Program-made: the position numbers and the translations under genes
Assembly: GCF_001194135.2 (NCBI RefSeq)
Contig: NC_068988.1
Location: 4,109,249 to 4,173,248, forward strand
From: Octopus bimaculoides
Taxonomy: Eukaryota
Length of the DNA stretch: 64,000 bases
Direction of reading: 5' to 3'
Shown: one piece after another, positions 1-64,000 of the stretch
How positions within the stretch are numbered: the first letter of the stretch is position 1
How the letters are laid out: each line of letters begins with the position of its first letter
The notes under the pieces: model-generated
What the model saw: only the letters and a program-made list of their open reading frames with translations
Database searches by the model: none
What the model was told of the DNA's origin: nothing

Positions 1-701
1 GAATTGCAAAACTGCACATACATACATACTTACATACATACATACATATATGCATATATATACATATATATATATACGGATAGATAGATACATAGATATA
101 ATTACATATAAAGCTGTATTTCAAATTAAAGCTTATGCAGGAGACTTTAAGGTTTAATTTCCAAACCTTGTTATAGGAATGTCCTTTGCAGGGTGCCTGC
201 AAAGCATGTTCACTACTTGCAGCTACCAAGTGTCATCCAAGGTTTGTCCTCCAGGACAACTTATAACACTAAACCACTTTACGTGGCATGAGGAGGTTTC
301 TTCTGCTCTATGGGGGGGCATTCAATTCCCTTACATCATCCCCCACCCTCTAGAGAGCAGTACAGAAGTAAGCTGAAATCATCGTTGTGCTAAATAAAGC
401 TTCCAGTACACTCTGTCTTCCATATTAATCGTTTAGATTATATATATATATATATATATAAATATGTGGAGTGGATGTGAGAGATAGAGAGAGAAAGGGA
501 GGGAGGGAGGGATACATGCATGCATAACTAAATATTTATATATATGTATGCACAAACATAGATTTATACATACATATGTATACACACACACAGACATTTA
601 TTTGTTTGTGTGCATGTATAATGTTCAATGAGCATCTGTACAGATGCCTACATATTTCAAAGCGAGTGAATGGTTATATTAATCAATATTTCTATTAAAC
701 T

Positions 702-920
702 AAGGTGATGAGTTGGCGGAATCGTTAACACACCAAGTGAGATGCTTAGCGGTATTTCATCTATCTTTACGTTCTGAGTTCAAATTCTGCCGAGGTCGAC
801 TTTGCCTTTTATCCTTTCGGGATCGATAAATTAAGTACCAGTTGAATACTGGCGTCTGTGTAATTGACTGCCCCACTCCCCAAAAATTTTGTGCCTTGTG
901 CCTAGAGTAGAAAAGAATAT
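702..920 (+). mobile_element. tRNA-derived SINE, family A (full length, degenerate)
   Basis: Pol III-like A box (TTGGCGGAATCG) and B box (GAGTTCAAATTC), central GCCTTTTATCCTTTCGGGATCGATAAATTAAGTACCAG block, 3' end GCCTTGTGCCTAGAGTAGAAAAG. Homologous to copies at 3345, 27488, 41720 and 42015. Confidence 0.85.
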
Positions 921-2147
921 TTTTATATAACTATTCAAAAATTTGTATTCCTTTTTCTGTATTCCTTTTTCTTGTATTCCTTTTTATGATATGGATATAT
1001 GTATGTACACACATACAATATATTTAACGTTTGTATGTGTGTGTGCATGCATTTATTTTGTATCACATGTATATCCTATTTCATAGATTATGCCTCACAT
1101 TCTTTAAATCCCTTTCACTTTCTCTCTACCCTCTTTCCTCTCTCGCTTCTTGTCTCCACATCTCTCTCTTTTCTTCTTTCTCTTTATATACCTATTCATC
1201 TCTATCTATCTATCTATACACAACACACACACACATACCAACATATATAAGTATGTATAGACTGTGAACAGCTTCATAAAGAATTGCTGATCACTAAATT
1301 AAATAAATGACAAGAGAAGAAAAAATTGTGAAATGAACTTCATGGGCTTACAGCTGTTTCTGCTTATAAGATACAATGCACTCAGAGCTGAAAGATTGTG
1401 TATCATGTTATCTATCACCTTAATTTTTTTTTTCTTTTTAATGGGTATCATCATCATCATCATCATCATTGAACATCCGTTTTTTTCATACTGGCACGGG
1501 ATGGACATGGGGATGTTTTCTATATATATAAACAATCTCCCAAATAATATTGCACTTCAGTTTTGAACATCTGACAATACTACATAGTGATACACAAGCA
1601 CTCCACTACAAGAGCATTGCATCTTATAGTAGAAACAGTTTTATGCTAACGAAGTTCATCACACGCCAGATTATTAATATCACTATGCTTAAGTGAAATA
1701 TTAACATATATATATATATATACACACACACAATTCACACACACAAAATGGAGACCACAGTCCTTCAGTATCCTCCCCAAAAGCCTGAGAGACCAGCATA
1801 GTAAAGATGTAGCAAAGCTAATGGCGGTGACCCAGCATTGATGCAGCTCTCAAGCTTCAGCTAGTTAAAGAGTTACACACACACTCACACACACATAGAT
1901 GCCTGTATATATGTACATGCACAAATATGCTAATGTAAATGTGTGTGTGTGCAAATAGAGAAAGAGAGAGAGAGACTAATAGAAGATATCATCGTGTTTC
2001 TCTCTGTATTCAATTCAAATATTCAATTCATAAATAGAGACATTTGGAATATGAACCAAACATTTTCAACCAGTGGAAAAAATGCATACATTCTTTTATA
2101 TATAGATAGACAAATTCACATAGCCATATATATATATATATATAAAT

Positions 2148-2188
<41 letters not shown>

Positions 2189-3179
2189 NNNNNNNNNNNN
2201 NNNNNNNNNNNNNNNNNNNNNNNNNNNNNNNNNNNNNNNNNNNNNNNNNNNNNNNNNNNNNNNNNNNNNNNNNNNNNNNNNNNNNNNNNNNNNNNNNNNN
2301 NNNNNNNNNNNNNNNNNNNNNNNNNNNNNNNNNNNNNNNNNNNNNNNNNNNNNNNNNNNNNNNNNNNNNNNNNNNNNNNNNNNNNNNNNNNNNNNNNNNN
2401 NNNNNNNNNNNNNNNNNNNNNNNNNNNNNNNNNNNNNNNNNNNNNNNNNNNNNNNNNNNNNNNNNNNNNNNNNNNNNATGCACAACTACAATTAAACAAA
2501 AATGAGAAATTTTGCCTTAATAATCTAGCAAAGTCATAATATATACTTCCAAAAGAACAGAAGTACATTAATAGAATTTAATTTAGGAGAGGAAGCAAAA
2601 GAAAAGAATTTGTTCATTGGAAATTAAATTTGAAACATTTATTTAATAAAGTGAGGAACGCAAAAATAAGTAAAAATTTTTGATAAAAACAAAGGAAAAT
2701 GAAAGGAAGAAAAAAAGATAAAAGAACGAGATTGAAATTGTTCAATGTAATCTGATTTCAAAACTGTCTTATTAAAACTTTAACCTTCAGCAATGTTGAT
2801 AATCTAGTAACTATAGCAAACCAATTTGGATAGCAGTGAAGGAAAGAAACATGTTTTGATAAACTTATACTTCATAATAAAGAATAACTGAAAAATGTTA
2901 TTTATTTGCGTTTGTTTGCATGTGAGAGAGAGGAGGGGTAGAGAAAGAGAGAGAGAGAGAGAGGGGGGAGGGGAGTTGAAATGAAAGGAGAAGAGAAAGA
3001 TGTGAGGTTTGAGAAAATGAAGGCAGTAGGGGGATATGTGGAGGGAGTGGGGCTGTGCTGCTTTTGAAGATATTTTCAACAATTTTCAAATGTAATGTTG
3101 TTTCATAAATGAGTTAAACAGACCAGATGGACAAGATAACATTTGAATACAAACATATATTTATATAAGTTCATATGCC

Positions 3180-3223
<44 letters not shown>

Positions 3224-3344
3224 TTAATAATAATAATAATAATAATAAAAATAATAATAACACCGATACTGATGATGACGACGGCGACGTTTGATAAACT
3301 CATTTAAGTGTGAAACAAAACGTTTAGTGATGTTTGTTCTGATT

Positions 3345-3492
3345 CAATACATTTTAAGTTCAAATCTTGCCAAAGTTAATTGTGCCTTCCATGTAACTGG
3401 GATCAATAAAATAAAATACCAGTCAGTTACTAGAATCGATGGTATTCTCTAAGCCCCTCCCCTCAAAATTGCAAGTCTTGCATCTAAATTAG

Positions 3493-3523
<31 letters not shown>

Positions 3524-3665
3524 TTTTGAGGTTGGTAAAATAAGTAACTGTTGAGCACTGGGGTCAATATAATTGACTGACCCCTCTCCCAAAATTATAG
3601 GCCTTGTGCCTATTGTAGAAAGGATTATTAATATTATCATTATTATTATTATCATCATCATCATT
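3345..3665 (+). mobile_element. Two stacked partial family A SINE copies with (TAT)n tails
   Basis: 3345-3520 and 3524-3665 each align by eye to the 3' half of the 702-920 element, and each ends in an (ATT)-type tail. Confidence 0.7.
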
Positions 3666-3761
3666 ATCTGGAGGCAAATTAGTAGGACCATTGTAACGAT
3701 GGACAAAACACTTTCCAATATTTTGAACCAATTCTAAGGTGGCAAGTTGGCAGAACAATGC

Positions 3762-3953
3762 TACCTGACTAGCTCCATGCCAGTGACACATAAAAAGCAC
3801 CCACTACACTCTTGGAGTGGTTGGCGTTAGGAAGGGCATCCAGCTATAGAAACTCTGCCAGATCAGATTGGAGCCTGGTGCAGCCTTCTGGCTTGCCAGT
3901 CCTCAGTCAAATCGTCCAACCCATGGCGGATGTTAAACGATGATGATGATGAT
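3762..3953 (+). mobile_element. 5'-truncated RTE LINE 3' end (family B) with (GAT)n tail
   Basis: AAAAGCACCCACTACACTC..GAGTGGTTGGCGTTAGGAAGGGCATCCAGCT..AGAAACTCTGCC matches the 3' UTR following the RTE ORF at 53369-53760. Confidence 0.85.
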
Positions 3954-5017
3954 ATATATATATTTATAGGCGGGCTATTTAAGCTAGTCGTGTACATACG
4001 TGCATATATATGTGTGTATACGTCCGTGTATGTAAGTATACTGTTTATATACATATATTTGTATTTATGTATTTCTGAGTATATTCCACCNNNNNNNNNN
4101 NNNNNNNNNNNNNNNNNNNNNNNNNNNNNNNNNNNNNNNNNNNNNNNNNNNNNNNNNNNNNNNNNNNNNNNNNNNNNNNNNNNNNNNNNNNNNNNNNNNN
4201 NNNNNNNNNNNNNNNNNNNNNNNNNNNNNNNNNNNNNNNNNNNNNNNNNNNNNNNNNNNNNNNNNNNNNNNNNNNNNNNNNNNNNNNNNNNNNNNNNNNN
4301 NNNNNNNNNNNNNNNNNNNNNNNNNNNNNNNNNNNNNNNNNNNNNNNNNNNNNNNNNNNNNNNNNNNNNNNNNNNNNNNNNNNNNNNNNNNNNNNNNNNN
4401 NNNNNNNNNNNNNNNNNNNNNNNNNNNNNNNNNNNNNNNNNNNNNNNNNNNNNNNNNNNNNNNNNNNNNNNNNNNNNNNNNNNNNNNNNNNNNNNNNNNN
4501 NNNNNNNNNNNNNNNNNNNNNNNNNNNNNNNNNNNNNNNNNNNNNNNNNNNNNNNNNNNNNNNNNNNNNNNNNNNNNNNNNNNNNNNNNNNNNNNNNNNN
4601 NNNNNNNNNNNNNNNNNNNNNNNNNNNNNNNNNNNNNNNNNNNNNNNNNNNNNNNNNNNNNNNNNNNNNNNNNNNNNNNNNNNNNNNNNNNNNNNNNNNN
4701 NNNNNNNNNNNNNNNNNNNNNNNNNNNNNNNNNNNNNNNNNNNNNNNNNNNNNNNNNNNNNNNNNNNNNNNNNNNNNNNNNNNNNNNNNNNNNNNNNNNN
4801 NNNNNNNNNNNNNNNNNNNNNNNNNNNNNNNNNNNNNNNNNNNNNNNNNNNNNNNNNNNNNNNNNNNNNNNNNNNNNNNNNNNNNNNNNNNNNNNNNNNN
4901 NNNNNNNNNNNNNNNNNNNNNNNNNNNNNNNNNNNNNNNNNNNNNNNNNNNNNNNNNNNNNNNNNNNNNNNNNNNNNNNNNNNNNNNNNNNNNNNNNNNN
5001 NNNNNNNNNNNNNNNNN

Positions 5018-5190
5018 CACTACACTCTCTGAGTGGTTGGCGTTAGGAAGGGCATCCAGCTGTAGAAACTCTGCCAAATCAGACTGGAGCCTGGTGTTGC
5101 CATCCGGTTTCACCAGTCCTCAGTCAAATCGTCCAACCCATGCTAGCATGGAAAGCGGACGTTAAACGATGATGATGATGATGATGATGA
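5018..5190 (+). mobile_element. RTE LINE 3' end (family B), 5' part in gap
   Basis: Same motif as 3762-3953, ending GCATGGAAAGCGGACGTTAAACGATGATGATG. Confidence 0.85.
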
Positions 5191-6093
5191 TATATATATA
5201 TATATATACATATATGTATATATATACACACACACACACATATACATACATATATATACACACATACATATACATATATGTGTGTGTGTGTGTTTATAAT
5301 GTATTCTTCACACAGAGCCAGCCAGACATGCTCACACACACACATAATGAGGGAACGTATATTACATGTGTATATTTCTTATTGGTGAATAGAGATGTGA
5401 TTTACACCTGAAAATAAAGAAATTTATCAAATTTGTCAACACCCAACTCCTTGATGTCTACAATCTCAACCACACAAGACTAACTCTTCTGTTATTCTAT
5501 TCTCTTCTATTCTATGTTTCTTTCTATCATCTCCATTCTATAGAATCCAACGCAGACAATAAATTCCTCCAGAATATCAAACAAACTTTCTTCTTTCTAT
5601 CTATGTTGGGACTTTGATGTCGTGTTAAATGCATAACTGCCAAATTTCTGCACCACACACAGTCATTGCTGACATCCAAATATAACCCTTTGTGATGTTC
5701 ACATCATGCAACTCTATATTACATGACACAAATACAAAACAGCAATTATTGACATGTGCATCTAGCACAACATTCAGCTGAGATAATGCAATGGTCAAGT
5801 TTAGTTGACCTCAGCTTTATTACATTTGCAGCAGCCCATTCACTTGACAATATATCTAATATTAGTGATAATGCACAAAGCAGCTTCTTTCTCCATTCTC
5901 TGTGCCTTCCAGTGTGATGCTGCTTAGTTTTAGGTAAACATTGTTGCTAGTACTGTTGAAATATGGGAGAAACTATTAAACTCTCATTTTTAGATCTCCC
6001 TCTCTCTCTCTCTCTCTTTCTGTTACTTTATCTTTACACTTTTAAGGTATGTGTGTGCCTCTTTTTATTTACGTGTGTGTATATATCTATCTA

Positions 6094-6124
<31 letters not shown>

Positions 6125-7229
6125 NNNNNNNNNNNNNNNNNNNNNNNNNNNNNNNNNNNNNNNNNNNNNNNNNNNNNNNNNNNNNNNNNNNNNNNNNNNN
6201 NNNNNNNNNNNNNNNNNNNNNNNNNNNNNNNNNNNNNNNNNNNNNNNNNNNNNNNNNNNNNNNNNNNNNNNNNNNNNNNNNNNNNNNNNNNNNNNNNNNN
6301 NNNNNNNNNNNNNNNNNNNNNNNNNNNNNNNNNNNNNNNNNNNNNNNNNNNNNNNNNNNNNNNNNNNNNNNNNNNNNNNNNNNNNTATATATATATATAT
6401 ATATAACTGAAGGATTAAAATTGGCAAACTTGAGTTTTCTCTCCTTAGCTTAATTTCTCCCCTATCTCTCTAGTTTTAGAAAGTTCTGTTCACTGACCGA
6501 AGCAATCTTAAGAATGCATTGCTTTACTGATGAGGAAACATATCCATAGCTGTATGTATGCGGGTGACTAGCTATGTATGTAGCTCTGTAAGAATGTTTA
6601 TATATGTGTGGGTATGTATGTATGTATGGGTACATGTACGACTGAGTGTCGATATGTCATTATATTGATACTATTTGGGCAATGGAGACATTTGTTTACA
6701 TCTTCCGTAAGCAATATGTCCTACAGCTTGGCAGTTTCATTGGGTCCTGAGTGTAAATGTCAGTGAAATAAACAAAAGCAATGCCTTATTTGAAAAAACA
6801 AATCAAGGATTGACCAGAAAAAGCCTCTGCTTCTACAAATATAACTTCTACAATTCTCATCTAACCCATGCCAATAAGGAAAAAAGCTGTAAAGAAAATA
6901 ATGATGTGAATATAGACACCTGCACACACCACAACCATCACGTGGATGAATGAAGGTGTTTATAATTTCCAACAATTTATTATGCATGTATTATGCATGT
7001 ATTATGCATGTATTAAATTTATTATGCATGTATTAAATTTCAGGTATTTTCCTACATGTGTCAAATCTTTAAACTAAAGATCAGAATTTTTAATATATTC
7101 ACCAAAATCTTGACCAAAATAGATCATCATATCTACTCATAGACATAATATCTGTGGAATCATTAACAGATTACATCTTGGCACATGTCGCTCATAGCAT
7201 ATATCCAGGCACTGCTCACAAACATGCTA

Positions 7230-7440
7230 CTAATCTTTTTGTTACCATATAAACACCGCTTAGGTATCAATTAATTTTGAAAAAAATGAAAAATTTAGTA
7301 AAATAACTTTGTCATTAATAAGCTAAGCTTTGGAACATAAAATGAAATTTTAAAAGTTTTAATTTCAATCACTTTAAAACAAGCAGTTTTTATTATAGAA
7401 CCAATTGCAGTCACAGGCAGGTTGGTACCAAAGGGATTAA
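7230..7440 (+). mobile_element. piggyBac-type MITE (family G), degenerate
   Basis: Aligns to the TTAA-flanked element at 47595-47824 (opposite strand); ends GGTACCAAAGGGATTAA. Confidence 0.7.
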
Positions 7441-7531
7441 TAAGGGTTTAAATAAATCAGTTTAACCAACTGATTAGCATATGTAATATATTGTTGGCAG
7501 TTAGTTTGATTAATAAACCACTTGTGTATAT

Positions 7532-7766
7532 TGAGCCTTTTGATAACATCCCACCTCTGACCACCCATGCTTCTAACATGCAAACTCCCTATTTTATGAA
7601 GAACTAAATTAAAAGCTTCTCTCAAAATTTCATGCTGAATTATGTTCCAAACACAAACTAAACAAGGACAGAACAAAGTTATTTTACTAAATTCTTCATG
7701 ATTAAAAAAATTATTTGAAACCAAAGCAGTTTATTTCAATTAGAAATAGATTAAGTTAAAGATTAG
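7532..7766 (-). mobile_element. piggyBac-type MITE (family G), degenerate
   Basis: CCTTTTGATAAC start; internal AAAATTTCATG..TTATGTTCCAAACAC and AAAGTTATTTTACTAAATTCTT blocks shared with 47595-47824 and 10458-10660. Confidence 0.65.
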
Positions 7767-8388
7767 CAGTATTCTGGGTCAATATTGTACTTTACTACAG
7801 GATACAGACATAGATTAACTGCATCTAGAAAAAGATGTTAACACATTGTTTTCTTTATAAGGAATCAACCAGACTAATTTCAGTCATGCTTAGCAATCAT
7901 CACTGACAGAGAACTATCAACATTTGTCCAGAGAAACATTACAGTTAAGAAGTAATTTTTAATCAGAGCTGGAGTAAATTAAAAGAAACTGCATATATAA
8001 CTCCTTCTTGGATGCTTGTTTCATTAAGAAATTACTGATGTTCTGATGGTGTGATGTTTGAAGGTAAATGCTGTACAACAGGAAACTTGAGTGAACAGAA
8101 TTTTAACTGACATTGTATGCAACATCACCATCGTCATTACCACCACTGCAAGCATCATCCGCATTATTATCATCATCATCAAACAGACCTTCATTAGACT
8201 TACTGAATGTAACATAGATGTAAACACTATCTTAAAATACAATATCTTCATGGAGAGAAAATCAGGGATCATCCAGTTTTAATCCTGCATTTGAACTGCA
8301 TCAGAAGTCAAGAATTGACTGGTCATTGAAATGCTGGCTATAAACCCAGAAGTTCTAAGGGCTTGGATAGATTAAAGAAACCAATTTG

Positions 8389-8421
<33 letters not shown>

Positions 8422-9144
8422 ATATTCAATGCCAAATAAGACTGGAACCAGCCAACCCATGCCAGCATGGAAAGTAGACGTTAAATGATGTTGATGATGG
8501 TAATGATTTTGATATACTGTTGTACATCATAGCAATGAGATATAACACTGTTAATGCCATAATGATATTTTAATCTAACCAACATACACAATTCTATTTG
8601 ATCCCACTTTTGTTCTTAGTAATTGTGGCTTTATGGTACAGGTTTGTAGTTCGACTGACTGATCCCACTTCTTGTGTCCATGAAGCTGTTGCACACAAGA
8701 CACTATTGTTTATGTCTGCCTATGCAAACAACATAGGCTAAACATCTACACATGTATGCTGTGGTAGAGTAGCTCTCTCTCTCTCTCTCTCTCTCTCTAT
8801 GCATGTGTGTGTGTGTGTGAAATGTTCCTTTCTTTTCACTAACTTTTAACAATAATTCCTACCCTTCCCCTGTCCATTCCATACTCCCCCTGCGCTGAAG
8901 CATCAATCTTTGTCAAAGACTGGCTCTCCAGCACTAGACAACAGCACACAAAGAAAAAGATAAGCAGTATTCTATTGTTTTCTTAGGAAAATCCAGACAT
9001 TCCTTATTTGTAAATAGAGACATAAGAGAAGAAAGAAAGGAAGAAAGAAAGAAACCACCATCACTTCTGACTTATTTTTCTATCTTATTTTTATATTTCA
9101 TTGTACATGCCAAAGAACTTCCATTCCTATACTCTGTGTGTGTG

Positions 9145-9176
<32 letters not shown>

Positions 9177-9360
9177 CATATATATGCATATATATACATA
9201 CATATATATGCATATATACATACATATATATGCATATATACATACATATATATATACATACATACATATATATACATACATACATATATAAATATACATA
9301 CATACATACATACATACATACATGTATATATATACATACAAACATATATGTATATATATT

Positions 9361-9416
<56 letters not shown>

Positions 9417-9560
9417 CATGCATATATATACATACATACATATATATACATACATACATATATATATATATATACATATATATATACATACATACATCCA
9501 TACATACATACATACATACATACATATGTATGTACACAAGTATGTATATGTGTATGTATG
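9145..9560. repeat. Compound (CA)n/(TA)n/(TACA)n microsatellite
   Basis: Direct reading; produces the spurious YIHT/MYVC ORFs in the track. Confidence 0.97.
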
Positions 9561-10457
9561 TATCTGCATAGAAACATATTTATAGATGAGATATATTTTT
9601 TCCGGGTTAATCTACCCATACACAGCAATACATTCCCCTCTAATTCACATGTTCTCTACTATACTTAAACAAGTTATATCCTTATTTAAACCTATGCCAT
9701 TTATTTGATAAAACTACGTTTATCTTATTACTAGGTTTAGTAAACCTTATTTCAATTCCCCACATGTCACAGAAATCTAGAGAAAAGTACAATTTGTTGA
9801 TGCAAGCTTTTATTGTACTTCAGATATACAAAGATGATTGCACTGGAGAAACGCATCTAACATCAAAATTATGGCTTATAAGCCAATAGCAGTGTTTCTT
9901 GTAAAGTGTGTACAAAGTAATTGGAAACCCTTCTTATTTCACTTAATGGCAAACAGTTGGAAGTTGCGGTAATTAAAGGATATCAACCAAACTGAAATTT
10001 TACTTTTGCAGTCCACTGCACTTATTGTACCTCAGTTTTCGCATATGAGGAGTGTGTGTGAGGAGGGAGGGGATGTTTTATAAGAAACCTCAGATGTGAT
10101 TATTATGCTTTTAGACAAATGTATCTTTGCATTTGAGCGAAATTTGTCTTTAATTCATGAAATCCTGATCTAAATGAACTTAACAGGAAATCTGGCTTCT
10201 CACTCATAAACCACCTCCAACCACCCCTCGATCTTCTTATTAATTACTCATCAACACTACTACCACTACTATAACCATTAGTACTATCACCATCATCATC
10301 ATCATCACAATCAATATTCTGCAATACATCATTTAATACAGTCACTCTATTTTCCTTTTCCTTACCAATGACTTTGCCATATTAAATGTATGGAATCTTA
10401 GCGCAATATGTCCACAAAAGCTGAGATAACTAGAGCTGGGCAAGTTAATACTTGCCT

Positions 10458-10660
10458 ATTTGCTTTTCATACCAACCTACTCGAGACAAACCTTATTTCT
10501 ATCATACAAAGTGAGCTAAATTAAAACCTGTCAAAATTTCATGATAATTTAGTTTCCAAACACCATTTTAGTAATGACAAAGTTATTTTACAAAATTCTT
10601 CAATATCTTCAAAATTAATTGAAACAAAGATAGCATAATTCAATGGAAATTTGGTTAATC
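10458..10660 (-). mobile_element. piggyBac-type MITE (family G), degenerate
   Basis: Shares AAAATTTCATG, TTTCCAAACAC, AATGACAAAGTTATTTTAC and AAAATTAATTGAAACAAAG blocks with other G copies. Confidence 0.65.
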
Positions 10661-12289
10661 TAAATCAGTTGGTCCTAATTGTATTCTTAGTTACTTCTTA
10701 TGCTATAGATTTGCTATTACAGAAACCCTGGGAGTGAGGTGAGAGTTTTTCTCAGCAACAATAAAAAACAACAATGATGGACTCCTCTCTTAGAAGACAC
10801 TCTTCAACAAGGGAGATTCCATGAATTACTTCTTCACTGCATTTCTTGTAAAGTCTTAGATTAATCAATACTTTTGTAAGTACTACAAAGGTAGATGTAA
10901 GAGTTTGGTAAACAGAGATCATAACACATTTCCAATTGATAGTCAAAGCCATTTCACTTTATTTACTCCACTAATGTTCTGGCAAAAAGAATGTATATCA
11001 CAACCTCCCACCTGTTTCTCTATTTCTGTTAAGTTTTCATCAATATTTTAATACACATTTCCTTGTATTCATTGATTGGGTCTATTGAAAAAATTCTATT
11101 TTATATAGTGCAGTTTTTCAAATAGTAAATTAAAGTTTTCTTTTTTAATTTGCTTCAATAATAAATGTTTTTGTTGCCATTAATAAAACTAAAGGGAAAA
11201 AAGGATTATCACTGTCCCAATGAAAAATAAGAAATGCAAAACAAAAATTAAATAAATAAAATCAAATAAAAAGGGGAAAAAAATTTAATATCACAAGATG
11301 GCTATTTGATGTGAGTTAGTTTCAGTGGTTTGCTTGATAGAGCAGTATTAAATTTATAGTGTTTTCCTCTTATTTCAGCCAACTTCATGTGGTGGCGATC
11401 CAATGTTTATTATCAGTGCTGACAGCAAAATGAGGTTTTTATTCAAGCTATGCAATACTGTTTTCAGTATTATACACAAAAACAATGAAAGACAAAAAAA
11501 AAGAAAAAATTGCAAACTTTTCTTTCTTTCAACTATTCTTTATGTTTGTTGTTATTTTTTGTTGTAGAAGTTGTTCTCATTTTATTCAATGAAATACAAA
11601 TACTATTTTATTTCAAACGCAAAGACAAACAAAAGATGAAATAAATAGAATAATGTTTAACAATCACAAACTAAAACACGACCCAACATAAAGAAATAGA
11701 AAGAAGCAAAAAAGAAAACAGAACACTTCCTCCTGAAGGAAAATAAAATCATTTTAAAAAGAAGTGTAAAAAAAACAAAACAAACAAACTGAAATTCAGG
11801 AAATAAATCTAACTGAAATGTGAATGTAGCAAATATTGTCCAATTTCGTTAATTCTAACTGTTTGTGAAATTTGTATTTAAAGTTAAAGGAAAGATCAAG
11901 ATAGCTGAGTGACATTTTAAAAATATTTCTTTTATTCATTATAACCATGTTTTATTTGGATGGTAGCTATATCTATTTACATTCCATTATAATGTAGCTA
12001 TACAAGTGAGCAAGCAAATACCTGCCTTAATGGCAATTTTATAAGAGTAGGATATCATAAGACTTCACAGCTATCATATTTATTATCAACATCCTTGAAA
12101 TGATTCTATCACTGATGGCCGATCCCTGTCTACTTTTCTACAAAAGTAATAATTCTTGACTACAACAGAGGAGTATTATACAGATAATAGTGCTCTTATT
12201 GGGCCTTAGGATTTCTGGTGACCTTTCATAGTGTAAACACACATAAACAATACAGTCTCCACAATCCAATACAAGAAACTCTGTTTGAT

Positions 12290-12460
12290 TATCTTGCCTA
12301 CAAGAAATAACAGCCAAATATCCTTTATAATACGACCTACCATCTTAAAAATAAGTAGTTTGGCAGAAAGGATAGATTGACTGTGATTGGATTGTTCTTA
12401 ATCAAATATCTGCTCAGTTTGGGTCAACTTGGGTGAAGCAATAACAACAGCAACAACAAT
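12290..12460 (+). repeat. Interspersed repeat family E (probable retroposon 3' end, (CAA)n-like tail)
   Basis: AGAAATAACAGCCAAAT..CTACCATCTTAAAA motif recurs at about 21160 and 34700, and reversed at about 23900, 33470-33680 and 41585-41710. Confidence 0.55.
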
Positions 12461-12577
12461 ATAATTGATATTAAATAATGACACTAATTCATTTCATATG
12501 CAATGGAATGTAACTAAGCATCACAAAATATTTTGTCCTACAATCCACTGTTATATACACACGTCCTATAAATCCAT

Positions 12578-13345
12578 TCAGGTAGATGGCCCTGCTTGAT
12601 CTGTAGAAAAGGCATACTCTATAAGATGTACCCAGTGTAAGCTATGGACACATGAGAGTACAGCAATATCAAAGGAAGGTTAACGAGGAAGATAGTTTTT
12701 GTGTGTGGCAGATACACAGGTGCAATAAACACTGAAGATGTGCAGAAAACAGATTTCATCACATGCCAGGGTAAAGAACTAGAAGTAGTTGATAGCTTTT
12801 GTTACCTAGGTGACCAAATCAGTAGTCGGGGTGGATGCTCTGAGAGCATAGCTGCTAGAATATAAATAAGCTGGGCAAAGTTCAGAGACCTCCTACCTCT
12901 GCTGTTAAACAAAATGCCTCTCACTCAGAGAAAAAGGTAGACTGTACAATGCCTTGTTACACGGCGGTGAAACATGGGCTATGAGTGCTGAGGACATATG
13001 TAGGCTTGAAAGAAATGAAGCTAGTATGCTCCTCTGGATGTGTAATGTCTGTGTGTCAGTGTGCATACATGACAGAGTGTAAGTTCCCTGAGAGAAAAGT
13101 TGGACATAAGCATCAGATGTGGTGTGCAAGAGAGACAACTGCGCTTGTATGGTCATGTGATGTGTATGGACGAGGACATCATGATCATACCAGCTCCCAC
13201 TATTTGCTGTGAAGTGGTTGGCATTAGAAAGCTGTAGAAACTATGCAAAAACAGACATTACAGCTAGGCACAGTCCTCTAGCTTGGTAATTCCTGTAAAA
13301 CCATCTAACCCATACCAGCATTGAGAAAGGGACATTAAACAAGGA
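12578..13345 (+). mobile_element. RTE-clade LINE fragment (PHD-like finger, RT motif 7, C-terminal domain, 3' tail); pseudogenised
   Basis: Manual translation across frameshifts gives SGRWPCLICRKG..SIRCTQCKLWTH..SNIKGRLTRKIVFVCGRYTG..LEVVDSFCYLGDQISSRGGCSESIAARI*ISWAKFRDLLPLL, then the GGETWAM..RLERNEASML region typical of RTE ORFs. Confidence 0.9.
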
Positions 13346-14049
13346 CAATGATTATGTATCCATATAGTGTATGGAGTAATCTTACCAAATGTATTTATCT
13401 TCAGAATGTTGTTGTCCTCCTGTGCAAAATTAGAGTGACATAACAGATCAAAGAAAACTGAGCCAAGGAAAATAAATAAACATTTTACAATAAAAAAAAA
13501 TATCTCAACGAACAACCATTCTCATTCCAAAAAGGTTAATGCTTCCCCATCTATTAGAGTTGACACAACATTTCTGAAGCGTTGGTCATTTCAGTTGTTC
13601 CACATGTCTCACCACAGTAAATTGTATAGATCTCTGTCAGAAATCTATAATAACTGATAGTGTTTAGCAGCTGGAAAGAAACCAGTAAAACAGTATTGAT
13701 AATATCACATTTGAAAACAACACACAGTGACAACTACAAGATATATGAATGTAGTAGCATATTACTTTACACAGCTATTTTGGAATGTATTTTAATACCT
13801 TATGAACAGACATATTGTTGTTATTTGAGAACATTATTGGTTTTGTAAAGTGCTAATTGGTTTCCCTTTGCACAATTTTGTTTCATATGTTACATCATTT
13901 TCATTTTGTACTGGAGGCCAATGATGTTTACAAAATCATTGCATTTGGCAAGATTACCTGTATGTATTTATATATCATACATTAACTACCATCTCATCTC
14001 CTGGCACAAAGCCACATCCCTCTCTGCTGCAGCCCCACTTAGTGAAAGA

Positions 14050-14275
14050 AGATCTTGGTCTTGCAAGCTTCATAGTGACTTCACTTATGCTGGTGCCATG
14101 AAACAAAGCACTTGGTGCCTTTTGCAAAGTGATTGGTATTAGCATGGACATCCAGGCTTAGAAACCATGCTAAAACAGTGGAGTACAATGCAAATCCTTG
14201 GACCCATCAATGCTTGTCAAAATGTCTCACAGATGCCAGCACAGCAAACAGATATTTGATGATGCTGATGATGAT
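14050..14275 (+). mobile_element. RTE-type 3' tail variant (family B2)
   Basis: GCTGGTGCCATGAAACAAAGCAC..AAAGTGATTGGTATTAG..CATCCAG..AGAAACCATGC, ending in a GAT tail; related to the 62505-62720 tail. Confidence 0.6.
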
Positions 14276-14703
14276 ACATATTATCATATATTGGCAAGCA
14301 ATTGAATACTGGTCATGGTACATAACTGATGAGATCAAAATGTTAGCTTCAGTTTCACACCGACCATTGCACCAAGGCAATATTGATATCTCTTCATACA
14401 CACACACACACGCATGTGTACATGTATGCATATAGTTAGTCTGGAAAATGTTCGGTGGTCAGTAACAAAATAGAATGTAAAATATTTCAAGAAACATAGA
14501 CAGAAGACAGTTTTGTTGTGAGATGACCGAGAGTCATAGAGAACACAAGCTGTGTTTTACAACCACATTCACCTATCTTTTGATGTCACCATACCTTATT
14601 CAACCAAGATGTAGCTGTTCGTTGGTATTAATGGGCAGTATGAGGATCATAGTGTGGTGTATGGTCAGTCATTGCCTATTGTTTTATAGGTCACACACAC
14701 ATA

Positions 14704-15070
14704 TGTTGGCACTCTGTCGCTTAGGATGTCGAGGGTTCCAGTTGATCCGATCAACGGAACAGCCTGCTCGTGAAATTAACGTGCAAGTGGCTGAGCACTC
14801 CACAGACACGTCTACCCTTAACGTAGTTCTCGGGGATATTCAGTGCGACACAGTGTGACAAGGCTGGCCCTTTGAATTACAGGCACAACAGAAACAGGAA
14901 GTAAGAGTGAGAGAAAGTTGTGGTGGAAGAGTACAGCAGGGTTCGTTACCATCCCCTGCCGGAGCCTCGTGGAGCTTTAGGTGTTTTCGCTCAATAAACA
15001 CTCACAACGCCCAGTCTGCGATCCTATGACCGCGGCTCCGCTGCCCTAACCACTGGGCCATTGCGCCTCC
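14704..15070 (-). mobile_element. tRNA-derived SINE, family C (relatively young)
   Basis: Reverse complement is nearly colinear with 37643-38027; head GGAGGCGCAATGGCCCAGTGGTTAGGGCAGCGG; abuts a gap. Confidence 0.92.
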
Positions 15071-15090
15071 NNNNNNNNNNNNNNNNNNNN

Positions 15091-15345
15091 ATGTATGTAT
15101 GTTAGTTTGTTTATGTGTATCGATGTGTGCCTCCCAGTATTGGCATCATGAGATAGTTGCAAACAAGTGTCTCTGTCATACTTTTAGTGTCATTTGTTTG
15201 CAATCTTCCACGAAAACTTGTCTGCTCATTAAAAAATATTACTTTGCTTGGCAACAGGAAAGGTGTCCAACCATAAACTATCTGCCTCACTGAATTACGT
15301 GCAACTCATGCAAACCAAGAAAAGTGGATATTAAAAATGATGAGG
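15091..15345 (+). mobile_element. SINE 3' module (family F) ending in an RTE-like tail
   Basis: GGCAACAGGAAAGGTGTCCAACC..TGCCTCACTGAATT..CATGCAAACC..AAAAGTGGATATTAAAAATGATG; same module at 27225-27360 and reversed at 21455-21620. Confidence 0.6.
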
Positions 15346-15423
15346 ATTAGATAGACAGAATGATAAATTGGTAGGTTAGGTAGGTAGATAGATAGATAGA
15401 TAGATAGAAGAGTGAGAAAAAAA

Positions 15424-15459
<36 letters not shown>

Positions 15460-16076
15460 TGTACTGATGTATATTGGCAAGAAAATCAATAAACTAGTCC
15501 TTTTGAAAATATACATTGTATTCTATCAGTGATGCCTACTTTTCATTCTCGCCATTGTAAATGCTATGAACCATGGCCCATTCAAAACTGCTAAGCAATG
15601 TCTGTATTGTTAGCAAAATATGACAGAATTAAAAAAATAAAGCTTTTGGTGAGGTTGTTGACTACTTCAAATATCTATTGTGGCATTCTAATTTCTTGAC
15701 TATGAGTAGAGCAAAGCCTTTTGCCAAGTTATCAAATAAAGAGTAGATAGGGATGTACATTAGAGCCGAGACAGCAAGACACTGCAGTAAATGATAAGTA
15801 TTGATGTCTGAATATTTTACATAGCTTTTGGATTTCATGCAGCTAGCTGCAACAACAACTATATCAATAACCACAAACCGATCAACCAAGCCTACACTAC
15901 TCTCCAACTTTCGTTTTGAACACACATGTACACAGAAGAATATAGACTCACTCACACACATAAGCATACATATATATATATGCTTACACACACATAAACA
16001 TACATCTACATACACACACATGCACATGTGTGTTATATGTGGATATGTGTGTGCATGTATGAGTAACATATATATA

Positions 16077-16281
16077 TCATCATCATCGTTGTTGTTTAAC
16101 GTCTGCTTTCCATGCTGGCATGGGTTGGACAGTTTGACTGAGGACTGGTGAAACCAGATGGCTGCACCAGGCTCCAATCTGATCTGGCAGAGTTTCTACA
16201 GCTGAATGGCCCTCCTAATGCCAACCACTCCGAGAGTGTAGTGGGTGCTTTTACATGCCACCAGCACAAGGGCCAGTCAGA
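16077..16281 (-). mobile_element. RTE LINE 3' end (family B)
   Basis: Reverse complement of the family B tail, with (CAT)n at the low-coordinate end. Confidence 0.85.
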
Positions 16282-18849
16282 TAGGTCTGTATTTAGTTCA
16301 ATACTAGTAACTGAAGTTAATCCAGTCACTCATTACTCTGGATTTACCCCACCACCACCACCAACATATGGGAAGTTTCTCAGTCAGGGAAATATTTTGT
16401 TTTATCTTGTCTGAGGAACAACTGACCACATGATGGATAAATTCTAGGATTCATAAATAACTTAAATTTTATGAGTGATCATAAAATATTGCAGTCTGCC
16501 ATCACTTTTACAAATCATCTTCTAAAACTTGAGTATCTTATTAAAGAAAGATCTGCATAATGTTAGAAGATATATTTCAGAAGGTTAAAAAAAAATGAGA
16601 GAGAGAGAAGTGAATCTGTGAATGAAAGTAGGTGGAAAATAAATAGTATATCAGATTACATTTGAGCGAGATGGATGACAAATGTGATGTGAAAGAAAGT
16701 AAGGTGAAAAAAGAAAGCGCTAAGAAATTTCCAAGACATATATTTTACATGTGTCAAAATTTAACAAACTTAACTGGTTTTATATCTCAGAAGGTATAAC
16801 ATAATGATTAAGATAAAATTTTTAAAAAATATTTTGAAATGTTATAAACTGTAGATAAAATAGTTTCTCTTGAAATCATAGTACTTAAAAGGAAAAAAAG
16901 ACAAAGTTTTCAGAGACAAATCTTGAACAGGTTTTAATGCAAGATGAAAAGGAAAATGTACAGAAGTGAGGTGATTCACAGCGAAACAAGCTAAAAACAG
17001 AGAGAAATAGAGAAATGGTATCAAATCGCATGAAAAATTGTCTACAAATATAAAGCAAGCAAGCATCATGAAGAAAAAACAAATCTAAAGGTAATAATAA
17101 TAATAACAATAATTATGTGGTAGGAAAATGATTTTGTTTTAATTTTTTTTCTCTTTGTGTCCACCATTTTGGAGTGTTTGAGAATCCCATAACATAGGGT
17201 TGAGTCCACTCACAGATAGCTTTCTTATATAAATTCATGACAGCTGTATTCCACATGCAATAGCCAACTTCATGCTTTTTTTTCACCACCCAGAGATTCA
17301 ACACATTACTTTGTTTATAGAGTTATACATTTAAATTTATTTAATATTGCATATTTCTTCTATGTCTATATCTATTGACAGACTGTTTCAATATTTCTGT
17401 TCTTTATCAGAAAAGAGCAACAGATATAACTGCTAAGAGCCTAGTTCACAGATGATGTTTAAATTCAGGTTGTAAGAAAATTATTCCCTTAGCCTTCTTT
17501 TCTATACATTTTCATTTAGAAAAGCCACTTTAGAGTTGATGTGCCTCATAGCAGTGTGCTGGATGCACACACACACACACACACACACACGGTGTTCTTG
17601 TGTAAATTCAGGATAACTTGTTTCAGTGTACCATATGTCAGACGCCAGCATACATTCAAATGTTTTCGCATTATAATGACTGACATAATTTTTACTTTTC
17701 ATATAAAGTTTGCTGGATGGTTTACCTATTTATCACACAAGGGAAAGACACAAGTGTAGAAATGAAACATTATTTCCAATGACTCAAAACTTTACATATT
17801 CACATTTAATATTTTCTGTTTCCTCTTAATCTATATCTGTAAACAGACAGTTTTTTGCATTTTCTGGGCTTCATCAGATTAGAGCAATAGACAGTCAATT
17901 AATTGTTATTTTCATGTAAGTTTAGTGAATTTATTGGCTTCATACTAGATCAGGATAAAAAGTAACAAAGAAAATGATGTAAAAAAACAAAAAGGTAGAA
18001 TCATTCTACATATATTTGAAGAGAAATATAGGAATAATTTAAGATCTATTCAATTTATATTTCTTTATCTGCCAGGAGAAAGTTTTAATTCAGATGGCAC
18101 GAAGTACACTCCATTTTTAGCTTTCTTAGTTTAAAGGCATTTTGGAGTGTTTATCGTCCCATGAAGTTGAGCTTGGTACACACAAAAAATATTCTTATGT
18201 TTCTGGCAATATATTTCTCTGTCCCAGACATCATGGCCAATGTTGTGTGTGTCAGTATTTTCTCATTAGGGCTGCTGGTACAATTTTAATTTATTTTCAT
18301 TCTTCTTTAAGGCAGATTTAATTATTTTTCATTGAAAAAAGTAAAACAAGAAATGAAAAATACAGTCATCTCATGTTAAAGGATTTTCCATTAACAGAAA
18401 TTATAAGCAATGACCTCCAAGATCAAGATGTGGCTTGTACTTTCACCTTTATGTAAACTTGGATAAAATTTGGTAATTTAAAATCTACACTTTCTTCTTT
18501 GCCAAAAGGCTGCTTCTCAGCATTTCAACTAAGATCAAAGTAAACAACAATTTGAAAAACTATAATCACAATATACATATGTATGTATATATGTATGTAT
18601 ATATGTAGGTATGAATGTATGTATGAATGTATGTATGCATGTTTTGTGTGTGTGTGTGAGTCTGAATGCTTAACCATCAGCATATAAGGAGTGTGAGTAG
18701 AATAAATATACAGCTTCATTTGGATTCAGAGTTATAGCCGCTTCTGACAGATGTGACACAAAAGGTCAGGATATCGATGTCCCAGAATGCCATGTTTCAA
18801 TAAATCAAATGTGTTGAACAAAAGGGAGAAGACGCACACCACAGTGACC

Positions 18850-20045
18850 AGCATATTTTGAATCTGAACCTGCCTAAACTTAAGAACAAATATCCAAATA
18901 ACCATTCTAGATTTTGCTGTTGTATAGGACAAATAACCTTTTGGCTTCTATGACAAATTTTTGAAAAAGGAAGGTGAAATTTCTAATGAAAAAATCTTTT
19001 TCTGGCTAATGAAGCTAATTCAAAAGGTTTAGGAAGTGCTCGAATTTGTAAAACAAAAAAAATTACAGGTGAAGCTAACAGTGCTAATACAGGGGCTGCT
19101 ACTTGTTATTCTGTGCAGCTGCCAAAAAAAAAAAAAGATTGCTGGTGAGTAGAGCTACACCCCAGAGCAAATATACAATGTTGATGAAGCAGCATTTTCT
19201 GGAAGTACATGTCTGGTAGAGCTTTTATTTCAAGATTTATTTTAAGGATCTAAAGCTTCAACCAATCGTCTAATGCTTCCGCAAGAAGGAAGAATTTAAT
19301 GTAGCTCTGATTTGGCGTTCAAATAAGATGGTATGGATGACTGAAAACCTCTCTTAAGAGTGATTTATAAACTTTTTTTTGCCAGACATATTTACAACAA
19401 AGCATTGCACATTTTAAAGAATGCACTATGTCACTCAGTGAACTTAATTGATCTTTCTAATATTGTGAGAGTAGAATATATCCTCAAGATTACAGCTTCT
19501 CTGCTCCAACCAATGGATCAAGATGCTGTAAGTTAACTTCATGATATATTACCTGAGAAAAGCTTTCCAATAACTTTTAAATCTACTGACAGGGAAAATA
19601 AACCCATGATTAGAGACTTCTGGAAGAAGTTCAACAAAATGGATGCTGTGGATAACATAGCCAAGTTATGGAATAAGGTGAAATTTTCAGCCTTGAATGA
19701 TACTCGGAAAAATATACTGCATCAGTGATTTTGATAGTTTTCCTTAAGCAGAAAGTCTACATTAAATTCAGAAAGAAATAACAAAACTTGCAAATGAGGA
19801 TGATGTGATTGAGTCTGTAATGTTCCATATAGAAAATATCTCTAACAAAGAACTGATAATGTTAGAAGAGCAAGCAGAAAACACAGATAAGAATATGGGA
19901 AATCTACCACCTCCACTGAAATTGACTGCCAAGAATTTTGCTAAAGGTTTCACACTTTTAGAGGAAGGCCTGCAAATTTTTGGTGACAACAACCCTAATT
20001 GTAAATGTAACATAAAAATTACAACTGCTCAATTCCTACACTGAG
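18850..20045 (+). pseudogene. Tigger/pogo-like DDE transposase relic
   Basis: Manual translation gives KITGEANSA, SYTPEQIYNVDEAAF (cf. GYxPEQIFNxDETGLFW), ALHILKNALCH..NIVRVEYIL..TASLLQPMDQD (19402-19524), RDFWKKFNKMDAV and C-terminal EDDVIESVMFHIENISNKELIMLE..LTAK..LEEGLQIF..NNPN. Many stops and frameshifts; TIRs not found. Confidence 0.85.
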
Positions 20046-21454
20046 TGGCAGAAAGAGATGAAGCATCTGGAACATTAAATGCTCTTGGTTAAGCTCTTCT
20101 GCCTCCATATAAATGTTGGTGTTGAAGTTAGAAGATAGTGCCCCTCTTCCTCCCAGTAACTTATTCTGTGACCACCATCTTTTACATTGTAGTCAACATC
20201 TTTTGTGGTAAGAATATAGCCTATTACAATATCACAATTCTAACATATTTCTCAAGTGTGTCTATGTATATTTGTATTGTGTATGTTTAGAAATTATTCT
20301 CACACACAGAAGTGGTTATGCTGCTTGTTTTCCTTTTCACAAAAAATCTGTCAGAATGCATTATCACTTTATAACTTGAAAATCAATAGGAAAATTAATT
20401 TCACGTTACTGAATTTTACTTTACAAAAAGTTTTTCAGAGATGCATTACTCCTGTAATGCCGAGGAATTCCTGTATTTCTAATTTTCAAGTGATTGAATA
20501 TGATATGTTGTTTATATATTTAAATCTAATCTGTTTAATATTTCCTATTTCTTCTACATTTATATCTATAAGCCACCTGGTTTTATATATTGGTACTTCA
20601 TCAGTATAGTAGTAACTTGTCATAAAGAGTGTTATTTTCAAGTATTATATTCAAGCTTCTGTCTTCATGAAGAGAAGAGCAGAGTAAAAAAAACAAAAAA
20701 ATTAATCAATGTTTCAATTCTACAAAATATTTATGATTAAATGCATAAAGTCTAAAATTGAAGTATAAAGCCTGCTTATCTTTTGTTGTAACATAAGCGA
20801 ATGACAGTGAAAATTACTCAGTGAGGCCTTCTATATGAAAACCATACAGTTATATGTGGGTGAACATAATTCTGTGAGCCAATATATTGTTTATTTACAC
20901 CCATGATAAGTAGGAATATATTTAATTTTAGTTATTAATTCTAATCAAGAAAAGCAAAGAAAATGAGTCCAAAAACTAAATTAATGAGAAATTGACTGGG
21001 GTTATGTAGTGGAACGTGAATGTGATCTTCAATAAGTACAGCAGTTTCTCAGGACATTTTCATTCTTATTAAACCTCTTTAGCAAAAAATATTCTCATCT
21101 GTAGTTGCAGTCACAGGTAAGTCAATAAAAGAGCCTCCACATGGCTACTTGGCCTACTAGAAATAACAGCCAAATGTTCTTTAAATCATCTGCTACTATT
21201 TCTAAAGAGGAAAAGACACATTACACAATCCCATCATTGATATAGTTAAAAACTGAGCAAAATGAATTAAGAGCAAAATGAATTAAGAGCAAAATGAAAC
21301 CAATGGCTTGAATTTTGATTATACTGAATGTCATACACTCAAAGAAAATACTCTCAATTTATTAAAAATTGTTCTCTTAACTGGGAAAAGAAACTGAAGA
21401 TCTGAAGGTGATTCTCAAAGAAAAAGAGAAATAATTTAAGAATTAGTAATTATT

Positions 21455-21860
21455 CTGAGTGTTCATCCGTTTTACATCCATGCTAGCATGGATTAGAGGA
21501 ATATATATTACTGGAGCAGTATTCTTCAGACAGATGCCTTTCCTGTTGCTAACTCTTATCTGTTTTTCAGGTAAGGGATCTCTTGTTCTACATGTCTTTG
21601 AAGCTATATAATGCAGGTGAAGCGACAACAACTCCTTTAACACTTCAGGATTTTGTTGAGCACAAATGTAAACAAACACACATGCACACAATATACAGTG
21701 AATTTGCTTCCATTTCTGCCTACCAAATCCATTTAGAAAGCTTTGGTCACCCATGGCTATAGTATAAGACACTTGCCCATGGGCAGTGCAGTAGGACTGA
21801 ACCAGAAACTATGTGGTTGTGAAGTGAGCTTCTTAACCAAGCAGCCATTCCTGTGCCTCT
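21455..21860 (-). mobile_element. tRNA-derived SINE: family D head + (TG)n + family F tail
   Basis: Minus strand reads TGGCTGCTTGGTTAAGAAG..GGTTCAGTCC..GGGCAAGTGTCTT..GGATTTGGTAG (as at 44665+), then the F module. Confidence 0.7.
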
Positions 21861-22009
21861 CAGGGTTAAATAACATACTTAAAGGAAAGAAAAATATGAG
21901 CTTTGTTTACTAGCAAGGGAGACAATTTGGGGACGTTTCAATCTCTGCAACCTCATCAGCAAAAGGGATTCATGAATGATGGGTGTGATGTAGAAAAATA
22001 CTTTATGGC

Positions 22010-22130
22010 ACTTTTCCACCGAAGGGATGCCCTTCACAACACCAACCACATTACAGAGTGTACTGGGTGCTTTTTACATAGCACTGGCAAGGATACTTTT
22101 TACATGCCACCAGCACGGGTGCATTTTACA
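22010..22130 (-). mobile_element. RTE-type 3' UTR fragment (B2)
   Basis: GGATGCCCTTCAC AACACCAACCAC..AGAGTGTACTGGGTGCTTTTTAC. Confidence 0.65.
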
Positions 22131-22470
22131 TGGGAGCAGCATCTGCAAGCTGAAACCAGGGACCTCTTGGTTGAGGGAAGGAGTGTGGAGCATGGCCATG
22201 AAGGACATGCCTGTACATATGGATGGCAATTGGTGAATGTGCATATTCCTATGTATACTTCATTCTATTCAATTTCATCATAGATTGTTTACCTATATAT
22301 AATTTATTCAACATTATTAATGAAAGACACTAAACCCTATATATATACATATATATTTATATATATATAAGTCAGTAAATAGTGGGGTTGTGTTAACCAC
22401 GCGTGGAGAAATAATAGGAAAATGAAGAATAAGGCAGAATGCTAAATTGGAAGCATGTTTTAATTAAGAT

Positions 22471-22508
22471 TTCTAACCGGCTTTCATTGTGAAGCAAATT
22501 TTCAAGAA
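22471..22508 (-). ncRNA. Degenerate hammerhead-like motif, U3-A8 core variant
   Basis: Minus strand UUC-UUGAAAA-U-UUG(cuuca)CAA-U-GAAA-GCCGG-UUA-GAA; stem I is only 3 bp. Confidence 0.3.
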
Positions 22509-23176
22509 GGAGAATGAAAATGTTTTTTACAAAGAAGTACAAAATGAAGAAAATAATATATAAAAAAAATAATATATAAAAAAATAACTATACCAATACA
22601 TTATATTGTCTTTGAGCTTTTGAAGTTCAATGGTAGTTCATGTATATAATGGTTAGAAAAATAAGGATGCATGAGAAGTGAGAGTTGTNNNNNNNNNNNN
22701 NNNNNNNNNNNNNNNNNNNNNNNNNNNNNNNNNNNNNNNNNNNNNNNNNNNNNNNNNNNNNNNNNNNNNNNNNNNNNNNNNNNNNNNNNNNNNNNNNNNN
22801 NNNNNNNNNNNNNNNNNNNNNNNNNNNNNNNNNNNNNNNNNNNNNNNNNNNNNNNNNNNNNNNNNNNNNNNNNNNNNNNNNNNNNNNNNNNNNNNNNNNN
22901 NNNNNNNNNNNNNNNNNNNNNNNNNNNNNNNNNNNNNNNNNNNNNNNNNNNNNNNNNNNNNNNNNNNNNNNNNNNNNNNNNNNNNNNNNNNNNNNNNNNN
23001 NNNNNNNNNNNNNNNNNNNNNNNNNNNNNNNNNNNNNNNNNNNNNNNNNNNNNNNNNNNNNNNNNNNNNNNNNNNNNNNNNNNNNNNNNNNNNNNNNNNN
23101 NNNNNNNNNNNNNNNNNNNNNNNNNNNNNNNNNNNNNNNNNNNNNNNNNNNNATATATATATATATATATATATAT

Positions 23177-23290
23177 AAATTCTATAATTATAAGCATAAT
23201 TAAGTATTTAACTGCTATTTTTAAATTTCGGTATACGGTGAAGCAATTTGCTGAACTCTAATTATAATTATGCTTATAATCATAGAATTT
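23177..23290. repeat. Inverted repeat, 26-bp arms
   Basis: AAATTCTATAATTATAAGCATAATTA (23177-23202) versus TAATTATGCTTATAATCATAGAATTT (23265-23290); one mismatch. Confidence 0.85.
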
Positions 23291-23414
23291 TTGTTTAACG
23301 TTACCGATAAAGGTTACTTTAACATACTGAACTACTTGGTAAAATTTTTAATTATTAATTAATTTTACTCTTTATTATTATTATTATTATTGTGTGTGTA
23401 TACATATATATATA

Positions 23415-23564
23415 TATTTGTGAATTAAGGCTACCATTAGTTTCATGTAAGAAAATAGGAAAATATCCTAGTGTCTTAACAATTTTTCAAGCAGATCACA
23501 AAACACAAGGATATTTTCCTACTTTTCTTAACATGAAACCAATGGTAGCCTTAATTCACAAATA
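23415..23564. repeat. Fold-back element, ~55-bp arms, hammerhead-like core in spacer
   Basis: 23415-23469 pairs with 23508-23564 (one substitution, two 1-bp indels by eye). Confidence 0.9.
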
Positions 23565-24119
23565 AAGAAATTCTATCCACCAATGCGATGCTGAGCACTC
23601 ATTTTCATCATTCGACATTCACATTGGTTGGCAATGCAAACGGGAGGATAAGACTCAAAACATGAGTATACCAATGTGTATGATGATAATATGAGAAAGA
23701 GAGTTGGGTAAGAGACGTTTGATAAGAGTGAGAAACTGTGCCGTTTATTTGCTGAACCAGCTTTCCAGTCCATTTGAAAATTCCGTCTTGCATGAAATAT
23801 TTCGTATGATATATAATCATTAATTCTAAAAGATTTCGCCAATGAAGTCTCTAAAACAGTTTCTTATAACAATAATAAACATAACCCTTAAATTCTGTCA
23901 CTACAGCTCACCACTTCCCTCTTTTAAATCAGAGAAAACTTTCTTTATAAAGTGGTTTGATCTCAGCTGAGTTAGATAGCAAGATCTCCTATTGTTAAGG
24001 CAAACACTGGCCTTTGTTATGAAACCACATGCCAATACCATTCTCTTCACCTCTCCCTCCCTCCCTCCTCTATCTATAATCTATTAATTGCTTTTATTAC
24101 CTTTCTGTCTAACACTGCA

Positions 24120-24550
24120 TCAATTTATCTTTCTCTCCATCCATCACTCTAAACATCTATTAAACTATCTCTGTGTATCATATCTTTCCAGTCATCAATC
24201 TAAACATCTCACCCTCTCCCTTATATATATGAGCTTTCTCCCCATCTATTTAAACATCTGCCTTAATCTCTATGCTTATCTTTATTTTTTCCCCCATCCA
24301 TCTATTTAAACATCTACATTACTCTATTTCTATGTATTCATACTTTCTCTCCATCCATCTAAAAATCTACACTACTCTATCCTACATATGCATCTTATCT
24401 TTCTCTCCATCACGCTAAGCATCTACATTATCCTGCCTCTGTATTTATCTTTTCTTACTCTCCACCCATATATCAAAACATCTATGTTACCCTGTCTATC
24501 TATATGTATCTTTCTCTCTAAACAACTACGTAGCTGTCTCACCCCCCCCC

Positions 24551-24607
<57 letters not shown>

Positions 24608-24760
24608 CTTTCTTTAATCATATCTACTGTTGTCTCCACACATCTCTCTAAACATCTGTGGTGCTCTGACTCTCTACACATAGATCTTCCTCTCTTTCTA
24701 TCCATTTATAACTGTTGTCTCCACCCATCTCTCTGAAAATCTCTGTTACTCTATCTTGAT
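24120..24760. repeat. Degenerate ~50-60 bp pyrimidine-rich minisatellite
   Basis: Recurring unit TATCTTTCTCTCCATCCATCT..AAACATCTAC..ACTCTATC seen roughly ten times, interrupted by (CT)n(TA)n. Confidence 0.75.
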
Positions 24761-25289
24761 ATCATAATCTCTCATGACCTTCAACATCAATATGTTAAAC
24801 TGACAGTATTTCAGTAAGTTAATAACTTATTAGTTACAAGAGAAATATCTATAGCATTCTATCACATCAGAGTATTGCCATGTTGTGGTTAAAGCAGTGG
24901 AGTTAATGTCAAGCTCGTCCCACAACCCATTAGCAGAGGTCAAGGAAGACTTCATTTTCATGTAGTGTATATTTGGGCCAATCAACTTCAAAGAGACCGT
25001 CCCTCTCAGAACTTAACTCACAGAAAGATGTATAACAGTCATTGATGGCCAATATGGTTTGACTACAATACAATAGTTTTGGTTTTAACACATTACTTTC
25101 CAATTGAAGCACATCCCAATGTAACTCAAAGGAATTTATGAATATTTTCTATTCCCTGAACACACAACTTATAAAACAATGTTAAGTTCACTTTGTTATA
25201 TTCCTCAATGCAATACATTTTGTTCATAAAAAAAAGTTTTGTTGCCAGCAATGCAGTATTTTACTACCTACAACAGTGTTTTAGTACAT

Positions 25290-25480
25290 ATAACAACTTT
25301 CTCATGCCAACCATTCTGTAAAGTGATAGGTATTAGGAAAGAACATCCAACCATAGAAACCCTGCCAAAGCAAACACTGGAACACAACAGAATCTTCCAA
25401 ACAGCTGGGTCCTCCTGAACTGTCCAATCCATGCCTGCATGGAAGATAAACATTAGAAGATGATGATGTTGATGATGAGA
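25290..25480 (+). mobile_element. RTE-type 3' tail (B2), decayed
   Basis: GTAAAGTGATAGGTATTAGGAAAGAACATCCAACCATAGAAACCCTGCC..CCAATCCATGCCTGCATGGAAG..GATGATGATG. Confidence 0.6.
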
Positions 25481-26183
25481 AGGACGGCGACATTTTGTAG
25501 ATGATTTGGTACAGTCCTGCTGCTTCTATTTCAGACTTACAATTCAATTTGAAGTTCAGTGTATCATGTGTTTTGACAATGCATGTAGCAAAAGAGTGTT
25601 CAAACAGGCAACATACTATTGACCCATAGCTTCATAACCAAACACAACCTCATCTCAATTATTTACTATAGTCAAATATAACATAAATATACTAGGATGT
25701 TATCCATCATGGGTAAATATTGAGGTATACTTTCAATGTTTACTTTTGTCCCCATGGGGTAATATCAAGCAATATGGCAAATATACATTATGATTTGACT
25801 TTTAGCAAGCTTCTGGGTGCTTCACTAAACCAATAAACTGAACTTCTCCCACAGCTAATGTGTCATTTACTCCCTCTCCTCCTCCTCTCTTTATGATTCT
25901 TTCTCTGTATGTGTATCTCTAGTGTTTTACTCATTGCCTACCACCAAGCCTAACTCTCTCAGTATCTCTTCTACTGTCTTTCTCTCTCTCTGTTCAATGT
26001 AAGACATAAATGGAGAAACCACCCCACCAACCTACCAACCAGTGCTTCTATTGGCTGTTATCATTCAGACATGTTCCTTTAATCAGTTTATCTTATAAAG
26101 TGTTTTGAGGTTTACATTATTCTGTTGAACATTATACACTGTTTAATTAACAAAGGCTAAATGTATTTATCAGATTTTTAATT

Positions 26184-26232
<49 letters not shown>

Positions 26233-27224
26233 ATACAAAATCCTTCCCCGTTTCCTAGCTCTACTATTCTAACCCTAACCAACAGATTCCTAATAATGAC
26301 TGATATCAGAGTTCGTTTCATACATACCATTGTAGCATTTTCTCATTGAAGAGTTAACTGTTCATATTAGTTAAATTCATAAAAGCAAAATGATCTTTTG
26401 GAGATAAAAGACTCTTTATCTATTTATTTATTTTGATATTTTTTAATAGAATCTTCAGGGCGAGAAAGATTTTTCATAACATCTTTAGTGATTTTTGGAT
26501 TTTTCCTGGAGAAATTCTTTGATGGTTTTGAATTTCAAATAGTATGTATGTGATAAATTTCTGGGTGATAAAGTATTTAACAGCTGAAACTAATTTTCAT
26601 CAGTTTTATATTTTATCGTTTTATGTTCCCTATCATTTTGGTGATAAAACTCACAAACTCACCCCAATACACATCTATATTATATGAATAGTGAGAGTGT
26701 GCACACGTGTATGTGTGTGTGCATATGTACATATACATGTATGTGTACGTTAAACGATGATGATGATGATGATTCCAGTCATACTTGTTCACTATTTTCT
26801 TTCACTTTTAAAGTATGAACATGATAACAAAATCCTTTCATGTCGCAAATAGAATTTATCACCATCTTAACCATACTTAAAGCATGGATACATTTTTTCC
26901 TATATTTTACAAATATATATTAAATAATTGGATTTTCTGTTTCTTTTTTTTTTTTTTTTTTTTTTTTTTGTCAGTGCCAATCAGGAAAATTTGCATAATT
27001 TTATCAAATGGTACAACCATATATATAGGTTTTCTAAATAACAATTCCTTATGATCATGATCATCTTCAACATTTTAACATCTATTTTACCCTGATGTTA
27101 TTATGGATCCAATGAGTACAAGCTGTACAAGCGAACTGCTTTGCATTTTCCTCATCATCTCTATGCAGCCTAAAATCCAGAACTATTATGTCACCAAATC
27201 TTCCAAATTCTTCTTTCATCATAC

Positions 27225-27360
27225 TTGTGCCACGTTAAAAGCACCCAGGAAACAGGAAGGGCATCCAGCCATAGGAAAACTGTCTCATTAAATTCTGTCT
27301 GAGCCATGCAAGCATAGAAAAGTGGAAATTAAAGCTGGGGTTATGATGATGATGATGATA
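27225..27360 (+). mobile_element. Family F / RTE-like 3' tail
   Basis: CAGGAAGGGCATCCAGCCATAGGAAAACTGTCTCATTAAATTCTGTCTGAGCCATGCAAGCATAGAAAAGTGG..(GAT)n. Confidence 0.65.
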
Positions 27361-27487
27361 AGATTTCTGTGAAAAAGGAGTACTACTGAGTACTCAGTTC
27401 AATTCAGTCAAAAATAACAGACAGAAATTAATTTGTCCATGCATAAACTACTTGTCTTGGAGTGCTTTCAGTTTTAATCAATATGAG

Positions 27488-27710
27488 TAAGGCAACGAGT
27501 GAGCAGAATCATTAGCAAGCCAGGCAAAATGCTTTGTGCACTTTACACATCTTTATGTTCTGAGTTCAAATTCTGCCAAGGTCAACTTTGCCTTTCATCT
27601 TTTCAGGGTTGATAAAATAAGTACCAGTTGTGTACTGGGGTCAATGTAATTGACTTGCTTACTCCCCTGAAATTGCTGGCCTTGTGCCAAAACTTGAAAC
27701 CATTATTATT
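27488..27710 (+). mobile_element. tRNA-derived SINE, family A
   Basis: GTTCTGAGTTCAAATTCTGCCAAGGTCAACTTTGCCTTTCATCTTTTCAGGGTTGATAAAATAAGTACCAG; ATT tail. Confidence 0.85.
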
Positions 27711-30249
27711 AGATATGAGTTCAAACCCCGTACGAGTTGACTTGGTATTTCATTCTTCTGGTGCCTACACAATAGATACCAGTAAAATACTGGAGTCAAC
27801 ATAAACAATTATACTCCCGGTGCAAATTTGTGACTTCATGACAAAAGCAGAGACCAACATAATCAGATATTAATAGGGACACCAGTGTGGTAGAAATACT
27901 AAGGTGTCAGACTGAATGCCTTCTGGTATTGAGATCCATCCCTTTAATCACTCCCTGTGGAGTCGTATTCTTAGACTGATTCAATTTACCATATTCTTTC
28001 TTTGCAAATATGTTACTTTGAGCCAACCTAACAATTATTCAAGTATTTTTAGCTGGTCTTATACACTGAAAAAGTGTTACTAGTGGAAACTTTAAATCAT
28101 GAGTCTGAGTTGAAAACTCTGCCTTCCTCATTTGAACTTCACAACAGATGCTGATTCAAAATATCATTCTATGGAGAAGACTGACTGGAGTAAAATAAAA
28201 ATTTTAAAAAAAGAAACCTTTTTTTTTTTTATAACTGTACAATTCTTCGAAGTATTATCAGGTAGTAATGTTTTATTTCTAGTCACCATGATTTCAATAA
28301 CTCAGTCTTACCTGCAGGCATGAAATAGAAATCTATCTATGGAAAGATCTATTAAATCCATCACGAAAGAATATTCATTGAATGATGATAATGATGATGA
28401 TGATGATGATGATGACGATGGTGGTGGTGGTGGTAGTGGTGGTGGTAGTTGCTGATGGTTGATGGTTGTATTTAAGCTTGTAATAGTGGTGGTGATAGTG
28501 GTGGTAATTTGGTTGATTATTATGCTAATGGTCACACTGGTATTATTTTGATGCTGCTGCTGCTGATGATGATGATGATTATCCCATTTTATGTCTGCAG
28601 ATAAGATATTTGAATAATTGAAAAAAAAAAAAAAGTTATCTCTGCTGCATTGTTTAGCTTCATTCTTTTATTTGTGAAGACTGAAAACAAATAATATAAG
28701 TAATCTCTGTTATCAAATAAGACAGCAATGCTAATAGACAAAACACATTCATTCCTGCCAGACATTTTTCCACTACTCAAAATGGTTGAAATTTTCATTA
28801 ATACATTTGAAATCTATAATTTTCAGTTTAATTAAGGTATCTATTATTCAACATTAATATGGATGTTCTAATGTATTTTATTCATTATTATTATTACTAT
28901 AATAGAAATCATCATCATCATCATCATCATTTTATTACTGTCATTAGTTCTTTTTTTTATTCAGATTTAGTGATAGTGAAGAATTTGTAAATTCTGTTAT
29001 CTAACTAATACAATACCACACTGAGAGTAAAATAAAATAGATGCTATCGAAATGTAAAACCATTATGTAGGTTTTTACATTTATTATAGTATAACTTCTC
29101 TTAAATATTTCCAATTCCCTTAATTATCATAACCATATCTGTTTTACATTTTTACATCTATTTTCACATGTTGCTAGAATGCAGAAATGGTTAAACCAGA
29201 TATTTTATGTCAGACTGCATTTTTACATTATATCTAATTTATCTTAAAAAGAAAAGAGGTTTTTTTCCTCATTTTCTTTTTTTCTGTTGGTGGCACCTAT
29301 AGCTAAATAATGGCACTCTTTCCAAGTAGGGTATAATTTCTATTAGGTTCTGAATAAATATTCACTTTGCTTTCTTTTCTCTCAGTTTCAACTCCAAGTT
29401 CACTGACAATTAGAAGCGTAAAAGTGATTTACTGAATGTCGACCCAAGAGCTTCATCTTAATTAAATTGAGAATCTTGTCTCCAAAGATCGTTGCACCTG
29501 AATTCAGAACATTATGATTTCAAATATGAGGATGACCTATATAATTTATCAATGTGGACTACAAATATTTGATGAGTGCAGATAATCATTTGTAACTACA
29601 AAACTTCTATATTAATCTGAGGCTTATAAACAGCCAAGACTGTAACCTATTTCTCTCTTGTAATTATTCTGAATGAGAAAGGTTGTTTTCTTTTTTGTTT
29701 GTTTAGTTTACAGCTTTCTTTAGCAAGGTTGACAAGCATTGGTGATTCTGATTTGGAAGTGTGGTTAATATGATTATTGGGATTAATGCAACTAGGCTAT
29801 GTTTGGAAATTTGGTTGAGAGTTCAAAGCCTAAATGGCTTCTATGCAAGAGTCTGAAAGACTGTAGGCACAGGTATTTTGCTTTGACAAAAGCAGAAAAC
29901 TTAATTTCTGTTGGCTTCTAATGAATTTAAGTCATGATTGATGATTTTAAGGGACATCAACATTATCATCAATATTTTGAATCTATTTTCATGCTTTTTT
30001 TTGTTTGTTTCATTCTGCTGTGTATCACAGCACCAATTGTCTCTTTTGAAATTTCTTCTTACAAAAGATATGGCTTCCCCTGCCACATGCTCTGTACACC
30101 AACAGAGTATGACATTTTATCTGTCAATGCTCATTGCCCAATGATACCATTTGTCCATAACAGTTTAGTTGTCTTTCCTACACCATACTTAGTATTTTAG
30201 CATTTTTTTACTCCAGTCATCATACTTTTGTTACGATCACATCCATTAC

Positions 30250-30600
30250 TATTAATTATTTCAAGTAAGCAACAGAAGCCATCTCCAATATTTTGCATAC
30301 AAATGGAGCAGTTGATAGACTTAAATACATATCTATTTGGTTATCATTCCAGTAACAACTTCTGTGAGTTAACTGTATTTGAAATATTCATTAGTTCATT
30401 GTCAGTCTAATAGAAATACCCTTATAGAATACTAAAGGCTTCTTTTCTACTTCCTTACATATTGAGCACAGGTTCCTGCTTGGCGACGTACAGATTTTAT
30501 GTTTTTCATTACTAACTGCAACTTTGGTTTTTGTCATATACAACTTTAGGTTTTTGAGATTGTCTCTGTAGCTCTTCACCAGATTTTGCAATGGCATCTA
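30250..30600 (-). pseudogene. Very old RTE LINE relic (RT motif 6 / PHD start region)
   Basis: ORF 30391-30597 peptide KSYRDNLKNLKLYMTKTKVAVS..PSRNLCSICKEV resembles WKQNLKSKGFKVNLVKTKVLVS..PCSICR of the 61822 RTE; downstream DGFCCL resembles DSFCYL. Confidence 0.5.
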
Positions 30601-31081
30601 TTCTTGATTTTCAACTGCAATTGTTTTAGAATTTTATAAATATGCCAGACATATTTGAAATGCAAATTAAACATGTAAATTTCATTTTTTTTTTTATACT
30701 GATGCACCATGTCCTCCATTAATTAGGACTGAAATTAATTGCAATTTAGTCAGACCCTTAATCGTATTATCAAATAATAATTGAGCTAAATGTTCAGTTC
30801 CTAATATTATATGGCTTAGTTTGGGAGAGAAAATTAGTAACCATGACCTTTTCTAGAATTTCCAACATTAGTGCAAGGAAGAGACCTAACAAAGCAACTT
30901 GCAACAGAGCCAGCTTTGCTAAAGGCATTTTAGTGCCATGTGGAGCTGGCTGGATTGACCAGAACATTATGATATATATTGTCATTTTATTTCAGAGAAA
31001 TCAACAATTTAGCTTTAAAAATTTCACGATGTTTCAAGTGTAATTAGGTTATTGTTTTAATTAAGATGAATTTTAAAAGAT

Positions 31082-31475
31082 GTGCTAGTGGAACGTTAAA
31101 AGCACCACTTGAGCGTGATTGTTGCCAGGGCCTCTGACTGGCTCCTGTGCCAGTGGCACATAAAAAAAGCACCATTTGAGCATGGTCATTGCCAGTGCCA
31201 CCGGACTGGCTCCTGTGCAAGTGGCACGTAAAATGCACCATTTCAGCATGGCTGATGCCAGTACCGCCTGACTGGCCCTCGTGCCAGTGGCACATTAAAG
31301 CACCCACTACACTCTCAGAATGGTTGGCATTAGGAAGGGCATCCAGCTGTATAAACTTTACCAGATCAGATGGGAGATTTGTGCAGCCTCCTGGCTTGCC
31401 AGCCCTGTCAAACCGTCCAACCCATGCCAGCATGGAAAGCGGACATTAAACAATGACGATGATGATGATGATGAC
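31082..31475 (+). mobile_element. RTE 3' UTR (family B) with four ~66-bp tandem units
   Basis: Units start at 31082, 31147, 31215 and 31281 (GTGCCAGTGGCAC..AAAAGCACC), followed by the standard tail and (GAT)n. Confidence 0.9.
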
Positions 31476-32499
31476 AGTGAAAAGTATTGTAGAATAAATA
31501 GAGCAAAAAGGGACAGTTGAAACATCTCTCTTCAAAAGAAGGGGGTTTTAGTCAAAATGCTAATGCTTATGCTTCCACCGCCATCTTTGTATACAAACTT
31601 TATTTTGTAAACTAACTAAATAACAATTAAGATTTAAGTGTAAACAATAATTGTACATAAAGCATAGACAATTATATTTAGGAGAGATTTTAGCAACCAT
31701 TGCACTATTGAATTTAATAGATAGAAATAATATAGCATTTCTCTTGTAACTGGTCAGGTTTTGGTTGAAATCAGCTGAAAATGTTTCATTGTGCATCTAG
31801 GAATTGAACTTGAATCTTCATGTCCCAACTGACTTAATCTCAGGAATCAATACCAGATCATACAAAATGTTAGCATTTATAGATCAGTGCTCCAAACAAG
31901 AAGATATTTATCCCTCGTCTGTTTTATTCTCTAAAGATGGAGCTCACTCACCACTGCCCCTTTAAAGATTTCCAATGATTAAAGGATATTTGAAATTTTT
32001 ATTACTTCAATACCAAGCAAAATGGTGGAATAATCAGGGTTAAAACTCATGTCTTATGTTGCCGTAAATGGAAATCCATCCTCAAGACCTTGATGAAGGA
32101 GGAATGTTGTGGGGGAGGGAGGAGGGTGGAGCAAAAAAGAAAAAAAGAAAAGAATGCTTTCAATATTCAACAGAAGAAAATGATACCTTTACTCATGTTG
32201 TTTTGGAGAAAGACATTGCTGTTTTAGTGTCGGCTTTGTAAATTGGATTAGCTTTACAAAATACTCTCGATGTCATCACCCTCTTTAACAGCATCTTAGA
32301 ACATTTCATGAAGTTACCATAGCAACTTCTTATTCTGAGAAGATAACTGTTTGTTTTAGACATTTCTTTGGTTATTTTTATCATTTCAAGCCTATCAGCT
32401 ACTTTATTTCAACTTTGCAGTGCACAACATACACATGCATGCATACACACACACACACATATATAAGACTATGCATACATTACATGTATGCATGCATAT

Positions 32500-32558
<59 letters not shown>

Positions 32559-33469
32559 TAGATAGATAGATATGTGTGTGTATCTATCTGCTTTGTTTTG
32601 TTTGGTAATTCTCTGTTCTGTTCTTTCAAGCCAGTCATACCAACTCAGTCATCTCCATTAGCAGCAATACTGAACAGATTTTATCCATAAGTGCCCTCTT
32701 AACTCCTCAATCTATCAAGTCGACTTTTGTTTTACATCTACAGTATCATTCCATCCCCATTTCCTTTAGATTACAGACTTTTCTTCCCAAACAGAATTGA
32801 CATGAAGTGCTAGAGAAAGAAATGGGGAAAGAAAAAAAGGAAATTACATTGAAGCGAGACTAATTTTTAAGAAACTGGCTGCCTATCAGAAGTGTCTGTC
32901 ACTTTGATAAATTACAAATATGTGAGTGTCCTTATGTAATCCTATATGACAGCAATATAAGCTTGACAACAGTATGATAATGCCAACATTTCATGATAGA
33001 ACTGTAAGAAGGTTTAGGAAAACATAATAAATAGAACTTAAGCCTTTTGATATCAATGTCTTATGCAGCAATTTGATGGCCATTGGGTGATAAATCTATT
33101 TGTGTTATTAAAAATAGTTCAACTGCTACTTTTAAGACCTACATTGTGTGTGTGTGTGTGTGTGAATACATATATACTACACACACACACACACACAGAT
33201 GGATAGGCACATAAAGTTAGGGATGGAGGACATATTCAATTAAGAGTGCCAGCAATATAATTAGAAATACTAATGTGATGATGGGCAACAACATTAGCTG
33301 AATGACTGTTATTTTAGCACATGACTTGCTGTTATTAAATCTCCTCAGTGAAACATAACTTTACTGTTCTTGTTGAATTAGTGATGATGGTGTCACTAGG
33401 TAGGGATAAATTGTAACCTGAGTTTGTTTCCATATTTACTATACTTTCCTTCATAATAGCTATGTGTTG

Positions 33470-33680
33470 GTGTTATTTGACTTTTCAGCTTTATCTTGAT
33501 CAAGCAAACATATAATCGAAGGCGTTCTACTCATGACCATCCTGTCTGTATTGAAGCATTTCACATGACATCATCTGATGTTCCCTTTCTTTTCCCAAAA
33601 TGGGAAGAGTGTAATTTGAGTGAGATTTGGCTATCCTTTTTAGTAGAAAAGGAATGATTATCTAGAAGATCCCTTTTTGA
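33470..33680 (-). repeat. Family E interspersed repeat
   Basis: TTGATCAAGCAAAC..CATGACCATCCTGTC..GTGTAATTTGAGTGAGATTTGGCT is the reverse complement of the 12290 motif. Confidence 0.55.
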
Positions 33681-33801
33681 CTAAGATGATGAATAAAATT
33701 TTTGGAAAAGAAAATATTTGGAAAAATATGTTAAACTTTGTCTAATTTTTTTGGAGAATGACAGAGGAAAATTTATTATGTGCCTTTTCAATAGTCGTTG
33801 A

Positions 33802-33838
33802 TTCTTGAAAAGGTTGCAAGACAACGAAAATTTTAGAA
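33802..33838 (+). ncRNA. Hammerhead-like motif, U3-A8 core variant
   Basis: UUC-UUGAAAA-G-GUUG(caaga)CAAC-GAAA-AUUU-UA-GAA: 4-bp stem II, palindromic AAAAUUUU stem III, 3-bp stem I. Confidence 0.35.
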
Positions 33839-36216
33839 AAAATAAATAACTAAATGAATGGAAACTAAACTGGTGAGTGTGTTAAATAATAAGGCACTAA
33901 AAGAGAATGACTCTCCCCAGACACAATAAAATATGCTTCAACACACGAATTCACATAAAGAATATTGCAAACCAAATCCCAAAACGAAATACCCAAAGTA
34001 ATAAAAAGAAAAATACAGGTATGGAAAGAAAGTGGAGAGAATGTTTGGTCTCTCAGACAAACAAGGAAAACATTGAGAATAAAACCAGTTCACTTAGAAT
34101 AAGGCAAACATAAAGAAGCTCCAAATTTTTCTTGGGTAGGATGACAACATATCATACATAACGCTTTTATATAATTCCATGATCATTGTGGAAGTGCTCC
34201 AGCATGACTTGCTCTCACAATCATTCAAAACAAAGAACTATTCCAAAAGTAAATGTGAACTAAATCATTGTGGATTAAATGTGTCTACAAAACACATTTT
34301 AATACCATTAGTTGAAGATCTAAACTGATGAATTAATAGCAACTAGTCAAAATAGACACAATGGTGATGATGGTGGCAGTAGCGGTGCCAACAGTTGGGG
34401 AGCGGGGTAGGAACAGTGGTGGTGATGATGGTGGTTGTGGTGGCAATGTTACAGAGGAAAATGGTTGCATTGATATTAGTTACTAAGTCATGTATATTGA
34501 CTTCATGTTTTACAGAATGAATTTTTTGTCTTTCTTAACCGCAACTACTTAAAAAGAACTTAAGGGTTCTTTCTACTGTAAATCAGATGAACTGAGAGAG
34601 GAATTTACATTGTTGAAAGATAAAAAATACTATTTATGATAAAGTTATATTCCATGAGTGAAAAAGAGTGTCTCTATGCAGTTAGTTGAGCTGGTAGAAG
34701 AAGCAACCAAATTTCTCTCAAATCACAATAAACTTAAAAAAGAGGGGAGATATGTAACCAAAAAGAAAATTTAAACTGGTTGATCACAGCTTATAATGCC
34801 TGATGATAAGCTTATTGGATCACAGTTGACCTAGTGTTAAACAACACCAAATTCCATTTTAATAAACATGTGATCTTTTGAATAGCACTTTGACTTGGAA
34901 GTCACTATTTTCCATTAATTCTGTAAAAGTACTGAGTTATTGGCAGAGTCTCTCGTAGAAATCTGCAACAAAATAGGATGCAACACGTAGAAGACAATTT
35001 AGTAAAAGACAAACAAAAAAATGAAAGACAAAGTGAGAGATATAAGGAAAGAGACAGAGGGAGAGAGGGAAAAAACGGAAAGAAGAGGAGAAAAAAGACG
35101 CTTGCATACTCCATTTCCACTCATAGAATTGAAGAATTTCAACATGGATTCGAAACAAGTTATATCTGCAGGCTTGCATTAGAGTACTAATATTTCCAAA
35201 CTTCTTTGATTCTTTAAAAAGGATCCGATTTGAGAGCTATGAAACGTTTTACTGTTTTTATTAATGTTGATATTTCCAAAATTTTTGTGGTGAAGGAGGT
35301 TAGGGTTAGAAAACTACTTTGTTAAAATATTTGTTTGTCACAGACTTTTGTTTATTTTGGGGATTTTACTTTACCATTTATCTTTTTAGTTAAATTGTGT
35401 ACTGTTATACAAACTACTTCATAACATCTCCATGTTTTTCTATCATGGAACAAAATTATTTGAATTTTTGTATAAATATATTTGATTTTTAATAAAAAAA
35501 AAAAAAAATCATTTTATTCCATTTGGAAGAGTTAACGTTTTTGTAGTCATTTGCTTTTGATTTTTACCAACATTTAAAAGTATTTCTTCTCAAAGGAGCC
35601 CATGGCAAGCACTTTGTTGACCTGTTGAAAGTTTCTGATACACAACCACGACTGAAGTGTTCAATTAGCTTTGATTTAACATTCACAAAGTAAAGAATTT
35701 CTTTTATTTTTAATGTAAGCATTACTTTCGAAAAAAAAATATTGATAGTGTTTTTATTGTATCATGTTTGAAAAAGTCCCCCCATCTCCACCACCACCAC
35801 CACCACCACATATGGTTTTAACAACACAACATTAAAACTGAAATGAAGTAGCATAAAACCACAACAGAACATATAGTTACTTGAAATTGCAATTTTGATC
35901 AGTACAAGATCAATTGATGTGTTTTGTCAGACACAGGTAGATAAAAGTAGTGCTGGTCATGATCCAGGTGATTGTCCCAATCATGGTAAAAGAAATACAC
36001 TACTTTCAACTCCTCAGAAAAGTTGAGTGATCTTTAATTAACACTTGCAACCAAGATTAAAGAACCTGAGTGTAAATTTCCGTTAATCACAGCAACCTCT
36101 GTTTGGAATATACTTTAACTCAGTAGTAGGTCAGAAAACAGAGGCTTGCTACCATTCAAAGCTAGATCGTTTCTTCCTTTTCATTTCTCACAATGTATGC
36201 GTTCAGATGTGATGTG

Positions 36217-36261
<45 letters not shown>

Positions 36262-37195
36262 NNNNNNNNNNNNNNNNNNNNNNNNNNNNNNNNNNNNNNN
36301 NNNNNNNNNNNNNNNNNNNNNNNNNNNNNNNNNNNNNNNNNNNNNNNNNNNNNNNNNNNNNNNNNNNNNNNNNNNNNNNNNNNNNNNNNNNNNNNNNNNN
36401 NNNNNNNNNNNNNNNNNNNNNNNNNNNNNNNNNNNNNNNNNNNNNNNNNNNNNNNNNNNNNNNNNNNNNNNNNNNNNNNNNNNNNNNNNNNNNNNNNNNN
36501 NNNNNNNNNNNNNNNNNNNNNNNNNNNNNNNNNNNNNNNNNNNNNNNNNNNNNNNNNNNNNNNNNNNNNNNNNNNNNNNNNNNNNNNNNNNNNNNNNNNN
36601 NNNNNNNNNNNNNNNNNNNNNNNNNNNNNNNNNNNNNNNNNNNNNNNNNNNNNNNNNNNNNNNNNNNNNNNNNNNNNNNNNNNNNNNNNNNNNNNNNNNN
36701 NNNNNNNNNNNNNNNNNNNNNNNNNNNNNNNNNNNNNNNNNNNNNNNNNNNNNNNNNNNNNNNNNNNNNNNNNNNNATATATATATATATATATATATAT
36801 AAGCTACAAAGAGAAATTGCGAAACAAATACAGATGAAAAAGAAAGTGTTGGTAGTTGTGGCTACTCTGATTAATGGTCTACTTGTCAACCACTTAGCCA
36901 CAAATTGAAAGAGCTGTTGTACAATTTTGGGTTCTGCTCAGGTTTAAGGCGTTCCAATTAATGGTTTGTGTTATTTTAAGATCTTTTACTCAAGCACGAA
37001 ATTCAACTAAAGAGGATATTGTGTTAAAGGAAATACCTGAATAAGAGAAACTGTTGAAGTTTATACTTGTGGCAAGTGTTACAGTGTTGTGTTTCTATTT
37101 TGTGTCATTGTGTTATATATGTATATACATATATACATACATATATATATAAACACACATATACACCCTCATATATATATACATGTATATATATA

Positions 37196-38300
37196 CAGAG
37201 TGTCTCAAAAATGTGTACACACATTGAATGATTATAAAGTAATAGTTCATTAAAATCCAGTTCATTTTCAAAATTTGATAGAATTTATAGAAATAATTTA
37301 ACTTATTTCTGAACGGTTGTTTTAAAACTGATGACCATTTTGAATCAGGCACTGCTGATAATACAAAGTAATGGAATCACAATCATTAAAAAACTTCTTG
37401 GGTGGGGTGGTATTTGAATGCATTTTCATTCAATGGTTACCTTGAATTTGTCATCTGATCCAGGTTTTGTACTGTAAAATTCATCTTTCATGTATCCCCA
37501 TGAAAAAAGTCTGATGGTGTGAGACACATGGAACTCAGAGGGTATTCTTTTGAACCTTATTGTCCAATCCTCACTTTTGATAAAATCGTTTCAATAATAG
37601 CACATGATAACGCAATGATACACAATGATAGCACATGATAGTGGAGGCGCAATGGCCCAGTGGCTAGGGCAGCAGACTCGCAGTCATAGAATCACGGTTT
37701 CGATTCCCAGATTGGGCGTTGTGAGTGTTTATTATTGAGCGAAAACACCTAAAGCTCCACGAGGCTCCGGCAGGGGATGGTGGCGAACGCTGCTGTACTC
37801 TTTCACCACAACTTTCTCTTACTTCCTGTTTCTGTTGTGCCTATAATTCAAAGGGTCAGCCTTGTCACACTGTGTCACGCTGAATATCCCCGAGAACTAC
37901 GTTAAGGGTAGACGTGTCTGTGGAGTGCTCAGCCACTTGCACGTTAATTTCACGAGCAGGCTGTTCTGTTGATCGGATCAACTGGAACTTTCGACATCAT
38001 AAGCGACGGAGTGCCAACAACAACAACAGCACATGATAACTCAATGATAGCACTAGTACAAACTGAATCTGAAGGTAGAGACTTCGCCTTCAAAGTCAGA
38101 AAATACTTCAACTTGATCTTTTGTTTTAATCTTCCCAACTTCAAATATAAGGACCTTTGGTATATAGCCATGAAAATGCAATTTTCTTTATTACATTGTC
38201 TTTGAAAGCTGTTAAAACAGCTCAGGTCACTAATGCTTCTGAGAATACCACCATTATTCACTTTACCAATATTGATAAAGTCATTTTTATAGAAAAAATA
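37196..38300 (-). pseudogene. Tc1/mariner-superfamily (mariner-like DDxD) transposase relic with one terminal repeat, split by a SINE
   Basis: TA-CAGAGTGTCTCAAAAATGTGTACAC end at 37196. Minus-strand translation gives RIGQ*GSKEYPLSSMCLTPSDFF/WGYMKDEFYSTKP (cf. RWIGR..WPPRSPDLTPxDFFLWGYxKxxVY); faint KGPYI and GKVNN motifs lie beyond the SINE. Second TIR not found. Confidence 0.7.
37643..38027 (+). mobile_element. tRNA-derived SINE, family C, full length with TSD
   Basis: A box TGGCCCAGTGG (37653), B box GGTTTCGATTCCC (37696), (CAA)n tail; AGCACATGATA repeated at 37630-37640 and 38028-38038. Confidence 0.93.
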
Positions 38301-39489
38301 TACACAATGGTCGGAATTTTTTACATTTGCAAACATTTCAAAGGAGGAAGATGAAATAAGTTTTCAGATGATAGTCCATTTAAGATATCTGAAGAGGGTT
38401 GTGAATTTAACTGGTTAAAATTATTGCAAATAATCTGTATATATTATGAAGAGGATGGTGGATTTTATACTTGCATGTTTTTTCCTTTGTTTTCACAAAC
38501 ACTTGACACACATTCACAAAAAACACCATATTTAAAGAAAAATATGAAAACATTTTTTTTACTAAATATATTTTTGATTTATGTTTAGAAAAACAAAATT
38601 TCTTATTCTAATTAAAAAAAGGCCAAAGTTTTCAGAGCTGATAATAAATAAACAAATGAGGAAAAAAAATAAACAAAAATGAAATAGAATAAAATAAAGG
38701 ACATTTGAACACCAAAACAGAAAACATAGAATTTGATGGATGAGAGTGTCATCATCCATGGTGTAATTGTAGCAGTTGCGTTTTGCATTCAGATCATACG
38801 GTTAGCTGAATGTTCTTGAAATAATTAAGGCTGGTTCAATTTGCCAGTAGGTATGTTGATTAGAAATATCTGCAGCCAATTGGCAAGCTATTAACTTCAA
38901 TTTGTAAGAAATTAATTATAAGCAAAGAAATTGTAATTAATTTTATACAAAAGAGTGACTAGAAGCACAATTTTAATCACACTTACGTAAGAATATTTGG
39001 AACTGCACTAAATAAAATTTTAAATTACACTAATTCACACACATACATATATACATATACACGCAAGTAGATAGATACTTATAAACATCTCCCTGAATAT
39101 GCATGTATATTAAATAGATAAATAGACTCATATAATTCGATTGATAATAGTTAGCAATTCCGAAGATCAGATCCTGAAAAAAACTGGTGGTGGTGACTGG
39201 TGTTGGTAGAAACAATTCAATGAAGTCTGCAAATCTCATCAAAAAATTTGTTTTGGTGTGGTGAATATGAATTCTATAATCTTGAGTAAACCCCTTTCCT
39301 GACAAGAAAATTCCAATTATTTAAGATATTTATTTAGTATAAAATAGAGCAATCTTATGCAGTGAAACATTTCTCCATCAGAGAAGAGTTTTGATTGAAA
39401 TGTTAAAACTTCTGTCTCTCATACCATAAAAGTTATATAAATATGTCAGTCACACACAATCCTATATTCTCATTTGAAATTTGAAATCG

Positions 39490-40066
39490 AACCGAATCCG
39501 ACGACTGGCACCCATGCCAACCTCTCCTTCGTTGGACACTAAACTCTGCTTGTGAAGACCTGTTGGGGCAAATGAAATCGTAATTGAACCATACTCGATG
39601 ACTGGTCACTGCGCCAGTGGAGCACTAACAGCACTGTCGAGCGTGTTCATTGCCAGAGCAGCTGCCTGGCTTCCGTGCTAGTGGCCCGTAAATAGCACCA
39701 TTAGAGCGTAATCATTACCAGCGTTGCCGTCTAGCATTTGTGCTGGTGGCACGTTAGAAAATCATTCGAGTGATTCATTGCCAGTGCCGCTGGACTGGCT
39801 CCCATGCAGGTGGCACGTAAAAACCACCTTTTTGAGCATGGCCATTGCCAGTACCGTGTGACTGGCCCTCCTGCCGGTGACACATAAAAGCACCCACTAC
39901 ACTCTCGGAGTGGTTGGCGTTAGGAAGGGCATCCAGCTGTAGAAACTCTGCCAAATCAGATTGGAACCTGATGTAGCCATCTGGTTCACCAGTCTNNNNN
40001 NNNNNTCAAATCGTCCAACCCATGCTAGCATGGAAAACGAACATTAAACGATGATGATGATGATGA

Positions 40067-40068
<2 letters not shown>
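39490..40068 (+). mobile_element. RTE 3' UTR (family B) with five ~65-bp tandem units
   Basis: Units at 39611, 39675, 39740, 39804 and 39871, then the standard tail (10-N gap) and (GAT)n. Confidence 0.88.
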
Positions 40069-40116
<48 letters not shown>

Positions 40117-41584
40117 TGAGCTTCTTTCGGTTTCCATCTGCCAAATCCACTCACAAATCCTGGTCGCAGTCGTTTACAAACTGCTGACCCCGACATGATC
40201 ACGTGGTCATGCCTGACGTGATATCCAACATGCAGCCCTACGTTCACACGGACGTTTACTAAATGGTGACCCAGTACCAGCTTTATGACCAACCACTCTT
40301 TCACCTTTTCGCTACAGTTATTTCATCCTTTATCATCTATTTTGTCTTACACAAAATGACTGATGGGGAGCTCTGTACCGTACTTCTCTCTCTGTTATAT
40401 ATACATGGATGTGGACGTAGCGGATAACAGCTAGCCTTCGTCCGCATCTTTGGACCCTGTTGTGTCCACCGCTCTGATTGGTTGGTATTGGCACATTTTG
40501 TCTCCTGTTTGATTTGTCTCATGCCAGGGTGCAACCTAACCAATCGCAGCCTTCCCTCCTGATACTTGGAAACAGAATACAGCTAAGATCCATAAACTCA
40601 CTGCAAATGCTAGGACTTAGCAATTGGTTTCATAACTGCCTCCCTCTTCACACAAGTTCAGCTTTCATAATGCTAGCGAAAGGTAATATAGTGCTACTTA
40701 TATTCAAATTGTACTGTATAGTTAAAATCATGGATCTGACAAGTTTGAATGATATTAAACAGCATGCCACACAACATACTGACAAAATAGTTCAGTGATA
40801 TACTTTTACATGCATACTAATGTGTTAACATTAATTATTAAACTATATATTGAATTTTTTGCTAATTAGATTATGTGAAGCATTCCATTTTTGTGTTATA
40901 GAAGAACATGTGTGCATGGTGATTCAAAAGTCTCGTAAGCATTTTGATGTTGTTACCATTTAAATGATAAAAGACCCCTCTCACTCATGTGTGTGTGTGT
41001 GTGTGTATGCAATGTGAATCTAAATTTTTACTTAATTGGCATTTCGTATTTCTTGTGTTTTAACTGTTTTGTCTTGTATTTTGACAACTGTTTTGAAATT
41101 TGTATTATCAACATAATACAGAAACACCATCATTTTATCCTAGTTTGTTTTAATGACGCTTATCATTTCTGCCGTTTGGTGACCAGATGTGGCAACTGGC
41201 AACAAGGACAATCGTGTTAGTAACAATAATGAAATGTCTGATTTCAGAGAAATCTGTTGAGATGGTTTTTATTTCATTTAGGTCAGACAGTTCTTCAAGT
41301 AGAATTTATATTTCTTGCTTGCATTTTGATGGCACCTCTTGTTTGTTTATAGTTATAAAGCCTATCAAATGATTATTTCTTTGCTTTGTATTTAGGCTCT
41401 GTCTTTTATTAATGGCTGATCTTTACAATTTATCAAAAATAGGACATCAATATAGATAGATTCAATTCACTTGATTCATCACCTTCTCTTCCAATATTAG
41501 TTTTCCATATTCAAAAATTCTTGGTCCAAAGAGTGACAAATAAATATAAAGAGAATGATCTTGCTTACAATTTAAATACAGCTG

Positions 41585-41710
41585 GCATTGTATAGCCCCA
41601 GGTCAATCCTGATCAAAGATATCTAAGATAAAAGGGATTCCACCTATGACATCCCCTTTCTTTTCAGATATATCTCAGACTACACCATCCTTTATGTTGT
41701 TCCCTTTTTT
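41585..41710 (-). repeat. Family E interspersed repeat
   Basis: GCCCCAGGTCAATCCTGATCAAAG..ATTCCACCTATGACATCCC; homologous to 33470-33680. Confidence 0.55.
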
Positions 41711-41719
41711 AAAATTCTA

Positions 41720-41865
41720 CAAGCCGAGGTCGTCTTTGCCTTTCATTCTTTGGAAGTCAATAAATTAAGTACTAGTTGCGTACTGGGGTCGATCTAATCG
41801 ACTGGCCCTCTCCGCAAAAATTTCAGGCCTTGTGCCTAGAGTAGAAAAGATTATCATTATTATTA

Positions 41866-41918
<53 letters not shown>

Positions 41919-41922
41919 GTTA

Positions 41923-42005
<83 letters not shown>

Positions 42006-42014
42006 ATTATTATT
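41720..42014 (+). mobile_element. 5'-truncated family A SINE with long (ATT)n tail
   Basis: GCCGAGGTCG..TTTGCCTTTCATTC..TAAATTAAGTAC..GGCCTTGTGCCTAGAGTAGAAAAG, then ~165 bp of (ATT)n. Confidence 0.88.
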
Positions 42015-42260
42015 AAGGTGGTGAGCTGGCAGAATTATTAGCACCCTGGATGAAATGCTTAGCGGTATTCACCTGTCACTACGTTCTGAGTTCAAATTCA
42101 GCCAAGGTTGACTTTGCCTTTCATCCTTTCAGGGTCAATAAATTAAATACCAGTCAAGTACTGGGGTCGATGTGATTGTCTTTCCCCTCCCCCCAAAAAA
42201 TTTCAGGCCTTGTGCCTATAGTAGAAAGGATTATTATTGTTATTACTGTTGTTATTATTA
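42015..42260 (+). mobile_element. Full-length family A SINE
   Basis: AAGGTGGTGAGCTGGCAGAATTATTAG head, GAGTTCAAATTC B box, ATT tail. Confidence 0.88.
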
Positions 42261-43752
42261 TTTAAAATAATGATTTCCATTAAGTTCCCACAATCTATGT
42301 CTTTTCTAAAACTCCAGAATGTTGTAAACTTCAGAATTTCTAATGAACCTTAATTCTAAGAGAAATGTGATTCCTATTCTTCACCCACCCATTTGCGAAG
42401 CAGTTCTATAGCATGGCACTAACTAGGGCAGTATTTCATTCAAAGACAGAGTTTTCATGATATGAAATCTAATGATAGGAATTTTCAATACAGAAATTTT
42501 AATGTGTGTAATAACTGGTGTTTATTTTGCTCTTAATGTTACTACAGAGGCACAACCGAAATAAAAAACAAAAACAAAAAATATAACTTAGTCTTTCTAG
42601 CAATAACTGTTTAATAAACAGAAAAAATAATGAATTAGAATTCAGTGCTGACAATGTGCATCATGTTTGTCTTGCTGTCTGTGACCAGAAACATCATCTA
42701 TTGATACACAGCAATAAAATAAAAAATAAACAAACACCAGTGTTCTCTGGATATTTGTACAACATAAAGAAACTAAAATAAAATTAATTGGATGCTGAAG
42801 ACCCACTCCCATACATACACACACCAAAACAGAAAGAAAAATGTAACTGATTGATAATGAATGACAAAAGAAAAACAAAATGTTCTGAAATTATACAATG
42901 GAGGACAGAGAAGGGTAAAAAAAAAAAATAACACAAGCATTTCATGTTTGGCATGAAAAAAATCCAATTCCATAATATTCACAGCAAGGAAAGCATTTAT
43001 TGTTCCTAAAAGACATTACATACCAAGAACTGGATCTAGGATTTTTAATTTGGCAAAAGCGAAATATTGTATGAGAACTCACAGGTGGTTGTTTAAAGAA
43101 TTTAATTGTTCCATTTAAAAATTTATTGGAATTTTACAGTAAGAACAATTAAAGAGTGACTTGTAGAGATTTTTTCCAGATTGTTGAAAAGTTAATCATT
43201 CTGTAAAGAGGAGAGTTTGTTGTGAAATAGATGTGTATTTGTTTAGTAAACCAAAAATGATATTAAGATGGATCGCAATTGATTTTTGAAAAATATTGTT
43301 GCAGTAAGGGCTGTTAAGAATTGAATCCTAGGAATTGGAGCTTCCTAAATTTTCTAGTAATTATAAGGAGATTCAATTTACAAGAAATCAACTAGATTCT
43401 TTTCTTCTAAAAATTGTCATAAAAAACGTTATTTTTAATTGAACTGATTCTATAGAATTCAATATTGTGAGTCAATAGCAAAGAATGAAATTCCATTGCA
43501 TTCATTTAAAATATTTATTGTCACCCCAGAGAAATAATTCTCCAGATTGCAATGGAATTGCCATTAGGATTTCATATTTTCCTGAAATTTACAATTCTGG
43601 CTTGATCGTTTTATCTTTTATATTGAACAATATACTGAAGATTTAGGCTAGAATAAGAATAAATTGATTTTACAAAAATAAATTATAATCATAGAATTTT
43701 CAGAATGCAGAAATAGTTTTTAAAGGGATGTTTTAATTCAATAGAATATGGG

Positions 43753-43852
<100 letters not shown>

Positions 43853-44664
43853 ATATATCATTATTTAACCTCTGTGTTCCATGCTGGCATGAGTTGTACT
43901 GTGTGACAAGGATTCAATGAATCCAAGGACTGTACTGTACTCCAAGGTCTGCTATGGCACACATTCTACACTACGTGCACTTCATAATGCTATTACTATG
44001 ATACTTCTTGTCTTGTTACATGTGTGATACTTTTAAGATTCAATATTTCTGGTCATGTCTGGAAAAGATGTCCAACTGTCAGCCAAACATCAGTTTTTAC
44101 AAATTGTCACTATTAACTGCATTATACCCACCCCCTTGCAGTACTTGCTTAGATTGTGCAGTTGTAAAACTGTATTAGTGATGAAATATAAGTACCTGCA
44201 TGCATGTGTTGGTACGTGTGTGCATGTGTGTGTGTCTATGCATGTACATGTGTGTGTGTTTATTTTGTTTGGAAACAGCTGATGATCCACTCTGTAGCCA
44301 CTCAGAGGTTTCTGTCATATGCACTCTTTCCGTAAGTATCAAACTCAACATATAATCCTGGTGAAAATTTAGTTAAATTGATTCTCATTGGATAGGAGCA
44401 GTCAGGTGGCCAGCTGTTCTTGGTACCCAATCAAGTCATTTTTTTGTGTATTTCTTTTTAAGTGAAAGCTAAGTCTGAATTTCTAACAGCCTGATTTTAT
44501 TTTCTTATACATAGTTAAGCATAGTTCAGATGGCCAAACTGCCACTATGAGTTTGGATTGAAGTGTTTTTCTGTAGGAGACCTTGTCCATTCCGGTGACA
44601 AAATTTTGAAACTGACAGAAATAATTCCTACATAGATTGTGCCATAAATCCTAATCACTTCTAA

Positions 44665-45105
44665 ATCATGATTTGGCTGTGTGGGAAGAACTTTGCTTCT
44701 AAACCACATGGTTCTGGGTTCAGTCCCATTGTGTGGCACCTTGGCAAATGTCTTCTACTACAGCCTCAGGCTGACCAAAGCCTTCTGAATGGATTTGGTA
44801 GGTAGTAAGGTAGTAACTGAGAGAAGCCCTTCGTATATATAAGTGTGTGTGTGTGTGTGTGTGTGTGTGTCTTTGTATCTGTGTTTATCCTCTACCACCA
44901 CTTGACAACCAGTTTTGGTGTGTTTACATCCCTGCAACTAAGCAGTTTGACAGAATAGACCAATAGAATAAGTACCAGGCTTAAAAAAGGAAATAAAGAA
45001 AAATAAGGACTGGTGTTGGTTCATTTGACCAAAATTCTTCAAAGGGGTTACTCCAGCATGGCTGCAATCCAGTGACTGAAACAAGTAAATGATAGAAGAT
45101 AAAAC
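44665..45105 (+). mobile_element. tRNA-derived SINE, family D head + (TG)n + alternative 3' module
   Basis: TGGCTGTGTGG A box, GGGTTCAGTCCC B-box-like motif, GGCAAATGTCTTCTACTA, internal (TG)n, AGAATAAGTACCAGG, end CCAGCATGGCTGCAATCCAGTGACTGAAACAAGTAAA. Confidence 0.8.
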
Positions 45106-47594
45106 AGAATAGACAACTGCATCAGTTCATGTCAGACTAAAGATGATTCTTGTCCTTGTTTCATATTTCATCCATGATGGGAAGAACCCTGTAGGGAAAA
45201 TACAGATTGTGATGCTTATTTTAAGAGATTCTGTAAGTTTGAGTAATAGCAGTGAGATCACTTCTCTAGAAATTCTACCAGTTCTATTGCTATCATGAGA
45301 AGATATGACTTGTTTATGAAAGACTCCTGCAGAACATCAGTTAATGCTCAGCAGTCTGTTTCTAACAAGACTTCTATGGAGATACACTATTTATTCAAGG
45401 AAGCCATAGGAAGGACTGAGAATGGTGAAAAGCAAAAAGAATTAAATGAATTTTACATTTCTTCAGATTTAATTTTCTTTATTGTATTTCACTTAGGAAA
45501 CAGATTTCTAGTTGCAAGTGAAAAGAAGTCTCAATAGCTAATTTTGACCATTTTGTAATAATAGATGCTATGTAATCATCAGTCTTCAGAATTTCAGCTG
45601 CTGCTTATGAACTCATAATGTGAAACCATAGTTCTTTACAGCAGAAAATTCAAATGGCCTATGTATTAATGAAGAAACTTATTTCCTTTGTTTTATTTTC
45701 CTTTTTTGAAAAATATAAAATAATATAATTTTAATTAAACATGAAATTCCCAAGAGTATGTAGATAAATTTTTTTTAAATAATAAAATAATCAAAATAAA
45801 AACAAGATATCTTATCAAGTTTTAAAATTATGTAATTATCTTTTATATAATGAATTGATGAACTAAAAGATATGGAATGCATTTTTACAAATATAAAGAA
45901 CAAATATACAATTTAAGTTAAAGAATTACAAAAACTGAAGGAAAAGAACTATTTTAAAATGAAACTAGGTATTGCATTAAAAAGAGAAATACTAAATTAC
46001 TTGTGACTGTTGTTATGATTGATGTTGTTGTTGATGGTGGTGGTGTTAGTTGCATTATATTTTTTCTCTTACAATGAGGTCCATTAGGTATTCATTTAAT
46101 GAATTATAATGCTTCAAGATATTTCAAAATGTTCATACCATCCTTTAGTGATGCTCTGATGCTTTTTAATATTAAAAAATATATACATGAAAACCTGAAT
46201 ATTAGAAAAAAATAAATTACATCAATTATCACGAAAAAAAAAATGTTTAAAAAATAAAAATGAATGTGAAAAAATATTAGATACACTCCATTCTCATTAG
46301 ACATAAGTGCAAAATGGTCTTTGAGCATTGAAAATAATGGAGAGGTGAGAACATGTTTACTTATCTAAATCTCTGTTGGGATGACAGAAGATAAAGGGAA
46401 TAAAAACAAACAAAAGAAAGAAGAAACAAGATGATAGTCGCAGTTTTGCAAAATAATAATTATGTCCTTATAGGTTAGTAATTTTGAAACAATTGAAAGA
46501 AAAGATAAGGAAAACATGTTCATAAAAGACAAAAGAAATCCTATTTAAAGATACAAAATTATATAAAATCAAATTAAACCAATTAAAATAAAATAAATTT
46601 TCTTTTTTTGGTACGCTATGGAATTATCTACATGCTGAAACTAAAATTTATCGTTACTCATTAATTTTTTTGTTTTTTTGTTCATGTATATACCTGTATA
46701 GTACATACATCGATTATATATATATATAATGTGATTGTGCTTGTGTGTCTGTGTATGTGTGTATACACACACACACATAGGCATGTGCACATGCATATCT
46801 GAATGTATGTCTGTTTACTTTACAATGAAATAGATGCACAGCAGTTTTGACAATGTGTCTCATCAGTAATATGGACTTTCTTTCATTAGAACTGTAATAT
46901 TTTTCATGAACTGGTTTACAAATACATTAAAAAATACCTGTGGGTTTACGTATTTTTATGCACAATCTGCACACACACACACACAAATTTATTTCCCAAA
47001 TGTACAATGTCTTCCTAAATATGTTTCCACATGTAATAGTGTACAATATTGTGGATTCTTACATGTTTATTTTGGCAAGAACTGTGAAGTGTATGATTTA
47101 CTGAGGATATCCCATGAAACTGAAACATGTCTACAGTTGTTTCCCATATTTACTGCAAAATGATTAGAATAAAATTGATTATTGTCTTTTCTTCACCATG
47201 ATAGTATTCCTAATTAAATACTTATGGTCTTCAACCTCACCAGTTTAATAAAATTCACATTATTAGATGATGACCACAATGCTCAGAAATCATTTTCCTA
47301 AGACAAATTACAACAATGTGTTTAGTTTTGTTTCAAACTGAATTCTAACTAACAGCATCACCTCATAGATATCAGTAACAAATATTTCTTGGGAATATTA
47401 AATGTTTTGGTAAGGAAAGTGACTGTAGGAAGAAGAGTGAGCGATGCAAAACACCTATCAAACAGTCCAACCCATGCCAGCCCATGGACATAAACATTAA
47501 GTGATGATGGGAGTAATTGTAAGTTTGGGTGGCAAACGATTCCATCTTTGCACCATCAATGTCTATGAAGATTAGGTGCAAGGTTTGGAATTGA

Positions 47595-47824
47595 TTAACC
47601 CTTTTAATACCACCCTGGCTGAACCCGCCCCTGGCTCTGTAGTACAAATGTCTTGTATTCAACAGTTCTGAGTTAAAATCTTCCACCAAATCTTAGTCAC
47701 AATTTATGTTCCCAACACTAGCTTAATGATAGCTTAGTTATTTTACTAAATTCTTTATTATATTTTAAATTAATTGAAAGAAACACAGAGCATCTCAACA
47801 GAAATATGATAACAAAAGGGTTAA
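47595..47824. mobile_element. Complete piggyBac-type MITE (family G) with TTAA target sites
   Basis: TTAA|CCCTTTTAATACCA ... TGATAACAAAAGGG|TTAA: TTAA at 47595-47598 and 47821-47824, with a 7-bp perfect (14-bp imperfect) TIR. TTAA plus CCC..GGG ends are established piggyBac hallmarks. Confidence 0.85.
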
Positions 47825-47929
47825 ATATATTAAAGTTCCCTAATAAGATGACTTCAGAGAGAAGAAAAGTGAAACAGATGTCTTCAATATATGAAGTGTG
47901 GTAGCTAAATACTTAGTGATGATTGGAGA

Positions 47930-48182
47930 TGGAGTAAAGATTGTTTGCCAACATAACTTGGCAGTCTTGGTTTAGGACTAATGTTACTATAATTTATCCC
48001 CAGGAGACATCGTCTCCAGCTGGTTATATGACACGATCTGTGTCCTTACATTTTCGAATAATATAAGGACACAGATAGTGTCATATAACCAGCTGGAGAC
48101 AATGTCTCCTGGGGCTAAATGACAGCAACATTCATCCTAAACCAGGACTGCCATGTTATGTTGGCAAACAATCTTTACTCCA
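47930..48182. repeat. Near-perfect fold-back hairpin, 123-bp arms, 7-nt loop
   Basis: 47930-48052 is the reverse complement of 48060-48182 with no indels and 11 hand-counted mismatches. Confidence 0.95.
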
Positions 48183-51100
48183 AAGTACTGTTGCTGAATA
48201 TCTCTCGTTGTGAGATTTATAAATAGTAATTTTCTAATGATTGGAGATGTTTGAAGGATGTTAGGGTAACCAAAGTAGAAAAGGTTTGAGTAACTGAAAG
48301 TCATTGTTGTTGAAATACCAGCGATGTCAGTAGAGAGAATAGAACATTCGTGCAAGCATGACCTTTCAGGTAAAAATTAATTGTACAGTTTGTCATTTGA
48401 ACAATAGAGATTAATTACTGACAGAATACAAGAGTTGTGTCTTAGTAAGAAACGGTGGGTGTGAATTTTGTGTGGAATGTGATGGTAAGTGGTGTCCAGT
48501 TTGGATCAAAATCTATAGATGTTTTTGAAGAGAAATGAATTCAGAAGATTTAACAGAAATGAGGAAGGAGAAAAAAATGATCATGACTCATTAGTTTTCA
48601 TTAATCACTACTGCAACTGTTGCACATAACTAGAAGTCAGTAAGTTCAAGTGGGCCTCTTGTAAACTTGTAGTAGCTGAGAACTTAGGAAAAAGAGGGTA
48701 TTAGACTTTTTGCTAGCTAAGAGGGCAACTTCTCAAGGTAATGTTTGTAGGAAAGAACACTAAAGCCACAAGATAGTGCTTCTACCAGGAAATGTTTACC
48801 ATTTGTTTTCTCAAAGAAATCAAAGAGAAAGCAAAGTGAGAAATGAAACATGTAAAGACTATATTATTCTCAGACTGGAAGAGTGTGATACAATAAACTC
48901 CCTAAAGGCACTCAAGCTTTGGAAGTTGCTGCCAAAGTAAGCAATAAATTGGGCTTGTGGTGTTTTATCATGGCACCAACACATATGCCGGTCCTCGGTC
49001 TTGTATTAGTTAATAGCATTTTAGATTTACCAAGGTTCACAGTTTGACTGCTTTCTGCATCTCTATAGAAGTCATGTCCATCCTAAGAGCAGTCATTGAG
49101 AGATGATTACATGTTTAGAAATTTAGAAGAAATATAAGAGTTTTGTTAGAGAGATAAATCATGAGGCAGGGAATAAACAAAATCAAAAGTAAACAAAAAA
49201 AAGTATAAATGAACAAAGTAAATGGATTTGAATGAAGGATACAAGAGAGTTGTAAACTTGTGTTGGATGGAAACAGCAGTAGTGATGGTGGTACATTATA
49301 TGTTATAATAAGGGTACATGTATATGTACTCCAATTATAAAGTAAACCAAGAGAATCCAAGGAAACTGGTAATATTCTTCATTGGCAAAGAGTATATACA
49401 TAAGTTCATTAGGTGGAATATGTAATTCGGTGATGAGGAGGAAGTGATATCAGTTTCAAGCTAAACCATTCCTCAAAAGGAAGATGAAGTGTTCTACTTG
49501 AAATCATAGACTCTACCCCGACCCACCTCACCATCCTACCATGTTTAAATAATTTATTCTACTTTGTGAACTTTCTGTAGATATTATGTTTACTCAGATC
49601 TCCTCCTGTCATTTTCTGTATCATATTTCCTTAATGATTTCAGTCAGTTTTGCTCATTACCGCAACAGCATCAATCTCTCAATGTTTGTGTAATATCAGT
49701 GTGGATCTGTTACTATGTTTGCCTTCATTATAACATCATATCCAGATAATTCATTACATTATTAATACCATGTGAAATGCAATGAAAAATCGTTGCCTTG
49801 AACCTTATTATATTTCATCAGTATTAGCTCAAGTTAATGCAGGAATTAAAATATCTGAGGATTGTAACCAAATCACATTCAACAATGAAAATTGATGGGA
49901 AAGAAGCTGAGTAGTTCATTTATTTATTTTTTAAAGAGAAACAGAATATTTGAATTGAGCTGTTATAGTGTTTCTAGCTTTCAGCTTCTCTTGGCTATTT
50001 ACAACACATGTAAGGGTAGAAATTTGTGCAGGTTTCTTCAGAATTATCGTACAGTTATTCTGAAGGAGAATTTTAGTGTGAGCTTTAAATACATGCATTT
50101 GCTTAGAATGATTAGAAAAGAGACTGTGAAAAGAAAGCTTTTTGGGAAAGCTATAACAATACAATTGCCACCAACATAAAATCATCTGCAAACACAGCTG
50201 ATAGTGGAAGTGTATTAAATGGGAAAGATTTGCTATGAAATAATATAAATGCATTTTTTTTTCTAAACAGTTTTTGCAGCCAGCTGCCTAGCTTCTGTTT
50301 TGAATAAGTGATTCTCTACTTCCTTTGCAAATGTAAAATAACCAATGTAAAAATATTCAATGCAAAATAATCGAAAAAATTTTTTTAAATCCCCAAAATT
50401 ATCAATAAACTTTGAATAAAAATAATAAATAAAGGAAGAAAATTGGTATTAAAAAACATAAACTTGCACAAAATCAAGGAATTTCTGGCATTTCTAAGAG
50501 AGTGCCAATGTACAATAGAGAACATTTAACCTGACTAATAAAGTGAACACGAGGACAACAAATCGTAGTCTTCACAAAACAAAAAAAACAATAAAGAAAG
50601 ATGGAAAATGATGTGAAGTTATAGAAGGTACATTATTTCTTGTATGGTTAAAAGTCTTGCTTAAGGACATAATGAAATATAATCCTGCATCCGATTGTTG
50701 ATGGAAAGATAAGTGCAAGCCAAGTTGATATCATACTTTTCATTCCTGCATGAAACCAATTAAACTGGGCTCCAGGACATGAAACTTCAAGGAATGCATG
50801 AACATCACAAAATCACATTGTCTTCCATTTTGAAATCAGTGGTCCTGGTCATAAGTTTGTTTTAGAAAGAAATTAGGTGTTTTCAGAATCATAAGTAAAG
50901 ATTCAGTTCGAATGAGTTCCTGTTATAAGTAACAGTAACATCCAGCAATATTGGACAGCAGAATATATGATATTTAGATAAAGAATTTAACGTAACCAGA
51001 ACTAGCTAACTTCATATTCATTCCACATAAGCTCTCTGTTTCCACATAGGCTCTCTGTTTCCACATATCTCTGTTCATCTAATCACCTGTATTACACATC

Positions 51101-52421
51101 ACCTTTCAGTATCTCAAGATCTGAACATATAACCAATTCCTTTATCTTTCGTTGTTACCCTCCAGCTACAAAATACCACATTTCTCACTCAGCACTTATA
51201 TCTCATTTGCATATGATATTGTGCATGCACATGTACTTGCGTTAACACCTGGGTGTGTGCATGTGTGTATCAATAACCACACATATATGCATGAAAGTTT
51301 CCTAATGGAAATAGCTCCATGAATGGATAAATGTTAACCAAAAAGTCATTCAGTAAGTATAAGGTCTTTATTGAAATTTATTCCCAATTCTCTTATTGGG
51401 AATATTCTACAAACTGCAACCAAACAGATTAGTAAAATTGTGCATCCACTGAAAAATAGAAGTGCGCATCAGCTGCAAAATGTGATTGTAGATAAATTGT
51501 AAAATGAAATTGTATCAGCATCTAAACTGAGGATTGTGATTTGTTTCTGAATGTTGCAAATGAGAAAAGTAATTGGAAAAGTTATATCAGAATGTGATGG
51601 AGGGAAAAACCAATGGAGATTTTCTTTGTTGTCAATATGATGAATATGATGATGATAACAGTAAATCCGCAACAAATATCAGGATTTAGTTTTAAATTCT
51701 AATCTCTGTCGTTTTAGTAGATTGTTCTGAAACAAGATATGGAATTGTTATCACATATTCACCGGTAGCTTTTACAAGATATTACTGTTTGGATTAGAAG
51801 CTGGTGGAATGGAGAGAAATGACAGAAGACGAAATGCCATTCGGTATTTTGTTTCATCTCTTTACACTCAAATTCCATCAATGTTTGTTTTGTCTTTTAC
51901 TTCCAATATCTCTAAAATACACTTCACTCACATATCAACTTTGACTTCTCTTTCTAGCATTAACACATCGCTGCAAGTCCCTGATCAAACATATCTATGA
52001 GTAAAAACGTTCTAAATGAGACCCTCCTGTCTTTTTTCCCAGATACAGTGCACCCAAGACTACATTATCCCAATTATTTTATTCTTTTACTATTTTTAGT
52101 CATTGTACCATGGTCCTGCTGGGGCATCTTTAACAGTTTTAGGAGACCATATTACTGCCTGGTACTTATTTTAAAAATCTCTGTCAAACTTCTAAGTTAC
52201 TAGACAAAAGACTTATAGGCAACAATGCGCACAAAAAGACAGACGTATGTGTGTGTATATATATATATATNNNNNNNNNNNNNNNNNNNNNNNNNNNNNN
52301 NNNNNNNNNNNNNNNNNNNNNNNNNNNNNNNNNNNNNNNNNNNNNNNNNNNNNNNNNNNNNNNNNNNNNNNNNNNNNNTATATATATACACATATATCTA
52401 TCTATCTATCTATTATATCTC

Positions 52422-53760
52422 ATTAGGGAGAGAATTTGCTTAGATGAGATGCAGTTTGGTTTTGTGCCAGGTAGAAACACTACTGATGCTATATTCCTGG
52501 TTCAACAACTGCAAAAATACCTAGTTAAAGATAAACCCCTATACTTAGCTATTGTGGACTTGGAGAAAGCCTTTGACAGGGTCTCCCAATCCCTTATCTA
52601 GTGGGTGATACAGAAACTGGGGATAGACAAATGGTTAATAAGGGCTGTACGGGCCCTATACAGAGAGGCTGTTAGTAAGGTTAGGATCGGCAATGAGTAT
52701 TGTGAAGAATTTCGGGTAGAAGTAGGGGTCCACGAAGGATCAGCCATCAGTCCTCTTTTATTCATCATAGCCCTCCAGACAATAACAGAGGAATTCAAGA
52801 CGGGTTGCCCCTGGGAGCTCCTCTATGCTGATAACTTTGCTCTAATTCCTGAGTCACTATCAGAACTAGAGAAGAAATTTCAGGTGTAGAAGCAAGGTTT
52901 AGAATCTACCCCAGCTGGTGACAAAGGGTCTCTCGCTCAGAGTAAAAGGTAGATTGTACGGTGCATGTGTGCGAACTGCCATGCATCACGGCAGTGAAAC
53001 ATGGGCCATTATGCATAGACTCGAAAGAAATGAAGCTGGCATGATCTGCTGGATGTGTAATATCAGTGTGCACACACGACAGAATGTAAGCACCCTGAGA
53101 AATGTTGGACATAAGAAGCATCGGATGTGGCATGCAAGAGAGATGTTTACGCTGGTATAGTCATGTACTACGGATGGATGAGGAGAGCTGCATGAAGAAA
53201 TGCCACTCCCAAACAGTTGAAGGAATCTGGGGTAGAGGTAGACACAGGAAGACATGGAATGAGGTGGTGAAGCATGACCTTCGAACGTTGGGCCTCACAG
53301 AGGCAATGACAAAAGACCAAGACCTCTGGAGATATGCTGTGACTGTGAAGACCCAACAAAAAAAGTAAGTTCATGGCTGTATCCTACACCAGTTTCGCAT
53401 AACCAGCCCCAGCCCATTCAAAAGTACCTTGGATCATAGGGTGACCTGCTGTGCTTGAGGAGACCTATTGAGTCAAGTACATCAACATCAAAATGAAAAG
53501 GAAATTGTAGTTGCGATACCTGTGCTGGTGGCACGTAAAAGGCACCATCCAAACATGGCCAATGCCAGCACCACTATAACTGGCTTCCGTGCAGGTGGCA
53601 CATAAAAAGCACCAGCCAGTCATGGCCGTTGCCAGTCTCCTCTGGCCCTTGTGCCAGTGGCACGTAAAAAGCACCCACTACACTCATGGAGTGGTTGGCA
53701 TTAGGAAGGGTATCCAGCTGTAGAAACAATGTCACATCAGACTGGAGCCTGGTGCAGCCA
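52422..53760 (+). mobile_element. RTE-clade LINE, 5'-truncated, internally deleted; RT core, C-terminus and 3' UTR
   Basis: LDEMQFGFVPGRNTTDAIF..AIVDLEKAFDRV..GVHEGSAISPLLF..ELLYADNFAL (RT motifs 2-5), then KGRLYGACVRTAMHHGSETWA..RLRW-like..GRGRHRKTWNEVVKHDL; stop at 53368; UTR carries ~65-bp units and the family B tail. Confidence 0.95.
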
Positions 53761-53837
53761 CCTGGGTATCTTATGCATTGTACTGGCATGTGTGCTTTTA
53801 TGTGGCACTGATATGAATACACACACACACAAACACA

Positions 53838-53873
<36 letters not shown>

Positions 53874-54678
53874 TACACAGAATAAGTTCAGGCCTGGTTG
53901 TTTTAAGATGTTTGCTTCTCAACCACAGGATTATGGGTCCTAGTCCACAGTACTTTGCGCAAGAACCTTCAACTGTAGTCCCATATCAACCAAGTTAGTA
54001 ATTGGACACTAAAAGAACCCAGTCATACCTCAGCTGTGTGTGTGAATGTATGCATCTTTGTAAGAAGATCAATGAAACTACACTAAGCTATAAGTATGGA
54101 TAGTCACGTCTCTTTGTGACTCACCTACAGCGACATCCCTGTTCATGGTGAGGCTGCAACTAGTGAAGGTTGTGGATGTTTCCTATTAACAAACCACTCA
54201 CTAGCTCTATGCTGCCAAACTCTTCTGGAGTAAAAATCCTTGGAAAAACAGGTAACGGTTAGTGCTTCCAAATTTCCTCCTAGTTAAGCCATGTGAGCAT
54301 GAAAAAGCTGTCAAATGAATGAATGAATGAATGAATGAATGAATGAATGAAATAATAGTACTTACTGTAATTGCTTAAGCTTTGCAATAAGAAAGTGACA
54401 AATTACTTAACATACAATATAGCAAATAAATTAGCTGAATAATTAATTCTATATATGTAAACGATAGTTCTCTAATGATTACTGACATAATTAACTTGAT
54501 TTTTTTTTTTTCATTCTCAAGGCCACAAAACAGTCTGAGAATCACTGATTGGCACAAGATTTTTATTTTTATGAAAGTATTCTGTGAGTCTGTCTTTCTA
54601 TTACAAATATCTATACACTTTACACGTGTATCTATATGCATGTATGTGTGTGCATGTATGTATGTATGTATGTATGTA

Positions 54679-54722
<44 letters not shown>

Positions 54723-55069
54723 NNNNNNNNNNNNNNNNNNNNNNNNNNNNNNNNNNNNNNNNNNNNNNNNNNNNNNNNNNNNNNNNNNNNNNNNNNNNNN
54801 NNNNNNNNNNNNNNNNNNNNNNNNNNNNNNNNNNNNNNNNNNNNNNNNNNNNNNNNNNNNNNNNNNNNNNNNNNNNNNNNNNNNNNNNNNNNNNNNNNNN
54901 NNNNNNNNNNNNNNNNNNNNNNNNNNNNNNNNNNNNNNNNNNNNNNNNNNNNNNNNNNNNNNNNNNNNNNNNNNNNNNNNNNNNNNNNNNNNNNNNNNNN
55001 NNNNNNNNNNNNNNNNNNNNNNNNNNNNNNNNNNNNNNNNNNNNNNNNNNNNNNNNNNNNNNNNNNNNN

Positions 55070-55117
<48 letters not shown>

Positions 55118-55214
55118 GTATGTATGAATGTATGTTTGTATGTATATATAAATATACATATGAATATAATTTTGTATAATTTTGTGATAATTTTGTAGCT
55201 TTAATAAAAGATTT

Positions 55215-55390
55215 TTCATCATCATCATCATCATTCAACGTCCACTTTCCCTGCTGGCATGGGTTGGGTGGTTTGACTGAGGTCTGGAGAGCCACTGGCT
55301 GCACCAGGCTCCAATCTGATCTGGCAATGTTTCTACAGCTGGATACCCCTTCCTAACGACTACATCTCTGAGAGTGTAGTGGGTGCTTTT
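55215..55390 (-). mobile_element. RTE 3' end (family B)
   Basis: (CAT)n followed by the reverse complement of the B tail. Confidence 0.85.
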
Positions 55391-55407
55391 TACATGCTAC
55401 CAGCACA

Positions 55408-55665
55408 GGGATAAATCATCATCATCATCGTTTAATGTCCGCTTTCCATGCTGGCATGGGTTGGATGATTTGACTGAGGACAGGCAAGCCAGCAGGCTGC
55501 ACCAGACTCCAATCTGATCTGGCAGAGATTCTACAGATGGATGCCCTTCCTAACACCAACCACTCCAAGAGTGTAGTGGGTGCTTTTACGTGCCACCGGC
55601 ACAAGAGCCAGTCACACGGTACTGGCAATGGCTACGCTGAAAAAGGTGTTTTTTACGTGCCATGC
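55408..55665 (-). mobile_element. RTE 3' end (family B), tandem with the previous copy
   Basis: (CAT)n, GCTTTCCATGCTGGCATGGGTTGG..GGATGCCCTTCCTAAC..GTGTAGTGGGTGCTTTTACGTGCCAC; runs into a gap. Confidence 0.88.
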
Positions 55666-56504
55666 ATATNNNNNNNNNNNNNNNNNNNNNNNNNNNNNNN
55701 NNNNNNNNNNNNNNNNNNNNNNNNNNNNNNNNNNNNNNNNNNNNNNNNNNNNNNNNNNNNNNNNNNNNNNNNNNNNNNNNNNNNNNNNNNNNNNNNNNNN
55801 NNNNNNNNNNNNNNNNNNNNNNNNNNNNNNNNNNNNNNNNNNNNNNNNNNNNNNNNNNNNNNNNNNNNNNNNNNNNNNNNNNNNNNNNNNNNNNNNNNNN
55901 NNNNNNNNNNNNNNNNNNNNNNNNNNNNNNNNNNNNNNNNNNNNNNNNNNNNNNNNNNNNNNNNNNNNNNNNNNNNNNNNNNNNNNNNNNNNNNNNNNNN
56001 NNNNNNNNNNNNNNNNNNNNNNNNNNNNNNNNNNNNNNNNNNNNNNNNNNNNNNNNNNNNNNNNNNNNNNNNNNNNNNNNNNNNNNNNNNNNNNNNNNNN
56101 NNNNNNNNNNNNNNNNNNNNNNNNNNNNNNNNNNNNNNNNNNNNNNNNNNNNNNNNNNNNNNNNNNNNNNNNNNNNNNNNNNNNNNNNNNNNNNNNNNNN
56201 NNNNNNNNNNNNNNNNNNNNNNNNNNNNNNNNNNNNNNNNNNNNNNNNNNNNNNNNNNNNNNNNNNNNNNNNNNNNNNNNNNNNNNNNNNNNNNNNNNNN
56301 NNNNNNNNNNNNNNNNNNNNNNNNNNNNNNNNNNNNNNNNNNNNNNNNNNNNNNNNNNNNNNNNNNNNNNNNNNNNNNNNNNNNNNNNNNNNNNNNNNNN
56401 NNNNNNNNNNNNNNNNNNNNNNNNNNNNNNNNNNNNNNNNNNNNNNNNNNNNNNNNNNNNNNNNNNNNNNNNNNNNNNNNNNNNNNNNNNNNNNNNNNNN
56501 NNNN

Positions 56505-56577
<73 letters not shown>

Positions 56578-57040
56578 TATGTATATGCATTCATGAGCAT
56601 AGATATATACATGCATATACATATATATGTATACATGCATGTACATACATATATGTATATGTATAGATATAAACACATACATACACACTTACACACATGC
56701 ACACATACTCATGTATATACAATCTATTATTAGTCTGTATATCAACAGGTAGACATTTCACTCAATGATCTCATCAAAATGATTGAAACTTGCATCAAAT
56801 CTAAGTGATTTGTTGAAAAGCATATAATTTGATAGCTACCACTGTCTGATTTTTATACAAGATAAAAGATTTCTATAAAAAAATATATATAAATGTATAA
56901 TACAAATTTGAAGTTTGGAAATTGTAATACTGTTATCTGTTATTTTTGTTGCTGTTGAAGAACAGCAACAGATTTGATGCACCAACACAAAGCTTAGGGC
57001 AAGGTTTCTTTTTTCGTCTTCTTCTTTCTCTCTCCCTCTC

Positions 57041-57092
<52 letters not shown>

Positions 57093-58181
57093 AGATGTGT
57101 ATCTGTGCATGTGTGTGAGTGTGTGTGTGTGTTATCCTGCATACTTTATCTTCCTCATATTTCTTAGAGTTCTATTTACATCAGTTTCTTACTGAATGAT
57201 AACGAAATAGAAACTGCTGGTGACTGGAATGAAAATCATCTCTCTCTCTCTCCTGCTCTCCCTCTCTCCCTCTTCCTCTCTCTCTCCCTCTCTCACTCCT
57301 TCTCTCTCTCTCTTCCTTTGTTTCATTTATTCTTTATTTATTACATGGAATATTTTCATGCATTTTACATTTTGTGTTTACTTTCACTTTCATTATTTCC
57401 TTTTTTTTAAACTAATTCTATTTCTTTTATATTTATTTTAACTGTTTACATTATTTCATGATAAGTTGCAGTTGATAAATAGAGATATATATTTTGACAA
57501 GTGTTTGTCTGAAATACATCTCAATACTTTCACCTAGATTTCAGAACTCTTTGTTGATTCACCAAACAATAATAATACAGAGATAACATTAAGCTATTGA
57601 TTTTGAAATAAAACTATTTGCAAATTGTATCTTCTGACTTCCAAAACTTTACCCAACTCAAGCAACTTAAAGTGTGTCACTAGATTTCCTTATTCTCATC
57701 TTTTACAATAACTTCAATACTTTTAAGTCAGTGCTAGCATTCTACAGTAATTGGTAAATTCCTGCTGAGGTGTGACTGTGGCCCAATTCTGTTCTTGCTT
57801 TTGTTTAGTTCTCTTGATGATTTGAATCTTTTAAGACTATTGAAGGCTTGAGGAGAATGACACTTTGATATGGTCTATTCACCTTGCAGGAATATAAATA
57901 AATTGTCCATTTATAATCTATTTGTATTCCTGTAGATGAACACTGAGACAGAAATTCTAGGTAGAATCCCTTCTAAGAAGAAGAATTATATGAAGATATT
58001 ACTAAGAAGGAGTGGTGCATGCATCAAGTAATTGTAAATGAGAATGATGCAGTGGAATAGAAACCATTTACAGACAAATCAGATAGAAGACAACATTTCT
58101 GAAGATTATTTTTTTAAATCGTTTTAATTGGTTAACTGAAAAGTCAAGGGTTGTGCTTAGGAACAGGTGAGATCAACATGA

Positions 58182-58405
58182 TTAGCCTTTTGTTGTCATA
58201 TTTCTGTTGAAATATATCGTCTTTGTGTCGGTTATTTTGGAAAATAATAAAGAATTTTCTAAAACAATGCCATTATTAAGCTGGTGTTTGGAAAGTAAAT
58301 TAACAGGAAATTTTGATGTGACTTTTAAGTTAGATACTTTAAAACAGGAAGTTTGCATTGTAGGACCTGTGACAGTCTCAAGCAAATTGATATGAAAAGG
58401 ATTAA
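58182..58405 (+). mobile_element. piggyBac-type MITE (family G)
   Basis: TTAG-CCTTTTGTTGTCATATTTCTGTTGA ... ATATGAAAAGGA-TTAA; homologous to 47595-47824. Confidence 0.75.
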
Positions 58406-58458
58406 TGTTTCCTTTGAATAATTATAAGTTGATGCTTACAGCAGGGGGGGGGGAGAAT

Positions 58459-58519
58459 ATGAGCAGGAAAAGTGGGGGAACATGAGCAGGAAAAGTGGGG
58501 GAACATGAGCAGGAAAAGT
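58459..58519. repeat. 23-bp direct tandem repeat, ~2.7 copies
   Basis: ATGAGCAGGAAAAGTGGGGGAAC at 58459 and 58482, partial at 58505. Confidence 0.9.
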
Positions 58520-60519
58520 AGCTGAGTTTTATTTATTCATTTGTCATTTATTTGTTCCATCTTCCTTCTTGTTTCTTGAAAGTTTATTCCGGCACTAATG
58601 TGACCATCTTTATCTCTTTTTCCCAACTACACCCATCCACATATAAAGTGTGGTAGCCATGTACCCACTTTTATAGTAAGACAACTATACTTGTCTCTGT
58701 CTCATAATTTAGCCTTTCAACACTGGCCACCTCTCCCTGCAAAAACTATCCTCCCCACCCCTTAGTAGTAGGAGCTTTCTCCTTTTCCTCTCTCCCTGTT
58801 CTTTTTCTGCCTTGCAAGTTACTCAGCAACCTCTCTAATGCTGATGACATGAAAAAGCTAGCCATAGAAACCATGCCAAAGCATGCACACAAGCTCGTCA
58901 CAGCCCTGCAACTCACTGGATCCTGGCAAACCATCCCACCAATGCCAACATAGAAAACAGACGTTATAACACATGGTACATTTTAACCCAGTGCTCATTG
59001 TACAAATGTACCACGTGCCTACACTATCTTACATGTCTTTTTGGCAATAATTCTTTTGAAATAGGTCAAAGGAGTAAGTGTTCATAACCTTCACAAAGCT
59101 CTCTCTGAAGTTGGTGAAAGTGCTGTAGCCAACACTCAACTGTTGTTATCACTGAACCCTAATTTGCACTGATTCATCGGGCTTATGTAACAAAGCTGAA
59201 AGATTTAAAGCACCAAATGAATGAATGGAAGTGAGGAGACCATAAATAAGAAATCAAAACATTTACTCCTAATTACAAGACTAAGTTTATAATATGAATT
59301 TTGACAACTTAGAAGAATTTGGTTTAAGATTGATGACTTTGAACTTTAAATTGCAACAACAGATACCGAACTTAATTCGATAATCAATTCAAGCACAAAG
59401 GAAATGAAGTTCTAGAATAGTGCTGCTTATTTTAAGTTGTGTCTGTATTATTGAAGATATGGAGAGAGATATTCAAATCAAAACAATCAGGAAGCACCCT
59501 CCAGGAATCACTAAGGATTCTATGTCTTTTACTTTTTTTTCCGTAAAAATGTATCCATATTTTGTTTTTAAATTTGGATATTTTCCTCTGTTCAGGATGA
59601 ATACATTTTAGCAGAGATAGCTTGTCTGTTGTAAACTATTTTAGCATGAAACTGCCATCAGTGCACATTTTTACTGCTAAGTAGACATAGCAGAATAAGC
59701 CTTATGTAAATAAATGTTGTGATACTTTAATTGTTCAAACTGCTGCATAGGGAGATTTCATTAAACATTTATACAACTTCAGATATTAAACTTATCTGGA
59801 AAATCAGAACTGTCATTTCTAGGAAACAAATATGACAAAAAAAAAAGAGACGTAAGAAGGAAATTAAACAGATTTAATACTGATTTCAAAATTCCAGTCG
59901 TGTTCTATATAAATTGATATTTTAAAATATTTATTGATACGCCACAAACATCAAAGGAGTGGGAAAACATTTAAATGAAACATATTCCTATATTTTGATA
60001 ATGTTGATAATGAGGATGATGAAGATGGCAATGATGGTGATAAACAAGAAGCATAACGAGTGAGAGGAGATTTAAGTTAGATGCGAAAAATAAATTATTT
60101 AACTTCAAATATTACTATTTTGAATCAGAAAAGATAAAGTTTTTAATTTTACTTTGAAATCCAAAAATGACCACACCATTCTAATAGATATTGACAGAGT
60201 GTTCAATAATCTGTTATCAGGACTTTTCTCCTATTTTTTTCCTCATAATTATGGCTTTCTGTTAACAGGAAACTACATTGGAAACAAGAATGATATACTA
60301 GAATTATTTCTATGGAATTATTGAAAGAAATTTAATTAAAATGAACAATGAATCAGGATTAGGTAATTTTAATTCTTGGATTTCTTCCTGGGTAATCAGT
60401 ATATAAAGACAAAAGATGGGTGTCGTTCTTGTCTTTGAATAAACCCTGAATGACAATGGAAACACTTTATTGTAAAAACATAGATATATATATAAATATA
60501 TATATACAATATAAATACA

Positions 60520-60748
60520 TTATTTACATTATTTACATTTGACGGATATTTGTCCTCATCTTTGTTGTTAACACAATGTTTCGGCTGATATACCCTCCAG
60601 CCTTCGTCAGGTGTCTTGGGGAATATCAGGAGGGTATATCAGCCGAAACGTTGTGTTAACAATAAACAAGATGAGGACAAATATCCGTCAAATGTAAATA
60701 ATGTAAATAATGTAAATAATTCCTCATCTCTTAAATATAGAACTGTAT
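60520..60748. mobile_element. Penelope-type terminal-repeat fold-back insertion with apparent TSD
   Basis: About 80-bp arms (60519-60598 versus 60629-60711), 30-nt spacer; AATATAAATACA repeated at 60508-60519 and 60749-60760. Confidence 0.7.
60570..60615 (-). ncRNA. Minimal type I hammerhead ribozyme (Penelope-associated type)
   Basis: GACAC-CUGACGA-A-GGCUG(GAGGGUAUAU)CAGCC-GAAAC-AUU-GUGUU: intact core, 5-bp stem II, 5-bp stem I. The opposite arm shows the palindromic GAAACGUU version of stem III. Confidence 0.7.
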
Positions 60749-60929
60749 AATATAAATACAGTTAGATAAGGTCAGTTTATGGGATTACCCTGGGTTTCAT
60801 GTCCATAGAGAGCTAAGCTTTACGGTGTATCATCAGATGGCAAAACCTGTTGTCTTAAGGCTTCTCTAAAATATGGAGGAAGAAAGGACCTCGCAACTCA
60901 ATGTCAACAACAGAGGATTGTCTCCCTTT

Positions 60930-61822
60930 AGTTACCTGTTATCTTTGGTGAACCTGTTATCTTGTGGGTTCCAATACACCAGCAGGAGTTTCCTGAAATG
61001 CAAGCATGTTCCAGAGACCTCTGTTCTAGAGCTATTAGGGTCAGCCAGCACCTTAGCTTCATAGATGACTCTCTTGGTTTTGCAGTTACCTCTCACTGGG
61101 CATCTGTTGTGGTCTCTGCTTGCGCATCCTGCCTCTACTTGTGGTCTAGGGGTGCTAACTAGAATACTCTCAATATTGGGGGCACAGCTAAAAGAGACCC
61201 TAAGGTTGTGCTTGCTGAAAATGCGTGCATACCTATGTGAATGTGTGAAATGTTTATCTATTAACTTAAGGAATATCCTACTTAGAGACACTTCTATGTT
61301 AAGAGAGAAGTGATAGTGGTGGTGGTGGTGATGGGGGGGGGGGCTAACCAAATGATATTTCTGTGACACTTCCTTCTATGGATGTTGGGGCCCGGCATGT
61401 AGGAGATGCGGTTCTTAAATCCACTAGCAGGTAAGGCCTCATTATAATTGGGGGTTGCTGCATCAAAAATCTCTTGGTTGGAGGAAAGGTTCATGATCCT
61501 CTTGCTAACACCCTTCACCAGGTTTTTGAACACAATGGGTGGGTGACAGGAGGCTGTGTTGATGTACGCTAACCTCTCATTTGGCTTAGGGTACGGCCTG
61601 TATCTACCAGAGCCTAAGACATCCACAGTGACGAGATTTGTCTCGATAGTAATTTTCAGTTCCATAGAGATTTTTGATGCAACATCCCCCTACTATAACA
61701 AGGCCTTAGCTGCTAGGACATTTAGGGACTGCATCTCTTATATGCTGGGCCCCAACATCCATAGAAGGAAGAGTCGCAGAAATATCATTTGACTTGTTCC
61801 CAACCCCACTACTACCAACACC
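60930..61822 (-). mobile_element. Penelope-like element relic (RT thumb, linker, GIY-YIG endonuclease) with inverted duplicated segment
   Basis: LKITIETNL..GRYRPYPKPNERLAYINTASCHPPIVFKNL..KRIMNLSSNQEIF..YNEAL..SGF..RNIIW..PP; FLKLIDKHF..IFSKHNLRVSFSCAPN..C...CPVRGNC..RVIYEAKV..(C)IGT. These match PLE ORF motifs. Confidence 0.9.
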
Positions 61823-62723
61823 ATGTGTGGAAGCAAAACTTGAAATCAAAGGGCTTTAAGGTTAACTTAGTCAAGACTAAGGTTCTAGTTAGTAAGGAAA
61901 CTGACAGAATCCTTCCCGTATCAGCTAAACGACCCTGCTCAATATGTAGGTAAGTTGTAGGCAGGAATTCCATATAGTGTACCCAGTGCAAGCTATGGTC
62001 ACACAAAAGGTGCAGTGGAATAATAGAAAGACGATCAAGGAAGTAGTGTTTTTATGTGGAAGATGCACAGGAGCCATAAAACCTACAGATAGTCAGGAAA
62101 TTGATTTTCTCAAATGCTCCAGCTGGTCTTTAGAGGTAATGGATCATTTCTGCTACCTAGGGGACCTACTTAGCAGTAGAAAAGGATGTAATTGCTACAA
62201 TAAGAATAGGATGGTGAAAATTCAAAGAGCTTTTACCTCTGTTGGCAATCAAAGGTCTCTCTCTCTTTCCAAGTGAAAGGAAGATTGCATGATGCAGGTA
62301 CATGAATAGCAATGCTACATGGTAGTGAGACATGGGCCCTGAATGCAGAAGGTATGTAAAGGTTAGAGAGGAATGAAGCTAGTATGTTCTGCTGGACGTG
62401 CACTGTCAGTGCACATGTGCAACAGAGCACCAATGTATCAAGAGAAAAGTCAAGCATAAAAGGAATAAGATGCAGTGTGCAAGAGATTGATAGTGGTGTT
62501 GGTGCCACATTAAAAGCACCGGTTCTGGCACTACATATAAACTACTCAGTAAACCCTGTAAAGTAATTGGTGTTAAGAGAGGTATCCAGCCATACAAATC
62601 ATGCCAGAACAGACAATGGAGCCTGGTGTGCCCCCCNNNNNNNNNNTCCCGTTAAGCCATCCATCACATGCTTGCATGGAAAACAGACATTAAATGATGA
62701 TGATGATGATGATGATGATGATT

Positions 62724-62778
<55 letters not shown>
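61822..62778 (+). mobile_element. RTE-clade LINE fragment (RT motif 6, PHD-like finger, motif 7, C-terminus, B2 tail, (GAT)n)
   Basis: VWKQNLKSKGFKVNLVKTKVLVS..RPCSICR*VVGRNSI*CTQCKLWSHKRCS..VVFLCGRCTG..LEVMDHFCYLGD..GSETWALN..LERNEASM. Confidence 0.9.
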
Positions 62779-62779
<1 letters not shown>

Positions 62780-64000
62780 ATACATACACACAAACACATA
62801 TAGCATTAGATTGTTCTTAATATTAAAATATTTCCATTATTCACGAAGTGAAAGAAAATAGTTCAAAATATGATTAAAAGGACAAGAAAGATGCCAAATA
62901 AATACTTTTGAGATTCTCAAAGTGGTGGCCATAACCTGGGAAGATTTTATATTTGTGAATTAAGTTCTTTAAATTGTGCCATCTTTCAATCAACAAAGCA
63001 GATTAATAGTCAGCTTAAGAACTGAAGAAATATAAGAATAATTACAAGATATTTTTCAAAAAATAATCGGTTGGGATTTAGAACAATAAATTTCAGATTT
63101 TATTAAAACATGTCAAAATTTTTACCTCATGTCATAAGAATAAAAGATATGAAAGAAAGTATAGTCTGTAGATGATATTTTCTATTGTTGATTCTATGAG
63201 GAGATGATTTTATATCTGACAATAACATTTCATTCAATTGTTTGCTCCTTCGAGCAAAGATATTGCCTTTAATTTCATATAATTATTCATGGAAGCTGAA
63301 AGAATATAATTAGAACAGAAATGTTTTTAATGATACAGATGAATAATTTTACATTTATTATCCACAAAGACACATTATAAGCGATAGAAGAGTATTCCCC
63401 TTTCTTCATCTTCATTAGGGATTTCAGTAGAAGGTTTAGGCAAAATTGTGACAACTATTAATTTTTGATATGAAATGATTTTTTTTTCTTCTCTACAGGT
63501 AACATAATGATAAAATGTTGAGACAGTTTATTCTATTCTTAGTCTTTTTTCATTCAAACCCATTATTTTGTGCTGTTGCTTTTCAATTCATTTCCCCTAA
63601 TTATGTATTTTGGTCCTGTTTTCCAAAATATATTTCTTCAGTAATTAGTCTGTCTTGATTAGAAATTTATGACACATTTCTGAATCTACACCACAACAAA
63701 TAAAAGCCTTAAGACCCAAACAATTAAAATATAATCAATAAAGGCAAAAAAAAAAAGGAAAGTTTCTGGAATTTGTGATATGTGGACAGACGAACCAAAG
63801 AATTTTGTCCTTGAAATGTGTTAAAAACGTTTTGAGTGATGATTATTAAGAACACTTGAGATATCAATTATGTTCTCTTTGATAGACATGACCTTCAGAA
63901 GTAAACACAATTTGATAACTGCTGTACAATAAAACACGACTCAGTGACAGTTAGACATTACTAATGAGCAGACATGATCAAAAATGCATATAAAAGGAAG

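What the first reader, a model, noticed from the sequence alone, without database searches (positions are those of the whole stretch)
61936..62066. PHD-type (C4HC3) zinc finger inserted inside the reverse transcriptase of RTE LINEs
Seen: between RT motif 6 (GFKVNLVKTKV) and motif 7 (FCYLGD), the 61.8k copy reads C-SI-C-x10-C-TQ-C-KLWS-H-KR-C..C-GR-C, i.e. Cys4-His-Cys3 spacing. The 12.6k copy has the same insert (12593-12715, last Cys mutated to Tyr), and the faint 30.4k relic shows its start (LCSIC). Established: C4HC3 is the PHD signature, and many PHD fingers read histone H3 tails; most LINE RTs have only a short linker here. Inference: this lineage may tether target-primed reverse transcription to chromatin marks. 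Similar inserts may already be described in other metazoan RTE families, so novelty is not assured.
Basis: partly seen in the sequence, partly recalled or inferred. Interest (0 to 1): 0.72.

Follow-up and report, generated by a model that had tools for sequence, protein, structure and literature searches.

The report
PHD zinc finger inside LINE reverse transcriptase
The window holds dead fragments of an RTE-like jumping gene whose reverse transcriptase carries a genuine, strongly conserved PHD-type zinc finger, at the spot where a related element (R2) touches its target DNA; I found no paper that describes it and its ligand is unknown.

Summary
At 61936-62066 (+) all eight Cys4-His-Cys3 ligands are present with spacing 2/10/2/4/2/14/2, between RT motif 6 (61852-61884) and motif 7 (62148-62165). 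The copy is dead: two stop codons and one frameshift lie inside the finger. Pfam PHD scores above its cut-off.

Intact relatives show this is a family trait. Of 237 homologs, 221 keep the pattern at the same position. A motif6-PHD-motif7 profile finds 1,527 clusters (50% identity) at E<=1e-10. Full-length relatives are single ORFs of about 1,050 aa (APE, RT, PHD, no C-terminal CCHC) with microsatellite tails, which is RTE-like. They occur in molluscs, a cnidarian and amphioxus.

AlphaFold models fold the insert confidently, and Foldseek returns only PHD fingers. The closest solved relatives by sequence are H3K4me2/3 readers, Pygopus first, and the cage tryptophan is invariant. However, the finger is strongly basic (mean net charge +5.5, Pygopus -6) and lacks the acidic pocket residues.

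The insertion site is the one where R2's "6a" loop contacts upstream target DNA. I therefore read the finger as a target-engagement module. Whether it binds a histone tail or nucleic acid is unresolved. No description turned up in eight full-text searches.

The parts
61816..62485 (+). Decayed, 5'-truncated ORF fragment of an RTE-like LINE, running from just before RT motif 6 to the thumb and C-terminal part. The C-terminus is cut short by a deletion into the 3'UTR.
   Evidence: tblastn with intact relatives P0001, P0002, P0013 and P0130; six-frame translation
61852..61884 (+). RT motif 6 (GFKVNLVKTKV)
   Evidence: Translation; aligns with the invariant G-L-R-V-N-x-x-K-T-K of relatives
61936..62066 (+). 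PHD-type C4HC3 zinc finger. All 8 ligands are intact, but it has 2 stop codons (61951-53, 61975-77) and a 1-nt deletion near 62035-37.
   Evidence: Codon-level reading; Pfam PF00628 at 27.4-28.2 bits against cut-off 24
62148..62165 (+). RT motif 7 (FCYLGD, primer-grip region)
   Evidence: Translation in the shifted frame; F-C-Y-L-G-D is invariant in relatives
62486..62780 (+). 3'UTR block shared with the other copies, an assembly gap (N, 62638-62647), and the terminal (GAT)n microsatellite tail (about 62700-62780)
   Evidence: Sequence; alignment of the three 3' ends
12572..13365 (+). Second 5'-truncated copy. It starts in the linker before the finger, and its ORF remnant, 3'UTR block and short tail end near 13365.
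   Evidence: tblastn; sequence; 3' alignment
12593..12715 (+). PHD finger of the second copy, degenerate: ligands 6 and 8 are Cys->Tyr, with an 8-nt and a 1-nt deletion
   Evidence: Pfam only 13 bits
52419..53770 (+). Third copy, following an N gap. It has RT motifs 1-5, thumb, C-terminus and 3'UTR, but an internal deletion near 52905 removes motif 6, the PHD and motif 7.
   Evidence: tblastn; translation; Pfam RVT_1 only
30203..30570 (-). Faint relic. Motif 6 and the first Cys pair of the finger (LCSIC) are at 30570-30448. A weak colinear motif-7-like stretch is at 30316-30203.
   Evidence: tblastn E=0.002 and E=5; translation

Best explanation
What it is (shown). The window carries four dead, 5'-truncated or internally deleted copies of an RTE-like LINE. 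The copies look cephalopod, because the best named relative is from Octopus vulgaris. In this LINE lineage a 44-residue PHD-fold zinc finger is built into the reverse transcriptase. It starts 21 residues after the KTK of motif 6 and ends about 27 residues before FCYLGD of motif 7. It is as conserved as the thumb domain.

How it most likely works (inferred). The finger sits at the same place in the chain as the '6a' insertion of the R2 reverse transcriptase. In the R2 cryo-EM structure, 6a contacts the target DNA upstream of the nick. I therefore read the finger as a target-engagement module used during target-primed reverse transcription. It would hold the enzyme on the nucleosomal target next to the primer grip.

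The ligand I favour is the nucleosome as a whole. A half-cage (invariant Trp, usually an aromatic partner, Val/Ser floor) would take an H3 tail lysine, probably methylated K4. The strongly basic surface would lie on DNA, much as PWWP readers combine a cage with a DNA-binding face.

In the window itself nothing is functional; the copies are fossils.
For: Identity and conservation:
- All ligands are present at the reported coordinates, and Pfam PHD is above its cut-off.
- 221 of 237 homologs keep C-x2-C-x10/11-C-x2-C-x4-H-x2-C-x13-19-C-x2-C at a fixed distance from motifs 6 and 7. Of these, 173 share the modal 10/4/14 spacing.
- Within those 173, G-3, P0, G7, N11, W21 and all ligands are invariant, and Y/F sits two residues before C7 in all 173.
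- 1,527 clusters at 50% identity match the motif6-PHD-motif7 profile at E<=1e-10.
- Mean pairwise identity is 0.61 for the finger, 0.61 for motif 7 plus thumb and 0.56 for the APE domain.

Fold:
- The AF2 model of the finger alone has pLDDT 82.9. All top 50 Foldseek PDB hits are PHD fingers, with TMq 0.47-0.70.
- In the full-length model, residues 781-830 score 89-93. The whole protein matches human L1 ORF2p at E=4e-37, and also R2.

Reader-like features:
- A profile search of the PDB puts Pygopus first (E=1e-7). ALFIN, BPTF, KDM5B, PHF13/23/2, DIDO1, PHF8, MLL1, CFP1 and TAF3 follow.
- The Pygo1 K4me2 cage is W366/Y341/D352 with a V350/A356 floor (PMC2726290). These align to our W21, residue -1 (F/Y/W in 175 of 207), V8 and S12.

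Position: the R2 '6a' insertion between motifs 6 and 7 binds the upstream target motif (PMC10499050).
Against: - No binding data exist for any LINE PHD (PMC4120745).
- The acidic residues around the Pygopus pockets (E349, D352, D355, E360) align to Gly, a 2-residue gap, Asn and Ser/Thr/Gly/Pro.
- Net charge of the finger is +5.5 +/- 1.9, against -6 for the aligned Pygo1/2 region. This is unusual for a binder of the basic H3 tail.
- The second cage position is His, Asp, Asn, Ser, Cys or Leu in 32 of 207 fingers.
- The geometry relative to target DNA rests on an analogy with R2, a different LINE group with a different endonuclease. I could not obtain model coordinates to measure it.
- The invariant Trp could instead be buried against the RT.
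Confidence: 0.45

Rival explanations
1. The finger binds nucleic acid only and reads no histone. It would be a basic zinc module that grips upstream target DNA or the RNA:cDNA duplex. That is the job done by the basic 6a loop in R2. It might also stand in for the C-terminal CCHC zinc knuckle that these elements lack.
For: - Mean net charge is +5.5, with conserved basic positions (R5, K24, K/R25, R32, R43, and R49 and R54 just after the finger).
- The acidic pocket residues of histone readers are absent.
- R2's 6a loop at the same site (deletion construct DGHRKK) contacts target DNA.
- None of 39 full-length relatives has a CCHC after the RT. In R2 and L1 that knuckle handles target strands.
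Against: - Every close solved relative is a histone-tail reader, none a DNA binder.
- The surface Trp typical of methyl-lysine cages is invariant in 173 of 173 fingers with the modal spacing. The residues tolerated at the partner position (F, Y, W, H, D, N) are those typical of lysine pockets.
Confidence: 0.3
2. The finger has a structural or protein-docking role. It would be a zinc-stabilised brace of the palm/primer-grip region, or a platform for a host factor or for multimerisation, with no direct contact to the target.
For: - The flanking linkers are modelled as confidently as the finger (86-92). Single-residue bridges at 771 and 831 suggest a fixed stalk rather than a flexible tether.
- Pygopus PHD itself uses its rear face for a protein partner, BCL9.
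Against: - A brace does not explain conservation of reader-type pocket positions or the strong positive charge.
- From memory, and untested here, other RTE elements such as BovB function with a short linker at this site.
Confidence: 0.2
3. The cysteine pattern arose by chance in a decayed pseudogene, or it is a RING or C1 domain.
For: - The window copy is riddled with stops.
- There are weak sub-threshold hits to C1_1, C1_2 and zf-RING_16.
Against: - The pattern is conserved in more than 200 intact homologs and about 1,500 clusters.
- PHD is the only Pfam model above its cut-off.
- All top Foldseek hits are PHD fingers.
Confidence: 0.01

Closest known systems
RTE-clade LINEs (RTE-1, BovB, RTE-X and relatives)
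   Same: - A single ORF of about 1,050 aa with an N-terminal APE endonuclease and a central RT.
- A short C-terminus without a CCHC knuckle, and an element length of about 3.3-3.8 kb.
- 3' ends made of short tandem repeats: (GAT)n in the window, (ATG)n and (TAAC)n in intact relatives.
- The octopus LINEs reported as active are RTE-class (PMC9115989).
   Different: - A 44-residue PHD finger plus linkers, about 90 residues in all, lies between motifs 6 and 7.
- From memory, BovB has only about 20 residues there; this was not tested here.
- Clade placement by RT phylogeny against named references could not be done with these tools.
R2 retrotransposon 'RT6a' insertion (Bombyx mori R2, PDB 8gh6)
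   Same: It is a lineage-specific insertion in the same place, between RT motifs 6 and 7. In R2 it contacts the upstream target DNA during TPRT (PMC10499050).
   Different: - R2's 6a is a short basic loop, not a zinc-finger domain.
- R2 uses a restriction-like endonuclease and is site-specific.
- There is no sequence homology.
Pygopus PHD finger and other H3K4me2/3-reader PHDs (BPTF, ING, TAF3, PHF2/8/13/23, DIDO1)
   Same: - They are the best sequence-profile matches, and the best fold matches include ARID5, ING5, BPTF, TAF3 and Pygo2.
- Shared 'Y-P-C-x-x-C ... I-x-C ... W-x-H-x-x-C-x-G' signature, the cage Trp, and the floor positions V and S/A.
   Different: - The readers are acidic, free-standing domains of chromatin proteins.
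- Here the acidic pocket residues are missing, the net charge is about +5.5, loop 1 is two residues shorter, and the domain is embedded in a polymerase.
PHD domains of CR1/L2-type LINEs (ORF1p, or the N-terminus of ORF2p)
   Same: A PHD finger carried by a non-LTR retrotransposon. A role in targeting has been proposed but never tested (PMC4120745; PMC3708506).
   Different: - Those fingers sit in ORF1p or ahead of the endonuclease, not inside the RT, and belong to the Jockey superfamily, not to RTE.
- The authors describe ORF2 architecture as highly constrained.
- Homology between the two sets of fingers was not tested.
Reader-guided integration in LTR elements (chromovirus chromodomain; Copia MBD)
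   Same: The concept is the same: a retroelement enzyme fused to a chromatin-reader domain that biases insertion sites (PMC6673714).
   Different: These are different element classes that use an integrase and different reader domains. Function has been shown for them but not here.

Membership tests
PHD finger (Pfam PF00628) | Cys4-His-Cys3 ligand order with canonical spacing | tested here: met
   Window copy 61936-62066 has spacing 2/10/2/4/2/14/2. 221 of 237 homologs keep the pattern.
PHD finger (Pfam PF00628) | Profile HMM score above the curated cut-off (24 bits) | tested here: met
   61.8k copy scores 27.4-28.2 bits and intact relatives 24.8-33.1 bits. The 12.6k copy fails at 13 bits because two ligands and part of loop 1 are lost.
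PHD finger (Pfam PF00628) | Aromatic residue two positions before the seventh ligand | tested here: met
   Y or F in 173 of 173 fingers with the modal spacing. In the window copy it is F-L-C.
PHD finger (Pfam PF00628) | PHD fold (two-stranded sheet, interleaved zinc sites) | tested here: met
   Predicted only. AF2 pLDDT is 82.9 for the finger alone and 89-93 in context. The top 50 Foldseek PDB hits are all PHD fingers.
PHD finger (Pfam PF00628) | Binds two zinc ions | not testable with these tools
   Needs purified protein (metal analysis or a structure).
H3K4me2/3-reader subclass of PHD fingers | Cage tryptophan two residues before the His ligand | tested here: met
   W21 is invariant (173 of 173). 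It aligns to Pygo1 W366, which is essential for binding. The window copy reads L-W-S-H.
H3K4me2/3-reader subclass of PHD fingers | Second aromatic cage wall (Pygo1 Y341 equivalent) | tested here: inconclusive
   F, Y or W in 175 of 207 fingers; H, D, N, S, C or L in the rest. The 61.8k window copy has Arg and the 12.6k copy has Trp.
H3K4me2/3-reader subclass of PHD fingers | Acidic residues that anchor the H3 tail (Pygo1 D352, E360 and the EVND motif), giving an acidic binding face | tested here: not met
   The aligned positions are Gly, a gap, Asn and Ser/Thr/Gly/Pro. Net charge is +5.5 against -6.
H3K4me2/3-reader subclass of PHD fingers | Measured binding to methylated H3K4 peptide | not testable with these tools
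   Requires peptide arrays, ITC or NMR.
RTE clade of non-LTR retrotransposons | Single ORF with APE endonuclease and RT, and no ORF1 | tested here: met
   Intact relatives are 1,034-1,066 aa on contigs of 3.4-4 kb. P0130 has APE at 23-251, RVT_1 at 560-764 and PHD at 780-823. In L003 at most about 275 nt lies upstream of each ORF.
RTE clade of non-LTR retrotransposons | No cysteine-rich/CCHC domain after the RT | tested here: met
   0 of 39 full-length relatives have one. About 185 aa follow motif 7.
RTE clade of non-LTR retrotransposons | 3' end of short tandem repeats instead of poly(A) | tested here: met
   (GAT)n at 62700-62780; (ATG)n at the stop codon in L002; (TAAC)n in L003.
RTE clade of non-LTR retrotransposons | RT groups with reference RTE elements in a phylogeny | not tested
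   No named reference RTE sequences were reachable. The RTE-2_OV sequence is not in the supplement text that is held.
R2-type RT6a insertion | Lineage-specific insertion between RT motifs 6 and 7 | tested here: met
   The position was verified against motifs 6 and 7. The R2 description is in PMC10499050. This is a positional analogy only; the two insertions are not homologous.

The most novel reading that the evidence does not exclude
An endonuclease-type LINE carries a histone-mark reader built into its reverse transcriptase at the target-DNA-facing 6a site. Priming of reverse transcription would then be gated by the modification state of the nucleosome at the nick, for example H3K4 methylation.
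Probability: 0.3. Interest if true: 0.8.

Novelty: new variant of a known kind. Interest (0 to 1): 0.58.

Why it matters
How APE-type LINEs choose where to insert beyond a short nick-site motif is an open question. ORF2 architecture is usually described as rigid (PMC4120745).

Here a large, widespread animal LINE lineage has a folded reader-type domain grafted into the RT next to the primer grip. It sits at the one site shown structurally, in R2, to touch target DNA.

If the finger reads nucleosomes, it gives a simple, testable handle on chromatin-guided LINE integration. It may also help explain the distribution of RTE elements in octopus, bivalve, cnidarian and amphioxus genomes. If it binds DNA, it shows how an RTE lineage without a C-terminal zinc knuckle solved target handling. 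Either outcome is relevant to engineering LINE or R2 enzymes for gene insertion.

For the window itself the consequence is modest, because the copies are dead fragments.

Tried and rejected
- **RING and C1 readings.** Only sub-threshold Pfam hits were found.
- **Mercenaria locus L001.** I fetched it to see a full element, but the copy is 5'-truncated with no APE. Full-length relatives came from the third protein search instead.
- **RTE-2_OV sequence.** I looked for the published octopus RTE-2_OV sequence to test clade membership and to see whether its reported 'C2H2 Znf' is this finger. It is not in the supplement text that is held.
- **L1 TPRT structure paper.** I searched it for the motif 6-7 region, chromatin and the palm. 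Nothing usable was found.
- **Kapitonov & Jurka 2003.** The paper is not held.
- **Literature.** Eight full-text searches for a description of a PHD inside an RTE or LINE RT found none (one search was for Pygopus).
- **Neighbouring ORF 61294-61665 (-).** A Pfam scan gave no hit.
- **Geometry.** I could not measure the distance from the finger to the active site or to DNA, because the structure tool returns no coordinates.
- **PHD-less RTE elements.** Their absence of the finger (for example BovB) rests on memory only.

Full report
**Observation**

The stretch 61936-62066 on the + strand begins with the TGC of the first Cys and ends with the TGC of the eighth ligand. It reads C-SI-C-R*VVGRNSI*-C-TQ-C-KLWS-H-KR-C-SGIIERR(frameshift)KEVVFL-C-GR-C. 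All eight ligands survive. The spacing is 2/10/2/4/2/14/2.

The copy is nonetheless dead. There are stops at 61951-53 and 61975-77, and a 1-nt deletion near 62035-37. RT motif 6 (GFKVNLVKTKV) lies at 61852-61884 and motif 7 (FCYLGD) at 62148-62165.

With stops masked and the frame mended only for scoring, Pfam's PHD model gives 27.4-28.2 bits against a cut-off of 24, E about 2e-6. C1 and RING models stay below their cut-offs.

Both the sixth and the eighth ligands are Cys->Tyr, loop 1 has lost 8 nt, and one further base is missing. The 30.4k relic is weak (E=0.002 within the window) but colinear.

A fourth copy at 52419-53365 has lost motif 6, the finger and motif 7 through an internal deletion.

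**What the elements are**

The three better copies share a 3'UTR block, and the 61.8k copy ends in a (GAT)n tail.

Protein searches found few hits with the decayed query (12 hits).

Full-length relatives are single ORFs of 1,034-1,066 aa on contigs of 3.4-4 kb. In P0130 the Exo_endo_phos (APE) domain is at 23-251, RVT_1 at 560-764 and PHD at 780-823. None of the 39 full-length proteins has a CCHC knuckle after the RT. Intact copies end in microsatellites: (ATG)n directly at the stop codon in L002 and (TAAC)n in L003.

These are the hallmarks of the RTE group. Placement by RT phylogeny against named references could not be done here.

Named hosts are Octopus vulgaris, Mercenaria mercenaria, Hydractinia symbiolongicarpus and two Branchiostoma species. 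Some entries filed under bacterial names are evidently animal DNA contamination.

**The insert is a family trait under constraint**

Of 237 fetched homologs, 221 contain C-x2-C-x10/11-C-x2-C-x4-H-x2-C-x13-19-C-x2-C. In almost all of them the pattern starts 21 residues after KTK of motif 6 and ends about 27 residues before FCYLGD. Of the 16 that do not match, six are a variant with H-x4-C spacing. The others are truncated or mutated.

In the 173 fingers with the commonest spacing, G-3, P0, G7, N11, W21 and all ligands are invariant. Y or F sits two residues before C7, which is the classical PHD hallmark.

A profile running from motif 6 to motif 7 was searched against 1.84 billion cluster representatives. 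It finds 1,527 clusters at E<=1e-10 and 59 at E<=1e-30.

In an alignment of 50 full-length proteins, mean pairwise identity is:
- RT core: 0.73
- the finger: 0.61
- motif 7 plus thumb: 0.61
- APE domain: 0.56
- C-terminus: 0.42

**Fold**

AlphaFold2 folds the finger alone at mean pLDDT 82.9. All fifty best Foldseek matches in the PDB are PHD fingers, including ARID5, ING5, BPTF, TAF3, ING4 and Pygo2. TM-scores run from 0.47 to 0.70 and are 0.59-0.70 for the first ten. Foldseek probabilities fall from 1.00 to 0.63 down the list. The E-values are weak, as expected for 54 residues.

In the full-length model (mean pLDDT 81.7), residues 781-830 score 89-93 and the linkers are equally confident. The whole model matches human LINE-1 ORF2p (E=4e-37), R2 proteins, APE nucleases and group II intron RTs.

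**What the finger resembles**

A profile of 60 fingers searched against all PDB sequences puts Pygopus PHD first (E=1e-7). It is followed by ALFIN-like, BPTF, KDM5B, PHF13, PHF23, PHF2, DIDO1, Set3, PHF8, MLL1, CFP1 and TAF3, nearly all of which read H3K4me2/3.

In human Pygo1 the K4me2 cage has walls W366, Y341 and D352 and a floor of V350 and A356. The mutation W366E abolishes binding (PMC2726290). The HMM alignment maps these residues as follows:
- W366 to our invariant W21
- Y341 to the residue before Pro-Cys1, which is F, Y or W in 175 of 207 unique fingers
- V350 to V8
- A356 to S12

That is the case for a histone reader.

The case against is just as concrete. The acidic residues that surround the pockets in Pygopus (E349, D352, D355, E360) align to Gly, a two-residue gap, Asn and Ser/Thr/Gly/Pro. 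The finger carries a mean net charge of +5.5 (range 0 to +11), against -6 for the aligned part of Pygo1/2. Conserved basic positions include R5, K24, K/R25, R32 and R43, and R49 and R54 just after the finger.

**Where it sits**

[quoted passage not shown] The PHD finger occupies that same position in the chain, immediately before the primer-grip motif.

By analogy, and this step is an inference, the finger should face the target DNA or chromatin during priming. The same paper notes that the CCHC knuckle of R2 and L1 separates target strands. The lineage studied here has no such knuckle.

**Mechanism**

I commit to a target-engagement role for the finger during TPRT. My preferred ligand is the nucleosome, with the half-cage on an H3 lysine and the basic face on DNA (confidence about 0.45). 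The main rival is a purely nucleic-acid-binding module (0.3). A structural or protein-docking role comes next (0.2). Chance or a different domain family is excluded.

**Novelty**

PHD fingers are known in LINEs, but in ORF1p of CR1/L2-type elements or ahead of the endonuclease (PMC4120745; PMC3708506). No functional study of any of them exists, and ORF2 is described as highly constrained. The general idea that retroelement PHDs may guide integration has been voiced before (PMC6673714).

Eight full-text searches found no description of a PHD inside an RTE or LINE reverse transcriptase. The octopus RTE paper mentions only a 'C2H2' zinc finger, whose position I could not check. Public databases do carry automatic RVT_1 + PHD annotations for these proteins.

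I rate this a new variant of a known kind, of moderate to good interest. For this window the copies are fossils.

Noticed in passing
window 52419-53770 (+): A fourth copy of the same LINE, just after an N gap. It has RT motifs 1-5, thumb, C-terminus and 3'UTR. An internal deletion near 52905 joins 'KQGLES' to 'LPQLVTKGLSL' and removes motif 6, the PHD finger and motif 7.
   Followed up: partly
window 61317-61474 and 61666-61823: A 158-nt inverted repeat (82% complementary) lies directly upstream of the 61.8k LINE fragment. It carries a 123-aa minus-strand ORF (61294-61665, 'YRPYPKPNERLAYINTASCHPP...') with no Pfam hit. This is probably a relic of another retroelement.
   Followed up: partly
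window 60516-60714: A nested hairpin: 54-nt arms at 94% and 46-nt arms at 89% complementarity. It looks like a MITE or a foldback element.
   Followed up: no
window 62486-62640, 13190-13365, 53366-53770: The three copies share a 3'UTR block (GTGGTTGGCATTAGGAAGGGTATCCAGCTGTAGAAAC...GGAGCCTGGTG). A similar 'TTAGGAAGGGCATCCAGTTGTAAAA' lies just upstream of the ORF start in the unrelated locus L002 (3940-3970). This suggests a SINE-like or tail module shared across hosts.
   Followed up: no
relatives P0077, P0139, P0150, P0164, P0168, P0170: A sub-lineage has two extra residues between the His and the sixth ligand ('WVHGKKKCSG', H-x4-C). This spacing is unusual for PHD fingers.
   Followed up: no
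relatives P0002, P0052, P0057, P0194: Fragments of this animal LINE are deposited under bacterial names: a Herbaspirillum MAG, Salmonella enterica Derby, and Candidatus Thiodiazotropha ex Lucinoma. These are most likely host or sample DNA contamination in bacterial assemblies.
   Followed up: no
locus L003 205-6740: Two intact full-length copies (1,048 and 1,071 aa) lie tail to tail on a marine-metagenome contig, separated only by their 3'UTRs and (TAAC)n tails.
   Followed up: no
PMC9115989 (octopus RTE-2_OV): The paper describes a 'C2H2 zinc finger' in RTE-2_OV and swaps the N- and C-terminal labels of the domains. That finger may be the PHD insert described here.
   Followed up: partly
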